DNA of 63,194 nucleotides, filler included, from Platydemus manokwari (lineage: Eukaryota), in NCBI GenBank assembly GCA_037951405.1. It is 5 parts of 5 records of this genome, joined end to end, with 100 filler letters (N's around TTAATTAATTAA, not from the genome) between each part and the next. Parts side by side here need not be neighbours in the genome. Positions count along the whole stretch, not along the records: positions 1 to 17,174 come from JBBMOY011111442.1; 4 more parts are not named here. One strand, given 5' to 3'. Both the position numbers and the translations under genes were made by a program. Positions 1 through 63,194 of this stretch are shown one piece after another; position 1 is the stretch's first letter, and the number at the start of each line of letters is the position of its first letter. The notes below the pieces were generated by a model. That model did not search any database. It saw nothing but the letters and a program-made list of their open reading frames with translations, and had not been told where the DNA came from.

Positions 1-80
1 TTAATGATTTGCTACAGCACACACACAAGTGTTTACATCTGGTGTCAAATTCCGGTTATTAAGTTATAGACCCAATAATA
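1..80. repeat. Dispersed repeat (probable DNA transposon end); inverted copy at ~42385-42462
   Basis: ttaatgatttgctacagcacacacacaagtgtttacatctggtgt...ggttattaagttatagacccaata matches the reverse complement of 42385-42462 almost perfectly; the other copy lies at a contig end. Confidence 0.85.
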
Positions 81-769
81 ACTATCATGGACTATTTTCC
101 ATAGACATGCTATTGGTTATGATCCCTTTAAAATTTTCTTCAAAGTCGATTGTTTTTCACGTGTTATTTTTAAAGTAAATTGTTTGCATTATTTTCCAAA
201 TAGACATCTGTTTTTCAGTTTTACAAATGGAATTGTCTTATTGATTATTAATGGTCTATCAAATAGACATGTTTTTAGATAAAACTTTTATTAATGCATC
301 GTTTGTGTTTTAGATTAAAAATTAATGTCTCGTTTAATTTTGCTTACAAGTACAAAATTAATTAAATAAGGTTTACATAATTATAAAATACGGCATCAAA
401 GACAGGTTGGTATATTTATTTATATAAAAATAAAATGAAAAATGTATAATAAAATAAAAAATAACCATTCAAATATGAAATAGTATGAAAGAGACAAATA
501 AATTCTTAGATTTGGAAATAAAAATAAATTTTAAGTTTTATAAATAATAATGAATTTTAGTTTTTTAAAAAATATATAAAATTGTTGGGTGTTGAGAAAA
601 GGACATTATTTTGCATGCATATTTTAAGTGTATAAAAGTAGTCTGTTATCACTAATTATATTTTTATTCTTTTTATTTTTTTTATCATTCCGGACAAGCG
701 AGTTAAATGAATTCTTTTAAAATAAAAATAATCTTATAAATAAAATAAGATTATTAAAGAATAGATCCG

Positions 770-1060
770 TTTAATTACCCCCAAATAGAGAGAAACCCTT
801 TAAATTTTCGTATAACAACTAGAAAATAGCCCCGATTAAAAATACCTTGATACAAAAATAACCCGTATAAAATAAGATCAAAAAATGAAAAACCACCTGC
901 ATTAAAATAAATTACCCGCATCATTTCGGCTAGCAACTGGAAAAAACCCCGAATAAATTAAATATTCTTTAATAAAGAATAAATAACATCAAATTTCGCC
1001 CGCATTAAAAGACTGACAACCCGCAGTGAAGAAATATTCATTTAGATTAAAATGAAAAGA
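770..1060 (+). repeat. Degenerate array of AACCCG(C)ATTAAAA-like motifs, likely transposon subterminal repeats
   Basis: Recurring cccgattaaa / cccgtataaa / cctgcattaaaa / cccgcat / cccgaataaa / cccgcattaaaa at roughly 30-nt spacing. Confidence 0.5.
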
Positions 1061-1129
1061 GCCCTCATTTTAATCGAAAATTACCATCAAATAAATAGGA
1101 CTTTTAAAATCACTAGTCCTGAACCACCC

Positions 1130-1300
1130 GCCTGTTACAAACCCACGTTTGATAGTGTGACCAAGCTAGAAGATTAAGTATTCGTTGCCGAGTTGAAGAA
1201 GCTGATATTCCGTTGCCATTATATGCCCAGAATTGTCTGGAAGAAACGATTTTAATAATTGTTTACCGATTCAATAGGAGATTGCGCAAGGATAAAGTAA
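1130..1300 (+). mobile_element. Ty3/Gypsy gag fragment (decayed)
   Basis: Translates to FVAELKKLIFRCHY, similar to the Gypsy capsid motif F.AELK.LA..C.F; frame broken afterwards. Confidence 0.4.
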
Positions 1301-2769
1301 GATCAATTCGTGTAAAATCATCATTTATCTACATCATCAAAGACGCATATTCTTCCTATTTATAGGACTAAGCCCAAATATCTTTAACACCCGGTTCTAC
1401 CTCTCGTGGAGGCCTGTTACCGTGGCTTGTCTGAAATTGTGTCATAATTGTACCATCGTTTTAGTGTATAAACGTATTGTTATATTTAACCATACCTGTA
1501 ATAATTGTATAAAAGTAGTTAATTTTTATTGTAATTTGGTTAAGCAATATAGTTTTAGTAGTCATAAACTGAGTTACTTTTGATTTGCAAGTGTCCTAAG
1601 AAACCATTCATATTTTCTATAAAAATCATCATCATTGTCAGGTCATTACCTTTTTATATTAAAAGGGTGCAAAGAGAGGTGCATAACATTAAAGTGAGAC
1701 TGATTAAAATAAGCAATATCATTGAGCCGTTCATCCCGTCGTCATACGGGGATAGCAACGACCTAGGCGAAGGAAGATCAAATAATAACATAGGTCTAGT
1801 TGTACCTAGGGGTTAATAGAACCACTAGGAGACTGATAAGACTCTGATACTGCACAATCAAGAAAAAGTTATAATCAAAAGAGACTGATAGCAAGAGAGA
1901 AAAACACAAGAAAAGATAACCTCAAAACCGAACAATTTACTAGTACTACTTTTACAAAAAAAGCAAAGCGAAAGTCGGCTTTAAACGCTAAACATAAATA
2001 TATATTAAATAACGCCAACAAATAACGTAAATCGAAAATATTATAGATTTTAAAATTTATTTAAGTATGTACTTAACACTCGATTTGCTTGGTCGCCCAG
2101 GCATAAGTTGATTCAAATTGTCAATATTCACGCTCTAAATCACATTAAGAAAGCAAATTCAATTAACAGCTCACCCAAAAGACAAAGCATCAACTGAAAT
2201 AGGGACCATAAAAGACTAGTAGTTAGAATAATCACACAAAGGGCTAGCAGATAAAAATTTACCGACCATGACAGAGTGGCAGTTCTCTCGAGATTTAACT
2301 CCTTTTATAGACTTGACATATGTGCAGCTTTGCTTCTTATTCGTCAAAACTGTCTGAGGACTACTTTATTTACACATTCTCTTCTGTATCTCATGTTCTT
2401 TTCCTATCGTTAGTGTGCGCCAATTGACGATAATTTTTATTTATGGATTTATAATTTGGAGGCATCTAATGGCTCTACTGGCATATGGGTTCGTGGTGTC
2501 TGTTGAAAGTATTCCTTAATCTTTTTTCATATACTCATCACTTTGATAGACAATCAAATAAAACATTGTTCTATAATTGTCAAGTTATCTTTTATAAACC
2601 CTTTCAATAATAGTCCCCAAATCACAATAGTGATATAATGTAAAATATGGTATATAATATGGAATATTTAATAATATAGTGTATGATAATATGAAGTAAA
2701 ATTCTAGTATATTATGATTAGTAAAATATGATTTTCGCACCTCGAACCTTGTTTTGAAGTTTTACACAA

Positions 2770-2945
2770 TACATACGATCATACAGGCACATCAACTAGT
2801 CGATTAGAGACGACATAAATTAAAGAGTCCACTCGAAAAAGAACATATCTACATATCAATAGACACATACGGATTGACCAATCCAAGTTATAGGAAAGCA
2901 ATAAATCCAAATTGAAATAGAAAAACAAAATATCAAATTAAAAGG
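2770..2945 (+). repeat. Dispersed repeat family copy (also 43450-43645 + and ~41520-41700 -)
   Basis: Shared acacata...attgaccaatcc...aaagc(c)aataaatccaaa...tatcaaa blocks, recognised by eye in three places. Confidence 0.55.
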
Positions 2946-4499
2946 TAATACATAGTAACACACACACAACCTTCAGGTATAAAGAATAACGAGGCAAAAA
3001 CAAAAAGTAGTTTGTGTTTGTTTATGTTTATGCATGTGGTTATTCGTAAGGATTGCTGAGTAGTAGTATTTTTATTGAAATTATATTTCTTCAGTTTTCA
3101 TTTATTTTAATAAACCCAACGGAATAAATTCCTTTTAAAATAATATGTAACAAAAAAAGTGTAAAAATATAATAAATTAAAATAAATATAATTTATTTAT
3201 ACATTTACTTATGTCATAATAAAAGAAATGCAAAACAAAATTTTATATTGACTCATAACATCATATGACAAAAACAATTATTAATCAAGTCCAACAATTT
3301 TGACCTTAACTAAACTAGGGCAGACTGAAAAATACAATATAAAAAGAGATCTTCATTCATAACAGTAGCCCAAGTGTGAAGCTATTTGGAGCACCCATTT
3401 GGACAAAGACCGTGTGACAGATCATTTTCGGCAGAATATTGGAGTTCAATCCTGGACAATTATTGAAATCAATAGGAAAACTAAAAAATTGTGATAGCTT
3501 AACTTTATGAAAATCTAATTTAGTGACAACTGAATATCTCAAGAATAATTTTCTAGTAAACGTCGTAAACCTGAAGCGAATATAGTCTACTCTTATCAAA
3601 TATTTACGCTTAGGAGAATCACTTTTAACGATAATAGTTTTTAGAGAATTATGACATCACATTAATCAATAAAACGGCCTGTTTAATTAATTTCTCTATT
3701 TTAGCTTTAATATCAGAAATATAAATTATATCTTACATCAAAACTGTTAGTTTTTTATCCTTAATTATCAACTAATTTATCACCAATTTAGCAATGTATC
3801 TTCGAAATGGCTATTTTAATGAACATTGGAAATATAAAGAAATGTTCACCAGTTAGTTAGCTGTAATTGTCGATAATTACTGTCGAACCAGTGTAAGTGT
3901 AAACATTGTCATAAATAATAAATAAGATGTAAAGGATATTAAAAGAATGCTAGGGCAACCTACATAATACCATAGCAACACGACATCTCAATCAAAGTAA
4001 ATAAATAAAACGGTAAGTAGTTATTAAATGCACCCAGTCACAATGCTTCTAAGAAAACTCGAAAAAGTATATTAGCAGACACTCAGCTGTAAAAAGAAGG
4101 CACTCAAAAGTAAACGCTAAATAACTTTTAACTGCGACAAAATTCAAAAACTTTGAATTCTCTATACAACCGAATTCATAATGAATAAGTTTTATTCATT
4201 GATTTGTAATCCTAGAATAATCTCCACGAGGAAATTATTAATAAGAATGCCAAAAAACAAGTACTTGTTTATAAACATAACCCTATATCTTGTGCTATTG
4301 AATCAGAAATCACAGTAGGCTTCGGAAACATCAGTTATTCGTTCTGCTTTATTCAATTTTTCCATCATGTTAAAGTCGTATTCATTGTCAGTGATTCCAC
4401 AGGATTCAAAGTGAAGTCTTCCTGACATTATACTTTCGACATTCTATTTGCCTTTGTGGAATCTCCAGTGATGTTGGACTTGATATACTCAAGAACAAT

Positions 4500-5053
4500 T
4501 AGATTATTTTACTATTCCAACATTGTTTAATATTTTGTAATTTGTGTTCCGTACCCCCGAAAATCCAACAATAAACGTGTAAAGTTCAAAGGTAAAATTT
4601 GGTCCGGCTTTTTTGATTTCTTTACTCAAATAAGAATATTTTTGAAGTTTTTTTGTTTGTCGCATCGATTAGCTTGGGTTCATCTATGCGGCATTTCATG
4701 TCGATCAACATAATTGTGGAGCTTCCTCTGTTCATGAGATTGAAGTCAATCTTCAGTTTTGAATCTGTAAATCCGAGTTATTTACGATTTATTTGTCGAT
4801 TTTCGATAATTCAGTTGAGATGATATGGTACAAAGGAGTTGAACGGCATGTATTTCATGAAAATATGAGTCTGAAAGTCCACTTCGTAGAGGCATTTACA
4901 GCAAGCCATCCATCTAGTGTATTTCTTGTTTATTACCTGTTGAGTTTTTGTTACAGCCTTGTTAATAAATTCGAATTCCGCAATGATTAGATAACCGAAG
5001 AATATTTTTTTGCTCGAACTGTGGCTAATATAGTCAGAATATTTTTGTATCAC
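4500..5053 (-). mobile_element. RLE-type non-LTR retrotransposon C-terminus (R2/R4/NeSL-like), pseudogenised
   Basis: Minus strand: CCKCLYEV..QTHIF (CCHC knuckle remnant), TDSKLKID..IMLIDMKC (PD-D-K endonuclease core), KKLQKYSYL..ELYTFIVGFSG; stops and frameshifts. Confidence 0.7.
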
Positions 5054-5149
5054 TCGCTCCTATTTTGTTTGTTTCAATGTACTAAGTATGAATTAGTGAA
5101 CTTACATTTTAAATACTAATATGAATACTTATACTCACGTTATCCAGAT

Positions 5150-6170
5150 TAAGATCAACATCATAGCTTAGTGCATTTCTCCGACCAACTCTGCTGAGGT
5201 CAAAGCTTTGGCCTTTGGGTACTCAATGCAGATTTCACTCTTTAATTCGACGTTTTCTTCATGTACTGCCGTTCCTGTAATGAGACGTCTTCACAACATC
5301 GCTAAATTTCCTTTTGAAGTTTCCCTCCTTGTTAAAAGATGTTCCAACACCTTTTACATTTCTCCATTAGCTGAGGTCTTGCTGCTCCTGTTTGAAATGC
5401 TCACATTTTTCTAAATTGGTATAACATTCTTTTTCGTGACGTCCTTGATATTGACCATTATATTTAGAAAATTTATGGTTATGTAGCCCCTTTCGTCGGA
5501 GGTTTAACAGGATACAATTTTTAGGGTGTTTCAGTTTCGTGCTCTATGACCTGGTTCGTTACAGTTGTATCAAGTCCTTGTCTCTTTTCTTCTAACTTGC
5601 TCTTTTGGTTTATGATTGGCTTTTTGTCTTATTATCCACCCATCCTATGTAACAGCACTCACATTTTTTACTTCAAGTGCTTCATCTTAATTTTTTATTA
5701 TTTTTCTAATCTTTGTTAATTCAACAATGTCTAGTATTTCTATCTCATCAATTTCGCATCATCTGAACAACGAACTGCCAAGAATGCGACTAGATCTTCT
5801 TTTGTTGTTTTATGCGACATAATTTCATCCCCCACCTGTTCGATTTTATCAAAAAATACTTCGGCAGATTCGAAGTCTCTTAACCAATCTTGAGCCAGCG
5901 ATATTTTTTTACCAAAGGCTTTTCGCAGTCTTTGATCATACTCCTTGATTTCATCTGGAACTGTCTCGTATTGATCGATTATGCTCTGATCTAATAAGAC
6001 AATTAAAACCAGATTCCTCATCAATTTGACTGTTTTGCAGTATCAACATATGGATTACAGCTTTTAATAAATTGTTCGATATTGTCTCCTTGTCTGTATT
6101 TTTCAGCAAAAGTCTTCTAAAGATCGTGTCCATGTGCGTGGTCAGCATGTTAGTAGTAACTACTTCCCTT
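5150..6170 (-). mobile_element. LTR retrotransposon gag(-protease) remnant
   Basis: ORF fragments 5740-6148 plus a zinc knuckle T*YNCNEPGHRARN* (CX2CX4HX4C with two Cys codons mutated to TGA) at ~5530-5580. Confidence 0.6.
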
Positions 6171-6429
6171 TAAATTGATGTTTCAACAAAATAAGTTATT
6201 ATAACTATTTTCTTTAGCTATCAATCTTAATCATATATAGATAAAAATATTTAAATTATTTAATAATTACTTTATATTAAATAATTTAATAAAAATTTCA
6301 AAATATTAATTTTTTATTTTGAAAATTATTATCAAATTATAAAAATTGTAAATAAATTTTTTTAATAAAAATTTTTTAATAAAATAATTTTTTAATTATT
6401 TTAAATCATTATAAGTTTATTTAAATTTC

Positions 6430-7660
6430 CTTCACATGACTTTCAGTGAGGAGGACATGATAATCATAGATTTGCGTCTTGATATGGCCCATCTTGGTTA
6501 ATGTTTTATTCTTATTAACCATCATAAGCGACAAGCTTCTAATGCCTTTCACATTCATTTCGTTATAGGATTCATTTTTTTCCATGCAATCCAGGTGGTC
6601 ACGTACAAGAGTTGCGTAATCAAGTTGTTAGGTTGTATTTGTTGAAGATTTTGTAATATAGACTCTTGATAAATATTGAGATTACCCAGAGTTAGCTTTC
6701 CCTTTAAGAGCATTGTAAATGACTTTTCCTTTATATTCGGCATTATATAGAATTTTTTCGCTTCATAATGGATCAAGTATTCCTTCACTGAACATTGTCA
6801 CTGTAAGCACTGTCCATAGTTGGTTCCTAACGTTAATAGGAGGTAGTACCGTTTCATATGGAGAAAGTTTCCATGGATTAATTCCAACTTCTGTTAGCCT
6901 GACTCCACTGGCTATTAATTCCGCAATGAAAGATCCAATAAAAATACATCAATTCAGGATGACATAATGTGCGACTATCCAGAGAATTTGGGTATTATCA
7001 CTGTGGACATTGTAGTATCTCTTGATGAGGTCACAGGAGAATCTCATCAACAATCAAATTCTCAAGATATAAAGGACTGAGATAATTATTCATTTTGAGT
7101 TTCAATAGGACTAGACCCTGAAATGATTTATAAGGACTTCCTTTTATCCTTCGAATTATTTTCCATACAGCATGTGGCTTCTCTCTGCATTTTTCCTTGC
7201 ATTAGATCGTTTATTTCCGAGGTTTTCATTGGCGCTTTGGCATTTTTTCCTAATATCAACTTTTTATTTTTTTTCGTTTCAAAGAGTTTGATAAGACGCA
7301 GTAACTCAGGCCTTTTTGAGGTCACAATCACAGTAGAATTTTTCCAATACTTTGGTGTTATCAATCATCTAAATTGCTGGAAGACATGCAATCGAATTGC
7401 TTTTGTTTCTCTCACATTAAGTGTTTAAAGGGATTCATTTGGAGGACTCGTACACTGTCGGAGAAGCAATATGAGTCTGTTCTGAAATGCCTACTATACT
7501 AATTATAGGGCATTTGCATGCTGCCCTATCAGATGCTGTCGAATAAGGTGCCTTCGTGTAGTCATTCGAAATTTGCACTGGGAGATCACTGTTCGAATGA
7601 TTAATGACTGGTTTGTCCAGGTCAACCTCAACATGAGGATTTTCACCTAAAGCTAATAAA
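6430..7660 (-). mobile_element. Probable LINE remnant (ORF1 end / APE endonuclease start)
   Basis: One minus frame with a few stops ends in MNVKGIRS...IYDYHVLLTESHVK, resembling the APE N-terminal motifs NVRGL and YDIL.LTET; truncated at an AT-rich block. Confidence 0.45.
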
Positions 7661-8540
7661 GTGGTCTATTTAAACCAAGGATTAAAGTAGATATCATCTA
7701 ATTAATATTAATAGTAAGTTATCGCTATTATTTGGTTATTATATAACGAATAAAATATCTAATAATCAATCCACGTTATAGATAAAATTTAGTTAACTTT
7801 CCTCTATTTCTTATTGAAATTAAGAATTAAATTATTGATTATTTCGTCTGTAATTTTTGAGAGCTAGAAACAAAAGTATTCTCTTTTTACCTTGGTCACT
7901 TATTGTGCTTGATGACAATAATTATAAAGAACTCATCAACTGGATGATTAATAAGAAACAAAAACCCAATTTTTATAAATAACATACTTGGAAACAATAT
8001 AAATTTTAAACTCAATGCAATCAGAGTACTTCATTTTACACTTAGATTTTGATATTTTGAATTATAAAATGTTTTGAAATTCCCAAGCTTGTTATAATAT
8101 AGTTTGATTGTAATTTATATTTTATTTCGTTGCTTAATATATTATGAGAATGAAAAGCTCGTCCTTCTGGTATTTAAAACTTTAATCTGATAATTGAACG
8201 GTAATTTATATAGAGAAAATTTAAATCTAGTTTTTGAGGTATTTGAAAAAACGAGTTCTAATTTTCTAATAAAACTTATATTTATTCTAAAACCTCTGTC
8301 ACTAATACCCATAACTCTTAAAATATACAAACGATGACATCAAGAGAAGTAGCGAGTCATTAAATGATTCATCAATCAGTAAATTGGAGTTGATAACTCT
8401 TTATATACATTATCGTTAGAGTAAATAAATATTCTAAGATTGTTGAGATTAGTTGGTTTCGAGCCTTTGTTTTAATTTATTAAATTAGTTTATATTCGTT
8501 TCATTTTCTATTCTTTTGACACATTACATATTATTAGTAA

Positions 8541-11500
8541 ATGGCAACTGATGATCAGGGGAACGAGATTGGGTAATGAATCATTTATAATTATTTATTT
8601 TAATTTTTCTATTTAATACAAATTATTTTGTAGTAAGCTTTTTGTGGGTGGTTTACACCAATCAACTACCAATGGTTGGTTTAAAGTTAAATAATTAATT
8701 AAATTAAAATTAAATTAAGAAACTTTAAAAACTTATTTTGCTAAATTCGGTGAAGTTGTTGAAGCATCAGTGATGATGGATCATAGAACAGGAAGATCAC
8801 GTGGTTTTGGTTATGTACGATATGGGGACAATGAAGCTGTACAAAAGGTTATGTCCACTAAGCATCATTTAGAAGGAAAAGAAATCGATCCAAAACCATG
8901 CAATGTTAACATGAAAGGCAGAGTGAGCGAATAAACTTAAATTTTTTTACATATTTATCAAAATTATAGAGTAGAAGACAATTAAAAATTTTTGTCGGTG
9001 GAATAGCTCCGGAACACAATGAAGAAACTTTGCGTGATTTTTTCAAACAGTTTGGAAATGTATTTTTATTTAATTGTTTTATGTTTTATTAACGATTATT
9101 ATTACTACAGATAACAGAATTAACATTAATGAAAGATCAAAGTGGTCACAGACATCGAGGTGAGTTGTATTCGAATTTATAGTTTATATGTAAATTTCTG
9201 TATCTAATTATTGCTGGATTAGGATTTGTTAGATTTTAATTAAAGTTCTTTAATTTGTTTTTTAATAAATCTAATATTAATAATAATAAATTGTGGTATA
9301 AAATGGTAATAAAAGTAATTTTAATAATGTTTGTGTAATTATTTAATGTTTCATGGTAATTTTATTCAACATAATTAAAGTTGTGCTAATTTTAAATTTA
9401 TGTTAATTATGATTGTGACAAGTCCTGATCCAATTATAAATATTGATAACAGTATTTATGTATATATGTACTGTACTGTAAGCAGTAAGAGTAGCAGTAT
9501 TACATATTGTAGCCATATGTAGTTCTTTACTATTTTACTTAATTGTAAGCATTTAATATTTTTTTACGTAGTGATTACTTTATAGATTCTATTTAAATAT
9601 CAATTTGAAAGAAAAAGATAAGTAGATGTGTTTCAGTTTTTGTTATAAAGTTTATCATTTATAGTTTTATCATGTTATTCTGCTTATTTTCATTTTTACT
9701 GAACATGTATTTTTTGCACAATAATATACACCCATCCACAAATATGTTTGTGCTCTTAAAACTAAATGTCTGCACGTGATTTGAAAAAAACCAGAACCTC
9801 TCCCTCATCCCTCTCGAAAAAAAACTCACAACACAGCTAAACTTAATGCGTTGCTGCAATGATACTCATCGACTGCTTACAGTAACAGTGACAATAAACA
9901 AACACTGATAAACCTTTCGTCACTGTTCAATTACAGGATTCGCATTTGTCGCCTTTGATGATGAAGCTGTCGTGAAGCAACTTATAAATGACCATATTTT
10001 GACAATTGGAAACAAACAGGTTTTAATACACTTTTCATTTTTTATCTATGCTGTACTGCAATTCATGGTGCACTGGTTATCGAGAACATTTTCATCTCAG
10101 AATTAATTATGGTGATAAATATTAATTCACTAGTTAATAATGCAGATGAGACAATATTCTTTGAAATGCGAAGCACCAATGTCAGTGCGGTTTAAGTATA
10201 GAAAACCAGATTTTCTTTAATAATGAATTCTTTATTGTCGTTTTAAATTCAAATTTTTTAGGTTGAAATCAAACCAATGGAACCTCAAGCAAACCGAAAT
10301 AATAATGATATGACCAGCAATAAAAGGGGATTGAGTATGGGTTCAATGCAAGGTTGAAGCTAATACGTTGATAATAATATAATAATTTTTGAAAGGTGGT
10401 CAGTGGCCACAATGGGCCAATCCGAATACTGCTGGTTGGCCTACATCAACTGGTTGGGGTGCATGGCCTCAAGCACCAGGTAATGCAGCAAATGCTCCGA
10501 GCTTATGGGATCAAGGAACTAGTTGGGGAGGAGGTTGGGGAAATAGTATGGGTCAAAATGGTAGCAGTATGAATCAGCATATGGGTCGCGGTCCAGAAAT
10601 GATGGCGAATCCCTGGGAACCTCAAATGTGGAACCCAAATCATATGGCCACATCAGCAATGCAACCCAACCAAGGTAGTAGTAATGGTTGGGGTCCGATG
10701 ACAAATGGTGCGTGGGATCAAGGTCATCCAAACAATCAGTGGAATGCTTTAGGTGGAGGTATGTCAAGTAAAATATAATTTATTCTATAAAATTATTTTT
10801 CCTCTTCGCCAGATGAATGTGAAATATCGAAAAAACGATCTAGTATGTTAATAATAAGTTACAATGTTACAAAATGGCATTAACATTTTTAATTGTAATA
10901 CGTTAATATTTACATATATATTCAATTAATTTATACAATGTTAAACACTGTATATATACCATATTATAATTTAATGAAAATTCACATAAATAATGAAAAT
11001 CTTTTTCATAGCTAGTGACAAAAATCTTGAAGAAAATTATTCTAACATTACTTTAGCAATTATCTGGCGTCAGTTGGTTTTCATTGACATTATTTGACAG
11101 TTGCGTAATTTTTATTTTTCAAATTAACCTTTGAATATATAGATAAACTATTGTAATCATTTACAACGTTTTTATATCAGATAAAATTCGAACAGGTTGA
11201 TAATTTTAAAAGCAAATTTATTTCTTGAAGTTTATTTTAACTTCTATGTAGACGTTAATTTCAAACCTGTTCATTTGCTATCATTATATTTTTTTATGGA
11301 GAGTTATTGTGTTTTCTTGAAATATTTTAATAAATTTGATCTTTTAGGCTTAATAGTTACTTGAGTAAATTACAGCAAATAGCAAAACTTCTCAGAAACG
11401 TATCATGGTGATTCAAAATTAACGTTTATATAAATTAATAGAAAGGTGTTATTGGAGTTTGGAAAAGGTATAATATCAATTTAATTTGTAATTTAAATGT

Positions 11501-12310
11501 ATTTTTTACTAATCGTGATTATATTATTGATTGGTCAAACTTTTGAAATTAAGTAATTTTGTGAATATTTTAAGCAAAGTTCATTTTTAAGAATTTTTCC
11601 GATAATTTTTACTCAATACTTAATATTCTCTAAATATAAATATATAGCTTGTTAAAGTAATAATTATATATTCCGAATAGAGTTTATTCAAAATATTTTA
11701 CAAATTTCAATGAAAAATAACAACTTAAGTTTCTCATGAGTTACAGTGGGTACAAATTTCAGATCATAATACTTAATTTTATAAATTTGTTATTCATAAT
11801 GTGTATAATTGATGCTCAATTTCAATCTTTGCCAATGATTAAAAACATTGATTGACCATGATTCGTTGTCGCATTATTGTTTTCATCCAAGAAGTTAAGC
11901 TGGTAGGCACAAATTATGGATATAAATAAATTTATTTGCTATATGCAGTCATAGCTTACAATTTGTTTTTTTTTATCAAGTAAGCTTTTTCTTTAAAAAC
12001 ATTTGAACATGTTTTTCGTCGATGTAAAATTATGTTCGAAAGTACTTTATGTCCTGACATTAAAAACATTTTAATTATTACTATAATTAACATTACAATT
12101 AATTTTGTATCAATGCCATGTTAATCGAATATATTAAGTTGCTTGTTTCAGTTGTTGTATTTATAATTTTAAAATTTAAGTTACGTGTATTATTTAGGAT
12201 TCAGTATGCAGACCAATTCGGCAAATGATTGGAGATCAAGTATTTCAAATGGTATGAACCCAAATGCAGGACCAATGCATGGGCAGTCTTTTGCTGCTTT
12301 TAAAAGATGA
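8541..12310 (+). CDS. DAZAP1: DAZAP1/Hrp48(Hrb27C)/Musashi-family two-RRM RNA-binding protein, ~354 aa; exons 8541-8572, 8634-8674, 8720-8922, 8970-9059, 9111-9159, 9937-10019, 10262-10352, 10396-10758, 12198-12310
   Basis: Spliced frame MATDDQGNEIGKLFVGGL...RSRGFGYV...IDPKPC...KIFVGGI...RHRGFAFVAF...VEIKPMEP; EIGKLFVGGL and IDPKPC are typical of DAZAP1; all introns GT-AG with consistent phases (1065 nt CDS). Confidence 0.9.
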
Positions 12311-12468
12311 ATCTTTTTACTGTAGCATAGTAGTTAATATAAAATGTAGTTTTTTGATGTTTTCATTATTTCTGTTTTGTTTCTTTGAAACTGTAAGAAA
12401 ATTTTTAAAATAAATTATGTTATACAAATTGTTTATTTTGGTATTTTGTTTTAATACATCAAATAAAT

Positions 12469-13172
12469 ATGACTTCGATAAGACGATTTAAATGTTCTGA
12501 TTTATTTAAATATAATAATGTGTAAGATTTTATGTTTGGTTTTTAATATTTGAAGGTTATTTGTATAGGAATCTTGATCCATTAACTGAAACGGTATGTA
12601 ATTTTTTCATTTTTTATTTATTATAGATTTTAGTTCGGATTAAATTTTTATTTACGGTACTTAATACAATGGCCAGAGTTTTTTCTAGCTGCGGAAAATT
12701 ATTGGGGTAGAATGTCTGGCTATATAATGTGTAAAGCTGAAGGCCAAGATTTAAATTGGCATAGTCATGTAACTGCTTTATCTGTTGCACCTGAATTTCG
12801 TAGAATTGGGTTGGCTGGAGCACTTATGGCAGAATTAGAAAAATTATCTATCCAGTAGTTACGTATATTTTGTTTCATATTTTAAAATCGGTATTAGAAA
12901 GGACTGTTATTTTGTTGATTTATTTGTTAGAGTGTCTAACTCTGTGGCTATTAAGATGTATAATTGTTTGGGTTATACCGTTTATAGAAGAGTTTTAAAG
13001 TATTACTCAGGCGAAGAGGAAGACGAAGATGCGTTTGGTAAAATTTTAAAGTTATTTAAATTATCTTTAATTTCTTAAAGACATGCGTAAAGCACTACCG
13101 AGGGATGTAGAGAAAAAATCTATAATTCCATTAGAACGACCTATTAGACCTGAGGAATTGGAGCATCCTTGA
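12469..13172 (+). CDS. NAA20: N-alpha-acetyltransferase 20 (NatB catalytic subunit), 176 aa; exons 12469-12521, 12569-12593, 12634-12854, 12898-13037, 13081-13172
   Basis: MTSIRRFKCSDLFKYNNVNLDPLTETFG...WHSHVTALSVAPEFRRIGLA...FVDLFVRVSN...DEDAFDMRKAL.RD.EKKSIIPL, collinear with NAA20/NAT5; four 40-47 nt GT-AG introns. Confidence 0.96.
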
Positions 13173-14299
13173 TATCATTGATAGAATACAATTTTGGTCT
13201 TAAATTCTATGTATTTTTTTCAATTTGACAACGTATCAACTACATTAATCAAAACTTCAGATTTCATGATTGATAACTTTAAAAACTGGTTCATGATTTT
13301 AAACTTTTATCTCGTTTTTACAAATATTTTGTAGGAAATATTAATTTCGTCAAAAATCTTGTCTTTGTAATAATTTATTTTTTCCCAGAAATTTTTTTCA
13401 ATATTTTGATTTAAGATTTCTATTAATCAAGTGAAATCTGATATATACATTGGAAATGTTCGTGGTCTAAATTTTTAAAATTACACTCCATTGGCATAAA
13501 GTGAAATGGAAATGTTACATTTTGTAATTTTCTTTTTAAAAGAATTGCTTTTTATTTTATATTTGTTACATGTTTACTCACTCCTTAACATTTTCGTCCC
13601 AAAAATTCGTGTGTATTTACAACATTCAATATCATTCACCACGAAGTCTACGTGCATGAAATGTTTGTAAACTCAGTTGGAGTATAGGACAAGTCAAATG
13701 AACACACAATATTGAGTCAATTACTGATCGATTGATTATACCTATTCTCTTCTTCATTTTGATTTTAAATACAAGTGAAATTGCAAAAATTTGCCATTTA
13801 ATTTCTCACAATTAGCATTATTTTTCGTTATTATAGTGAAAGATAAGATACGATTGAATACACTGGTTGGATGTACTGATATCAAATATTATATTAACTG
13901 ATATGATCATCTTGATTGTCTGCTATCCTTCTGCTTTTCTGTTTTAGTGTCTACTTAAATGTTTGATAATTGTCCACCAGGACCTTCTCTTTACAAATAA
14001 TTTTTTTCTTAATCGGATTTTATATTCGTTGGCCAAGAATTGAGAGTCATTTTTATAAAATTCTTCTCGTTCTTTTATGTTGTTAGATTCTTCTTGTTTT
14101 CCCTGATATGTCAATGTGATAGGATTTGTCTGATTTGGTCCGTTTTATTTCTTATAATATGGCTGATTGATTTTCTTTCTTCTGTATTCGTTCGGTTTTT
14201 AAGATTTCTCGAGATAACAGTTCCGCGAGCAGAACTGTGCAAGGTAGCAAAAATTAGACCAAGGCACCAATCGACCCGTTCTAGAGAATAGTCTAAAAA

Positions 14300-16280
14300 G
14301 CAATAGGAAAAGATAAAATATTTCCGACTACGAAACCTCCACTAATTAGGAGAGGTTTTATGATTATAACTAAGTAAAAATGGTTTTGATCCTATAGTTT
14401 TTTAGCCTGGTTTTCTCCAGAAAGAGATTAAATTGATTTTTTAAAACCTTTGAAAAAAGGTAGAAATCAATCGACAGTAATCAACAATTTTATGTTCAAG
14501 CAACTAGAAGCCCAAACAATCAATCAAGCATTAAAAAATTTAAGAAATTCCAATTGCTTGAGAACAAGTAGCAGAATGACTTAATAATGAGAAAATCAAA
14601 TAAATATTTGAGTAAAAATTCTTAATAGGCTTTCAGGTCGCAGATATAATTAAGGCATGATTTTTTTCCACTTATTGTATCATGGGAATTCGAGATTTAT
14701 CAACGGAAGAATGTCTGGTCAAATATAAAATCTACGATAAACTACCAGTCAGACTAAAAAGTGTGATGAAGAAGGTATTGTCAAAGTACCATTTAAGAAA
14801 ATTCACGAACTGGAAACAGGTTGAGCCGATAAGATAAATAAATTTAATGATCGAAAATTAATGTAGCCTATCAGCTAAAACTAGTCAATCAATTCCAGAC
14901 TATGAATCTGTAGATCTCGATGCAGAAGTAGTAAAAATCAAGCTGGGCAGAGAAATAAACGATCCATCGCCAAGAAAGAGCAAACAAGGATCAAGTTCAA
15001 TACAAGAAATGCAGAACAAAGCATTTAAATAGCAAAATGGTGATATACCTCAATTGAGAGGAGAAAAGGCACTGTATTTGTCTCAGAATATTTTGATCGT
15101 AGTAGAAAGTAAGACATGGCACATTACTGCCATCCTCAAAACCAATGAAGCAGACCTCGACGAATTATGTCTCGACTTTAGCAACCTAGAACTCAAAAAT
15201 GTAAAAGCAAGGTTCAGCAATACAACTACCAATAACAATGACTGATGCTGACATATCTTTAATCATTATATATCATTTATTTACTCTATGACGCATGACT
15301 TATTGTTATAATGAGCTTTTTCTTAAAGTGTTATATTTACTAATTCGTTATAAAATTATCAATAAACTATTCAATTAATAATTATAACAAATAAACAGAG
15401 GATAACTAAAATTAAACTTAAAAATGTAAATTCTCAATATAATGTGCAATATATCGATTACGGTATACATAATGTTATCATCTTTAGAAATGATTTTATT
15501 ATTTAGAATTAAAGTTACATATCCACCTGCTGGACTCATTCTCATTACTGTTCCTAACTTTGCCAGCTATCCGTTCGACACTGTCATCAGTAATAATTTC
15601 CATTCATACATGGAACAAGAGTGTCGGACTACTGTAATTTCAAGAACCAAACGTTCCTAACTAATAATATTAAATTTCCTGGTAGAGGATGTCATCTTGT
15701 CAAGCACAGAGAACTCAACAAACTACTCCCATATTACTTATGTACCCAGAGCAGAAAGCATGCATTAAATAGATCATAGCTGCAATTACAATCCATTTCC
15801 GTGGATCTAAAGAAGCAATTTTCTTACCAAGGAATCAGGCCTGGGAGATCACAAATTATGATGAAAGGCTTCTTTTTACTTTCACATCATTGGCGAATAC
15901 AGTTATCCTGGAAACTAATCGTAACGACACTCCAGCTAATGAAAAATATCTTTATCTACACCCGGACTATACTTACCTCGATAACGGAGAAGCAATATTA
16001 AATAAGTTAACGTTTATCAGAAGACATATATTGTCATATTATCGAGATGTGTCTCAAAATATCTTAAAGGTAAAGATTCGGCTTCTAGAGTTGAAGTTTG
16101 CAACCGTTTTCTTTCCAGAAGTTGTAGGTATCATCATCTAGGTCATTTTATTAGCAGTATATTGTAGTATTAAACAAAACCTTTTTATAATTGTACAATT
16201 GTATTGTTGTTGTATCATTTAATAATCAATAAACGTTATCGTAAACGTGAATCATTGTGTTGTTGACTAGATAGGTTCAT
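14300..16280 (+). mobile_element. Heavily decayed transposon-derived coding sequence, possibly Gypsy pol plus LTR
   Basis: Broken coding-like stretches (e.g. ITVPNFASYPFDTV, reminiscent of integrase P..PF..V..D) followed by an LTR-like segment with AATAAA ending in tcatca at ~16282. Confidence 0.3.
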
Positions 16281-17174
16281 CAGTTCAAATGACATCATAT
16301 CACTGAAGAAATCAATATATAAATTGTCAACACAGAATATCAATCTCGATTTTCAATACGAAAGTTTATAATTAAAATCAGGAAACAGAACCACAAAAGG
16401 CACAAACGATGGAATGAAAGAAAGGAATTCAAAATACAAAATTTCATAGAGAGTAGTTAGAAATGAGATATATTACATTTTTCAATTGGAAAATATTGAG
16501 TTTAATTTGTTTTGTTGTAAATATCGCTTACTATAATTATGATAATCAGAACTTGGAAATTCAGATCAATAAATTTCAGTCGATATTAAATATAGGAAAA
16601 ATACGTGACACCCAAATAGCACATGATGTCTTGAAATCGTTCAATTCAGCAATCTGCGATCATCAATTAATTTTCAAATGTGATCTATATGTAATCAATA
16701 AAGAGTAACTATGATAACTGCCACTACTACATTAGGTTCATATTGAAAAATAATAATAGAATTTCAACCTAGAAAGTGTTTTTTTTTGCAATATCTTTAA
16801 ACAGGTCATCAAAAAGTATTTTTTTTTAATAATTTAATTTATTTAAAATTACTTTTTAAGTGATTGATTATTAAGACATTGATAATAGGAGAAAAATTAA
16901 ATTTAAGCAAAATTTTTGGAAATTCAAAGGAATTATCTCTCTGCCTTAGTTTCCGTGCGGGTTTCATTGTTGGGTATTATTTTTATATGTTAGTAATTTC
17001 GGGATAAATAGGGGTTTTAGAATTAATAATTTGAAGTTGTCAAGAGAAAAATGAAAATAATTAACTTATTTTCATTTTAATTAATGATATTTTAACAATT
17101 CATTTTCAATTTTAAACAAAATTAAACAAAGTTTTTATCATAAATTAAACCAAATTATTATCATATTTAATTAT

Positions 17175-17274
17175 NNNNNNNNNNNNNNNNNNNNNNNNNN
17201 NNNNNNNNNNNNNNNNNNTTAATTAATTAANNNNNNNNNNNNNNNNNNNNNNNNNNNNNNNNNNNNNNNNNNNN
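17175..17274. other. Artificial contig linker N44-TTAATTAATTAA-N44
   Basis: 100-nt spacer with six-frame stop core; identical at four places. Confidence 0.97.
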
Positions 17275-19140
17275 TCTGCAAATGGAAAATATTTTGATTG
17301 AATTTCATTAAATAAATATTTTAAAAAATGTTTTTGTTTTTTTAAAAAAAAAAGCCGGAATCATACTAATACACCTAATACTATTTTCATTTTTTGTTCT
17401 ATTTTAGACAAATTCTGAAAAATTGTGTCTATTGATGTTTATTCTTAATTGGGGTGGAGTTTGGAACCCAATAAAATGAATAAATTTAAAATAACAGAAC
17501 AGCCAGTTGGGGCTCCACACAATATATTGCTAGTTCTGTTGAGTGAAATAATAATTTTACATTCTTTTATTTCATTCTTTATAATATATTGAAGATTCGA
17601 TTTACCAAAATACGAATGTGAAACTTGTCGAAAGTTCAAATATATTATTAAAATTTTATTGAATTTACTCTTTTAAATGTCACAAATGTCCTGTATATTT
17701 TTTTAAAATATTATTATTGTAAGGTTTCTATCAATTTGGTAATCAAGCTATTGATACTCCCTGGAACCATACTTCTTTCTTCTCGACAAAATAGATAAGA
17801 ACCTCTAGTCCAGTATAATATTATTGTAAAGTTATTCTATCAATCTATTCCTATTTTTAAAGCTAATGCTGTATGTGTTTATCTGAAAATATTTGGTAGA
17901 ACATCAAATTAAATGACTACTTCACAATAAAAAGACACTTAAAAACGCTCCTTAATGATTATATTTATGTAAGTCAGTAGACAATTAATTTCAATTACAA
18001 TTCGCAAAGCTTTTGATCTTTAAAACACAACTGATTACTAAAATCATACGGTATTACATTTCAAATTAGTGAGGTTTTAATGAAAGATTTTTTAACCCAT
18101 CCATAAATTCTTAAAAATTCTAACTTCTAGTGAAAAATCCCCAAGTCACTACCATTCCAAAAACTAAAACCTTGAAAATAAGTTATGAATTTGAATAACA
18201 TTACTAAATCTACCATTTATAACCAATCAATAAATGTGTGATAAAGTTTAAATTAAATCACTTAAAGAAATAATAGATTGTACGTTTGCTTCAAGGAATC
18301 CAAATGTATCGCTTTAACTTGTACATTAAAAAAATGTTTCCCATCACGCAATAGACAACAATATTCAACAATTTCCCATGGTTTAAGAAATACTCATGAA
18401 TAAATAAGATCAGCAATTTCCAATAGACCTATTCAGTGTCATATAATTTCTTTCACCTGTATAATTGAAATCTGCGTGACAAAATAGAAGACAGTGAATG
18501 CTTCTAAGAAGTAATTCATTGAATTATTTATTTAAAGCGTCTTGTTAAATTGGAAATTTATCCATGCACCCATTGTCATTTTTAAAAAATTTCATTTGTA
18601 AAATCATAATAATACACATTTTTTTATTTAAAAAAATCTTATTCTATAAACATGAATTAAAAAGCAATTTAATTTATTGAAACAATTTGAAAATTTTGAA
18701 GTTTTCATAATTTTTTAAAGCTGATTTTAAGAGTTCTAATGAGCGATGAAAATATAAAACTGAAGGCAACCTTTTAAAAATTATTTAAATTTTTCAATCC
18801 AATTTGTTTCTTAACTTCTTATAACAAGTAAATATTTGTCATTTGATCAGATATAAATACAAACTTTTGATTTAATAATATATAAATGTATTTAGTTATT
18901 AATTATATTTATTGTAGACCACAAATCTAAAGTGAAATCGAACTATTAAATAATAGAAAGCATATACAACCTATAATGAAAACATATAGTAACCTATTTC
19001 GTTTGTTTTACTGAACTGTTAATTAAAATTTCATAATTTTAAGAATTTATAAATATGTTGTATAGTTTATAATTTATTACTAAAAATATAATCGAACAAA
19101 TAATTAAATTCAAAATGAATTTGATAGTGAAGCAAGGCAT

Positions 19141-22100
19141 TCAAAATATATTCTGCTCATAGACAAGTTGATTATTAATAAACCTGTTATAATGTAAGCG
19201 ATCCAAGTTAATCGTCTTGTATTTTCCATAAATTATCAGTTCCATATTGGCTCGTCCAATGGCCATGGCATGCTGGAGTCCATGTCCACTGGATCCATTG
19301 CAAAGATAGAAGTTTCTTATTGCTGGATGTTGACCAATAATCAGATTTTGATCCTTAGTATTATAATCATAAAACCCAGCCCATCCTGATTTTATTTTCA
19401 AAGCTTCCATTGAAGGAACTCGATCGAATAATTTTGGCCATATATCCTGGTCGAACCATTCATAATCAACTTCAAGATTATCGCAAGTTGGTTCATCACA
19501 CTGTTTCACATAAATAAAATAATTTTTAAATATTTGATTATTAGTTTGGAAAAACAAAGCGATTTTTAAATTTAAAAGAATACAATATTGATAAAATTAA
19601 GATTACAATTAATTCAAAAGAACTGACAACAGGTAAAATTAATTTAAAAGATTAACTTTAATAATATACAACACAAGTTTTGTTTTAAAATGAAATATAT
19701 AATTGTTTTTTGTTTCTTTGTTCAAAGTATTTTAATGTTTGGATTTGACCTAATCATGATTTATGCACTATCAGCATAATTAATATATAAATATTTTTGA
19801 TAAATGAATTCCAATATGGTCTGGCCATAAATATGACGAACTTTATAATTGATGATTTGTAAAAACACGTGTTTTAATTATTTCAAGTGATTTTATAGTG
19901 CATTATAAAATGAAATTTTATGTACCAAGTATTCAGAGTATTGACATATGTTTTCATCAAATAAAAATCGTAATAAATTTAATTTTTCTTATATTCAAAT
20001 TAAATAACAATAATAATTCTTTGATTTGTAAACAATTTCGAAATATTTTTAAACGGTTTCACTAAATCAATATTTACAATAATCGGTATGTCAGTATAAA
20101 ATGTACAATTGAAAAATTACTTCATCAGGTGATAAACCACATGTGAACACACCATTATTTTCTCTTCTAAAGTAAACTCCTGTCGAATCAACTACCATAG
20201 GAGTCATTGTGACATGTGGGAAATTAGGAACTGAAAATGTGTAGACGTACCGCTTGCTATTCAGATAAAATAGTAGATCATATTCCAAATAATTTACCAT
20301 TTTTTTATATATAAAGGATAATCATCACCCGATAAGAAAGTAGCTAGTTCAGCCTTAACTGCTATGTCGCTAGCCCATGAACCTGCCGCATTCACAAAAC
20401 AACCACAAGTAATTTCCGATTCTTGTCCATTATTATGTTGAATCTATATCCAATTCAGTCAATTAATATAAAGATATTTTTTTTCACCATAGAGCTTATT
20501 AATTTTCCAGATTGGCCTTGAAATTCTTTCAATGTTCCATAAATAAATATGATTCCCATGTGGTTAACTTTCGTTCTAGCATAGCTTAACAGTAGCCATG
20601 GATCAAACCATCCTTCATTATCAGTTCCTATAAAAGTGTCTCAAAAAATTACTTTTGAAGGTGAACAAACCATAAACTCCACATTCACAATCTTTGACTT
20701 TCAACCAAGGCCATCTGTTGATTATTTGAGAAGATGAAAGAAAGTCCACTGAAGCTCCCAATTTTCTAATTAATATAAGCTATGCCGTTAAAAATCTTAA
20801 GTTTACTTTTGTAACTCAAAATTAGATCGAAGAATATGTTCTCTTTCTTTGCAACACAGTAAAAGATAGCCTCTTTTGATAAATTGAATATCAATCTTTT
20901 CTTGTTCTATATTTGAAAATAAAATTACCTTTATAACAGCACAAGACAATAAAGATAAATCTCAATTAATGATCGTCAATCATAATAAAAAGTATTGGAT
21001 AATTAAATAAATACCTTTATACCGATTCTTGAAATATAAAAATACATTTTACTTTGAAATTCAAAAAAATAAGAAACTTGGTTTAATGAAACGAAAGATG
21101 TCATTCATCCGGAATATTTTGTAAATCCTGATGCTTTATTGGCTGCAAATGCAACAATAAATATTAACATGATATAAAGAAAATCCATGCACCATTACTA
21201 GTGGTAGTCTTACCATATTTCTGAACAAAAGTCACAAAAACACATTAGATATAAAGTAAGTTGTATAAATTAAAAAAATCATTTCTTTATAAATGTTTGA
21301 CATCAATTATTGTCTAATCATGATTTAAATTGCATATAAAATGCTTATAAATTATAATATCAGACCTGATTAAAAAATATAGAAAATATGATCGTTTACA
21401 GAAAATATTATAGTATAACTACAATATTGTAATAATATTACAAAACCAATAAAAAAACTCTTTATAATGCATAAAGCTTGAGGTTTAGCCTTAGTTGAAC
21501 TTGTCGGTAAATTCATTTTTATGGCGTGTATCCGAAGAAATACTTAATTAGGACAATTATGTATAAGATTATTCATGGGTTTCATTGAATTGAAGAACTT
21601 TGAATTGATGAGTATAACGAAAAACTTTGAATAAAAATGATGCGGCTAGAAGTATTTTTATGATTCAAATCTTCAAAGTCAAATCATTTCATTTTTATAT
21701 GGAAGAGTTCAATTTTAAAAATTTTAAGCCAATGAAAATATTATACTTTTAAAGTTTCTACTGTAATGTATGCAAAGCACAGTACTTTATCAGAACGATA
21801 AAAATCTTAATTTGAACAACAATAAATTCCAGATAATTGAAAAAGGCTAAATGTCATATATTTTATAATAAATATTATAATTATTTTATTTCACTATAAA
21901 TGTAAATCTCACCATTTTATTCTTAAATGTCACGATTTCCCAATGATTGGTTTATGAAACTTATCGTCACATCAACCTATATTTACAATAAAATTCACTG
22001 AATAAACAATTTAGTAAGGGTATAACTTGTTTTTTTAAGATATAAATTAATATAAATAAACATTGTTTACCTCCAACTGAAAAATATTTGTCTATATTTG

Positions 22101-22413
22101 AAAGAACGTGACCAGAAAATATTGACATTTGAATATTTTCTGTTTCAGAAAATTGCTGTCGAAGACCTCCAACACTAAGTACAGTTGAACATTGCGAATA
22201 GGTCTTATCTTTTTCTATGATTGCGATGCTAAGCTTTGGAATTTCTCTTTTCAGCCAAAAAGCCGTTGAAAGGCCAATAATTCCTCCACCTACTATACCA
22301 ACATCCACATGTTTATTTAGATTGTCAGAAATTGTGTGGAAAATTTTCGAAGTGATTATTTGATATGCACATTTTGTCTTTTGAGAACAGTTTGAAATGA
22401 GTTTTGTGAACAT
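19141..22413 (-). CDS. FOXRED1: FAD-dependent oxidoreductase FOXRED1 (complex I assembly factor), ~439 aa; exons 22071-22413, 20807-20906, 20671-20765, 20488-20627, 20298-20443, 20121-20256, 19141-19500
   Basis: DVGIVGGGIIGLS Rossmann motif, STVLSVGGLRQQFS..ENIQMS, EGWFDPW, VNAAGSWA, GVYFRRE, WAGFYDYNT.DQN.IIG.HP, SGHGLQHA; N-terminus resembles a mitochondrial transit peptide; phases consistent (1320 nt). Confidence 0.93.
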
Positions 22414-23381
22414 CGAATAAAGAAATGAAGACCTAAAATAAATTTAGAATTTTAAAAACTTCATTTGTAGGATGAACATACTTTGAATTATGTTAAACTT
22501 TAATAATTCCAAAAATCCAATCTAAATAAGAATTCTCAATTTCAGATGAAGTATTTAAGTAAAATCCTTAACCTTGAACTTTAATATTAATTAAATTAAT
22601 AATCTTAAATCACAGATTTTATAATGTTAATGGTATTGTGATGTATTTGATTAATTTCATTGCACTTTTAGAAATTGCTAACAGGAATTTTAATGATTTT
22701 TGAACATCATTTGAAATTAAAAAAATTGATGATGCCCAACTCTTAAAAATAACTAGTTATCATATTATCCGTGTAGATTCAACCTTATCAATACATTAGT
22801 CGATTGATAATGAGATTTAATAAATATTCCAATAAGCTGAGACTAATACGTTACTTTGTTAAGGACCCAGATAATGTTATAAGACATTTTGAATTTTTAC
22901 TAACTGTTATAATGACAAATTCTGATTAAGTCTCTATCAATTTAAAACATGTTTAACGTTTGATTACTTTTAAGTAAAAATTGTAAATATTTTAATCATA
23001 ATTAAAAATTTTAAATTGAACTAAATATATTTAATAAATCAATTCTTATATATTAATTTGCAATTGAATAATTTAAAAATTACTTAAAGTTGATATTAAG
23101 CAATACTTAGGCGAACTTTTTCAATGTTTAAATCATTATAGTTGTTCTTAATTAATTTATTATTATCTTTATATATTACAAATAATACAAGTTTGCACCA
23201 TAAATATTACTTTTACATAATATGTTTTAATTTCACAGGTTTTTAATTTATCCTGAATTTAAATAATTAATTTTATAATTGTTGATAAACTTTAATGTTG
23301 TATTTATTTATATTATAATATCAACTAAACAAGGCGTACTTTTTAAATTTAGTTAATATAATTTATTTTGTAAATTTCATT

Positions 23382-26300
23382 ATGAATTCATCTAATTATG
23401 GAAAATCACCTAAGATTAAACGTAATAAAATAGAGTTAGATATTGAAAAGTGTAGAGCAGAGGGAAAGTGGTTTAAGTCTCGAGATTTAGCTTCACAATT
23501 TAAAAATGAAAAGCCATCATCTCCTTTAGGATCATTATATGCAATAGTAATGGCTGAAGTAAAACTGGAAATTGGTCTTAACGATAAAGATGTGATACCA
23601 CTGGATGATATTCGGGAAATTAAAGGATATATTGATGATGCTGTACTTTCTATTGACGATGGATACAAATTAGAAGCTAAAATTTTGCTTGCAAAATTAA
23701 AATACACTCAAAAGAAATATCAAGATGCAGTCAATTATTTAGAGGCTTTAAATTTGAAAAATATTAAAATAGAACAAGGTTGTTCGAGGTTAACTAAATT
23801 GATCGCTGAAGGATTTGCTATAATTGGTTTATCGATGGAAGAAATGATTGTTCCAGATCAAAATGTTATTATTAAAGATCAATACGATAAAATAATGGAA
23901 AGCTTAGAAATGGCTGGCGATTTGTGTGTCTACCATTTACAAGAATTAGATAAATCGATTGGAACTAATTCAGTTGTCAATGGTTCCACCGATGATATAG
24001 ATTATCGGGGACTTGTTTCAAAATTAATAAGCAAAGCTATTCAAAGATCTCCAATAATAGCCATTAAAAATAATAATTTACAAAGAGCAGTCGGACGTTA
24101 CAGACAACTGTTAAGATATTGCGAAACCGATAGTACGAAATCTCTGCGACAAACATTGAGCAGGCAATTAGCAGAGGTTTTACTCCGTGGTGTCTGTTTG
24201 AGCAATTACCAGAAATATGAACTGGAAACTGAAAGAAATGTCAATCAATCCAGTATGATTCCGAGCACTGCAGCAATGTGGAGGCAGCCGGCAAAATATC
24301 CCAATGATCGATTTTGCCCATCCGATCATAATCAAGAGATTGTTTTATTATTGCTTATCAGTGAGTATCTTGCTAATCAAGAAGCTGTCCTAAACAGATC
24401 TAGTGAACTAAAGGAAGCTCGCATATCTACTTTATACAATTCACAAGCGGTTTATGATTTGTTGGCCATTGCTCTTGCAAGGCGACATTGTTTCTCATAT
24501 CTTTCGCAACTGCAGCAACATGCATTGAAATTTTCTTACAAAGAATTCCACAGTTGGTATCAGTTGGCTCTTTCATTGATGAGTGGATCTCAATATTATC
24601 GGGCATATCTAGTATTGAAAGAATGTCAAAGAATTGACGAAACCAAGCCGATGGTGTTTATATTAGGTGCAGCATTGTGCCTTGAACGTTTGCAAAAAAT
24701 CGAAGAAGGTATTCAAATGGCCCAACGTGCTGAAGAGCTTTATAGCAATTCTGGATGTGCGAATATGCTATCCAGAGCTCGTTTATTGATAGGAAGAGGT
24801 TTCTCTCAATTGGCTTTGCGTACACGAGTAATTGAGGATTGCAGGGTATTACAGCAGAAAGCAATCAAACAATTCGAAATAGCAGCTCAAGATGATCCAT
24901 TAGATTTTCAATGTCGATTTCAGTTAGCTGTTGAACAAGCCTGTGCAAGACAAATCAAAGCAGCTTTAGAATCTTGTCTGGCAGCTATACGGCTAACAGG
25001 CAACCATTGTGCATCTCTTCATTTATTAGCGTTGCTTTACAGTGGTTTAGCCAAATTACAAGATGCTTGTCGGGTGATTGATGGTGCCATTATGGAATAT
25101 CCAAATGATATTTCTTTACATAAGACACGTTCACGTTTGGAATTGGCTTTAAATGGACCAGAAGCAGCTCTCAAAGCATATAGAGGAGTGTTAGAAGCTT
25201 GTAAAGATCAAGAAACTGATATGGGACCACCTAGTACTGTTGTGAATGGTTCTGTAACAGCAAGTAAATTAGAAACGGCTTCTTCGGTGATGGGAGTGTC
25301 TGGCCAATTAGATGAGAATAAACAAGGTCATATGGAGGCTTTGTTAGGTTTGGCAGAGCTTTATCTAGATTGCAACATGGTCAAAGAATGTGTGGCTTGT
25401 CTAGATACAGTCTCGACGATGGGTGGTCATTATCAACTTCTTTATCTGAAAGCTAGATTACTCGAAGAACAAGGTCAACTCAAAGAAGCCAGATCTATGT
25501 ATGAGAATGCATTAGCTGTGAATGGCAGTCATCTTAAAGCTCAGCAAAGATTAGTAAGTTAATGGTTTATTGTTTAATAATTCATGACCAATATTTATTT
25601 ATAAACAAACTTGACCAATATTAATAAATAGACTTGATTGAATCATTGTTATCAACTGAAAAATCTCCCTCCTATATTAACCAATTGAAGAATCCCCTCT
25701 CCAACATAAATCAATTTAAGAATCTCCACCCCAAAAAGTAATAAAAAATAAACCAAATATTAAAAAAAATAAGTCAAATATTAACCAAATTTATTTATTG
25801 AGGATATTGCAAAGCAACGTGTGGACATAGATTTTCAAATCCATTTACACCATATCGGTCTCTGCATATAAATTCTGATATGTATACGTGTAAAAATTCT
25901 CTTCGACGCCCAAACATACTCTTTATTTGAGCCTTGTGCTTGTTCCATGAAGACTCATCACGTATATGAACTCCGTTTATTGGATTTACGAAGTCCACAG
26001 AATGACTAATTATTCTGTGATCAAATCCAAGATCTTGCAAATTCCTATATGATATCTATTCGTCCGTGTGGATGATATGCCCGGGTGGTACAACTGCTTG
26101 AATAATGGGTAAAAGTGTACCTGTATTTCTTTTATCCACAATTTCCATATAAGCCATTGCGAGTCTTACATTGTTATCTACTATACCCATAACCCATAAT
26201 AGGTTTAATGAATATGCGCATTCTAAGATTCCATTTCAACTTGAATCAGTTTAAGAATCTTCTCCATAGACTTGTTCAGTGGGAGATTTTTCAATTGATA

Positions 26301-27632
26301 CGAAATATTATTTCTAAATATGATTATATTAAATATTTATAAAAATGGGTTCGAGAATATATTTTCTTTTTAATATTATTTATATCTGAAATGGATTTAA
26401 TTATACAGATTTTGGAATGTTTTTTACTGGCTATTAATTATTTAAAAAATAATCAATAACATCAGACATTCTTATAAATATATATTTATTTATCATAAAA
26501 TCAAAATATGTTTCAATTATACAACAATTAATTGTTAATACATCATTGGTTATTTTATAATATCACTGGTAATTTGAAATATTTGGATTTGATAATATTC
26601 TGATCAGTTTTTATTATCTGAATTAATATGCTTGAAAATATTAGATAAATGCTATTGGAATATTATAGCAATATAATAACAAAGTTGTGTTGCTCGATTA
26701 TCGATGTAATGTATTATGAAATATCCTCAAGCTATTATATAATTCAAATTTAATTAATTATTTAATTATATATAGATATAAATAAAATATGTTATATGAT
26801 CTCAAATCTACCATTATATAATTAGCTGACTGTTCAAATTCGCATTACGTCATGTCCATCAAATTTATTATTCATATATGCTTAAATATAGACTAAATTT
26901 CATTCAATTTTTTAATAAGTTTGATTTTGGCAAGAGTTATAAATAGTTATGCAAATAATTTGTAATAATTTAAAAAGCTACTTAAGCAACTTAAGTAAAA
27001 ATCTTTAAATATTGATCTGTTTTATGAATTTAGCTGAAACAGAATAATTGAAATGGAATATTTTTTATCCTATATTTATTAATATTGTCACTGAAACAGA
27101 AATGTTATTACTGTTACAAAATAATTCAATTTTCGAATTGCTGGATCTGAATTACCATTTTTCATCATATTCGTATCCTAATTATCCAAATTGATTATCG
27201 AATGAATTATTTGCTTATTTTTAGGGTAAATTGCTGCATAAATTAGGTCAATATCAATTCTCCGAGAAAGTACTTAGAGATGCTTTGAGTCTTGATCCAA
27301 ATAATAGTTTAACCTGGCAATTATTAGGTGAATTAATTACAGAAATGTGTTCACTAACGACAGTTGCGGATTATAATGATTTACTGGATGCAGATTCAGA
27401 AAAAAATTGTCAGAACAAATTTCCAGTAGAAAGTATCGATAGTTACGATTTGGGTTATTGTGACGCAACGGATTACGATTCTTCATATTCAAAAATGTCA
27501 ACAAATACACATAGTCATCAGGAAATGGTTGCATATGCCACAAAGTGCCTGACTGTAGCAGCTGATCTCGAATTAACTGAACCAATAGAATCATTCTATA
27601 TTCTTCCTAGAGCAATAAAGCAATTCTGGTGA
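23382..27632 (+). CDS. TTC7: Tetratricopeptide repeat protein 7 (PI4KIIIalpha complex subunit), ~859 aa; exons 23382-25553 and 27225-27632
   Basis: IELDIEKCRAEGKW, LSRQLAEVLLRG, FCP...EIVLLLLISE, AVYDLLAIAL, EFHSWYQLALSL, C-terminal ELTEPIESFYILPR; phase-0 gtaagt...ttttag intron. Confidence 0.92.
25648..26302 (-). mobile_element. Internally deleted Merlin/IS1595-like (ISXO2 DDE) DNA transposon in the TTC7 intron
   Basis: Minus frame WVMGIVD...YMEIVDKRNTGTLLPII..VPPGHIIHTDE*ISYRNL..LGFDH..ISHSVDFVNPINGVH..ESSW..K..YISEF; ~20-bp TIRs tatcaa(c/t)tgaaaaatctccc at 25650-25669 and 26281-26300; TIR-like subterminal repeats. Confidence 0.88.
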
Positions 27633-29654
27633 TTCTGAAATAATCGATTGTTTACAGAATATATTTTTATGCTTTGAGATTACAATAAACGAATTTTCTT
27701 TTTGCTCAATCATTAATGCATTATATTTCAAGACTTATTTTATTTTTCTCAGTAATCTACAGAAGATTCGTTGAAATGGTTTTATTTAATTTTTCTATTT
27801 GATTATTGAGATATTTTATGTCATAATTTTCTTAAAGATTTATAATTATTCATTATTAATGATATTTCTTGATTATGATAAACTCTAATTGATGTAGTGC
27901 TAACAACTAATTTATGATGAGAAAAACTCTAAAAAAATATCTGATCCTTAGCAGTTAATAATTTTGCTTAAAAATAACAAAATAGAACAATTAAATGTAT
28001 TTGACTGCAATTATAGTTGCATTACAAATATAGTAAACAAATTTGTAATGTGATTTTTTTTAATCTTCTGCAGTTATTAACTGAAAATAATTAACAACCA
28101 GTGATAGGAACTAATGTCACTCAACTCTGGAGGAAAGAATAGACCAATTCGATTTGGATATCGGAAAGATGTCAAATGTTCGATACAAATTTCACCAAGT
28201 TAATTACAGAATAATTATCACATTGCTGACATTGTTACTGAAATATGAAACAAAAAATTTACTCATTAATTGTCATAATTTAAGCAGAGTTTGATTATTA
28301 AAGGAACGGTTGCGAATGCTCAATTAGCTTCGTTTGTGAATTATTGATTTATAGGTTTGTTAAAAAGTTTCTACGACTTCAAGATTTTGTTTATGGCTTA
28401 TATTGTTTTCTGCTTTGACTTTATTTGCTGATTGCGTTTTGATTACCTAATGTTTGCTTTTGGTTTCACACGATTGGTTGTTGTAATATTGTACCATTTG
28501 TAAATTTTGTTGTGTTATTGAGTTTCGAGACTTGCCTTAGTAAAAGACTTTATTTATTTACTGTATCTATAAGGACAATATTAAATTATATTTTAGTACA
28601 TAAAAATTAATTATTTATTTTGTTGTGCTAAAATTAAGGGGAGAGAAAAATTCATTATTATTTATCATTTGTTAATTTTGTTACTTCATTATTTCCTTAA
28701 TAATCTACGTCATCGTGTTAATAATATGCGCCTTCAATATTTCATTAAATTCCTTACATTACATCTCCATCTATATTTTATTGAATCTGTCACATTAATA
28801 GTGTCTTCTAACAATTTATTTTAATTAATTTCCTAAATATGTGAAATATGTTGCTGTCACATTTATCTGCCTTTATATGTCTCTGTAATAGTTTTTGAGC
28901 CAATTATTTCACTTAATTTCGTATACTTTTATTGTTTAATTGTAATTTCGAAATTTGTATATGAAATTTTATGAAAGTTATGAAATTATGTCTAACACCA
29001 CTTTTATTTGATTTTTGTGCGATCAAGATTTTTGGTTAACCACATAATATAATTACCTTTAATCCTTACAAAGAAAATTCACGACATTTGTTAAAGTGAT
29101 AATAAAAATGAAAAAGGAATCATTAATTTTTTGGTGAATATGGATATTAAGCGAAAAATATTAGTAATCTGTCGTAAACTATGCATATATTTTCTAAGAT
29201 TATGTTAAATAAATATTAACATTAAACAAGTTCAACTGTAATTCGAAGATTCAAAAGTTCTATAAGGCTTATATATTTCTTTAATAAATTATCTTAAATA
29301 TTATCTACCAAAATTGTGTTAATCTGTTATACTGAAATTATCTAACCACCTTATAATTTACTCACATAATTTCCACTTATTTAAACTTTCTCCAAACTTG
29401 TTTATAGAAAAAAATATGTGGCAATATTAGCAATAATAAAGCACATGACCAATTATTAAAAAAATTTATATAAAATTGTATTCCCTTTATAAACTTCGTG
29501 AAAACGGAGAAAATTTTGATCATTACGCAATAACAAACATTACTGCTTCATTATGGTGGAATTATATATTGTGACGATATGAATAAATAATAGCAGTAAT
29601 TAATTATATCTCATCATTAATTCTTTTCAAAATAAGAGTTACGTGTGATTTAGG

Positions 29655-29948
29655 TGTGTTGGATTAGAGGCAGAGGAAAATTGATAAAATGCAGTATGAC
29701 AAACAATCTGCAGACTAAAAGCATGAATTCAGACGGAAAGTGAGTTGAGAGGCCTGCGCATTAATTGCATAGACTTTGTCGATGAAGTAATCACGAACAT
29801 AAACACTGAGGGAAAATATATTTACGGAAGCCAAACTCTAAAGCTAAAACGAAGAATAAATTTGACTTGACACAACTGAAAAAATAGATGCTTAGTTTGA
29901 ATGTATAAATAGAATATAAATGCAGCATTTAAAGAGTTGATACACACA
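29655..29948. mobile_element. Probable solo LTR
   Basis: Higher-GC island bounded by tgtgt...acaca inverted termini, containing AATAAA and TATAAA motifs. Confidence 0.35.
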
Positions 29949-30970
29949 AGTTTGAGGGACACACGTGTCGTAGCTAATCATAGGCCTTCAAATTAACAAT
30001 TCTCAATTGATTTTCGATTTACAGCTTACTTATGTGAGTTATAATTTTGCGAATTATATTCTTCTCTCATTCAATATATAATTTATCGTAAAATTATAAG
30101 GAATTTATTATAAAATAAGATAGAATTATCGCAAAAAATAATAATTTGCATTAATATTGTTATTATAATTAATCACTAAAATGTTGATGATGCTCATTAC
30201 TAAAAATCAAAAATAAATTAACGTGCAGTAAACTAGAGAAAATTCCCGATAATAAGAAAGAAGGCATACAAATTAAGAAAATCACAATAAATTCACAAAT
30301 GGAAACATTGTGTGATTTATCAAATTCGATAGAAATTTAAAATATGTCATGACGAATAAAGACAAACAATAGAAACTTAATAAATTCACCCGTAATAATT
30401 GACTTTTCAGAAAAATTCAAAATACATTTTCATACTTTATGCAACCATAAAAAGTGATCGAAATAAAAAATAAGTTAACTAAGAAAGTAATGTGAATACA
30501 GTCGAATATGATTAAATTAGAGATGAAAATATTCAAAAATATCAAAATCGTAAATACCAGAGTCAAATGAAATTGTCAATATTGTTGGATAGAGCCCTTC
30601 ATAATAATAAGAGATAATAATTAATATATTTTTTTAATAAATATAAATGAATCATTTCTTGACAAAAATAAATAGAATCTAAAATTAGAATAAAAGAAAT
30701 ATATAAATAAAAATATATAATATGTGGAATCCGACCCTAACCGGGACACTAATATATATATATATATATAAGAATAAAAGGAATTTAAAAAATATAAAAA
30801 ATTTAAATTAAAATTTTTTTTACTTTTAACAGAAAAAATAAAAACAAATAGAATTAAAATTTTTACAAAAAATAATTTAAAAAATAAATAAAACAAAGAT
30901 TTTGTTTATCCGCAACAAATTCATTTGTTTTAACTTTCCAAGATCGAAAGAAGAAACATTTTCAAAAAAT

Positions 30971-31092
30971 CTATTTTTAGCAACCACGTCATTGCTAAAA
31001 ATAGTGTAGGTCAATTTAGCAACTCAAGTAGCTAAAAACAGTAGGCTGTTGCTAAATTTAGGCGTGACGTCTAGAGAGTTTCTAAATTTAGA
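30971..31092. repeat. Palindromic TTTAGCAA/TTGCTAAA array (MITE-like)
   Basis: Perfect 13-bp hairpin 30971-31004 and 11-bp inverted pair 31013-31023/31048-31058. Confidence 0.7.
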
Positions 31093-32157
31093 AGCAAATG
31101 AGAACAAAAAATAAACACACTAGAATGACGCATGCGGTCTACAAAATGAGTATATAGGAGCAAGCAAATTCATTTTGATTGCACTTTTTCATACTCGCAG
31201 TTATAGCAATTTCATTTACAAAGCAATTTTATTCACGGAGAAATTTTATTTACGAAACAATTTTGTTAACTATCGGAGAAGCTATTCAGTATCAACGAAG
31301 CTATTATATTACGAAGATATATACAAAACAGTTACCAATTTTGCAGCAAGGATTCCCGACTATTATTAAGAAATCATTTTATCTTATTTCAATCCGACAA
31401 TTTGAATTTATATGACAATGATGAGTAAATTTGTTTATTTTTATTACGCGCCCACAGCTATTTCGATAGCTGTGTGGTTGTTTTAAACTTCTTAAGTTCA
31501 AACTTTATCTCCCACCTTCTTTTTTATTCACAGGGGTGTCTTGCCCATTAGTTAGGTACACCTGATTATCCTACTGAAGGGATCTTATCGTCCACAATAG
31601 TACCTTGTAGTATACATTAAAATTTTGATTTGTTAATAAACGTATTTTATCGAAATTGTTTATTATATAATTGATTTTAACATTTTCAGGAAGACTCATA
31701 TTTTACCAATATCTATATTTTAAATATTATTATTATAGCTTGAGAGTGATTTGAACACTTCCTATGTATCTGATTGGAACAGATTCTGTTGGGAACCAAA
31801 TCTCAACCTACCTTTATATTATATTAAATCCTTTCGTTATAATTTATCGTACGTTTATAACACCAAAATTTCGTTTTAATTTCATTTAGTCTTACCGTAT
31901 CTTATAAAACCCCAACATAACTGACTCTCCTTCATTGTCTTCGGTAATCGCCCATTTGCAATTTTATTATATTTTGCAATATGTTTTCTTGATTTTTCGT
32001 GGGCTTTTACAGCCTGAATAGTTTTAACGTTGAGTGGCAAATTTGGCATTTTTGCACATTCATTTTTAAGATTTATTTTTTTATAAGGTTTTTATTTTAT
32101 GATTTTTAAAAATGCGTTTTTTAAAAAAATGTTTTCTTCAATATAACATCTCAAAGG

Positions 32158-32247
32158 AGTAATAGAGGACAGTCCTTTGGCGGTGTAATCCACAAATACT
32201 AGCGATAATTTGAGGGTTGTGCCACCAAGGACTGGTCTATATTACTG
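32158..32247. repeat. ~90-bp imperfect inverted repeat (MITE-like)
   Basis: agtaata...cagtcctt(t)ggcgg pairs with gccaccaaggactg...tattact. Confidence 0.65.
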
Positions 32248-32826
32248 CTGTTTTACCATTTTATTTATTGCATGATAATTTAAGTATTATCTTATATAAA
32301 TTTTATACTTTTTACCAATAACAACATTTAATCTTTTTGGAGGCCAGATAGAAATTAAAGATTGAAAACTTTCTGAATCCAAATTGATATTAAGCTTCTA
32401 TTATAATATTTTAACAAAATGAATATTTATTCTTGGGAACTATACAACAAGTCAGTATATTAATTGTTTTCGTCAATTGTACTCATCAATACATGTAAAA
32501 TATTAGAATAAATGCAACCGACCACAAATATGAAGACTGTGGGGAACTAACCAGACCATTTTGAGCCAACCAAATTAAGAAAATAAATAAATAAATTAAT
32601 ATAAATTTTTTTTCAAAAAACTACAAGTATTCATAAAACTTTTAAAATTGTTTTACTGCACCAAAATTAATCGACATTAACGTCATTGGCTAAAATCACA
32701 TTCAAATTTAAAAATACATTCAACGGTGTACGTAAAACAAAAATAACCACACTTTTTGACATATATAGACACATAGGCTAAAAATATTAACCTATGCTGT
32801 ACATATGCTAAAACTAGTAACATATA

Positions 32827-32926
32827 NNNNNNNNNNNNNNNNNNNNNNNNNNNNNNNNNNNNNNNNNNNNTTAATTAATTAANNNNNNNNNNNNNNNNNN
32901 NNNNNNNNNNNNNNNNNNNNNNNNNN
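32827..32926. other. Artificial contig linker
   Basis: N44-TTAATTAATTAA-N44. Confidence 0.97.
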
Positions 32927-33005
32927 TCAGCGTTATAACAATTTGTGTTAATAAAATACCTGCATAAAAACATGAATAACTTTTGACTCAACCTGGTATA
33001 TTAAT
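32927..33005. repeat. Dispersed repeat at contig start; inverted copy at ~63115-63190
   Basis: tcagcgttataacaatttgtgttaataaaatacctgcataaaaacatgaataacttttgactcaac is the exact reverse complement of 63125-63189. Confidence 0.9.
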
Positions 33006-35899
33006 TGTTTCTGGTAACAAGAGTATTAAAGTTATTTTTTCTTTGTTAAAGTTGATTGACTAAAATATTTTGACAAAATTTTAATTTTTTATTTTGGTTT
33101 CTTAAATAACAACGTTCTTTTGAAAAGTTTGAAATTCATATATATTTAGTATCTATTTATTTCTAATGTTATTTTAAAATTTATTCTTGGTTTACCGTTA
33201 TTTATGTAATTATCAATCGACTCAGATTGTTTCCCATAAATCTAATTTATCAATCCAGTTTAATAATTCAATTCTACCGATCAATTCGATTCAGTTCAAT
33301 GAGTAATTTAATGCATACTTACGAACAATGACTAACAGACAATGAGACCTACAGATATTTTCGTGAATATTTTATATATTTTCTGTAGTTTTTGCTGATT
33401 ATATATTTAATTTCATAATGGTTTGTATATGAATTTTATCCATTTTTAGTATGAGTATTTCTTTAATCGCAATTGTATTAAATAAATTATTCCTTATAAA
33501 ACAACTTATTTCTAACAAGTAGATTTCTTCCAATTTTCCGTGTAAGCAAAGGTTTGGGATCAGATACTGAGATGATGAAACCAACATATTTGCACAAAGT
33601 ATTTTTGTATATGTATTTCTTTTTGATAATTAAAACTTTGTATTCAAATATTTGTACAAGTACAAAGATTGTGAACATAGAAGTACTTTGATGGATTTTA
33701 AGTTTAGTATCAGTTCTCAATTATTAAGATTATAATAAACTTTCCTACTTTAGTCTTTATATCAATATCGAACCCGACTAATTCAAATCAAACAAACCCA
33801 TCCAATATCACACAATTTAATAATCATGAATTTGAATGCCTGTAAAAATTATAAAAATTAGTATCGATCGAGTCTTACATCGCATATACTGTTATCAATT
33901 GTACCCTCGGTAGCTTTAGAAAACGATGTATCGTGATTATTGAGTAAGTTGTTAATTCATTCTTCAAATATAATGATAAAGACACTTTCTAACTTAGTGG
34001 AAACTATAGAGTATTTAAGTCACATTTGTCTAAAATTGGAGAACTTCTTCGTATTTGTTTTTGATTTCTCACCCAGGATTAATAACAAATTTTATCTACT
34101 AACGCTTTTCTATCCTAGAAATCATAGCTAAGTCAACACTTACTTACTGTCCAAAGAATAATTTCTAACTGCTTTTTAAGCTAGAGAGATAATTTTCTTT
34201 TTTCGTGTCTGTCTTTGTCTACTGTTCTCACAGTGAATTTCAATGTTTTTGTTTATGATTTTTAATTTATTATATTATTGAACTTTTTAATTAACTTCTT
34301 TATTATATGTGTTTAGTTTATATCTTGAATTTATTACTTATTAATTCATTTCTATCGTATTATGAGATCCATTTATATCTTAACGATTGATTTTTATAAA
34401 TTATTGACCACAGTTTAAAAAAAATCTCATATGAATCGTTTTTAATAAAACTTTTACTAAATCCAAACATAGATGATCAAGAATTAATCTTATCGGTATA
34501 AAATATCATGAATAAGTTATTGGAAGTAAATTATAGAGATTTTTTTATTAAATGTTGTCAATCTCAAAAACTATTATTCAGGTTGATATTCAACGATTGA
34601 AGCTACAAATGTTGGATCTGTGAATCTACTATCCCAGAATATTCGATCGACTGTATCGTTTTGATGTATTTACGAGTTTTGGATTAACTGAATATGATTA
34701 ATTTGAGGACTTAAGATTTTGGTGTGAGTCAAAACGATATGTTTTATTAAATTGTCAATGAAAGAAGTTTATAACTTCGTTGTGTTTGGACTGATTTGTG
34801 GATGATTATTGGTTGCTGATGATCTGATAGGTTTTACTGGTATAATTGTTATTAATTCGGATTGATTAAACCCCGAAATATATAAATGAAATTATTTTAA
34901 GTCGTAAAAGTTTTAAATTAATTAAAGAATTGTATTTCTTCTTTAATCCCTAATTCGATGAAAAAAATGAACTAAAACATTATTTGTAAATTGAATTCCA
35001 AAACATCCTCTTAAAGTAATTCTCTAATTATGAAAAGCTAAAAATATTTCCTGCATAGATCGGACGAGAATAAATAATTTTCAATGGTTAATATATAAAA
35101 AGAATAATAAGCTGTTTGAATGCTAAAATAGCTAAGAAAAAAAGGATTTTCATTAATCCGCTCAAAGAACACTTTCAATAAATTATAGAAAATAATAAAA
35201 TATGACATTTTTGTGTGTCTGAATTTATCAGGGACTTTAAACATTCGATGCAATTATTAGAAAATCAGCAATAAAAGGTATTTGAAATTTGTAGTAAAAT
35301 AACAGTATACACAGCAACACTAGCATTGAAAATAATTATGAGAGAAATATTAAATTATTTATAAATAAATAAATTGTTTAGCTTTTATTGTGTTGCTTAT
35401 TTTTTATATCCTTATATTCGAAAGATTATTATTATTTACATTAAAACTGCAACCATCGTAAATAAGGGTCAGATATGTTAAGGTGTCTACCGAAGCAGCA
35501 CCATCCTTTTATACGACATAGACAAAAATATATAAACATAAATAAATAATAATCGATTTCTATTTATGTATGCACTATAATAATATATACACGCTATTGA
35601 ACAGTACGTTATAAACCAGATGAAAAGAATTTTGATGAAAACCTTGAAATAATCTTTTAAACAAGTTACACACAGATAAGTAAGACACACCAAACCATCA
35701 ACCAATCGGAGATTTTTGAATGATTGCTAAATGGACCTTTAAAAGCTATTAGCGCACAATAACAAAAATTGAAGCCAACGGGAGATAGTAACCATGAGGT
35801 TCACATTCAAAATTCCCGGGTCAAGATCCAATACATGCGCCATATACCAGGGTTTATTTGATTTAACAATCGGTATTCATGATGTTTGATATTGTGATT

Positions 35900-38620
35900 G
35901 TATCAGACTATCCAAATATTCATCGAAAACGTACAAAACATTGAAGCCTATGAAATATTTGGTTCGGTGAAGATAGTTAAATTAGAAACGTTTTTATTTA
36001 TCATCTTGAGTTTTCGAAAAGGTAAATATAAAGATGTTCATTTAAGACATCCTGTAGCTTGGAGAGATGTTATTTCTGAAAATCTTAGCTTTTGTTTGAA
36101 AGTAGTAAGAGTATATATCTCTCAAGCATTTTTCATACAGACTATTTGCATACCAATGAATAAATTCAATCTCCAACAAAGAGTGACGATAACATAATCC
36201 ATATTTGTATTAATGATTCCATTTTCTAAGCATAAAACGATTCTTGATAAATATAAGCGTTTAATTACCTATCCGTATTTGTGTAAGTCTCAAACTCATC
36301 AACTCTTACTATTGTTGAACCTTCAAATAAAATCTTAAATTATAATGGTCTTATTGATAATCATGATTTGCACTTTATTCTTTATCATAGACTTAATATG
36401 TTCACAGTTGATAGACACATCTTTGTAAAGGATCCCTTTACAAGAAGATTGCAGTACCATTAATGTTTTATAGTCTTATGTTTCATGACTCTCTTTTGTC
36501 GTCCAATAACACAATGATGACTATCGATGCATAAATTTAAGCAATCAGTTCCATACTATTCGTAGGTGACAATGTCTTTAATTTCTAAAAGGAATTATAT
36601 GTCTACTATATCTAGTGAGCGAATATTCCTAGGCTATATCAAATGCCAATTGAAATTCGAAGAACTGCTTCACTAAGTCAAAGATTGCAATCTATCCAAC
36701 CATGCCATCTCAAAGGACAAATTGTTCAGTATAATTCTGCCTACCCTGCATCGATTCAGTATCATCAATTAAACTATCATTATTAGATAGCCTTGATAAG
36801 TTCAAAAACATTAATATTAAAGAAGGTATTATAAATTACTTAGCCAAACATGTAACATTATCACTATGTTCAGATCACTATGTTCACTGACACGACTATC
36901 CAACTGGACTATTTATTGATGAAGCTGATGGGTCGGTAATGGAAGTAAGAGAATAGGTCAATTAACACGGATATAAGTTACTGGTTTCATGCATTTGGCA
37001 ATACTCACCAGGTATTAATCTTTGATAAATTGAGAATTAAAAGGACACCGACGAGAAATCATGCTGACCCTCGCCCTTAAAATAATATTAAAGGTAACAT
37101 ACAAAATTTTTCATCTTTCGATTTTTAAGCAATTCAAACGGCAGTGATCAAGATCTGGGAATCTCAATCAGAAAAGTTTCAAGGAAAATTCGGACCAGAC
37201 AATCAACTACCAATTAAACCCAATAATTCGAGCTTCGATTCAAGTCAGTCCAATTTCCCTTTAGGTGTGTTATGTTTGAGTTGCTCGATACCGAGGGTTG
37301 GAATTTGTATTGATGCTGAGTACCGCTGTGTTCAATCAATGAATATTTTGTAATCAATTTCTGTTCTATATTAAACAATATTATTAACTCCCATTTTCGT
37401 TTGTTAGGGATCAAAATAACCAAGAACACATTTTAAAGAGTAATATATCTGTTTATTTTATTCAATGTAATAAATTAATTAGTAAAGTGATTAATTAGTA
37501 AAGAAATTAAATTTTTTAAAACAAAATTATTAGAATAGTATTATAAACAAGTACTGGGAGTCAGTGAATCGTTTAGGTCTTTATTAGAAATTCCTTAACT
37601 CCACGATTAGAAATAATTAGGTATGAAACATCCATCAAAGGTTAATTAAACTAAAAGCAACTAGCTATTATAAAATTTATTCGCAGATAAGTTTCTGAAA
37701 CATTTATATATGATTTTTTAAATTCAGGTTTTTGATTCCTGACACCCAGTGAAATGACAAAGCTCTCAATATTATTAACGATAATATGAAATAAATCATT
37801 AAAATTTCTTTGGTTTTGACTTTCTAAATCTCTATGAAAGTTCCAATGAAAAACTCTTCTTACTCCGAAAATGTTCATATTTCAAGCAACATAATTATAT
37901 TGATTCTCAAATACAAAAATAATCACAAAGACTGTAACAACCATTATAGTACTTTATTAGCAGCAGAAATAATGCACATCCCAAAAATCGAGATTGACAA
38001 TTTACATGTCTATGTTGGTATGCAATGAGTAAGAATTTTGGACTAAAAATGGCTTGAAGATGTTCTATTGGATTTGTTTGTGTGCTATATATCCTCACAT
38101 ATCCTCGATGATGTACGTTGATCAGTATACATATGTTATTCAGCCATCTCGTCCGAGTTTTAGTTAGATTTAATAATATCTCATAAGCGTATATGAAATA
38201 ATTTTGAAGGGTGTAAAGGATCGTTTTTGAATCCATTTTCATTTCCGACTTTGTTCGTTCCATTTATAAAAGTTCTTTAAGTTACCAAGTACAATTTGCT
38301 TTGTTAATATATTCTTATTGTATCACATGTGTACTTATATTATTAGCATAGGGATAGATTACCAGCACTTTGGATTGTCTCTAAATTATAGTCTTTCCAA
38401 ATAGTTTGTTGTTAATTTCTTCCTATTAACATTCATTTTTAAAATGTCATTACATTTGAGTCTTATGGATATTATTATTTTTATGTCCAATAAAATTCTT
38501 CTGTTAGTTGATACTCGTACTCAAGTAGTTCTTTGTTATATAAAGTCTACAGGTATTATAAAATTATTGATGATATTTGTTTCGTCTAGTATCCTACCTA
38601 TAGTTGGAAGACTATGAGCG
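35900..38620. mobile_element. Cluster of decayed Ty3/Gypsy fragments with a putative LTR at ~37267-37430
   Basis: SKLQDVLNEH (minus, ~36030-36070); integrase-like H..G.THQ (~36990); TG...CA segment after coding remnant; protease-like LLVDT(R)TQV at ~38500. Confidence 0.4.
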
Positions 38621-40554
38621 TGTCGATTGTAGCATGATTTATTATCAAATTTAATATCCAACCCGGTCTCAGTTGACTACAAAAATTTGTTTAAAACAAA
38701 TTACTTAAAATGAAATGAATTCTTCATTGTGCTGTATTACAGAAATAATTTAAATCACTACTACTTTTATCTATTACTACGAATACAATAAATAAAAAGA
38801 ATACGAGGTTGAATAATAAAACTATAACAAAATTGTTTTATGTACACATTCTAGATGGCAGTTGATTTTTTGTCAGCAATGCCAGAAGAAGAATTCTATG
38901 CAGTTGCCCCTTTGTGCTATTGAAGTGTGATCGGTACTCAAGAATCGATTGTATATGAATGAGTGTAAACCTCCAGTAAAAAAAACTTGTCATAAACAAA
39001 TTCTCAATCGATCGCAAGGAATAAATCGCTGTTTGAATTGTCTTCTTTCTTCTTAGTGATTTTCTGGTAATGATCTACCTCAATTATTCGTTGTCCTTAT
39101 ATAATGAATGGCACGGTGAGTCACTCATTGCTCAGAACTAATCTATAACCCTATCTTTCTGGCTTAGAATTTAAAATCGGCATGATTATTACTATAGGAA
39201 ACTATTTCTTTAATTCTGTTCTAATTTCTACTGCTACTAGAGTTTTATTCAGAATCTATTTCGGTAATGGACTTTATTTTAATGGGTTTATTTTTTAATA
39301 CATCGAAATATCTTCTTCGGAATTTGTGAAGACCAATTGGTTTTTAATAAAAATTGTTAACAATATGAAATTATTTCTCTTTTTTGCCATAATATACATT
39401 AATATTAATTCATTTAATACTTTTATACATCAACCCTATTTAATTTTGTCAGATTATATTGTCACATAAGACCAAAAAAGCTTTCCATACTTTCATACAA
39501 TTCATCTGATGATAATTTTCTGTGATACACATAATAAAATGTTCAAATTACTTTCCTTTAATTCTGATCGTCCCCAAATCTCAACAATATAATGCAAAAT
39601 ATAGTCGAAATCTGAAGTCACGAACACAGCCTTTCCACAGATGGTAATTATGCTGATGGAATTTACTATGGTATTAAAATTTAATTTAAAACTAATTACA
39701 ATATTTTAAAAAACTAATAAAATATTAATTGAGCTAGTATGCTGTATTTTTCGAACCATAAGACGCACTTTAAAACAGATTTTTAGGATTTATTAAGGCT
39801 GGAATATTGTAAAAAAAAGATGGTGACGATGTTAATATAACCGAATGTGACATTTTAGATGAAGAAGAGCATTAAATCTTGTTATACAATTTTAATTTAA
39901 TATATTAATCAGTCAACTCAAAGATTCCCAGATGTTATATTTTCCTCCTTTATTTTTATTTATTTACCTAATCAATATATTTTCTATTATAACGTCCAGC
40001 ATTGTACCAAATATAAATACATAATCTAAAAATAATTTATTGATATTATTTATAAGATACTGATAAAATTTCCCATTGAGATACTTCGTGGTGAGAGAGT
40101 GAATATTTCTATATCATCAACATCATCAGTGCCTCATTATTGTAACAATCACTTTCTGTCTTTACTTCCTGTTGTCATCATTGATGCATTTAAAGTGTGG
40201 GTTTTTAATTATTTATACTGCTTAGTGCTTCTTGAATATTATTCTCGGATTCTAATTAAAAATATTAAAAAAAAATTAAATAAATAAAATATATCGAATT
40301 TGAGTTGTAAAAAAGTTGAATAAATATTAAGTTAGAATTGAATTTCAGTAAATAAATATTAGTATAAATTTATTTTAAGAAATAAATAAACCTATTCTTA
40401 GTATTTTAATAAATCGAAAATAAAACTTTGTGCTGATACATAATAATGCTTTATTTCAAATTTGTTTCTTAAATACCCAGTTCTGTTTTTGTACAAACCA
40501 CAACCCGGGAAATATCTTATTTCTAGCATCAAATATTAACAAAATGATAGTGTA

Positions 40555-40682
40555 AGCTGTTAGTATTTTATAAAGCATTCATTGAAAACGAACTGAAACG
40601 TCACAACACCAAATCATATTTTAATTAGAATTATCGAAACAAATTAAAATTTTAAAATTTCAAATTATTATAAACCCTCACA
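40555..40682 (-). mobile_element. Solo LTR of the family seen at 52555-52702
   Basis: Collinear match tatttttataaagca...aactgaaa.gtc.c.acaccaaat.atattttaat...tataaa..ctcaca. Confidence 0.6.
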
Positions 40683-42384
40683 GCTACTAATTAATTACCG
40701 AATCTATCTTCAACATCAATAAATAATGGATAGATATTTAAAATAATCTCCATTCTGATGGTTATTTTTATCGGTAATAATCTTTTCAAGTTTTTGTTTA
40801 TGTTTTCATAACAAAGTTATAATTTCTGTTTATATATTTTGATCCTTTGATATAATGAACGGAAAATCATGGAGCCAATCCCAAATATTAACAACATAGA
40901 TGTTCTCCTAAAGCCTAAGATAAAGGTGTTACAGGGTCAAATCAAAGAGTGCAAATTCACTTATTTATTTTGTTGTTCCCAAAATTACTTGATTTCTTTT
41001 TTTGTAAGAATATCATTTGGAGCAATTTGATGTGTAAGAATTAATTACGTAAGTATTTGATAATCCAAGCATCATGATGTGTTCTAGGTCACTGATTCTA
41101 TTTTATCTTTAATAAACTTTTGCGTGTTTAAAATATTTAACTCGATTAATTGGTCTCTGTGTGTGAAGCAAAGTGCTATTACTGCAGTTTTTATATTCTG
41201 TTAAAAGTACTGTTCACAACAGTACAATGTGTCTAATTAGTATCATTATGCTGACTTTTATCTTTAAATGAATAGTAACCATTGTTTCTAGAGAAATAAA
41301 CAATTATAAAAAAACTTAAAACTTTATGTTATTAAAATTACTTTAATAATATCAAAGTGAAAATCAACAAAATTTGATTTAGCGCGTATTGAAGTGCTGT
41401 TTCGTGATTTGGGTAGTCGATCAATTTAGAAGAGATGAGATTAAAATTATTTATATAATAAATCCTTACACTTTTCTAATTTCTGGAAACGATTCATGGA
41501 TTCATGCTGAAAGTATCACGTTTTGATTGGATCTTTTATTTCTCAAGTTCCAATATTAGATTTATTATTTTTGTAAACTCGTGTTTGTCAATCCTTATGT
41601 GTGTTACTGTATGCCTATGCCCATTTTTCGAATTAAAAATTTTCACTTAATCTAACTGTGATTGACTGTTTGCTATGCCTGTATAGTTGTGTTGGCACAC
41701 AAATGCTTAAAGTGCTAAAATAATGGTTCAAATGTGTAAAATCGTCTTTCTTTTCGTGAGATTTCATCTTTACTCAACAATACTCTATAAGATATTATTC
41801 AGCAATTATTTCCCATTTTTCTTTATGGTCAAATATTTGAAATCCATCATCATAAAATGAGTAAATTAATATTGAACGAATATTAATGGATAACATTATC
41901 TGGTAATTATTCGCAAACATTCCCGTTAATAAAATAGAATCTGATAAGAATTATGTTCATTCGTTTTATCATTTTGTAAAACAAAAATTTAATAGCAAAA
42001 GATAAAACAATTTATTACTGTTTATTTATTGTTTCATTCGTTAACTGAATCTAAAATTTTTCAGTTATTTAAGACTTTCATTTATGACTGCCACACAAAT
42101 AAAATAGGTCCCTTTATTGCTCAAAAATCACTGTAGTTGTTAATGATCTAACCAATATTTAAAATATGTCAATGACTTGTCGAAACGATGCACCGTTTTT
42201 CAACTGGATTTAAGTTTTAACTGCGGTAATCACTTTGATCAAAGAGATTCTATAATTAATAGGAACTATTTTTTGAAAAATAGAAATAACAAAATTTTAA
42301 TCTAATGACGACAGCTTTATTTAATATTTTCTAATTGTTAGTTGCCAAATTTTAATTTAAATAAAAATGCCCACATTTAATATT

Positions 42385-42487
42385 ATATTGGGTCTATAAC
42401 TTAATAACCTGAATTTAACACCAGATGTAAACACTTGTGTGTGTGCTGTAGCAAATCATTAACATACACGTCATTTTGAAGCTCTAT
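42385..42487. repeat. Inverted copy of the repeat at 1-80, running into the contig end
   Basis: Near-identical reverse complement of the window start. Confidence 0.85.
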
Positions 42488-42587
42488 NNNNNNNNNNNNN
42501 NNNNNNNNNNNNNNNNNNNNNNNNNNNNNNNTTAATTAATTAANNNNNNNNNNNNNNNNNNNNNNNNNNNNNNNNNNNNNNNNNNNN
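42488..42587. other. Artificial contig linker
   Basis: N44-TTAATTAATTAA-N44. Confidence 0.97.
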
Positions 42588-42594
42588 ATATTTA

Positions 42595-42755
42595 TCGAAT
42601 ATACCAGCGTGTTGTGCGCGGCTCCTGAAGAGGCGACATAATTCTACCAACAGGTAAACTCCATTAGGCGGGCCAACTTCACAAACTCTTCACATTCGCG
42701 GCCCTGCTGTAAGTAACATGTCGCTACGACCAAATCGAATCTGACATATTCGATG
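42595..42755. repeat. GC-rich fold-back (MITE-like) element at the contig edge
   Basis: atcgaatat..cag / ctg..atattcgat and ggcgacat..cagg / cctg..atgtcgct inverted arms. Confidence 0.55.
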
Positions 42756-42907
42756 CCAACATTTGATAACCAGAATCGGTGATATTTAACCGGGGAAAAC
42801 GTTACTCAATCAATTCAGTAATGTCTTTATCAATAATATTAGGAATATTAATTCTAACGAAACTATAATTTATGGTTTTATGTTTTTTTTATTAATTAAA
42901 GACTTAC

Positions 42908-42969
42908 TTGTCTGGAATAGGCAGTTTATCAGAAAGAAGATATCCTTCATCATCTGGGTTTTTCTTCAT
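42908..42969 (-). CDS. Probable first coding exon of an unidentified gene (MKKNPDDEGYLLSDKLPIPD), remainder beyond the contig end
   Basis: ATG-initiated 62-nt open frame ending at a perfect gtaagt donor; no family recognised. Confidence 0.45.
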
Positions 42970-44299
42970 TGCACTTAAAAAATCGGATAATTATTTTTTG
43001 ACAAACTTGATTTGAATTATCCACCGATTTGGATTTTCAATTATTTAATTTTATATGAAATATCGAGATTTAAATACAAAAATGGTTATCTATGATTAAT
43101 TTAGTTTGACTAAACAAAATCATATATTGAGAATTAACTATAATAATACTCAAATTAGATCTCAATTAAATTTTAATTCAATGAAAATAGTTTCGTTTTA
43201 ATTTCATTTTCTAACATTTGACATTATAAATGTCAATGAAAATTCTTGTGAAATTTTTTCAAATTTTATCATGTTATATAGAAATCAATTTCTCTGCGAA
43301 ATATTTAATCCGGAATTGAAAATTTATAGAATGTTATTTCCATATTATATAACAAGTATCTTTCTCTTTTCTACGAATTATATGTGATGAGTAAAAAGAA
43401 ATTTAACAAAAGAAAAACGATTTTATACATTAGAACCCTTAATTTAACACTTTAAGGATTGCATGCCTACACAATCATACATGTATAACAACCAGTCAAT
43501 CAGAGAGTTCTTAAATCGAAGATTCTATTTAAAAAAGTGGACACATATACGGAGCAACACACATAGTAATTGACCAATCCCAATCACACAAAGCCAATAA
43601 ATCCAAACGGAACTTGCAAAATAATGTATCAAACCAAATCTTGACAATAAAATTCCATTCAAATCCCATGAATGAAGGCTAATGTAGAGACGGCCAATTT
43701 AATATTTAGAGTTGTTGGTGTACGTACCGATTTATACGATTCTTTTGGACCCCTATTTGTGTATCTGCATGAAAATATCTATTGTAATAGTTAAACCTTT
43801 TGTTCCAAAATCTTAAATCGACACTCACTCTGTCTGCAACAATTCTTGAAAAGTAAAATTCTTATTAATAATTATAATAATTACAATTATTACAGTTATC
43901 ATAACCATATTCATGAATAATTAAAGCGTACAAGCTCGATTATAATCAGCAAAAATTCGAAATGAATATATTGGATGAAATAATTAAATAATCCAAACAC
44001 AAAAATATCAATCCAAATATCGAAATTCATTAATCGATTATCTAAAATGGAAATCTATTGAAAATAAAATGGTAATAGAAAATAATAATAATAATAATTT
44101 TTATTATTATAATCTATGATAACCCATATGTAAAATAATATAATATAATATAATCTCGCGCAAAAAAACCCAATATGTTTTCATATTCCCAAATGATTAA
44201 AAATAATAATCCCGAAACACCAGACCAATTAACAATTTATTTAAAAAATTCCAAATAGTATAAATAACTCGATTTTGAAACCATAACTGATAATTTATT

Positions 44300-44720
44300 A
44301 GAAACCTAAATCACAGTGTTCATTGACCGATACAAGATCTTTTGCGATCTACAATGTTTATGCAAATATAAGAACAAGTTTTATCCCCAGTCTTTACTGT
44401 AAGATGGTCGAATTCCAAGCCATAGTTTCAGTAAGCAAAATTCGCTGTAATATCATTGTACATTTTTATACCGTCTGTTATATTTCATTTGTATAGAAAG
44501 AAGCTCGTCCATGCAAATTGATTTTACTAGATCAATCATCACTTTTCAAGAATTTCTGATTGTCATTTAGGTGTATAAAAGAAGATTGTTTTATAAAATC
44601 TGGATTGTTATCACTGATTTATTGGTGTAGATTTAAGGATCAAAATAGATTTGACATAATGGTTATTTCATTGTCAACCATCATTGTTTTTAGTGATGAA
44701 CACGTTTTTTAAGTCAGTAT
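44300..44720 (-). mobile_element. piggyBac transposase remnant
   Basis: Minus fragments FIHLNDN (FLHF.DN motif), HGRASF...GIKMY (FKGR...KYGIK motif) and a Cys-containing tail; multiple deletions. Confidence 0.55.
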
Positions 44721-46452
44721 GAAGATATTTAATAATAATTAATATAATTTTACGCTGAACTCTTTGTCTTCAAATAAGACAGTACAGGATCAAGTTGAAG
44801 AAAGAATAAAATAATTTGAGGGTCTTCAGAGCACACGAGACTGATTTACTAACAGATAATAATATGAATAAAATAAAGATCAATTGGACCCAAACTGTAA
44901 CAACACAAACATATATATATAAGTAAGAAATATTCTTTTTTTTCTGTGCTCAATTTGTAAAGACTGATGAGGAATATTTCATTTGCATACACGGAAATTA
45001 AAATCAATATGTTGTAATCGTCCTCTTTTTAATTGTAGGATGCCTTATAATATTAATTGCCAGGTCTTGCTTACAAAGTCTTTGTAATTACTTAAGAGTT
45101 ACTTTATTTATATTGGTTGCTTTGATTATTTAGTTTGAACACATTTCTGAGTTTCTCTTTTAATGGTTTATTTTTAGCAATTTATATACAAGTTGATTTA
45201 TACACAATTTCGTGGAAACTATTAAGCGAAATTATAATTAAAATCTAATTGTGACGATTTTCCAATACAGTGTATTATTAGAATATTAGATATTTTTTAA
45301 TTTTACTGTATCATTTATTTTTCAATGAAACTTTAACGATTTTCTTGACAAATAAGAATTTTATCTATGTGGTATTACAAATTGAATATAATGAGAATCG
45401 GTATACCCATTTGAAGGAAAGAAAACTCAGTCGAAACTGATAATGTCTTGTTTAAACTTTATTATCATGTTTAAGATTTTTTTGAGCATCAAAGTGGAAG
45501 GGAAACAAAAGTTATAGCTACCTGGAACTGTAAATTATTAACTATTATGCCATATTTTATTAATTTTATTAACTCTGATTTCCTGACATTTTGGCCTGAA
45601 GAATGAATTAGTAATTTTTTTTTTATTTTCACATTTTTATTTTTACGCAAGAATGCTTTGAGTAGTCTTTCTAACAGCAGTTGGAAATTTTTAGATATTT
45701 TTTCGTTAACTAAAATATTCGATTTGTATCGATTATCAATAAACTATTTCTTGATTTTATGAAGGAATAACACTTTCTTTCATTTAATTCGACGTTAAGA
45801 ATTTCCTATCACTACAATATTGAATGATAATTATGTGTACATATAATGAATCCAAAATAATAGGAACCACTGTTTAAACTCAGACATAATCACTTCAATA
45901 TCCTTCTCATCCTTTGAACTGCTTTTGTGATTACCTCTGTCGTGCATTCTTTATTGATCTTGACAAAATTGATATTAATTCTGTAATTATGCAGAACAAA
46001 GAGATTTATCGAACATAATTTACTAGCACTTCATATTTTCAAATATGGAACAATAAATACCAAACTTTCTAAAAAAATGCTAAATTTTATTTCAACACAA
46101 AAATTTTCGTTTCGATGCGGTGGGATATCCCTCACCTCGTTTTTAGTTGGTATGTTTCGTCGGCCTTCAGTAGTTGTCTTCTTACAACCTTAGCCATGTC
46201 AAACACACTTAAATATTCTCTAAAAGAAAATGTAGGAAAATGTGATTTAAAGTGCTTTACAGAAGCGAAACATGTGATTCAATACATTCAACTACTTATT
46301 GGAAGAAAATTTTGAACTTTTTCGTGATTTTCATCCTTGAATTTGTACGTCGTTTGTTTTACTTTTATTCTTTTTACTTTTTGATGACTGAAATGATTTA
46401 GAGACATTAATGGCCCAAATTGATTTATCAACATTTTGGTTAATTGTCTAGA

Positions 46453-46543
46453 TAATAATAATATTAATAATAGTAATAATAATATTATTAATAATAATGA
46501 TAATAATAATAATAATAATGATAATAATAATAATAATAATAAT
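46453..46543. repeat. (AAT)n microsatellite
   Basis: ~90 nt of imperfect aat repeats. Confidence 0.95.
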
Positions 46544-49004
46544 GCGATATTTAGTCTTTACAACTGTTATAAATTAGTCTGGTTAGAAGGTTTGAAATGA
46601 ATGAAGAAATTCAAAAAAACACCCTTTAAGTATGTGCAATAGTAAATCAAGTTATCTTATTTCTCTTTCTAATTTACCGATAATTTAAAGATCTGAAACC
46701 CATTTTAACATTTACAGAATAAAAATATGAATAAAATGTGTACCAATGACAAAATGGTAACATATGGTGAATGCAAACAAATAGTTGTCTTTGAATAAGC
46801 CAATGAACAAATGATAGGAGGGCATAAATAATTACAAAACTGCACTCTTGATTGGCTACGTATTGTTATTGTCAATGGTCTTACAATTATGTTAATTCCC
46901 ACACATCCAATTGTTCATTTAAATTCATAGAATCCATAAATGTGAACCCAGTTGAGTTGGTGAAATTGATGTCATTTATTTAACCAAAAAATACATTCAG
47001 AGAATTAAATATTTTAAAATCTGATAAGCTTTAATTTGAAAATTTTCAGAGGATTTATCATTGCTAATGGATTTCAGATAATTGAATCACATTACACCAT
47101 TAAAGTCGCAGAAATTTCTCAGGTATTGTGGCAAAATACGCATGAAAAGTAATGCTACTTGTTTAGTTCTCTCAATTTAATATCAAGGAATCCAGGTTTA
47201 AGAATAAATAAATTTGAAGAATTTTTTCGTAAAGCACTTCATGAAGTAATTTAAAAAATGTAATGATTGTCATTTGTAGGGTAATTGAAATTAATCAATA
47301 AATCAATCAATGTTTTAACTTATTTTCATGTTTCACAGAAAAATAATAGAAAATCACCTTGAAAATTGATATTAATAATATCAGAAATAAATAAAAAACT
47401 GCGTGTAAGGATTGTAATACGCTGCTATTTTATGAAGCGCACATTGGAAATGAACTGTAAAGTCAGGAGTGAAAATGATACTTAACTACAATTAATTAAA
47501 CCAATAAATATTTTTTTTAATATAAAATCGAATTATAAAATCTTATGCGTTTGGGTTATAGGTAGCAACTGGGCAAAAATCAAATCAAACAGCTACTACG
47601 TTGCTGGATTGGTTTCGTGATTCTTATTTTCTACAATTATCTAGTAGCACGATGAATTCCAGATTTTAAAGATTCAAAAATTTTTCGATCCGATCACATG
47701 GCTATTTCACTCAAATTCACATCAAGTAATACCATACATCATAAATAGTAAACCAAAATTAAAGTCGATTATAAGACACAAGAAAAATTTGAATGGATCA
47801 ACCTTTATTATATTTTATTATAAACATAATTTTACACTTTTAATGTAATTAATGTGCTTAGATTATTTTTAGATTGGAAAAATCGAAAATTTATATTTGA
47901 CCAAATTTTTATTACTCCCTATATGGTATTTATGGCTGAATTAACAATTAAATAAATAAATTATTAAAGTTCGTTGCCAATCAAATTTCCATCCAAGTGT
48001 TAATTCCAACGAAGAAATTTTTGATGGATATTGGTTTTTGGGTATTGGGAATTTTTTTTGGTGCAATATTCCAGTTATAAATACACTTGATATATTCCAA
48101 AAAGGAAAAGTTTCACTTTTAAAGACAAAATTTAATTGAAAAGACATTTGAAAATTGATAGCCTGGTTTTCCTTTCCAAAATTTTGGATTAATTCTGAAT
48201 TGATGTATTTCAAGTATAGGTATTTTGAGACGCAAATCTCAAAATACGAATTCTAATGAGCTTGGTGAATGTTAAAACTATTACCGGATATGCTTTGAAA
48301 CAATCAGATTATTAAATTGTGTGGAATCTTTATCATTTATTAAAATATTTCATGAATGATATAAAATTTCTAAAAGATAAAGATAATTATGGAAAAATTA
48401 TATAATTTCTGATAAATTCATTATATAATATAATATCTCTATCACCAATGTGTAATTAAGATTGTCTGTGCCTTGATAAATGAATTATTAAACAAACTCT
48501 TAAATAAAATTATAATTTTAGGTCCATTCCGTGTTGATGCAGACATTAGGTTATTAATCTTTCCAACGTAGCGAAAAGATCTTCAAGCAAAAGAAAAAAA
48601 TTAAAGTATATTTTGAGAATCATTAATAGGCTCTAATTTTATCGAAAATGTACACAATTTTTCAACCAGAAACCAGCACGAAATTTTCATTTGAAACTAT
48701 TTGTCTCTGTAAATTTGAATTTTGTTTTGTAAATTAATAGAAACTAAGTATTGATGGTAATTAATGAGATAAGATACTTATCAGTTGGTGAATTCAGTTG
48801 GGCAGCGTTGATTTATATATTTGGTTTTAAGTAGTTAATTAAATTTAGGATTCATCAAGTTGGTAAAATGATCTCATTTAACTAATTAAGTTTAATTTTT
48901 AATAGCATTTAGGATAATTGTTAACGAGAAACATGTTAAATTTATATCTATGATTTCTTTTAGATTTAAGATTTCTATGATTTAGATTCTATGATTTCTT
49001 TAAC

Positions 49005-49865
49005 CTTCCTTCGTAATGATGAATTTTCAGGATGTCTAATCGTGACAAAACATAATTTTAAAACCAATTTCCTGTTCTAATCACAACTCTTCTATGTGAT
49101 TATTTGAGTTTTTAAATTAAAATTTTTTAATTATAAATCGAATTAGTTAACTACAGACATGTTTAATAATATCATTGGTTATTTTTATCAAATAATTGTA
49201 AAAATTGAGAGTACCTTTCAATTTGCTTCTATTTTTAAAAAAGAGTTACTCGCTAATTTTTAATAAATTGCAATTTTATCTAATTTAGGTTTAAGTTAAG
49301 AAAAAGGGTTATTTGACCTACTTTCGTTATAATGAATTTTCACGCTTGAGATAATTTTATAACTTAATTTTATTTATAAATGCTCTTTAATTTATTCGTA
49401 TAATTCAGTTAAAATCTTATTTTTTTAAGTTGTCTAATAGTGATGTCTAATTAAACTAAGTACCTATTCTAATTACAACACTTCTATATGATTATTAGAG
49501 TTTTTAAATTAAAATTTTTATTATTACAAATCGAGTTAGTTAATTACAGACATGTTTAATAATATCATCCCATATTTTTATAAAATAATTGTAAACATTG
49601 AGAGTATCTCTCAATTTTCTTTCAATATTAAAAAATGGTCCTCGTTAATTTTCAATAAATTGCAATTCGACCAACTTTGATGCATTTTCAAAAAATCAAA
49701 TTTTAGGAGATTTTGAAGCTCTAGTGTATTTAATATTTGATTTCAAACAACTAAAATTCTTCTTAAGCACTTGAATAAAAAATTCAAAATGATTTTAAAG
49801 AATAAAATTAAATAAACTATATAGATTTTAGTAATACACTCAACAAATATAAAATTTTATTTTAG
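49005..49865 (+). repeat. Partly tandem-duplicated dispersed repeat; further copy at 53370-53945
   Basis: Blocks 49030-49280, 49430-49680 and 53490-53745 align (ttctaatcacaa..cttctat...acagacatgtttaataatatcat...aataaattgcaatt); 49310-49430 and 49690-49865 also align to the 53370-53945 copy. Confidence 0.85.
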
Positions 49866-50188
49866 GATCAATTTTTCTGTTTTTCGAATAGTTGAATTTA
49901 TACTTTCTAAGTTTTTCATGGCATTTAATTATAATAAGAGGATTCTTATTATTTTGCAATCTAAAATTTATTGATGACAAACCAATATCACGATTAAAAA
50001 AATCAAAATATGACTCTAGCGTCTATCAATTATCGTTAGAAAAATAAGATATCGAAATGATACACACACATATTGAATGGTCGACAAGTATTGTAATCTT
50101 CATTGAACGAGATGGTTTCAAGAACTGAAATACAAATTGGCTCTACAGCCCTAATTAAATACTAGATGAGTTAAATTGAATGGAGTAG

Positions 50189-50559
50189 TTAATTTTTTAA
50201 ATTATGCCATTGATAGATTATTTCACCCAAATTGCTATTTGCCTTTTTCCAATGAACCAGTCCTATTCCATCGGCAAATTGAATTGGTCCCATTACACAC
50301 TTTCCTATAACATGACTGAAACCAATATTATTTCTTCCACAGAGAAATACAGTGATAAAAATTTCTTGGCTGCTCAGTTTAACAACGGATTTGGAATTGT
50401 CTTTTAAAATCGATTTTTGTAACGATAGATTGAATTCAAATGATTCATCAACTCTGTAAGATCCATCCTCAGCTTGGTGCTTTTTCTTAATAATCTTAGA
50501 TTTTCTAGAATCCAATACTTTGCCTTCAGATGCTAATGTGATTCGAATATTTAATCCAT
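50189..50559 (-). CDS. Terminal exon of a synaptotagmin-like protein (C-terminal part of C2B); upstream exons not identified
   Basis: tttag acceptor then GLNIRITL...KSKIIK...DESFEFNL...IGKCVMGP...GIGLVHW...IYQWHNL*; the WHxL terminus is typical of synaptotagmin C2B. Confidence 0.8.
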
Positions 50560-51852
50560 CTAAATTAAATAGGAGGAGAATTTATTAATATAATTTTTAT
50601 TTATTGAAAAACAATTTTTGCCGAGTATAGATGGATCTTGCAAAAATTAATAATCCAAGAATATTATAAACATACAGTTACATACATGCATGGTCACCAA
50701 CTAATCAGAATCAGTATGAAACGTAGAATTAAATTTTGTAAGTACATGGGAACACGAATACACATAAAAAGAGTTTGATCTGAATCAGTGTTGACATGAA
50801 TCGATAACTTCAACTGAAACCTTGAAAATGAAAACATTCGATAAAGGTTGATAATACGCAATACACACAAACTCTTTACTGTAAATCTCTCAACAAAGAT
50901 CGCTAATTACCGATTGTGGTAAGGTAATGTGTTATTTATCAGTATTTGTATTTTGAAGATGATTGGTAGTGAAAGCCAATAGAAATGAAGAATTATATTA
51001 GTGCTGGGTAGCACCTGGATTCGATCAATAAATATTTTATCATCAACTGCTTATTTGAAGTTCAATATTTATCAAAGTATTTGACCGTCTTTAAGTGTGC
51101 AAAATTTTAATAAATGTAACATCAACAGAAATCGGCATGAAATTTGAGTCAAATAAGACTACAAGTAATATTATTTTAAGAGAACATAGCTGGAACTAAC
51201 CAAACCAAATAAAATTGAATCGAATTAACAACTGATAACACACAAACTACTCTTGTAATTTATGGTAATTTTATAATTATTTTAAAACTGAAGAATAACC
51301 AGCAACTGGATCAGTAATTAACAGTTCGAACAATTGAAAAACGCCGATAAATATAGCTCTAATTTGATGTAAAATGTATTAACTGTACATATCTCAATGT
51401 AAATGCCAATAAATCTTATCTCTCCTATATGTATAACCATTGGAAATAAATATACAAGACAATAAACCAAAATTATATGAGCTGGCTTGTCTTTGTTTCG
51501 AAAAAGAAAGATGTTATCTCGTGTTATAAATTCCATAAAATACAATCTGTAATACATTTTGCATATCTCCAATAGAAACATGTAAAAAAGAAACTGATAA
51601 TCTATTGTTCAATCTCCTGGATTTAACTTTTTCAAATGCATGTGCATTTATAACGAGAACTACGTGCACACGGGATCTCCAGTTAAAAAATAATAATCTG
51701 TTAGCTACTGTCCCAAGAAGATTGACATCCTACTGGCTGCTAGAAGGATATTTTTTTGTCTTTTACAGTTGTGTGGCTCTAAAAGTGTTACGCCCTGGGC
51801 ACTCGTGGAAGTTAACCCCGCCCACACAACAGGAGAAGGGGGAGGTAGTATA

Positions 51853-51924
51853 ACTTCTTCTTACGGTCTAGGCCTTGTGGGGTTGGTTATCATTTCTGTC
51901 CACAGCCTTCTATCCCTTGTACAA
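51853..51924 (-). mobile_element. RTE-clade LINE 3' end
   Basis: TRDRRLWTEMITNPTRPRP* followed by a gaagaag tail, matching the RTE C-terminal DR..W motif and tandem-repeat tail. Confidence 0.65.
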
Positions 51925-52024
51925 NNNNNNNNNNNNNNNNNNNNNNNNNNNNNNNNNNNNNNNNNNNNTTAATTAATTAANNNNNNNNNNNNNNNNNNNN
52001 NNNNNNNNNNNNNNNNNNNNNNNN
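51925..52024. other. Artificial contig linker
   Basis: N44-TTAATTAATTAA-N44. Confidence 0.97.
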
Positions 52025-52160
52025 CAAGAAACATTAACGATGCATGGGGAGAAGGCACAGCTTCCAAACGTACCACACGTAGATGGTTTGCAAAATTTCG
52101 AGTAATAGTCTTTTAAAGTTGCTGTTAGATAACGGCCATTATTTTTGCACTAACCTAATA
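52025..52160 (+). mobile_element. Internally deleted mariner (Hsmar1/cecropia-like) with 3' TIR
   Basis: RNINDAWGEGTASKRTTRRWFAKFR (mariner HTH); TIR aacggccattatttttgcactaacctaa + TA resembles the Hsmar1 TIR. Confidence 0.85.
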
Positions 52161-52702
52161 TAAAAATCTGATTCACACATTTATCGAATTTCAATTCTTT
52201 ATAAACCTTCACATGCCCCTTTTCTTGAAAATCTTTGATTTTCTCTGAATTATTAATTATCTCTGTACCGAATTCTCTAGATATTTATCGATATAAAAAT
52301 TTCTATTTCTTATCCACTTCATATCATTTCTTTATCTTTTTATATCTTCTTTACATCTTCTTTATATCTTATCTGTATTTTCTTCTTATATAGTTTCTCC
52401 GTAGTTTCTTTATATTTTTTTTATGTCTTCTTTATATTTAAACTTTTCCTTCTCTATATTTTCTACACAACTTCTCTATATCTTCTTCACATCTTCTGTA
52501 TACTTCTCTATATCATGGACATTCTCAGAATCGAATTCAAATTTTTGATCGCCTTGGATGTCTCTACTATTTTATAAAGCACACGAACTGAAATGTCGCG
52601 ACACCAAATTATATTTTAATCACAACAATTAAAACAAATCAATATTTTAGAAAAATCCGATTCTAAACTTTTTTGAATTTCAAGTCAGTATAAATGCTCA
52701 CA
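52161..52702 (-). mobile_element. Small non-coding LTR derivative (TRIM-like) with an internal ~11-nt tandem repeat
   Basis: Two direct repeats starting tgtga on the minus strand (at 52702 and 52212); PPT aagaaaagggg immediately before the second; degenerate PBS-like aggcgatc; (tctttatatct)n internal array 52320-52515. Confidence 0.55.
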
Positions 52703-53369
52703 ATGATAACATGTTGCAGCTTCATTGTTTAAATTAATGAAATCCAGCACCTTTTCTAAGGTGTCTATTTGGACACCAATTACTTTGAACTGTAATCTCA
52801 TGCTTAAGTCAAGGGAACCTTGTTTATGGTGCCTCAAATTCATCAACAGTTCAACGTAAATGTTTCTTGAATGTGAGATTAGACAGCTATTAATATTTTA
52901 TATTAAAATCTCGAAATTACTGAAGGATTTTGAATGATCCAATCAACTGTTGGATAAAAATTAGGAAATCGTGATTTAATTAAACGTAATTCTGATCTGC
53001 AAATTTTGCATTTTCATGCGCTTCTCTGTTTATATCACACCCGTTGGTTGAGTTCAAATAAATCTCTCAAACATTATCTGTACATCACTTCCTAATTGCT
53101 TCATACTTCCAAAAGAAGGATGATTTATGAATTGCCATTATTCCTCATTTTCCTTCGCATTTCCTGACTGTCAACAATCGACATTTATTTATGGTTTATG
53201 AAAATGGTATTGCAATCAATATGAAATCGATCATTAAACTGACGATTGTAAATGAAACCGTGTTTTTGAATCATTGAGATTCGTTTTCAAATGACGATAG
53301 CACAAGGGTTCTTTGATCTGAATATTCTAATGGAGAATTGATATTTATGAAATTCATGGCTTCATTTAA

Positions 53370-53945
53370 GAAAAGGGGTCCTTTGACCTACTTTCGTAAT
53401 AATGAATTTTCGCTCGTAAAATAACTTTATAACTTAATTATCGCTATGTTTGATTTATTCATATAATTCAGTTAATATCTCATTTTTAAGATGTCTAGTA
53501 GGGACAAAACATAGTTTTAAAACCAAGTTCCCATTCTAATCACAAATCTTCTATATGGTTATTTGAGTTTTTAAATTTAAATTTATATAATTATAAATCG
53601 CGTTAATTAATTACAGATATGTTTAATAATATCATTGGTTATTTTTATCAAATAATTGTAAAAATTGAGAATATCTCTCAATTTACTTCTAATGTTAAAT
53701 AAAAGGCTTCCTCGCTAATTTTCAATAAATTGCAATTTGACCTACTTTTTTCAATTTTTCAAATCAAATAATAATCATTTTTTTGGATATTTTTAAATTG
53801 TAATGTATTTAATATTTGATTGCAATCAACTAAAACTTTTCTTAAGTACTTAGATAAAAATTCAAAATGTTTTTAAAGAATATAATTAAATAAACTATAT
53901 AGAATTTTGCAATACACATCAAATTTAAAATTTCATTTTAAGACC
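53370..53945 (+). repeat. Dispersed repeat copy (family at 49005-49865)
   Basis: Collinear similarity to 49310-49865. Confidence 0.85.
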
Positions 53946-55711
53946 CTTTATTAACTTTATCCGAAATTTATAATGGCTTTATTTAAATGAAAAAAAACAT
54001 CAAACATGATCAGCTGAAAATCACTACAATTTAATCGTTAGTACGCCACATTGCTAGTGTGCACTTTGAGTACAATCTGAAAGAATTTATCCGTAGTTCT
54101 ATAATAATATAATATAATATAATGCTTATGTAAAAGAAGACACACTTATGAATGTCTTGGTTGACGAAGATTATTCGTGTCATACAAAGCATATACTATT
54201 TTCGAAACCGAAAAATAATTTTTTTCATTTTCAATCATAAATCAATGACGAATGTGTTCGCTAATGCCTTAAACAACCGAATTTCTATGACTAATTAAAA
54301 TGGACCGTGCTCAACAGAACAAATTAATTGCAATTAAAGCCAATTCATTTACTCAGCAGAAAATCTCACAAATCAACATCTCTCACTCAGATATTAGATA
54401 TTTATCGTATATTCAATTTATCAATTTCTCGAGCATGAAAATTTACCTATCAAATTCTTGTAATAATTAATAACATTCCTTGCCAACATAATTGAAATCG
54501 TTCATCGATTAATATCAAATACTATTTTAATTTTTCCTTTCCAATAAGCTTTAGAAATAAAATAAAAATCATCTATGATTTAAAGAAAAATTCTTACCCA
54601 CAAATTTAGACTATCTGAACCGATTTGATATTATAAAATCATTCTTGGTTTTTAATTGATTTTCTGTCATTTATTTTTGCAATTTATTATTAAGTATAAT
54701 ACTAAATTGATTCCAATCATGGCAATAGTAATTATCTTAGTAGTTCAAATTGATCGAACTTAGAATCACTTACTCCAAATAGAAATATCAAATCACTAGG
54801 CTTATAATAAATAATGGTCAAAGTAAAGAAGAGGAAATGATAAATTGGATTAAAATAGTATTATATATACTAATTAGTATTAAAATTCTATTTATTTAAT
54901 CTTTAATAACTTCGATATTTTAAAAATGAGAAACAAGTCATGTTCATGATGCTCTTGAGTATGTTTTAAAGAAGGCAAAATAATCACGGAAACCATGGAA
55001 ATAACCCTCAAATGGCCGATACACACAGCCGTGCGAATCATATAAAAAGTGAATCCTTGTGACATCAAGTGTACACACGTGATAAACCCATAAAATAGGT
55101 TGGATCTCGTGTGCAACCACCAGTCTTTCTTGGTCAGTAACTGTTTGCTTTCGTGACTTTTATGTGATTTACTAGCAACTGGTTCTTATGTTTGTTATCT
55201 TTGTCTAACTTTCGTTCGCTGATCCCGCTGTTCATTGATTATTGATTTGACTGTAGGTGCTATTCTGGGTCGTCATCGTTTAGCAATTTAGTTTTCTGTA
55301 AAATATTGTGATCGCTAATTATAATTTTGATATTCAGCATTTGACATTAATAACAATGATAACTAAAGTGTTTAGAATGTTAATGACTACACATATTTAA
55401 GATTTACTGGTTCATCGGTTTCCAAATTTTATTTTTATATAAGCGTAACTGATAAAAAATAAATTTAAAATAATTTTTAAAAAATCAGAAACAACAATTA
55501 AAAATTTTTGATTCTTTAATTATCAAATTCATTTTATTAATATGCCACCAATATACATATCTGCTCGAAAAATTACACTCTAAAAAGTCTTAACAATATG
55601 AGTGCCCACTTACAGAATAATTTGGTTTTCATTTCAATGTTAATGTATTGAATTAAAAATAATCTTGATTTATTTATTTAATATCGATTTTAAATTATAA
55701 GATTTTAAACA

Positions 55712-58162
55712 ATGAACAACAGAGAAATTATTTGCATTCACATAGGCCAAGCAGGAATACAAATAGGAAATGCCGTTTGGGAATTATTTTCAATAGAACA
55801 TGAACTCGATATGAATGGGTACCAGATTTGTTACTGTCCTTGGCCACTGATAGATAATACTAGCTCTCTCTATTTTGAAATCGGTGACGGTAAATGTAAA
55901 CCTCGGTCCTTGATGATAGATTCGGAACCCTTGGTTGTTGAAGAAATCCGAACAGGATCTTGGAACAAAATGTTTGACAATAGAAGTCTAATTTGTGGTA
56001 AGGAAGATGCTTCCACAATTTTTGCAAAAGGTTACAAGTCATGCGCTAGTGATGTACTCAATGAATCCTTGACGTATTTGCGCATTTTAATAGAGGAAAC
56101 CTGTTCTTTGAATGGATTTTTGATTTTTCATTCTCTTGGAGGAGGTACTGGATCGGGATTAACTAGTAGAATAGCTGAGGTAATTCAAACTGAGACTCCC
56201 AAAAAATCAATGATACATTTAGCGATTGTTCCACCAACAAATAAATCTGGATTTATCGTTGAACCCTATAATGGAGTTCTAGCAACAGCGGCTCTGCTGG
56301 AGTCTTCAAGTCTTATGTGTATGATGGAGAATCAAGCTTTGTATGAAGCCGTCGGTCGCTTTATCGGTCAAAGTAAACTCAGCTTCATTAATATCAACAG
56401 ACACATAGCTCAAATAACGAGCTCTTTGACTACTTCATATCGGTTTTCCAATAAGTTGTCATCCGATTTCTGTGTATTCCAGACTAATTTAGTCCCTTTC
56501 CCAGAAATTCATTTTCCGATATCATCATACGCTCAATCACACGAATCCACTGACATCAATCTCATTCATATGACCAAATCATGTTTTGCTAAAGAAAACA
56601 TGGTTTTGAAATTGGAACCAGATCAAGGATGTTTTATGAGTTGTTGTCTTCTATATCGAGGAATGAATTGTGCTCCAATGGCTATCAACAATGCCATTAA
56701 AACAATCAAATCGGATCCAAATAATAAATTCGTCGACTGGTCTCCAACAAGCTTCAAAGTAGCGATCAATGTTCAGATGCCGGGATTTATTCCCTGTGCT
56801 GATATTCCAGAAACTCGACAATCTCTTTGTCTTTTATCAAACAGTACGGCAATCATTCAAGTGTGGATGAAACTCTTGGAAAATTTTCAGAACCTTTTTT
56901 CTCGGAAAGCCTTTCTCCATTGGTTTGTAGCTGAAGGTGTTGATGAATCGATTTTAAAGGAAGCTGAAAACCGCATTATCGATTTGATTTCCAAATATAA
57001 AGATTTGGAAACAAAAAAAGATCTATCGTACTTAAACAAATCAAAAGCCAGTAAAGAAGTTCCGTCATTTTTGAAGAAGATCGATACCGATTGTCCACCA
57101 ACAGATCAAAAGCGTGATAATCGAACTAATCCAATAGAAACCATTGAGTTAACAAAGAAAGGAGGAAAGAAAAATGAGAATGCCAAACCAAGAGCCAGGG
57201 GTTCCAAAGACGAATCAGTTGATGAAATTAGTGGATCTCACAATCAATATAATATATCATCTAAATACAAAGAATTGAATGGTATAATAACTCTTCCTTC
57301 TCAATCACAATTGATGACATCGCAGTCCCGAAACCCATTAGATTCCATCAGTGAATCCGATTCCCAGGTTGAATCGGTATTTCTCAAATTCAAAAACTCT
57401 CCCAATCAATCATTGGAAAGCATTGGCGTCTTACACGGTTCTAATTTATCAATTGCTTCCAAGTTCAAAGACCGAACTTTTTCTGAAATTTTACATCACA
57501 GTATTCTAGATCTTCCTCATCTGACAAATCCAAATAAATTGTTCTCATTTGACAATTCATTTATCAAAAAACATTTCCTTTCGCAATTTTGTCGTCTGAA
57601 TTCATCACTGAATGGTTCCAGATCTCAAGGGTCCATTTGTAATATCAGAACCCATTCTTGTCAACTAAATTATTCCGTGGAATATCTTAGATGTACTTCT
57701 ATCTTGTATGGTCATTTGGAAGAAATCAAACACAAAAATGAAGAGACGTCTAATGTTCCAGAAATTGAATATCAATCTGTAGATAATAATGATATTAAAA
57801 TAACAATATCGGCAGTCAACGAGCTCCGAGCTTTAATATCTCAGATCCAACCGCTTGAAGCTGTAAAGATGAATTCATCCAAAAGTCTGTTAAATCAAAG
57901 AAAGCACCGTCGAAAATCGGATATGAGGATAGAGATAGCCTGTCAAACGAGTGATCGGAAATCATTGAGTAACAGATTGACTCAGATATTCTATCGTAAA
58001 TCGACAATCACAGCTCCAAAAAAACCACCAATCATATTCCACAAACGTCATTCTTTCCAGAAAAACTTCACTCCAACAAACGTTTTCCCACACCATTCAT
58101 TGATGACTTCATCCCATATTGATTTGACGACTCTTCGTCGAATGGCTTCATTGCGTAATTAA
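55712..58162 (+). CDS. Highly divergent intronless alpha-tubulin with ~385-aa C-terminal extension (816 aa)
   Basis: REIICIHIGQAGIQIGNAVWELF..EH, GKEDA, GFLIFHSLGGGTGSG, VEPYN, FQTNLVPFPEIHFP, CCLLYRG, FVDWSPTSFKV, KAFLHWFVAEG: alpha-type motifs; core ends at ~aa 432 and the ORF stays open to 58162. Confidence 0.93.
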   Translation: MNNREIICIHIGQAGIQIGNAVWELFSIEHELDMNGYQICYCPWPLIDNTSSLYFEIGDGKCKPRSLMIDSEPLVVEEIRTGSWNKMFDNRSLICGKEDASTIFAKGYKSCASDVLNESLTYLRILIEETCSLNGFLIFHSLGGGTGSGLTSRIAEVIQTETPKKSMIHLAIVPPTNKSGFIVEPYNGVLATAALLESSSLMCMMENQALYEAVGRFIGQSKLSFININRHIAQITSSLTTSYRFSNKLSSDFCVFQTNLVPFPEIHFPISSYAQSHESTDINLIHMTKSCFAKENMVLKLEPDQGCFMSCCLLYRGMNCAPMAINNAIKTIKSDPNNKFVDWSPTSFKVAINVQMPGFIPCADIPETRQSLCLLSNSTAIIQVWMKLLENFQNLFSRKAFLHWFVAEGVDESILKEAENRIIDLISKYKDLETKKDLSYLNKSKASKEVPSFLKKIDTDCPPTDQKRDNRTNPIETIELTKKGGKKNENAKPRARGSKDESVDEISGSHNQYNISSKYKELNGIITLPSQSQLMTSQSRNPLDSISESDSQVESVFLKFKNSPNQSLESIGVLHGSNLSIASKFKDRTFSEILHHSILDLPHLTNPNKLFSFDNSFIKKHFLSQFCRLNSSLNGSRSQGSICNIRTHSCQLNYSVEYLRCTSILYGHLEEIKHKNEETSNVPEIEYQSVDNNDIKITISAVNELRALISQIQPLEAVKMNSSKSLLNQRKHRRKSDMRIEIACQTSDRKSLSNRLTQIFYRKSTITAPKKPPIIFHKRHSFQKNFTPTNVFPHHSLMTSSHIDLTTLRRMASLRN

Positions 58163-58302
58163 TATTTTATTTTCATCCTTAATGTTCGATTAAGCATTAC
58201 CATTCGACCATATTTATTCGATCTTGTTATGACATGAAAATCGAAAGGTCAGAAGTATTCAAACAATTTATTATAAAAAATCCTTTCACAAAGCTAATAG
58301 CA

Positions 58303-58333
<31 letters not shown>

Positions 58334-58464
58334 CTAATAATAAAAATAAAAATAACATATTCTGAATATGAAAAGAAAATATTTAAAGTAAACTAACAAA
58401 TTTAAAGACGATTATTAAAATTAATTGTTCTGCTACAGTCAAATTCAAAGCAACAATTCTCTCA

Positions 58465-61400
58465 TTATAAGTAAAGAACGCACTGCATAAACTGAAATAG
58501 AGATAATAATAGAAAAACAATTAAATACATAATTGGAACAAAAGTTCAAACCTCATCTTGCGGAAAGATGGCTTCTCCTTTGCTGGTCTTGGTTTGAACT
58601 TTATAAGTGAGAAAGACTGTTCGTAATCGAATTAAAAGCAAAATATAATCATCGAAAGTAATTATTCCCGCTTTACTGGCATATCTGGTTATAATAGCAC
58701 TAAACACTCGATTGCTCACTTTGAATCCTGAAATGAAATAATAAATAATTATAAATTACTTTGTTTTAATTGGTCATTTTTAATTAAATTTTGTTTAAAA
58801 ACTAGGTTCGACCAAGCTTGACCAAAGCATAAATAGCTTGTTAATACTATGGCTATGATTTCTGCAATTTTTTTTCGTTTGATTCGACACGAAAAATTCT
58901 CTATCAAAATGTGTTGAATGAAATGAGTTTGATCATTAAATCACGAAAACAAAATCAACATTTATTGAGTTCACATACCTTTGGTAGGCCATTACTTGAT
59001 AATTAAAATCCTTTCAAATCTACAGTTAATATAAATCATCTCTAGACCATAAAAACTTTAATATAGTTTTTATCTAAAAAATTGTTTCATAAATGTAATT
59101 TCATTCCTGCCTAACCCAGATTATTAATGGAATCGTTAGCATCCATTTGAGGAAAATATAAAGAAACTACTAATAATTTAATATAATAATTTTAATAAGA
59201 AAATGTTAATTACAATTTTGATTTAATAAGTTTCAAAATAAAAAATAATATTTTGAAATTTTGTTAATATGAAGTAATTATTAAGTAATTTAAATATTTT
59301 TATCTATACCTGATTAAGTTTGATAGCTAAAGCTCTCTAAAAAAAGATTTTTAAGAAAAAAGATTTAAATTTGTTTAAAAAATTGTTTGATTTGTTGGTA
59401 TTAAATAAAAATTAAAAAATAGTAATAATGACTTCTATCTTTGAACCGTCAATTTCAAGCGAAGTAGCTGCTACTAACAATCCACAACACGTAATCCATT
59501 GATATTTTCTTTTAATTCATTACTTGTATCCATAGTTATTTGACCGATCATCACATCATTCTAGATTCGTGAATCATGATTGGTTCGTGTTGCAAATCAA
59601 TAAATCCCTTATAATTGTAATAATATTAAATTTCCTTTGAAATCACCGTTTGAGTTTAACAGAGATATGTCAATCATTAGAGCAAATTATCATCATGTAT
59701 AGTCGATTATTTTTTACCAGATATATTCCGAAATACTTTTACATAAAAGTTACAATTTTAATGGTAAATTGTTAGAATAATGGCATCAAAAGATATTTGA
59801 TCCATACTTTAAAGGATTTTAATGTCAATCTCAATAAAAAGATATATTCATCCCTTCAAATCAATGTTTGTGTCGATCATCAGCAGAAATTAATGAAATA
59901 TCATCGTGTTTTCAACATGCTACCAAGAATTTAGAAGTATTTAAATAACATCTTCAAAAAATCTTTGAAAATACTAACCACTAACAATACAATATTCTAA
60001 TCCAATTTTATCAAAGAAATACTTAAAATCTACTTCAGAATGAAAATGTCAAACAATTTCGAAAATTTAAACCATATCTCGTTTTAAACAAATTAATAAA
60101 ACACAAATCTTATTGTTCACCTATATAGTCGAGCGCTCTTCGAATTTCATAACTGTTAAAATTACCACTGTGATCTTCATCAAACTTTTTAAAGACAGTC
60201 TAAATGAGAATAATATATTGGTAAACTTTGTCACAAATGGTCATTTATTACCTTCCAAAGTCGCAAATCATCCCACAAGGTTTTGAATTCACTGAATCCC
60301 AATCTACCAGATAAATCGGCCTAAATTATTAACACTGCTACATTAGATAAGGCAGAATATTGATAATGGAAAGAAATTTAATAAAATAGGTTAGAGAAAT
60401 ATGAGAATAATTATTTCAGATAGGCCTTTTCTTTTAATTTAATTATGAGCATCAGCAGTGACAGATAAAAATTCTCCCTTCTGTCAAGTTACGAAAAAAT
60501 TAAGTACAATCACGTCGTGGTTATATTTAATTTTTTATATTTTTATTTTCTTATATTAATGAATTGTGTTTGTTGAGCTGAGTTTTGAGGGCTTATTGAT
60601 TTTATTTTTGCCCATTTCATAAGCCACTCCATTAATAAACAGATTTCGTACTCATTCCTATTCATCAGTACTGAATATCATCTCGAATAAATCGTTTAAT
60701 AATTCCTTCATTGGTGGATTCGAACTCTTAATTTCACTCAAATTCACTATCACTCACCAACTGGTTACCGACACTTGTTGTAATTTGGTTTTGTTTACAT
60801 AAGGTGATGTCACTGTAGAATATATAAAATTAATAATGTACAAAAATAAGAAAAGCATAAAAGTTAACAATGAAAGCACTAACATCAATCATAGCTACCA
60901 TACTGCGACACGTTTCCATTGAGAAACCATCGAATTTGAAATCTAAATCATTCCATCATCGTTTTTCTCATTGACTTGATATGAAAAGTCGACTTACTTT
61001 CTGTAATAAAGTAGTCATTAGAAATCGTTAAGTGACTCTATTACTTCACTAACCTCGTCTAAAAGATGCATTAAGAATTTGTTGTAGCTCACCAGCATCA
61101 ATTTCACCATCATCTCCAGCTATTGTTTTAAAAGCCGCTTGCAAACGTTCGGTATTCCGGTCTTCTTCATTCTTTACTTCTGGAGGAAGTTCCTTATTCC
61201 ACTTAATATCATAAACAAGAATAAAATGAGTGTGGTTATCTTTAAATAAATAAGAATTATAGTTTCAGTTATTAGAAACCTTATTTTATAAAAAAAAACC
61301 GTAAGTGGTCATATTTCATGTAGATGATGAGATACTCTCACCTGAAAACTAAAGAAATACCCAAAAATTCACATCTAGCTCAATGTGAATAACTTTAATA

Positions 61401-62601
61401 TATTATTGAAGAGAAATATTGAATGGCTCTTGGCTCTAAACTCAATACTCTCAATTGAAGCTTATGAGTTTAGTACTCTATATAGAACCGTTCGGCTACA
61501 ATGCACTTCTATCGGCAAAAATTCGAAATCGATAAATAAGAGTTAAGGGTTATCAATTTTACACGACTGTTTTATGGAAAAAAATATTGAAAAGATATTT
61601 TTAATTCCCTTAATTCTCTCTAATAATAGATAAAATTATTAGATTCCTTTATCCTGTACTCAATACCCGATCTGTCTCTATACGACAAAAACTAATCAGA
61701 TCGGCTAGATAGAAACATTTTCGGTACTGATATCATTATTATCATTCGATAAACCAGAAGGAAAATTCCAACATTTTCATGCCAGAAAATTGAATTGCTT
61801 TTCTGCCTTTCACAATATGATTGACGTTTCCTTTGAGCTCCATTAAAATCGAATCTGATTATTAGAGAATGATTTTTGCTTCATTCCTTCAATTTTTAAA
61901 ATTAATCTACTGATATTTTCTTTGTTCAATAAAAGATTTTTATCTCATTTTGACATGAAATATGTTGGTGGATTGTTTTTTTTTTAATTTTTTTTGTTTT
62001 TTAAGATTTAAGTCTTTTTTAAATAATGGAAAATTGTGAAATTATTTTAAACAGACTTTTGAACAGATAATAAACCCATCTGACTACTCTATTAAATAAT
62101 CAAGTTATCATCAACAAATAATTATAATTATAATATTATTATTATGACAATCATTCTTTTTCTTATACTGGTATTACATAATAGGTGATTTTGGTTTATT
62201 CTTTTATAAAAGAACTAATTCAAATTTATTAGAGAAATAACATATTATCATAAAAAGTTATATTTTATACAAAAATATTATAATGGAGATGTAATTACCT
62301 TTGGAATTGTTATTTCAGTTTTCTGGTCTAATTGGCTGTTACAAAAATTACTTCATCAAAATAATAACAATATAAATCAAAACTTCGAGCTATATTCTTT
62401 CTCTGAAAAGATCCGTAATAAAAATTTTGCTTCTTCCCCAGGATTGAAAGTCGATGGAACAATGGCATAATCTCCAACAGGTAATTTATGTCGACCGCAA
62501 ATTTCTCGAAGATTAATAAATGCTGGCGATTTTGTATAGGAAGAATTGGTCCGAAAGTAACGGGTGTCAAGAAGAGTGGTATTATAAACGCCACCTTTCA
62601 A
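58465..62601 (-). CDS. Classical calpain, 3' part (domain III end + penta-EF-hand); exons 62384-62601, 62299-62335, 61054-61201, 60884-60942, 60252-60320, 60121-60199, 58552-58727, 58465-58491; 5' exons outside the window
   Basis: [117 protein letters not shown]; all phases consistent. Confidence 0.95.
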
Positions 62602-63109
62602 CTGAAAAACCAAAAAGCCTTTATGATTTTCATGTTCTTAACAACATTATATTCTAGTAGTCTTTTATTTTCAAATCACACTTATATTTTAAAGATTTTG
62701 ATGTATTAAATATATAATTAGGAAATTTAATAATAGATTAAATAATAATAATAATAATTATTATTATAGATTTTGATTTCCTAAGTTTTTGTCCTGTCGA
62801 AAAAGAATACCGTATCATTTACGTTGTCATGGTTGAATGAAAATGAACTTAATTATTTAACTATTTTAACTATTCTCACAAAAAATTATCATAGATCTTC
62901 TTCAAAAGTTCAAAATTGAAAATAGACATTTCTTTTCAAAATATCCTCAACACGTATTTTCAATTTATTCTCCCTGTTTAAAAAAGTTTGAAGATGTAGA
63001 TTTATTTTTGAAATAATATGATTTTCATATCAGATTCTAGATTACTGAAAAATACTTTTGGGTTTTGTGCAGCTAAATCAGCAACTATTTATTAAAACAA
63101 CCCTTTACA

Positions 63110-63194
63110 ATATTAGGTACCACGTTGAGTCAAAAGTTATTCATGTTTTTATGCAGGTATTTTATTAACACAAATTGTTATAACGCTGAACATA
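63110..63194. repeat. Inverted copy of the repeat at 32927-33005
   Basis: Exact reverse-complement match over ~65 nt. Confidence 0.9.

What the first reader, a model, noticed from the sequence alone, without database searches (positions are those of the whole stretch)
9467..9936. Long-range and competing RNA duplexes at the 3' splice site of DAZAP1 intron 5
Seen: tactgtaagcagt (9474-9486) is a perfect 13-bp complement of actgcttacagta (9872-9884), extendable across one bulge. Nested inside are gagta/tactc (9489-93/9863-67), attgtagc/gctgcaat (9506-13/9853-60) and gtagatgt/atgtctgc (9622-29/9766-73), with deviations mainly G-U. The end of the 3' arm (aacagtgac 9884-9892) can instead pair perfectly with gtcactgtt (9919-9927), enclosing a putative branch point (ctgat) next to the acceptor at 9936. 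This intron is 777 nt, whereas five others in the gene are 43-61 nt, and it carries several (G/A)UAG motifs of the kind Musashi/DAZAP RRMs bind. Inference: a structural splice switch for autoregulation.
Basis: partly seen in the sequence, partly recalled or inferred. Interest (0 to 1): 0.7.

Follow-up and report, generated by a model that had tools for sequence, protein, structure and literature searches.

The report
Inverted repeat in planarian DAZAP intron
A long intron of a flatworm RNA-binding-protein gene (DAZAP) carries a real, single-copy inverted repeat that should zip about 360 bases of the unspliced RNA into a loop next to the 3' splice site. Nothing testable here shows it is a regulatory switch rather than a passive fold-back.

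Summary
The sequence facts hold. A perfect 13-bp complement (9474-9486 / 9872-9884) sits inside an imperfect inverted repeat of about 50-58 bp (9441-9514 / 9835-9932, -48 kcal/mol).

It is beyond chance. No shuffle of the intron (0 of 193) comes within 10 kcal/mol. No other non-coding pair in about 40 kb of this genome comes within 6 kcal/mol. It is single-copy in the 911-Mb assembly, so it is not a multicopy MITE.

The gene is the planarian DAZAP orthologue, about 85% identical to S. mediterranea "DAZ-associated protein 2". A relative's mRNA confirms the exon 5/6 junction.

Several supporting claims fail:
- Intron 5 is not the only long intron; there are also introns of 242 and 1439 nt.
- (G/A)UAG motifs are not enriched.
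- G-U pairs are not strand-biased, and the minus strand folds as well.
- One nested helix has zero predicted probability.

The competing 9-bp helix is nearly isoenergetic with the outer stem (about 1 kcal/mol) and would expose the putative branch point. That result is in silico only.

Conservation and RNA evidence could not be obtained.

Best reading: a locus-specific DNA-level inverted repeat carried in a long intron. It may help compact the intron. An autoregulatory role is unsupported.

The parts
9111..9159 (+). Exon 5 of the DAZAP orthologue (…ITELTLMKDQSGHRHR, plus the first base of a Gly codon)
   Evidence: Translation. The junction to exon 6 is the same as in the relative's spliced mRNA L011.
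9160..9936 (+). Intron 5, 777 nt, GT..AG, phase 1
   Evidence: MFE -152.5 kcal/mol; z = -3.2 with 20 shuffles and -2.7 with 150 shuffles, none as stable.
9215..9432 (+). Hairpin I: an AT-rich fold-back of about 84 bp in the 5' half of the intron, separate from the reported repeat
   Evidence: Present in the MFE and centroid structures. Mean pair probability 0.86. z = -3.9 on the + strand (16 G-U pairs) and -3.2 on the - strand (3 G-U pairs). Only low-complexity matches elsewhere in the genome.
9441..9514 (+). 5' arm of the inverted repeat. The DNA-level alignable part is 9447-9496; the RNA duplex runs to 9513.
   Evidence: RNAduplex 9441-9514 / 9835-9932: 58 bp, -48.4 kcal/mol. DNA alignment 42 of 54 columns. 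Single copy in the genome.
9474..9486 (+). Perfect 13-nt core, 5' copy
   Evidence: Pair probability 0.95-1.0 for 12 of 13 pairs. The 13-mer is not enriched genome-wide: 19 hits against 41 for the reversed control.
9515..9834 (+). Looped-out interior, about 320 nt, with a C-rich stretch at 9790-9835
   Evidence: No Rfam match at E<=5, no tRNA, single copy. The 66-aa minus-strand ORF 9659-9859 has no Pfam match.
9835..9910 (+). 3' arm of the inverted repeat. The DNA-level alignable part is 9860-9910.
   Evidence: Single copy.
9872..9884 (+). Perfect 13-nt core, 3' copy
9884..9892 (+). End of the 3' arm. It can pair either with 9467-9473 (outer stem) or with 9919-9927.
   Evidence: Probability about 0.74 for the outer stem and about 0.25 for the alternative. 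The constrained ensembles differ by about 1 kcal/mol.
9906..9910 (+). Putative branch point CUGAU (fits YURAY), with its A 27 nt upstream of the acceptor
   Evidence: Read from the sequence. Exposure depends on the modelled state. The branch point has not been mapped.
9919..9927 (+). Competitor strand gtcactgtt. It pairs with 9884-9892 (perfect 9 bp) or with 9901-9909, which covers the branch point.
9937..10019 (+). Exon 6 (…FAFVAFDDEAVVKQLINDHILTIGNKQ)
10045..10202 (+). Fold-back hairpin filling most of the 242-nt intron 6 (10020-10261)
   Evidence: Whole intron z = -3.0, with 1 of 200 shuffles as stable. Hairpin z = -4.8 on + and -2.5 on -. Single copy.

Best explanation
This is a locus-specific, imperfect inverted repeat at the DNA level. 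The arms are about 50-58 bp (9441-9514 / 9835-9932) with a perfect 13-bp core. It most likely arose by a local inverted duplication or as the decayed ends of an old single fold-back insertion, and it is carried inside one of the three long introns of the planarian DAZAP orthologue. In the pre-mRNA the arms should pair stably and loop out about 360 nt. Together with hairpin I (9215-9432), this leaves roughly 95-130 nt of intron 5 outside stable helices. I take that as a passive, tolerated consequence, at most mildly helpful for bringing the splice sites together, and not as a regulated switch.

Shown: the repeat, its stability, its non-random nature, its single-copy status, and the lack of strand bias.
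Inferred: its origin and its lack of a specific regulatory function.
For: - The repeat is real and stable. The 13-bp helix has a probability of about 1.0, and forcing the 5' arm open costs 14.8 kcal/mol.
- It is beyond chance.
- It is equally good on both strands: -48.4 kcal/mol on + and -52.2 on -, with 4 and 6 G-U pairs. That is what a DNA-level repeat gives, not a sense-RNA-selected helix.
- Differences between the arms are mostly transversions and indels, not wobble-preserving transitions.
- Fold-back segments of unrelated sequence occur about every 2.6 kb in this window, inside and outside the gene (z-scan; no shared sequence). Such structures are therefore part of this genome's non-coding texture.
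- Planarian genes normally mix introns of 45-85 nt with a broad tail of long ones (PMC13594981), so a 777-nt intron needs no special explanation.
- The relative's mRNA (L011) shows ordinary removal of this intron.
Against: - No second copy or family exists that would document a transposon origin, and no clear target-site duplication was seen.
- The repeat abuts the putative branch point and 3' splice site. The alternative 9-bp helix is nearly isoenergetic and changes predicted branch-point exposure. That would be a coincidence under a purely passive reading.
- The two neighbouring hairpins (hairpin I and the intron 6 hairpin) are more stable and more significant on the sense strand, which hints at RNA-level constraint in these introns.
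- The strand-symmetry test on the repeat has low power, because there are few differences.
Confidence: 0.5

Rival explanations
1. Constitutive intron compaction. The inverted repeat, hairpin I and the intron 6 hairpin are maintained because they fold away the excess length of long introns. The 5' splice site, branch point and 3' splice site then lie within the range handled by intron-definition splicing, which dominates in planarians.
For: - All the excess length of introns 5 and 6 falls into three high-probability fold-backs.
- About 95-130 nt of 777 and about 85 nt of 242 remain outside them.
- Hairpin I and the intron 6 hairpin are favoured on the sense strand: z -3.9 against -3.2, and -4.8 against -2.5; G-U pairs 16 against 3, and 7 against 1.
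- Planarians have a short-intron peak of 45-85 nt and probably intron-defined splicing (PMC13594981).
- Stems that bridge intron ends are known to aid splicing in yeast and Drosophila (PMC2724269, PMC10726166; the yeast RPS17B case is from my own knowledge).
Against: - The 1439-nt intron 8 of the same gene is mostly unstructured. 240-nt windows have z near 0, except 11041 (-3.1) and 10801 (-2.1).
- The end-to-end path in the MFE structure is no shorter than in shuffles: 13 against 19.5 +/- 10.8 for intron 5, and 46 against 17.8 for intron 6.
- The repeat itself shows no sense-strand bias.
- Equally strong fold-backs occur outside the gene.
- A sense-strand G-U excess can also come from transcription-associated mutation bias.
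Confidence: 0.25
2. One reading: a structural splice switch for autoregulation. DAZAP protein binding, or helix competition, shifts the end of the 3' arm between the long-range stem and the local 9-bp helix. This hides or exposes the branch point and sets the amount of productive mRNA.
For: - The two states differ by about 1 kcal/mol, and branch-point exposure changes from 0.07-0.33 to 0.88-0.98.
- The gene encodes a splicing-regulating hnRNP-type protein, a class in which autoregulation through splicing is common (hnRNP A2/B1 in PMC3091714, FUS in PMC7337901, the RPL22 intron switch in PMC13630204).
- Competing long-range helices that control splicing are known (ATE1, PMC7797038).
Against: - (G/A)UAG and Musashi-type motifs are not enriched.
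- There is no strand bias and no evidence of an alternative isoform. The relative's transcript and the S. mediterranea and D. japonica proteins show only the normal junction.
- The 9-bp competitor is one of several ACAGT/ACTGT-type repeats in the arms, so it may be a by-product of the repeat.
- The branch point is only a consensus match.
Confidence: 0.1
3. A MITE or other multicopy transposon with terminal inverted repeats, inserted in the intron.
For: The architecture fits: imperfect terminal repeats of about 50 bp flank about 360 nt of non-coding DNA, about 470 nt in all.
Against: - The whole element, each arm, and a 27-mer with up to 3 mismatches occur once in 911 Mb.
- The 13-mer core is not enriched: 19 hits against 41 for the control.
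- No target-site duplication is recognisable.
- Caveat: the assembly is very fragmented (about 2 million contigs), and the search is not exhaustive.
Confidence: 0.05
4. The repeat flanks and helps process an unrecognised intron-hosted small RNA, or is itself a dsRNA substrate.
For: Introns of RNA-binding-protein genes often host small RNAs. The stem has about 25 bp of nearly continuous duplex.
Against: No Rfam family matches at E<=5 and no tRNA was found. The interior is unique and AT-rich, with no strong local fold: 240-nt windows have z between -0.8 and 0.1 across 9441-9841. No small-RNA data are available.
Confidence: 0.05
5. A chance complementarity in AT-rich sequence.
For: Three other perfect repeats of 13 nt or more lie within 800 nt of each other in the window. 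The DNA-level alignment score is reached in 27% of shuffled 17-kb windows.
Against: The other perfect repeats are pure A/T. By duplex energy this one lies 10 kcal/mol beyond the best of 193 shuffles, and beyond everything non-coding in about 40 kb of the genome.
Confidence: 0.05

Closest known systems
Long-range intronic complementary regions associated with splicing (Drosophila conserved intronic pairs, PMC2724269; human PCCR catalogue, PMC8052449)
   Same: Two complementary boxes hundreds of nucleotides apart in one intron, forming a stable helix that loops out intronic sequence close to a splice site.
   Different: Those are defined by conservation or compensatory change across species, and some by mutagenesis. 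Here neither could be tested, and the duplex lacks sense-strand bias.
Competing RNA structures controlling splicing (ATE1 R1-R5, PMC7797038; Dscam1 docking/selector pairs, PMC12962786)
   Same: One strand (9884-9892) has two mutually exclusive partners, and the choice affects a splicing signal in the model.
   Different: The known cases choose between mutually exclusive exons and are conserved and validated by mutation. Here there is no alternative exon, no isoform evidence and no conservation data.
Autoregulated RNA-binding-protein genes (hnRNP A2/B1 by alternative splicing coupled to NMD, PMC3091714; FUS by intron retention, PMC7337901; yeast RPL22 intron switch, PMC13630204)
   Same: The host gene is an hnRNP-class splicing regulator with a structured intron.
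   Different: There are no enriched binding motifs, no retained-intron or NMD isoform, and no reported DAZAP1 autoregulation in the papers I found.
Intron-bridging stems that aid splicing in yeast (RPS17B/RP51B 5'ss-branch point pairing, from my own knowledge; random-insert study PMC10726166)
   Same: The helix shortens the effective distance between intron ends.
   Different: [quoted passage not shown] Here the 5' arm lies about 290 nt into the intron, and a second hairpin is needed to close the gap.
MITEs / fold-back transposons
   Same: Imperfect terminal inverted repeats around a short non-coding core, sitting in an intron.
   Different: Single copy, no family, and no target-site duplication.

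Membership tests
MITE / fold-back transposable element | Many related copies in the genome | tested here: not met
   One copy of the element, of each arm, and of a 27-mer with up to 3 mismatches in 911 Mb. The 13-mer core gives 19 hits against 41 for the control.
MITE / fold-back transposable element | Terminal inverted repeats bounding a short (<800 bp) non-coding element | tested here: met
   Arms 9447-9496 / 9860-9910 match in 42 of 54 columns. The element is about 470 nt.
MITE / fold-back transposable element | Target-site duplication flanking the repeats | tested here: inconclusive
   Reading the flanks shows no convincing duplication. Only trivial A/T di- or trinucleotides match, and the ends of the repeat are not sharply defined.
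Functional long-range RNA structure (conserved complementary regions) | Stable complementarity beyond chance | tested here: met
   -48.4 kcal/mol; 0 of 193 shuffles within 10 kcal/mol; nothing comparable in 23.5 kb of other loci.
Functional long-range RNA structure (conserved complementary regions) | Conservation or compensatory substitutions in orthologous introns | not testable with these tools
Functional long-range RNA structure (conserved complementary regions) | Sense-strand specificity (wobble pairs tolerated on the transcribed strand only) | tested here: not met
   + strand -48.4 kcal/mol with 4 G-U pairs; - strand -52.2 with 6 G-U pairs.
Autoregulatory splice switch of an RNA-binding protein | Mutually exclusive helices of similar stability that change access to a splice signal | tested here: met
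   In silico only. Ensemble free energies are -199.9 and -198.9. The branch point is 0.07-0.33 unpaired in one state and 0.88-0.98 in the other.
Autoregulatory splice switch of an RNA-binding protein | Enriched binding sites for the protein's own RRMs in the regulated intron | tested here: not met
   RTAG 8 against 6.0 +/- 2.2 (P = 0.24). The Musashi-type motif gives 4 against 5.1. AAAUAG/GUAACG gives 0.
Autoregulatory splice switch of an RNA-binding protein | An unproductive isoform (retained intron or poison exon) that responds to protein level | not testable with these tools
   No RNA run holds the locus. The relative's transcript shows only the productive junction.
DAZAP1 / hnRNP 27C family (host gene) | Two N-terminal RRMs of the hnRNP A/B-D/DAZAP1 type, with closest named relatives being DAZAP proteins | tested here: met
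   RRM_1 in exons 3 and 4. PDB matches are Hrp1, hnRNP DL, hnRNP A1 and DAZAP1. About 85% identity to S. mediterranea DAZ-associated protein 2, and in the same 90% cluster as D. japonica DAZAP.

The most novel reading that the evidence does not exclude
The fold-backs are selected RNA elements. Long introns of this planarian gene, and perhaps of planarian genes generally, would be kept spliceable by sense-strand hairpins and long-range stems that collapse them to short-intron size. In DAZAP intron 5 the last layer of the stem would double as a two-state gate on the branch point, tuning productive splicing of this splicing regulator.
Probability: 0.1. Interest if true: 0.6.

Novelty: new member of a known kind. 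Interest (0 to 1): 0.28.

Why it matters
If the stem were shown to be conserved and to gate the branch point, it would be a first worked example of RNA-structure control of splicing in a planarian. It would also give a handle on how intron-defined spliceosomes cope with long introns. As it stands, it is a well-documented but ordinary intronic inverted repeat. Its main value is as a precise, cheap test case: three arms and one branch point, to be checked in the S. mediterranea and D. japonica DAZAP loci and in planarian RNA-seq.

Tried and rejected
- Simple helix scoring (+3/+2/+1, mismatch -3) did not discriminate in AT-rich sequence. Shuffles scored higher than the real intron, so I dropped it in favour of duplex energies.
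- The end-to-end path in the MFE structure as a measure of 'compaction' is uninformative, because shuffles also close their ends.
Its contigs are identical to the window, with no polymorphism in the arms.
The metagenome scan gave a spliced mRNA only. The listing of cluster members gave no accession for those contigs.
- The search of earlier findings was not open.
- Rfam, tRNA and Pfam scans of the intron interior were blank.
- No sequence similarity was found among the window's fold-back modules.
- Neighbouring ORFs have no Pfam hits.
Exons were searched one by one by reference, and the uninterrupted ORF of locus L011 served as the full-length query.
- I ran no further search on the spurious intronic ORF, or use the large representative search. 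A blank would have said nothing.
Full report
**The observation**

- The repeat finder reports the 13-nt, 100% complementary pair 9474-9486 / 9872-9884, with 385 nt between the arms.
- RNAduplex extends it to 58 base pairs between 9441-9514 and 9835-9932. These are 20 G-C, 34 A-U and 4 G-U pairs, at -48.4 kcal/mol.
- At the DNA level, 9447-9496 aligns with the reverse complement of 9860-9910 in 42 of 54 columns.
- In the partition function of the intron with flanking exon sequence, 12 of the 13 core pairs have a probability of 0.95-1.0.
- The other helices have these probabilities: outer extension about 0.7, gagta/tactc 0.69, attgtagc/gctgcaat 0.3, the alternative 9-bp helix 9884-92 / 9919-27 0.25, and gtagatgt/atgtctgc 0.
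- Forcing the 5' arm open costs 14.8 kcal/mol of ensemble free energy.

**Is it more than chance?**

- Four perfect inverted repeats of 13 nt or more lie within 800 nt of each other in the window. The other three are pure A/T.
- By duplex energy of 60-nt windows, the pair ranks second of 11,090 in the 17 kb (mean -12.8, sd 4.6). It is beaten only by a pair inside the repetitive G/W-rich coding exon 8.
- Shuffles of the intron never come close: the best of 193 is -31.1 against -41.5 observed, and a Gumbel extrapolation gives about 1e-4.
- In 23.5 kb of other loci of the same AT-rich genome, no pair reaches -35.
- A plain DNA alignment score is weaker evidence: 1.7% of intron shuffles reach it, and so do 27% of whole-window shuffles.
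- I conclude that the repeat is real. It arose by descent or selection, not by accident.

**The gene**

- Exons 3 and 4 carry RRM_1. The nearest solved structures are Hrp1, hnRNP DL, hnRNP A1 and DAZAP1.
- A metagenome scan returned L011, a 1230-nt spliced mRNA of a relative.
- The 354-aa ORF of L011 is 86% identical to S. mediterranea 'DAZ-associated protein 2'. It clusters with D. japonica DAZAP.
- The window's exons are about 85% identical to the S. mediterranea protein and not identical to either named protein. The window therefore comes from another triclad.
- L011 confirms every junction, including exon 5/6.
- L011 also shows that the apparent stop at 10776 lies in an intron. There is a ninth exon at 12198-12310 and an intron 8 of 1439 nt, at 10759-12197.
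- The intron lengths are thus 61, 45, 47, 51, 777, 242, 43 and 1439 nt.
- Planarian genes typically combine a peak of 45-85-nt introns with a broad tail of long ones (PMC13594981). Intron 5 is therefore not exceptional.

**Transposon test**

- The 501-nt region, each arm separately, and a 27-mer of the 5' arm with up to three mismatches each occur once in the 911-Mb assembly.
- The 13-mer core occurs 19 times, against 41 for its reversed control.
- No target-site duplication is evident.
The caveat is that the assembly has about 2 million contigs.

**RNA-level or DNA-level?**

- The duplex is as good on the minus strand (-52.2 kcal/mol, 6 G-U) as on the plus strand (-48.4, 4 G-U).
- The differences between the arms are mostly transversions and indels.
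- That is the signature of a DNA-level repeat, not of a helix maintained in the sense RNA. With so few differences, though, the test is weak.

**The switch**

- When the outer stem layer is forced, the ensemble free energy is -199.9 kcal/mol. The putative branch point CUGAU (9906-9910) is then mostly paired with 9919-9927, and is unpaired with probability 0.07-0.33.
- When the 9-bp alternative is forced, the free energy is -198.9 and the branch point is 0.88-0.98 unpaired.
- However, the competitor is one of several ACAGT/ACTGT-type repeats in and around the arms. The branch point is only a consensus match. (G/A)UAG and related motifs are not enriched: 8 against 6.0 +/- 2.2.

**Surroundings**

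- A 240-nt z-score scan of 15.8 kb gives a mean z of -0.19 and an sd of 1.25. About six loci fall below -3.
- Three of those six lie in this gene's introns: hairpin I at 9215-9432, the intron 6 hairpin at 10045-10202, and 11041 in intron 8. Three lie elsewhere, near 881-1200, 6241 and 14241.
- These modules share no sequence, and the two that were tested are single-copy.
- Hairpin I and the intron 6 hairpin are more stable and more significant on the sense strand: z -3.9 against -3.2, and -4.8 against -2.5; G-U pairs 16 against 3, and 7 against 1.
- That could reflect RNA-level constraint or transcription-associated mutation bias.
- Intron 8 is mostly unstructured. This argues against a general need to fold long introns away.

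**What could not be tested**

- No RNA run holds the locus, and the only run is the source DNA, identical to the window.
- No genomic DNA of a relative was reachable.
- Covariation and intron retention, the two decisive tests, remain open.

**Verdict**

[quoted passage not shown] My ranking of the readings is:
- a locus-specific DNA-level repeat carried passively in a long intron: 0.5;
- a constitutive intron-compacting element: 0.25;

The structure belongs to a known kind, intronic long-range complementarity (PMC2724269, PMC8052449, PMC7797038).

Noticed in passing
window 10759-12310: The gene has a ninth exon (12198-12310, stop at 12308-12310) and a 1439-nt intron 8 (10759-12197). The apparent stop at 10776-10778 is intronic. 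This is shown by alignment to the relative's mRNA L011 and to the S. mediterranea protein.
   Followed up: yes
window 10045-10202 (intron 6): Most of the 242-nt intron 6 is one long hairpin. Whole-intron z is -3.0. The hairpin has z = -4.8 on the sense strand and -2.5 on the antisense strand, with 7 against 1 G-U pairs. It is single copy in the genome.
   Followed up: partly
window 9215-9432 (intron 5, 5' half): A separate AT-rich fold-back of about 84 bp (mean pair probability 0.86, z = -3.9), with 16 G-U pairs on the sense strand against 3 on the antisense strand.
   Followed up: partly
window 9153-9163 and 9949-9960: In the exon5-intron5-exon6 fold, the end of exon 5 plus the first four intron bases pair with exon 6 sequence 13-24 nt past the acceptor, with probability about 0.9. 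The 5' splice site is therefore predicted to be paired. This may be an ordinary end-closing helix. The exonic parts are conserved in L011, as expected for RNP1 codons.
   Followed up: no
window 9263-9330: An AT-rich low-complexity stretch matches tandem AT-rich repeats on other contigs (78-82% identity). It shows a depth spike in the source run: 173 against about 13-20.
   Followed up: no
window 6240-6430: An AT-rich palindromic region with a perfect 15-bp inverted repeat (6251-6265 / 6275-6289) and self-complementarity of 145-186 nt at about 70%. It lies between minus-strand ORFs and may be an intron of a neighbouring gene.
   Followed up: no
window 881-1200 and 14241-14640: Two further segments with strongly negative folding z-scores (-3.3 to -4.1), stronger on the + strand. 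Their gene context is unknown.
   Followed up: no
G000:C303336:5330-5851 (L092): A 57%-identical paralogue of the two-RRM region lies in one uninterrupted 434-aa open frame on a contig of the same AT-rich composition. It is either an intronless paralogue or a retrogene. Several other RRM matches in the assembly are also intronless.
   Followed up: no
P0001 (Logan contig, 1077 nt) and P0002 (ENA contig, 7328 nt): Gene calls on genomic contigs of two relatives read through introns. P0001 (95% identical in exon 3) has a diverged, in-frame intron 3. P0002 (64% identical) lacks intron 3 but keeps intron 4. These contigs would hold the orthologous intron 5 region but could not be fetched.
   Followed up: no

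Follow-up and report, generated by a model that had tools for sequence, protein, structure and literature searches.

A divergent alpha-tubulin of the flatworm Platydemus manokwari with valine at the position of the catalytic T7-loop glutamate

The genome of Platydemus manokwari encodes a divergent alpha-type tubulin in which valine occupies the position of alpha-E254, the glutamate that drives GTP hydrolysis on the neighbouring beta subunit. We consider it very probable that this is a real alpha paralogue, maintained by selection, that lacks the GAP glutamate. Judged from its sequence, the protein most likely serves in stable microtubule structures as a hydrolysis-incompetent alpha subunit. 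The best explanation overall, to which we would give about an even chance, is that of a functional, selectively maintained and very divergent alpha-tubulin paralogue acting as a stabilising subunit.

Dynamic instability depends on alpha-E254, and to our knowledge most work on hydrolysis-dead tubulin to date has used engineered mutants that imitate the GTP cap. If our explanation is true, evolution itself uses hydrolysis-incompetent tubulin subunits, in a selected state found across species and within a clade where the loss is common, and the protein would be a natural reagent for studying the influence of these subunits on lattice stability, nucleation and recognition by EB proteins. The gene was first noticed in a sequence-only reading, which the present analysis extends with a basic tail of ~380 residues, changes in T3, at K40 and at the N terminus, a flatworm clade with common loss of E254, and the precedent of alpha3-tubulin (PMC10056924).

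A divergent alpha-tubulin gene with a long tail

The window, that is, the whole stretch of DNA analysed, comprised 63,194 nt of P. manokwari (GenBank assembly GCA_037951405.1) in five parts joined with 100 N of filler between them. The open reading frame lies inside the part at positions 52,025 to 63,194, which comes from JBBMOY010859978.1. Its features, all on the + strand, were as follows.

55712..58162, +: divergent alpha-tubulin-like gene with a long tail; single exon, 816 codons and a stop (orthologue P0018, 850 aa)
55724..56353, +: Tubulin/FtsZ GTPase domain, residues 5-214 (Pfam PF00091, E 6.8e-46; AF2 pLDDT 83-95)
56006..56032, +: T3 loop DASTIFAKG (DAANNYARG in alpha), with N101 replaced by Thr and N102 by Ile in the alignments
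56138..56158, +: T4 signature GGGTGSG, intact in translation and alignments
56420..56521, +: longest run identical to P0018, residues 237-270 (34 aa), covering the end of H7, the T7 loop and H8 (identity runs, permutation test)
56441..56490, +: T7 loop RFSNKLSSDFCVFQTNL, with the D251 equivalent kept, Asn for G246 and Ser for N249
56474..56476, +: GTA, Val255, at the alpha-E254 position (translation, alignment); Val in P0018 and Leu in P0128
56501..56878, +: tubulin C-terminal domain, residues 264-389 (Pfam PF03953, E 6.2e-25), containing the alpha-type S9-S10 segment
56528..56563, +: M-loop region, residues 273-284, with five residues fewer against alpha 274-278; weakly conserved between P0018 and the P. 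manokwari protein
57032..58159, +: extension at the C terminus (residues 441-816), rich in Ser, Asn and Lys, with a net charge of +19 and predicted to be disordered (pLDDT <50)
57479..57514, +: tail island FSEILHHSILDL, residues 590-601, conserved with P0018 and predicted as a short helix

The DNA of the open reading frame has a G+C content of 29%, at which the probability of 816 codons without a stop by chance is ~2e-29. Both Pfam matches were far above their gathering scores, and the order of the domains, tubulin GTPase followed by tubulin C-terminal, is that of the tubulin superfamily. Against solved alpha-tubulins, phmmer gave an E-value of 1.6e-111 at ~40% identity, and among the PDB matches listed, 60 of 60 were alpha-tubulin (E about 1e-111). 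In a tree with beta-tubulin as the outgroup (support 100/100), the protein fell inside the alpha-like group. Its T1 loop reads GQAG, as in alpha, versus GQCG in the canonical beta rows of the data set. The S9-S10 loop is shorter in beta-tubulin; in the P. manokwari protein this segment aligned to alpha residues 356-375 with no gap. The tubulin domain (residues 1-437) was folded confidently by AF2 (pLDDT 83-95) and overlaid alpha-tubulin chains at a TM of 0.93-0.95. The original assignment to alpha-tubulin is thus supported by Pfam, phmmer, the tree and the fold, and the open reading frame encodes an alpha-type tubulin fold. A beta- or gamma-type tubulin was rejected because the PDB matches listed were all alpha, the tree placed the protein in the alpha-like group, and T1 is of alpha type.

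By alignment, the contacts to the protein's own nucleotide are retained in T1 (GQAG), D69/E71, T4 (GGGTGSG), E183 of T5, N206 and N228, in agreement with the earlier observation that GGGTGSG and the equivalents of N206 and N228 are kept. The exceptions are T3, where N101/N102 are Thr/Ile, and Y224, which is Phe. Compared with canonical alpha (e.g. TUBA1B; PDB 5kmg and 3j8x, chains A), the protein shares both Pfam domains, the fold, ~40% of its residues, T1, T4, T5, N206, N228, D251, the H8 motif FQTNLVP, FVDW.PT.FK, the alpha-type S9-S10 and the H11 motif KAFxHW. Apart from the substitutions in T3 and at E254, G246 and N249 in T7, it differs at the N terminus, which is MNNREI (MSNREI in P0018) and not the MREC/MREI autoregulation motif directly after Met; at K40, where Cys lies within a CYCPW motif of the H1-S2 loop; in its M-loop, which is five residues shorter; and at the C terminus, where the acidic, Glu-rich and Tyr-ending alpha tail is absent and a basic disordered tail of ~380 residues stands in its place.

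The T7 loop lacks the catalytic glutamate

In the phmmer alignment, the segment running from RFSNK to FQTNLVP paired without gaps with alpha RFDGALNVDLTEFQTNLVP, placing Val opposite alpha-E254, and an independent MAFFT alignment gave the same placement. Both alignments confirm the initial identification of Val (GTA, 56474-56476, residue 255) at this position; the codon itself is based on the genome assembly together with the orthologue P0018. The change of GxxNxD to NxxSxD was likewise borne out, with Asn at G246, Ser at N249 and D251 kept. The catalytic T7 pair D251/E254 is incomplete, with D251 present and E254 replaced by Val. D251 is the only acidic residue near position 254, around which the residues are Phe, Cys, Val and Phe.

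The premise that alpha-E254 drives hydrolysis is upheld by the biochemistry of human tubulin, in which E254A abolished the GTPase and yielded stable microtubules with strong nucleation, and E254D slowed hydrolysis (PMC7018511).

The altered T7 loop is conserved in an orthologue

The sole orthologue found in ~5.8 billion proteins was P0018 (UniParc UPI0006084C13, 850 aa). No others besides P0018 were recovered by a whole-protein search, by T7-region searches in two length ranges, or by HMMER run exhaustively over 1.84 billion representatives. The two proteins are 71% identical in the tubulin domain and 25% identical in the tail, and the frame is open in both species despite the low tail identity. 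The T7 loop of P0018 is identical to that of P. manokwari, Val included, so that the orthologue comparison called for at position 254 found no Glu retained.

The longest identical run between the orthologues, 34 residues over T7/H8, was reached in 61 of 100,000 permutations. The other four of the five longest runs were T1, T5, T4 and residues 192-203, which places T1, T4, T5 and T7 among the most constrained segments. Identity between the orthologues was 96% in family-invariant columns and 41-67% in variable ones (Fisher p 0.0016). Within the domain, conservation was lowest in the H10/S9 block (residues 321-360), at 55% identity, and the M-loop sequence also differed between the orthologues. 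The sequence-only reading had described the T7 loop as eroded: the loss of Glu is real, but erosion is not upheld, as the segment is the most conserved in the protein. A read error or decay is rejected because P0018 shares the Val within 34 identical residues. On this comparison, the loss of the catalytic Glu reads as a selected state, neither erosion nor error.

A flatworm clade in which E254 is commonly lost

A careful tree united the P. manokwari protein with P0018 (support 100/100), and the pair was joined by the paralogue P0128 (UniParc UPI0006086A69; 99/98), which has Leu at the E254 position. The protein lies inside a clade of 16 rows (support 99/98) with a long stem branch of 0.96 changes per site, and the named members, from Paragonimus, Calicophoron and Mesocestoides, are all flatworms. 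E254 is absent in 11 of the 16 members, and those 11 retain T1, T4, E/D183, N206 and N228. As in the P. manokwari protein, the nucleotide loops are kept and T7 is variable in P0128, P0141, P0146, P0164 (Paragonimus), P0169 (Mesocestoides) and P0152/P0157 (trematodes). Many members also have long C-terminal extensions, which are not homologous to its tail. Within the clade, only the P. manokwari gene and P0018 have the CYCPW motif and the deletion in the M-loop, and introns are present in the genes of Paragonimus and Mesocestoides but absent from that of P. manokwari.

The tubulins of parasitic flukes and tapeworms are drug targets. Many clade members come from such parasites, and parasitology may therefore take an interest in a tubulin class that is restricted to this lineage and has a remodelled interdimer face. 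A description of this divergent flatworm alpha-like clade was not found by full-text literature searches. Five alpha isotypes of Fasciola are 72-95% identical to each other (PMC3820024) and thus far less divergent than the clade, whose members are at most ~40% identical to canonical alpha.

A broader reading, which we regard as doubtful, would make the clade a lineage-specific family of flatworm alpha paralogues that kept GTP binding, lost E254, often more than once, acquired long tails of their own, and serve as natural 'GTP-locked' building blocks for hyperstable, non-dynamic microtubule structures peculiar to the phylum. The present gene would encode one such subunit, its frozen hydrophobic T7 meeting beta-tubulin at a GTP interface that is permanent and intradimer-like. 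Candidate stable arrays in flatworms include the cortical microtubules of sperm, the atypical 9+'1' central core of sperm, and tegumental or protonephridial arrays.

Comparison with other tubulins lacking the GAP glutamate

Loss of E254 is not unique among divergent alpha-like tubulins, as it is also found in Toxoplasma alpha3 and in ~30 other representatives, and the claim is weaker than it appeared at first look. Coccidian alpha3-tubulin (Toxoplasma gondii TGME49_231400 and its homologues) is a natural isotype without the canonical GAP glutamate; it has a residue inserted in the N-terminal MRE motif and an unusually long C-terminal tail of 48 residues, and its GAP activity was proposed to be slowed or absent, with stabilised polymers (PMC10056924). 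Set beside it by description only, the P. manokwari protein has in common the loss of the GAP Glu, an insertion in the MRE motif and a long tail. In alpha3, however, D251 is lost (Thr), position 254 is His or Gln, and Glu is shifted to 253 (PMC10056924), whereas the P. manokwari protein keeps D251, has a hydrophobic residue at 254 and carries a tail of ~380 residues. With alpha3 known from its description, the two losses are probably of independent origin, because the P. manokwari gene sits in a flatworm clade.

The engineered human mutants E254A, E254D and E254N lack the same catalytic side chain, and they hydrolysed GTP slowly or not at all, formed stable GTP lattices and nucleated strongly (PMC7018511, PMC8764682, PMC11893814). 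These mutants carry a single change in canonical alpha, whereas the P. manokwari tubulin domain is ~60% different, and their phenotype is for that reason not simply transferable.

Proposed role and alternative explanations

The stabilising co-polymer mechanism is a tentative proposal, which we judge slightly more likely to be wrong than right. The P. manokwari protein would bind structural GTP and pair with beta-tubulin as its alpha subunit. Docked against the exchangeable site of the following beta subunit, its T7 face would fail to activate the hydrolytic water, and the longitudinal interface would consequently stay GTP-bound, like the intradimer interface. Once incorporated, the protein may stabilise non-dynamic microtubule structures of a specialised cell type, or cap or nucleate them, and the basic tail could be an intrinsic, MAP-like tether to acidic surfaces of tubulin or to other partners.

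Several observations speak against the stabilising-subunit explanation: the M-loop, which makes the main lateral contact, is shortened and not the same in the two orthologues; the block at residues 321-360 is only 55% conserved; N101/N102 of T3 are changed; and a tail of ~380 residues on each subunit might be too bulky for a closed lattice. The one sequencing run found to contain the stretch is not recorded as RNA. When the tubulin domain, GTP and an animal beta-tubulin (P0209:1-431) were submitted to complex prediction with no controls, the scores were 0.01 and 0.00, which speak neither for nor against binding.

A somewhat unlikely alternative, already raised in the first reading, is a non-polymerising pseudo-tubulin that keeps the fold and the nucleotide without entering the lattice, and works as a scaffold, as a factor that sequesters beta-tubulin or caps ends, or through its tail as a partner of non-tubulin proteins. 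The shorter and unconserved M-loop would suit this role, as would the loss of K40, the acidic tail and the MREC motif, the long stem branch, and the position of the least conserved block, 321-360, on the minus-end face; the conserved islands of the large basic disordered tail suggest linear-motif partners. However, the most conserved stretch, T7/H8, makes sense only as a face toward the nucleotide pocket of another tubulin, H8, FVDW.PT.FK and the H11 motif are retained relative to canonical alpha, and the alpha-type S9-S10 segment is still present.

It is improbable that the protein is an ordinary dynamic alpha isotype in which the catalytic role in hydrolysing the neighbouring beta's GTP has passed to D251, to another residue or to a bound partner. 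D251 is kept and the remainder of H8 is canonical, but there is no other acidic residue near 254, and in human tubulin E254A alone abolishes the GTPase although D251 is present (PMC7018511). Very improbable is a decaying retrocopy or pseudogene under neutral evolution, in which the single exon would reflect retroposition and the altered T7 erosion: the gene is intronless and many canonical alpha features are missing, but the frame is open over 816 codons at 29% G+C and over 850 residues in P0018, the orthologue differences avoid fold-critical columns, and the nucleotide loops are frozen. A neutral processed pseudogene was rejected on the intact frames of both orthologues and on substitutions that avoid conserved columns. 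An error of sequencing or assembly that turned a single GAA codon into GTA is of negligible probability and was rejected, as the first reading had argued from the change of the whole loop, because P0018 from another species has the same Val within its 34 identical residues, P0128 has Leu, and the flanking T7 positions are also unlike alpha.

The basic C-terminal tail

The tail comprises 376 residues (~380), is rich in Ser, Asn and Lys with a net charge of +19, and was predicted by AF2 at a pLDDT <50, with no confident fold. Searches of the tail gave no significant Pfam family (best E 0.1, under the cut-off), no neighbour in the Atlas, and nothing similar among the extensions carried elsewhere in the clade. 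Short islands, such as FSEILHHSILDL, are conserved with P0018 in this otherwise divergent disordered region.

Identification of an alpha-tubulin gene without the GAP glutamate

The fifth record of the window (the piece) carries a tubulin-like ORF with the following features.

55712-58162, + strand: tubulin-like ORF, 816 codons in a single frame, no intron needed
56474-56476, + strand: GTA codon, Val255, at alpha-E254 (translation and alignment)
Residues 5-214: Tubulin GTPase domain (Pfam)
Residues 264-389: Tubulin_C (Pfam)

Given the G+C content of the piece (29%), the chance of 816 stop-free codons is only ~2e-29. A phmmer search against all solved structures found only alpha-tubulins among the 60 matches listed (E 1.6e-111, ~40% identity). 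The stretch flagged by the sequence-only reading lies inside this single frame (residues 244-260, RFSNKLSSDFCVFQTNL), and its T7 segment matched RFDGALNVDLTEFQTNLVP of solved alpha-tubulins without gaps; an independent MAFFT alignment gave the same register. Compared to canonical alpha-tubulin, E254 at the catalytic position is replaced by Val, G246 by Asn, N249 by Ser, L252 by Phe, and T253 by Cys, and D251 is retained in both alignments. The alignments thus bear out the earlier claims of Val at E254, of a GxxNxD motif changed to NxxSxD, and of intact GGGTGSG, N206, and N228.

Residues 1-437 were predicted by AlphaFold2 (28-row alignment) with pLDDT of 83-95, and in Foldseek the predicted domain overlaid alpha-tubulin chains with TM scores of 0.93-0.95 and rmsd of 1.5-2.6 Å. 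In the alignment, T1 (GQAGIQ), D69/E71, T4 (GGGTGSG), E183, N206, N228, H8 (FQTNLVP), FVDW.PT.FK, the alpha-length S9-S10 loop, and H11 (KAFLHW) are all kept. By these features the protein belongs to the tubulin superfamily and to the alpha type; it lacks E254, MREC, K40, and the acidic tail of canonical alpha-tubulin.

Comparison with the orthologue P0018

A search of 5.8 billion clustered proteins and an exhaustive HMMER scan covering 1.84 billion representatives yielded a single close relative, the orthologue P0018, a protein of 850 residues known from UniParc alone. Its frame is open like that of the ORF, and identity was 71% across residues 1-440 and 25% in the tail. P0018 also has Val, not Glu, at position 254. 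The longest identical run between the two proteins was 34 residues (237-270), covering the end of H7, the T7 loop, and H8; when the identity pattern was permuted 100,000 times, only 61 permutations contained a run of at least 34. The next longest were T1 (3-19), T5 (178-190), T4 (139-151), and residues 192-203, which places the nucleotide-touching loops among the segments under the strongest constraint. Identity between the two proteins was 96% in columns where 182 other tubulins are at least 90% conserved, compared to 41-67% in variable columns (Fisher p 0.0016, Spearman p 3e-6). Such a pattern is what purifying selection on a functional tubulin fold leaves behind. It rules out both a read error at the Val codon, against which the sequence-only reading had already argued, and neutral erosion of the T7 loop. 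The ORF is very probably a genuine alpha paralogue that is under selection and has no GAP glutamate.

Several departures from canonical alpha-tubulin are common to both proteins. The N terminus is changed (MNNREI in the ORF, MREC in canonical alpha), the H1-S2 loop has a CYCPWPL motif with Cys at K40, Y224 is replaced by Phe and R264 by Glu, and five residues are deleted at the start of the M-loop, the rest of which is not conserved between the two. T3 reads DASTIFAKG in the ORF and DAASIFAKG in P0018, compared to DAANNYARG in canonical alpha, so that N101 and N102 are lost.

After H12, the acidic tail is absent and is replaced by 376 residues with a net charge of +19, rich in Ser, Leu, Lys, Asn, and Ile. 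AlphaFold2 predicted this tail to be disordered (pLDDT < 50) except for a few weak helices, and it had no significant match in Pfam or Atlas. Short islands are conserved with P0018, such as FSEILHHSILDL at residues 590-601 and KSLS..L.Q.F near residue 750.

Possible role in microtubules

In canonical tubulin, alpha-E254 triggers hydrolysis of GTP bound to the beta subunit that lies below it. In the tubulin-like protein this position is hydrophobic, with no compensating acidic residue close by, and the T7/H8 segment is under the strongest constraint within the protein. Human E254A tubulin had no GTPase activity, nucleated strongly, and formed stable GTP microtubules, and E254D tubulin hydrolyzed GTP slowly with hardly any catastrophes (PMC7018511; see also PMC8764682, PMC11893814). 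The tubulin-like protein would still bind its own structural GTP, and its T7/H8 would still face the nucleotide pocket of another tubulin, where it could not trigger hydrolysis. Lacking this trigger, the interface would act much as the intradimer interface does, where no hydrolysis takes place. The protein most likely serves as a hydrolysis-incompetent alpha subunit, which would stabilise, cap, or seed non-dynamic microtubule structures. Its basic tail may attach it to acidic surfaces on tubulin or to other partners. We propose this co-polymer mechanism tentatively, at somewhat below even odds. The main rival, a non-polymerising pseudo-tubulin, has somewhat lower odds. It is favoured by the M-loop, which is shortened and not conserved, by the weak conservation of block 321-360, and by the bulky tail.

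The closest described analogue is coccidian alpha3-tubulin, which also lacks the GAP residues and has an MRE-motif insertion and an unusually long tail; its authors likewise proposed lower GAP activity and stabilised polymers (PMC10056924). However, alpha3-tubulin belongs to another lineage, has lost D251 as well, which is kept here, and has a tail of 48 residues rather than 376. In an alignment of 184 representatives, Glu was missing at position 254 in ~30 non-beta alpha-like rows from many lineages, including paralogues with Asp from the shrimp Penaeus (P0137) and the acorn worm Glandiceps (P0143). This ORF is thus not the only natural case of E254 loss; among divergent alpha paralogues, a missing or weakened GAP residue seems to be widespread and to have received little study.

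A flatworm clade of divergent alpha-tubulins

In a careful maximum-likelihood analysis of 44 rows (LG+C20 PMSF) with beta-tubulins as the outgroup, the ORF grouped with P0018 (support 100/100), P0128 joined them (99/98), and these fell within a 16-row clade (99/98). A 75-row quick tree agreed. The bootstrap was not fully settled and branches of all these groupings were long, making long-branch attraction possible.

P0128 (441 residues, Leu at position 254) has the UniParc number next to that of P0018, of which it is probably a paralogue within one proteome. It shares the DF..FQTNL T7 pattern of the ORF; its M-loop is full-length, and it lacks a long tail. Since Leu occurs at 254 within the same T7 pattern, E254 loss seems to predate the duplication giving P0128, and the genome of the window may contain a second such gene elsewhere.

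All clade members carrying names are flatworms (two from Paragonimus westermani, Calicophoron daubneyi, and Mesocestoides corti), and the others have UniParc ids within the batch range of the Mesocestoides entry. Own-nucleotide loops were nearly invariant across the clade and T7 was variable: only 5 of 16 members had Glu at position 254, the remainder having Val (3), Ala (2), Gln (2), Asp (2), Leu (1), or His (1). Most members have long extensions, mostly C-terminal, which are not homologous to one another. The Paragonimus and Mesocestoides genes contain introns, so the intronless state of the ORF is not a clade character. Full-text literature searches found no description of this clade. Two members, P0174 and P0161, are found on short contigs (L001, Logan SRR33152634, 3720 nt; L002, ENA ERZ3792534, 1708 nt) with ~100-450 nt of flank, and these transcript-shaped contigs hint that clade members are expressed.

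Surroundings of the ORF

Other features of the piece are as follows.

52027-52104, + strand: mariner/Mos1 transposase HTH_48 fragment, 26 residues (Pfam 1.8e-7)
52333-52514: degenerate tandem array, 11-base unit TATCTTCTTTA, ~16 copies, 65% matches
58300-58335: (AAT)n microsatellite, ~140 bases downstream of the tubulin-like ORF stop codon
58546-62613, - strand: calpain-like gene, running past the end of the piece (Pfam exon matches)
58549-58719, - strand: weak calpain-13-like C-terminal EF-hand (0.099)
61049-61144, - strand: EF-hand exon of the calpain-like gene (0.0027)
62377-62613, - strand: Calpain_III exon (Pfam 2.9e-16)

The HTH_48 fragment is truncated where the piece begins, and stop codons come after it, which marks it as a transposon remnant. 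The calpain-like gene is convergent with the tubulin-like ORF, with ~380 nt between the 3' ends, and its introns are short and AT-rich.

Follow-up and report, generated by a model that had tools for sequence, protein, structure and literature searches.

Few eukaryotic proteins are as conserved as alpha-tubulin. To our knowledge, the catalytic Glu254 and the acidic C-terminal tail that undergoes modification are regarded as near-universal features of this protein. Hydrolysis-dead human tubulins have reportedly been engineered in the form of the alpha-subunit mutants E254A, E254D and E254N. In human tubulin with the alpha E254A change, GTP hydrolysis is blocked, nucleation is strong and the microtubules are stable (PMC7018511). 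Natural divergent tubulins have been described in Tetrahymena, where BLT1, BLT4 and three alpha-like tubulins are 56–65% identical to the canonical proteins and contain changes at the GTP site and the interfaces (PMC3382179). These noncanonical isotypes have no C-terminal polyglutamylation/polyglycylation motif and are confined to restricted non-axonemal arrays (PMC3382179). As for flatworms, the literature search found no described planarian or flatworm tubulin of the kind presented below, nor any natural alpha isotype devoid of E254.

The window analysed in this study is a stretch of 63,194 nucleotides (filler included) from Platydemus manokwari (assembly GCA_037951405.1), which joins five parts of five records; the locus is located in the part derived from JBBMOY010859978.1 (positions 52,025 to 63,194). 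It contains an intact gene, in which a divergent tubulin-folded core is joined to a basic, Ser-rich tail of approximately 385 residues that has no confidently predicted fold. The features of the locus are listed in Table 1.

Table 1. Features of the divergent alpha-tubulin gene, with positions counted along the whole window.
Feature	Position	Strand	Basis or remarks
Complete single-exon CDS, 816 codons + TAA	55712..58162	+	ORF; in-frame stop two codons 5' of ATG
Divergent alpha-tubulin core, aa 1–432, GQAG and GGGTGSG kept	55712..57007	+	Pfam, PDB, AF2, Foldseek
K40 acetylation loop replaced by QICYCPWPLIDNT	55823..55861	+	Alignment; no lysine at the K40 position
V255 codon at the catalytic Glu254 position; DFCVFQTN vs DLTEFQTN	56474..56476	+	Alignment
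Shortened M-loop AQSHESTD, 5 residues below canonical, without A281, H283, E284	56531..56554	+	Alignment
Helix H12, acidic ridge neutralised/reversed: E417I, D424R, E429I, D431K, E433K	56945..57010	+	Alignment; predicted helix 412–433
C-terminal extension, 384 residues, Ser/Lys/Asn-rich, net +19, pI 9.6, predicted disordered, no known domain	57008..58159	+	Composition, searches, AF2
Tail island 1, QYNISSKYKELNGI, 9/15 columns identical to P0034	57245..57286	+	Low-confidence helix 517–523
Tail island 2, FSEILHHSILDL, 9/12 identical, amphipathic-helix-like spacing	57479..57514	+	Low-confidence helix 590–598
Tail island 3, KHFLSQFCRLNS, 8/12 identical	57569..57604	+	Low-confidence helix 616–630
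Most basic tail part, aa 713–816, net ~+16	57848..58159	+	Last ~100 residues likewise most basic in the P0034 tail
RRKS, basophilic-kinase-type site, once per tail, just upstream of island 4	57908..57919	+	Motif match in both tails
Tail island 4, KSLSNRLTQIF, 7/11 identical	57959..57991	+	Low-confidence helix 752–760
Two overlapping AATAAA poly(A)-signal-like hexamers	58339..58350	+	177–183 nt past stop; consensus match only

Gene Structure and Open Reading Frame

The core (residues 1–432) and the tail (residues 433–816) are encoded in one frame that contains no internal stop. An initial reading of the DNA, made from the sequence alone (hereafter, the sequence-only reading), had claimed a tubulin whose acidic tail is replaced by an extension of about 385 aa, and this claim was confirmed, since the frame remains open for 384 codons past helix H12 with 0 stops. 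Over the tail region (57008–58159), there are 29 and 32 stops in the alternative forward frames and 27, 18 and 20 in the three remaining frames, while 26 stops are expected from composition-matched shuffles of the tail (P(0) ~5e-12). In the flanks, no frame stays open for more than 98 codons. The tail and the core have GC contents of 0.355 and 0.373, respectively, as compared with 0.269 for the flanks. The sequence-only reading had also allowed for an indel error masking a stop codon behind the core; given the number of stops in both alternative forward frames, no frameshift could rescue another reading of the tail.

The alignment to alpha-tubulin is unbroken over aa 4–431 and the coding sequence is intronless, unlike the neighbouring calpain gene, which is split into exons. 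A coding sequence of this kind in a genome with introns is one of the features of a processed retrogene; the sequence-only reading had suggested a germline retrogene, conceivably related to sperm cortical microtubules or to the 9+'1' axoneme. This calpain gene is convergent and begins approximately 385 bp beyond the stop codon, so that no room is left for more 3' exons. In addition, the + strand downstream of the gene contains no acidic mini-exon anywhere in the piece. An (AAT)n tract was found 140 nt 3' of the stop in this 11-kb piece; it is not diagnostic of a retrogene.

The search of sequencing runs with the locus returned one run of unspecified kind and no RNA run. This independent run, which may be the source sample, contains 99% of the words sampled from the locus.

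Tubulin Core and Its Remodelled Sites

According to the Pfam analysis, the core consists of the Tubulin (PF00091, 6.8e-46) and Tubulin_C (PF03953, 6.2e-25) domains, both above the curated cut-offs. In the PDB search, the best 60 of 170 matches were all alpha-tubulins (E ~1e-110 to 1e-106), and residues 4–431 aligned end to end. AlphaFold2 modeling with an alignment of 53 sequences gave a usable core with pLDDT of 80–93, while the alignment of two sequences gave a core pLDDT of only 28. The Foldseek search with the model found alpha-tubulin chains at TM 0.94–0.96 and rmsd of ~2 Å. Assignment to the alpha class means here that the best PDB and Foldseek matches belong to this class.

Alignment with 12 canonical alpha-tubulins indicated that the nucleotide signatures are kept, namely, GQAG of T1, GGGTGSG of T4, D69/E71, N206 and N228. 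The T1, T2 and T4 loops are conserved, as are the blocks FQTNLVP, FVDW.PT.FK and LSNST. A search with the core profile among proteins of 238–756 aa detected nothing above 44% identity and no tail-less or truncated members of the family.

At the same time, the core is changed at 81 of the 191 columns that are invariant in 12 animal and fungal alpha-tubulins. Several of these sites could be compared with a second protein, P0034 (850 aa; UniParc UPI0006084C13, a single-member cluster), which has the same layout of core and tail. Among the collected hits, Glu occupies the position of E254 in 279 of 284 tubulin cores. In the present protein, this residue is Val, and N249 close to it is Ser; both changes are also present in P0034. 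In the T3 loop, N101 is replaced by Thr and N102 by Ile relative to the 12 canonical alpha-tubulins; both positions are altered in P0034 as well, N102 again to Ile. The M-loop of P0034 has the identical 5-residue deletion, and its K40 loop is near-identical (QLCYCPWPLVDNT). Altogether, 64 of the 191 invariant columns are changed in both proteins, and the replacement is the same in 52 of the 64, including E254V, N249S, N102I, the M-loop and the H12 charges. So many common replacements at otherwise invariant sites suggest that both proteins are under a new constraint and are not decaying.

The losses of the catalytic E254, of part of the M-loop and of the H12 acidic ridge had been overlooked in the sequence-only reading.

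Related Protein and Phylogenetic Analysis

Identity between the two proteins is 72% in the core and 28% in the tail, and it falls abruptly at the end of H12, from ~60–80% to ~20–30%. The residues at the junction are conserved (DLETKKDLS versus DLNSNKDLT), while no internal Met is conserved between the two tails. The sequence-only reading had named a tail devoid of conservation as a point against itself; the tail of P0034 proved to be open and homologous, with a Smith–Waterman score of 170 for tail versus tail against 57 ± 9 for shuffles (z = 12). Judging by this comparison, the fusion is ancestral to P0034 and the present protein, and both halves appear to be kept open by selection. The two proteins may be related as paralogs and not as orthologs, and P0034 may be just a genome-based gene model.

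In the constructed tree, the core and P0034 formed a clade with 100/100 support, separated from the canonical alpha-tubulins by a branch of ~5 substitutions per site. The canonical alpha sequences collapsed into a polytomy in this tree, and the clade may or may not have arisen from flatworm alpha-tubulins. An exhaustive profile search with the alignment of both tails against 1.84 billion representative proteins returned P0034 alone. Since one other known protein has this layout, the variant appears to be lineage-specific.

C-Terminal Tail

After H12 (DLISKYKDL, aa 424–432), the sequence contains neither a Glu run nor a terminal Tyr/Phe, in agreement with the absence of a Glu-rich tail claimed earlier. 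Ser accounts for 14% of the tail and Lys with Arg for 15%; its net charge compares with +8 in P0034. In the charge-hydropathy plot, both tails fall into the disordered region. In the AlphaFold2 run with 53 sequences, the tail pLDDT was below 50, a low value that may reflect the alignment depth of two sequences in this part.

Comparison of the two sequences indicates that the conserved portion of the tail comprises four short islands, which are probably helical, one RRKS site and the basic last ~100 residues. All the motifs quoted in the sequence-only reading are present in the sequence. Most of the basic patches cited there are not conserved: neither the TKKGGKKNENAKPRAR patch nor LRRMASLRN at the C-terminus has a counterpart in P0034. 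Nor does the Cys/His cluster hold as a conserved feature: P0034 keeps C643 and H648 only, and the LRCTS segment is deleted in it. Zinc binding by this cluster was rejected as an interpretation because its residues are not conserved in P0034.

The tail had been interpreted as a MAP-like basic domain. Its length, net basic charge and abundance of Ser fit this description, but a regular-expression search found no tau/MAP2 repeat (PGGG, KxGS) or SxIP motif in either tail, and the Pfam search with both tails gave nothing above the cut-off. Since it is the four islands, RRKS and the basic end that are conserved, the term "MAP-like" amounts to an analogy based on charge. The matches to CBM32 (0.11) and DUF5131 (0.0017) in the tails are sub-threshold Pfam matches attributed to chance.

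Other searches with the tail were likewise negative. The PDB profile search gave 0 matches at E ≤ 1, and the ESM Atlas feature search gave no usable match. The word-index search among proteins of 449–1428 aa found nothing, and the query itself was not recovered in it.

Discussion

The best explanation of these data, to which we assign a probability of roughly 0.55, is a lineage-specific alpha-tubulin paralog that is kept by selection, would be hydrolysis-deficient and modification-blind, and would use its disordered basic tail as a MAP-like or docking arm. Such a tubulin variant is probably non-dynamic. Since T1, T2, T4, N206 and N228 are kept, the core would still bind nucleotide, and it probably still pairs with beta-tubulin. 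Because Glu254 is replaced by Val and N249 by Ser, it would be unable to trigger GTP hydrolysis in the beta subunit beneath, and the lattice would stay GTP-like and stable wherever it is incorporated, as with E254A. The short M-loop and the neutralised H12 ridge would alter the lateral contacts and cause the usual motors and MAPs to bind poorly. Since K40, the Glu-rich tail and the terminal Tyr are all missing, the enzymes of the tubulin code would not recognise the protein; the escape from this code proposed in the sequence-only reading is supported by the absence of every sequence feature for tyrosination, glutamylation and glycylation.

The long tail, leaving the core at the usual position of the acidic tail, would represent a projection arm that is part of the protein itself. 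With its basic end, this arm could bind the acidic tails of adjacent canonical tubulins and thereby cross-link or bundle them; the four short helical islands could dock partners, and the Ser-rich sequence together with RRKS could permit control by phosphorylation. It is unlikely, though worth stating, that the gene encodes a natural GTPase-dead, modification-blind alpha-tubulin with a covalent MAP-like arm, which builds or caps a hyperstable non-dynamic array, for example, the sperm cortical microtubules or some other specialised structure; it would then parallel, in nature, the engineered E254A "GTP-lattice" tubulin and would be the first tubulin-MAP fusion.

Dimerisation of the core with beta-tubulin, or its entry into the lattice, is not assured, as many interface residues are changed (T3, T5, T7, M-loop, H10 and H11–H12). 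An alternative is a tubulin-fold protein that no longer functions within the microtubule wall: a soluble or end-bound factor, such as a minus-end or seam cap, a decoy binding beta-tubulin or chaperones, or a scaffold at a structure specific to the centriole, rootlet or sperm, in which the tail motifs carry the function. The changes on both longitudinal faces (T3 N101/N102, T5, T7 N249, H8 E254), in the M-loop and on the outer H11–H12 surface are consistent with this interpretation, as are the 81 altered positions out of 191 invariant ones, the very long branch and the short conserved islands of the tail, which are typical of docking motifs. However, the nucleotide loops T1, T2 and T4, N206 and long sequence blocks are kept, and the model superposes on lattice alpha-tubulin with rmsd of ~2 Å. 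The data fit a role in the lattice as well as one outside it; we consider the latter rather unlikely. Were the protein indeed to stay out of microtubules, it would be a rare example of a tubulin fold that has acquired a new function as a scaffold.

It is less probable still that the tail is missing from the mature tubulin. Splicing or polyadenylation near the end of H12 would yield a protein of ~435 residues, the downstream frame being separate, a minor isoform or a former neighbouring gene that has lost the intervening stop. A donor-like GTAAAG at 57051 and the drop of identity to P0034 exactly at the end of H12 would be compatible with such a product. Against it, in this protein and in P0034 alike, core and tail are read in one frame across a junction that contains no stop and whose first residues are conserved, neither tail has a conserved internal Met, the + strand encodes no acidic exon downstream and the calpain gene leaves no space for a 3' exon.

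The locus could also be a processed pseudogene in decay or an error of the assembly, e.g., an indel masking a stop after the core. This explanation would agree with the intronless CDS, the high divergence of the copy, the compositionally simple tail and the AT-rich genome, but it is made highly improbable by 816 intact codons versus at most 98 open codons in the flanks, by the 29 and 32 stops in the other forward tail frames, by the junction and homologous open tail kept in P0034, by the constraint evident from the 52 derived replacements that both proteins have in common at sites invariant elsewhere, and by the separate sequencing run with 99% of the sampled locus words (possibly the source sample).

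If the locus does encode a selected, hydrolysis-deficient alpha-tubulin paralog, animals can make the stability of microtubules and the chemistry of their surface intrinsic to the subunit and dispense with MAPs and with modification of the tail. GTP-like lattices could then also be studied with a hydrolysis-deficient tubulin of natural origin. With just four short conserved islands, the tail is tractable for the mapping of partners.

Comparison with Known Systems

Like the engineered E254 mutants, the present protein is devoid of the glutamate that activates hydrolysis of the GTP of beta-tubulin. The mutants are single-site laboratory changes, whereas here a natural gene combines many interface changes with a new tail, and the effect on hydrolysis is predicted from its sequence.

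The Tetrahymena isotypes are also natural divergent tubulins with changes at the GTP site and interfaces and with no tail modification motif. However, they originated independently in ciliates, those characterised are beta-like, and their tails are just 15–30 residues longer than canonical ones.

With the MAPs of the tau/MAP2/MAP4 type, the tail shares its length, low complexity, net basic charge, abundance of Ser, probable disorder and basophilic kinase sites. These MAPs are separate proteins, whereas the tail described here is covalently attached to a tubulin core, contains neither PGGG or KxGS repeats nor SxIP, and resembles no MAP in the Pfam, PDB and profile comparisons.

As for the canonical alpha-tubulins (e.g., TUBA1A/1B and other animal and fungal alphas), the likeness consists in the two Pfam domains, BLAST identity of ~40% and the S7-H8 and S9 blocks kept in the present protein. 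The differences are the core changes and the long branch described above, together with the C-terminus: canonical alpha-tubulins end in an acidic tail of 12–20 residues (Asp and Glu make up, on average, 43% of the last 15 residues in 51 canonical-length hits), whereas the protein encoded at this locus continues for 384 basic, Ser-rich residues.

Results

The alpha-tubulin gene under study is a single long ORF (see the table), and an in-frame stop codon is located two codons 5' of its ATG. Residues 4–431 of the encoded protein form one unbroken alignment with alpha-tubulins (PDB, E ~1e-110), so the coding sequence is uninterrupted; Pfam analysis indicated the Tubulin (6.8e-46) and Tubulin_C (6.2e-25) domains. 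The sequence-only reading had claimed that a Ser/Lys/Arg-rich extension replaces the acidic tail, and this was borne out: no acidic tail follows helix H12 (...DLISKYKDL), and the same frame runs on for 384 codons. This frame of the tail contains no stop codons, versus 29, 32, 27, 18, and 20 when the same DNA is read in the other five frames, and 26 were expected from composition-matched shuffles (P(0) ~5e-12). No open run exceeds 98 codons in the flanks of the gene. The GC content of the tail (0.355) is close to that of the core (0.373), unlike that of the flanks (0.269). The open tail after the tubulin core is confirmed, far beyond chance.

Coordinates of the tailed alpha-tubulin gene and features in and around it (positions along the window; aa, residues of the encoded protein)
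Feature	Position	Strand	Details
Long ORF	55712–58162	+	816 codons, single; within piece 52025–63194
K40 loop	55823–55861 (aa 38–50)		Q(I/L)CYCPWPL(I/V)DNT
Conserved tail island	aa 512–525		QYNISSKY.KELNGI
Conserved tail island	aa 590–601		FSEILHHSILDL
Conserved tail island	aa 620–631		KHFLSQFCRLNS
Conserved tail island	aa 750–760		KSLSNRLTQIF
Donor-like site	57051		GTAAAG
Candidate calpain-strand signals	58166, 58213, 58267		TTTATT
(AAT)n microsatellite	58303–58355		17.7 copies
Calpain exon	58549–58719	-	Weak, CAPN13-like C-terminal EF-hand, E 0.099
Calpain exon	62380–62613	-	Calpain_III, E 2.9e-16

A word-index search with the tail alone gave no match, and the core search found one close relative, the database protein P0034 (850 aa; UniParc UPI0006084C13, via MetaClust), which has the same architecture. 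The cores are 72% identical, and the junction is common to both proteins (DLETKKDLS versus DLNSNKDLT). Among proteins of 238–756 aa, a core-profile search revealed no relatives without the tail and no intermediate ones. The tail of P0034 (418 residues) is 28% identical to that of the window protein; the local alignment score was 170 versus 57 ± 9 in 500 shuffles (z = 12), indicating that the tails are clearly homologous despite their low identity. Conservation is clustered in four islands, and each tail contains one RRKS site just upstream of the last island. An exhaustive HMM search of 1.84 billion representatives with a two-tail profile recovered P0034 as the only match, and searches of Pfam, PDB, and ESM Atlas with the tail yielded none.

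Both tails are rich in Ser (14% in the window protein, 18% in P0034) and in Lys+Arg (15% and 14%), with a net charge of +19 and +8 and pI of 9.6 and 9.0, respectively; in each tail, the charge is found mainly in the ~100 C-terminal residues. The charge-hydropathy plot places both on the disordered side of the boundary, and neither contains tau/MAP2 repeats, SxIP motifs, Glu runs, or a terminal Tyr/Phe. Some details emphasized earlier did not hold up in P0034: neither the N-terminal basic patch nor LRRMASLRN at the C-terminus is conserved, and the Cys/His cluster retains only C643 and H648, the LRCTS segment being deleted. A metal-binding module in the tail is unlikely, because this cluster is mostly not conserved.

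According to AlphaFold (53-sequence alignment), the core is modeled with pLDDT of 80–93, and Foldseek superimposes it onto alpha chains with TM of 0.94–0.96 and rmsd of ~2 Å. The entire tail has pLDDT below 50; its low-confidence helices (residues 517–523, 590–598, 616–630, and 752–760) coincide with the four conserved islands.

The cores were compared with 12 canonical alpha-tubulins of animals and fungi, in which 191 columns are invariant. Of these columns, 81 are altered in one or both proteins and 64 in both, with the same replacement in 52 of the 64. In both proteins, the catalytic E254 is replaced by Val (DFCVFQTN), N249 of the T7 loop by Ser, N101 of the T3 loop by Thr or Ser, and N102 by Ile; the T5 loop is remodeled, and the M-loop is five residues shorter, with the loss of A281, H283, and E284. 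The acidic ridge of H12 is neutralized or reversed (E417I/V, D424R, E429I, D431K, E433K/N). GQAG, GGGTGSG, D69/E71, N206, and N228 are kept. In place of the K40 loop, both proteins carry a near-identical Cys/Trp/Pro-rich motif, better conserved between them than most of the core; such conservation points to a specific role in the lumen or in folding. In the phylogenetic tree, both proteins grouped as a clade with 100/100 support, and a branch of ~5 substitutions per site separates them from the canonical alphas, which formed a tight polytomy.

Position 254 is Glu in 279 of 284 tubulin cores from 200 database hits. The only other exceptions among the 284 are alpha-tubulin-like gene models of the dinoflagellate Polarella glacialis (P0007, P0110, and P0133) with Trp (FTVWFQTNLVP), which, by sequence, may represent a further natural loss of the catalytic glutamate.

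A calpain gene lies downstream on the minus strand, convergent with the tubulin gene. Since their stops are ~385 bp apart, the 3' UTRs may overlap in antisense. AATAAA hexamers are located 177–183 nt past the tubulin stop. The (AAT)n tract, 140 nt past this stop and directly followed by AATAAA hexamers, may be either what the degraded poly(A) tail of a retrocopy left behind or simply an AT-rich repeat of the ordinary kind.

Discussion

The data show that the gene is intact and under constraint and that it encodes a lineage-restricted paralog of alpha-tubulin, whose long basic tail has a homologous counterpart in P0034. The common architecture and homologous tails imply that the core–tail fusion is older than the split of the two proteins. 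That both tails are still open despite >70% residue turnover must reflect selection to keep the tail translated.

Tyrosination, glutamylation, glycylation, and acetylation marks sit on the alpha C-terminal tail and K40; the tailed tubulin would go unrecognized by the tubulin-code enzymes. In canonical tubulin, alpha E254 is the conserved residue that catalyzes hydrolysis of the beta-tubulin GTP. With E254A, tubulin is deficient in GTPase activity, shows strong nucleation, and yields stable microtubules (PMC7018511). If paired with beta-tubulin and incorporated into the lattice, the tailed tubulin would block hydrolysis locally and stabilize the lattice; lateral contacts would be altered, and standard motors and MAPs would bind poorly. 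The tail could act as a long basic phosphorylatable arm that cross-links neighboring acidic tails or docks partners via the four short helical motifs.

In the main rival reading, the very many interface changes in the core would have removed the protein from the lattice altogether, and it would serve as a cap, decoy, or scaffold. The transcript may also be spliced or truncated; the only donor-like site near the core/tail junction is GTAAAG, and no acidic mini-exon was found on the plus strand downstream of the ORF. A pseudogene or artefact is very unlikely, the shared core replacements having the pattern of new common constraint and not of decay.

No description of a natural alpha-tubulin combining E254 loss with a ~400-residue basic extension was found in the open-access literature. 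Compared with canonical alpha-tubulin, the tailed tubulin has the same fold and belongs to the same class but fails four class-typical features. Along with canonical alpha-tubulin, the closest known systems are engineered E254 mutants and noncanonical Tetrahymena isotypes without polymodification motifs (PMC3382179).
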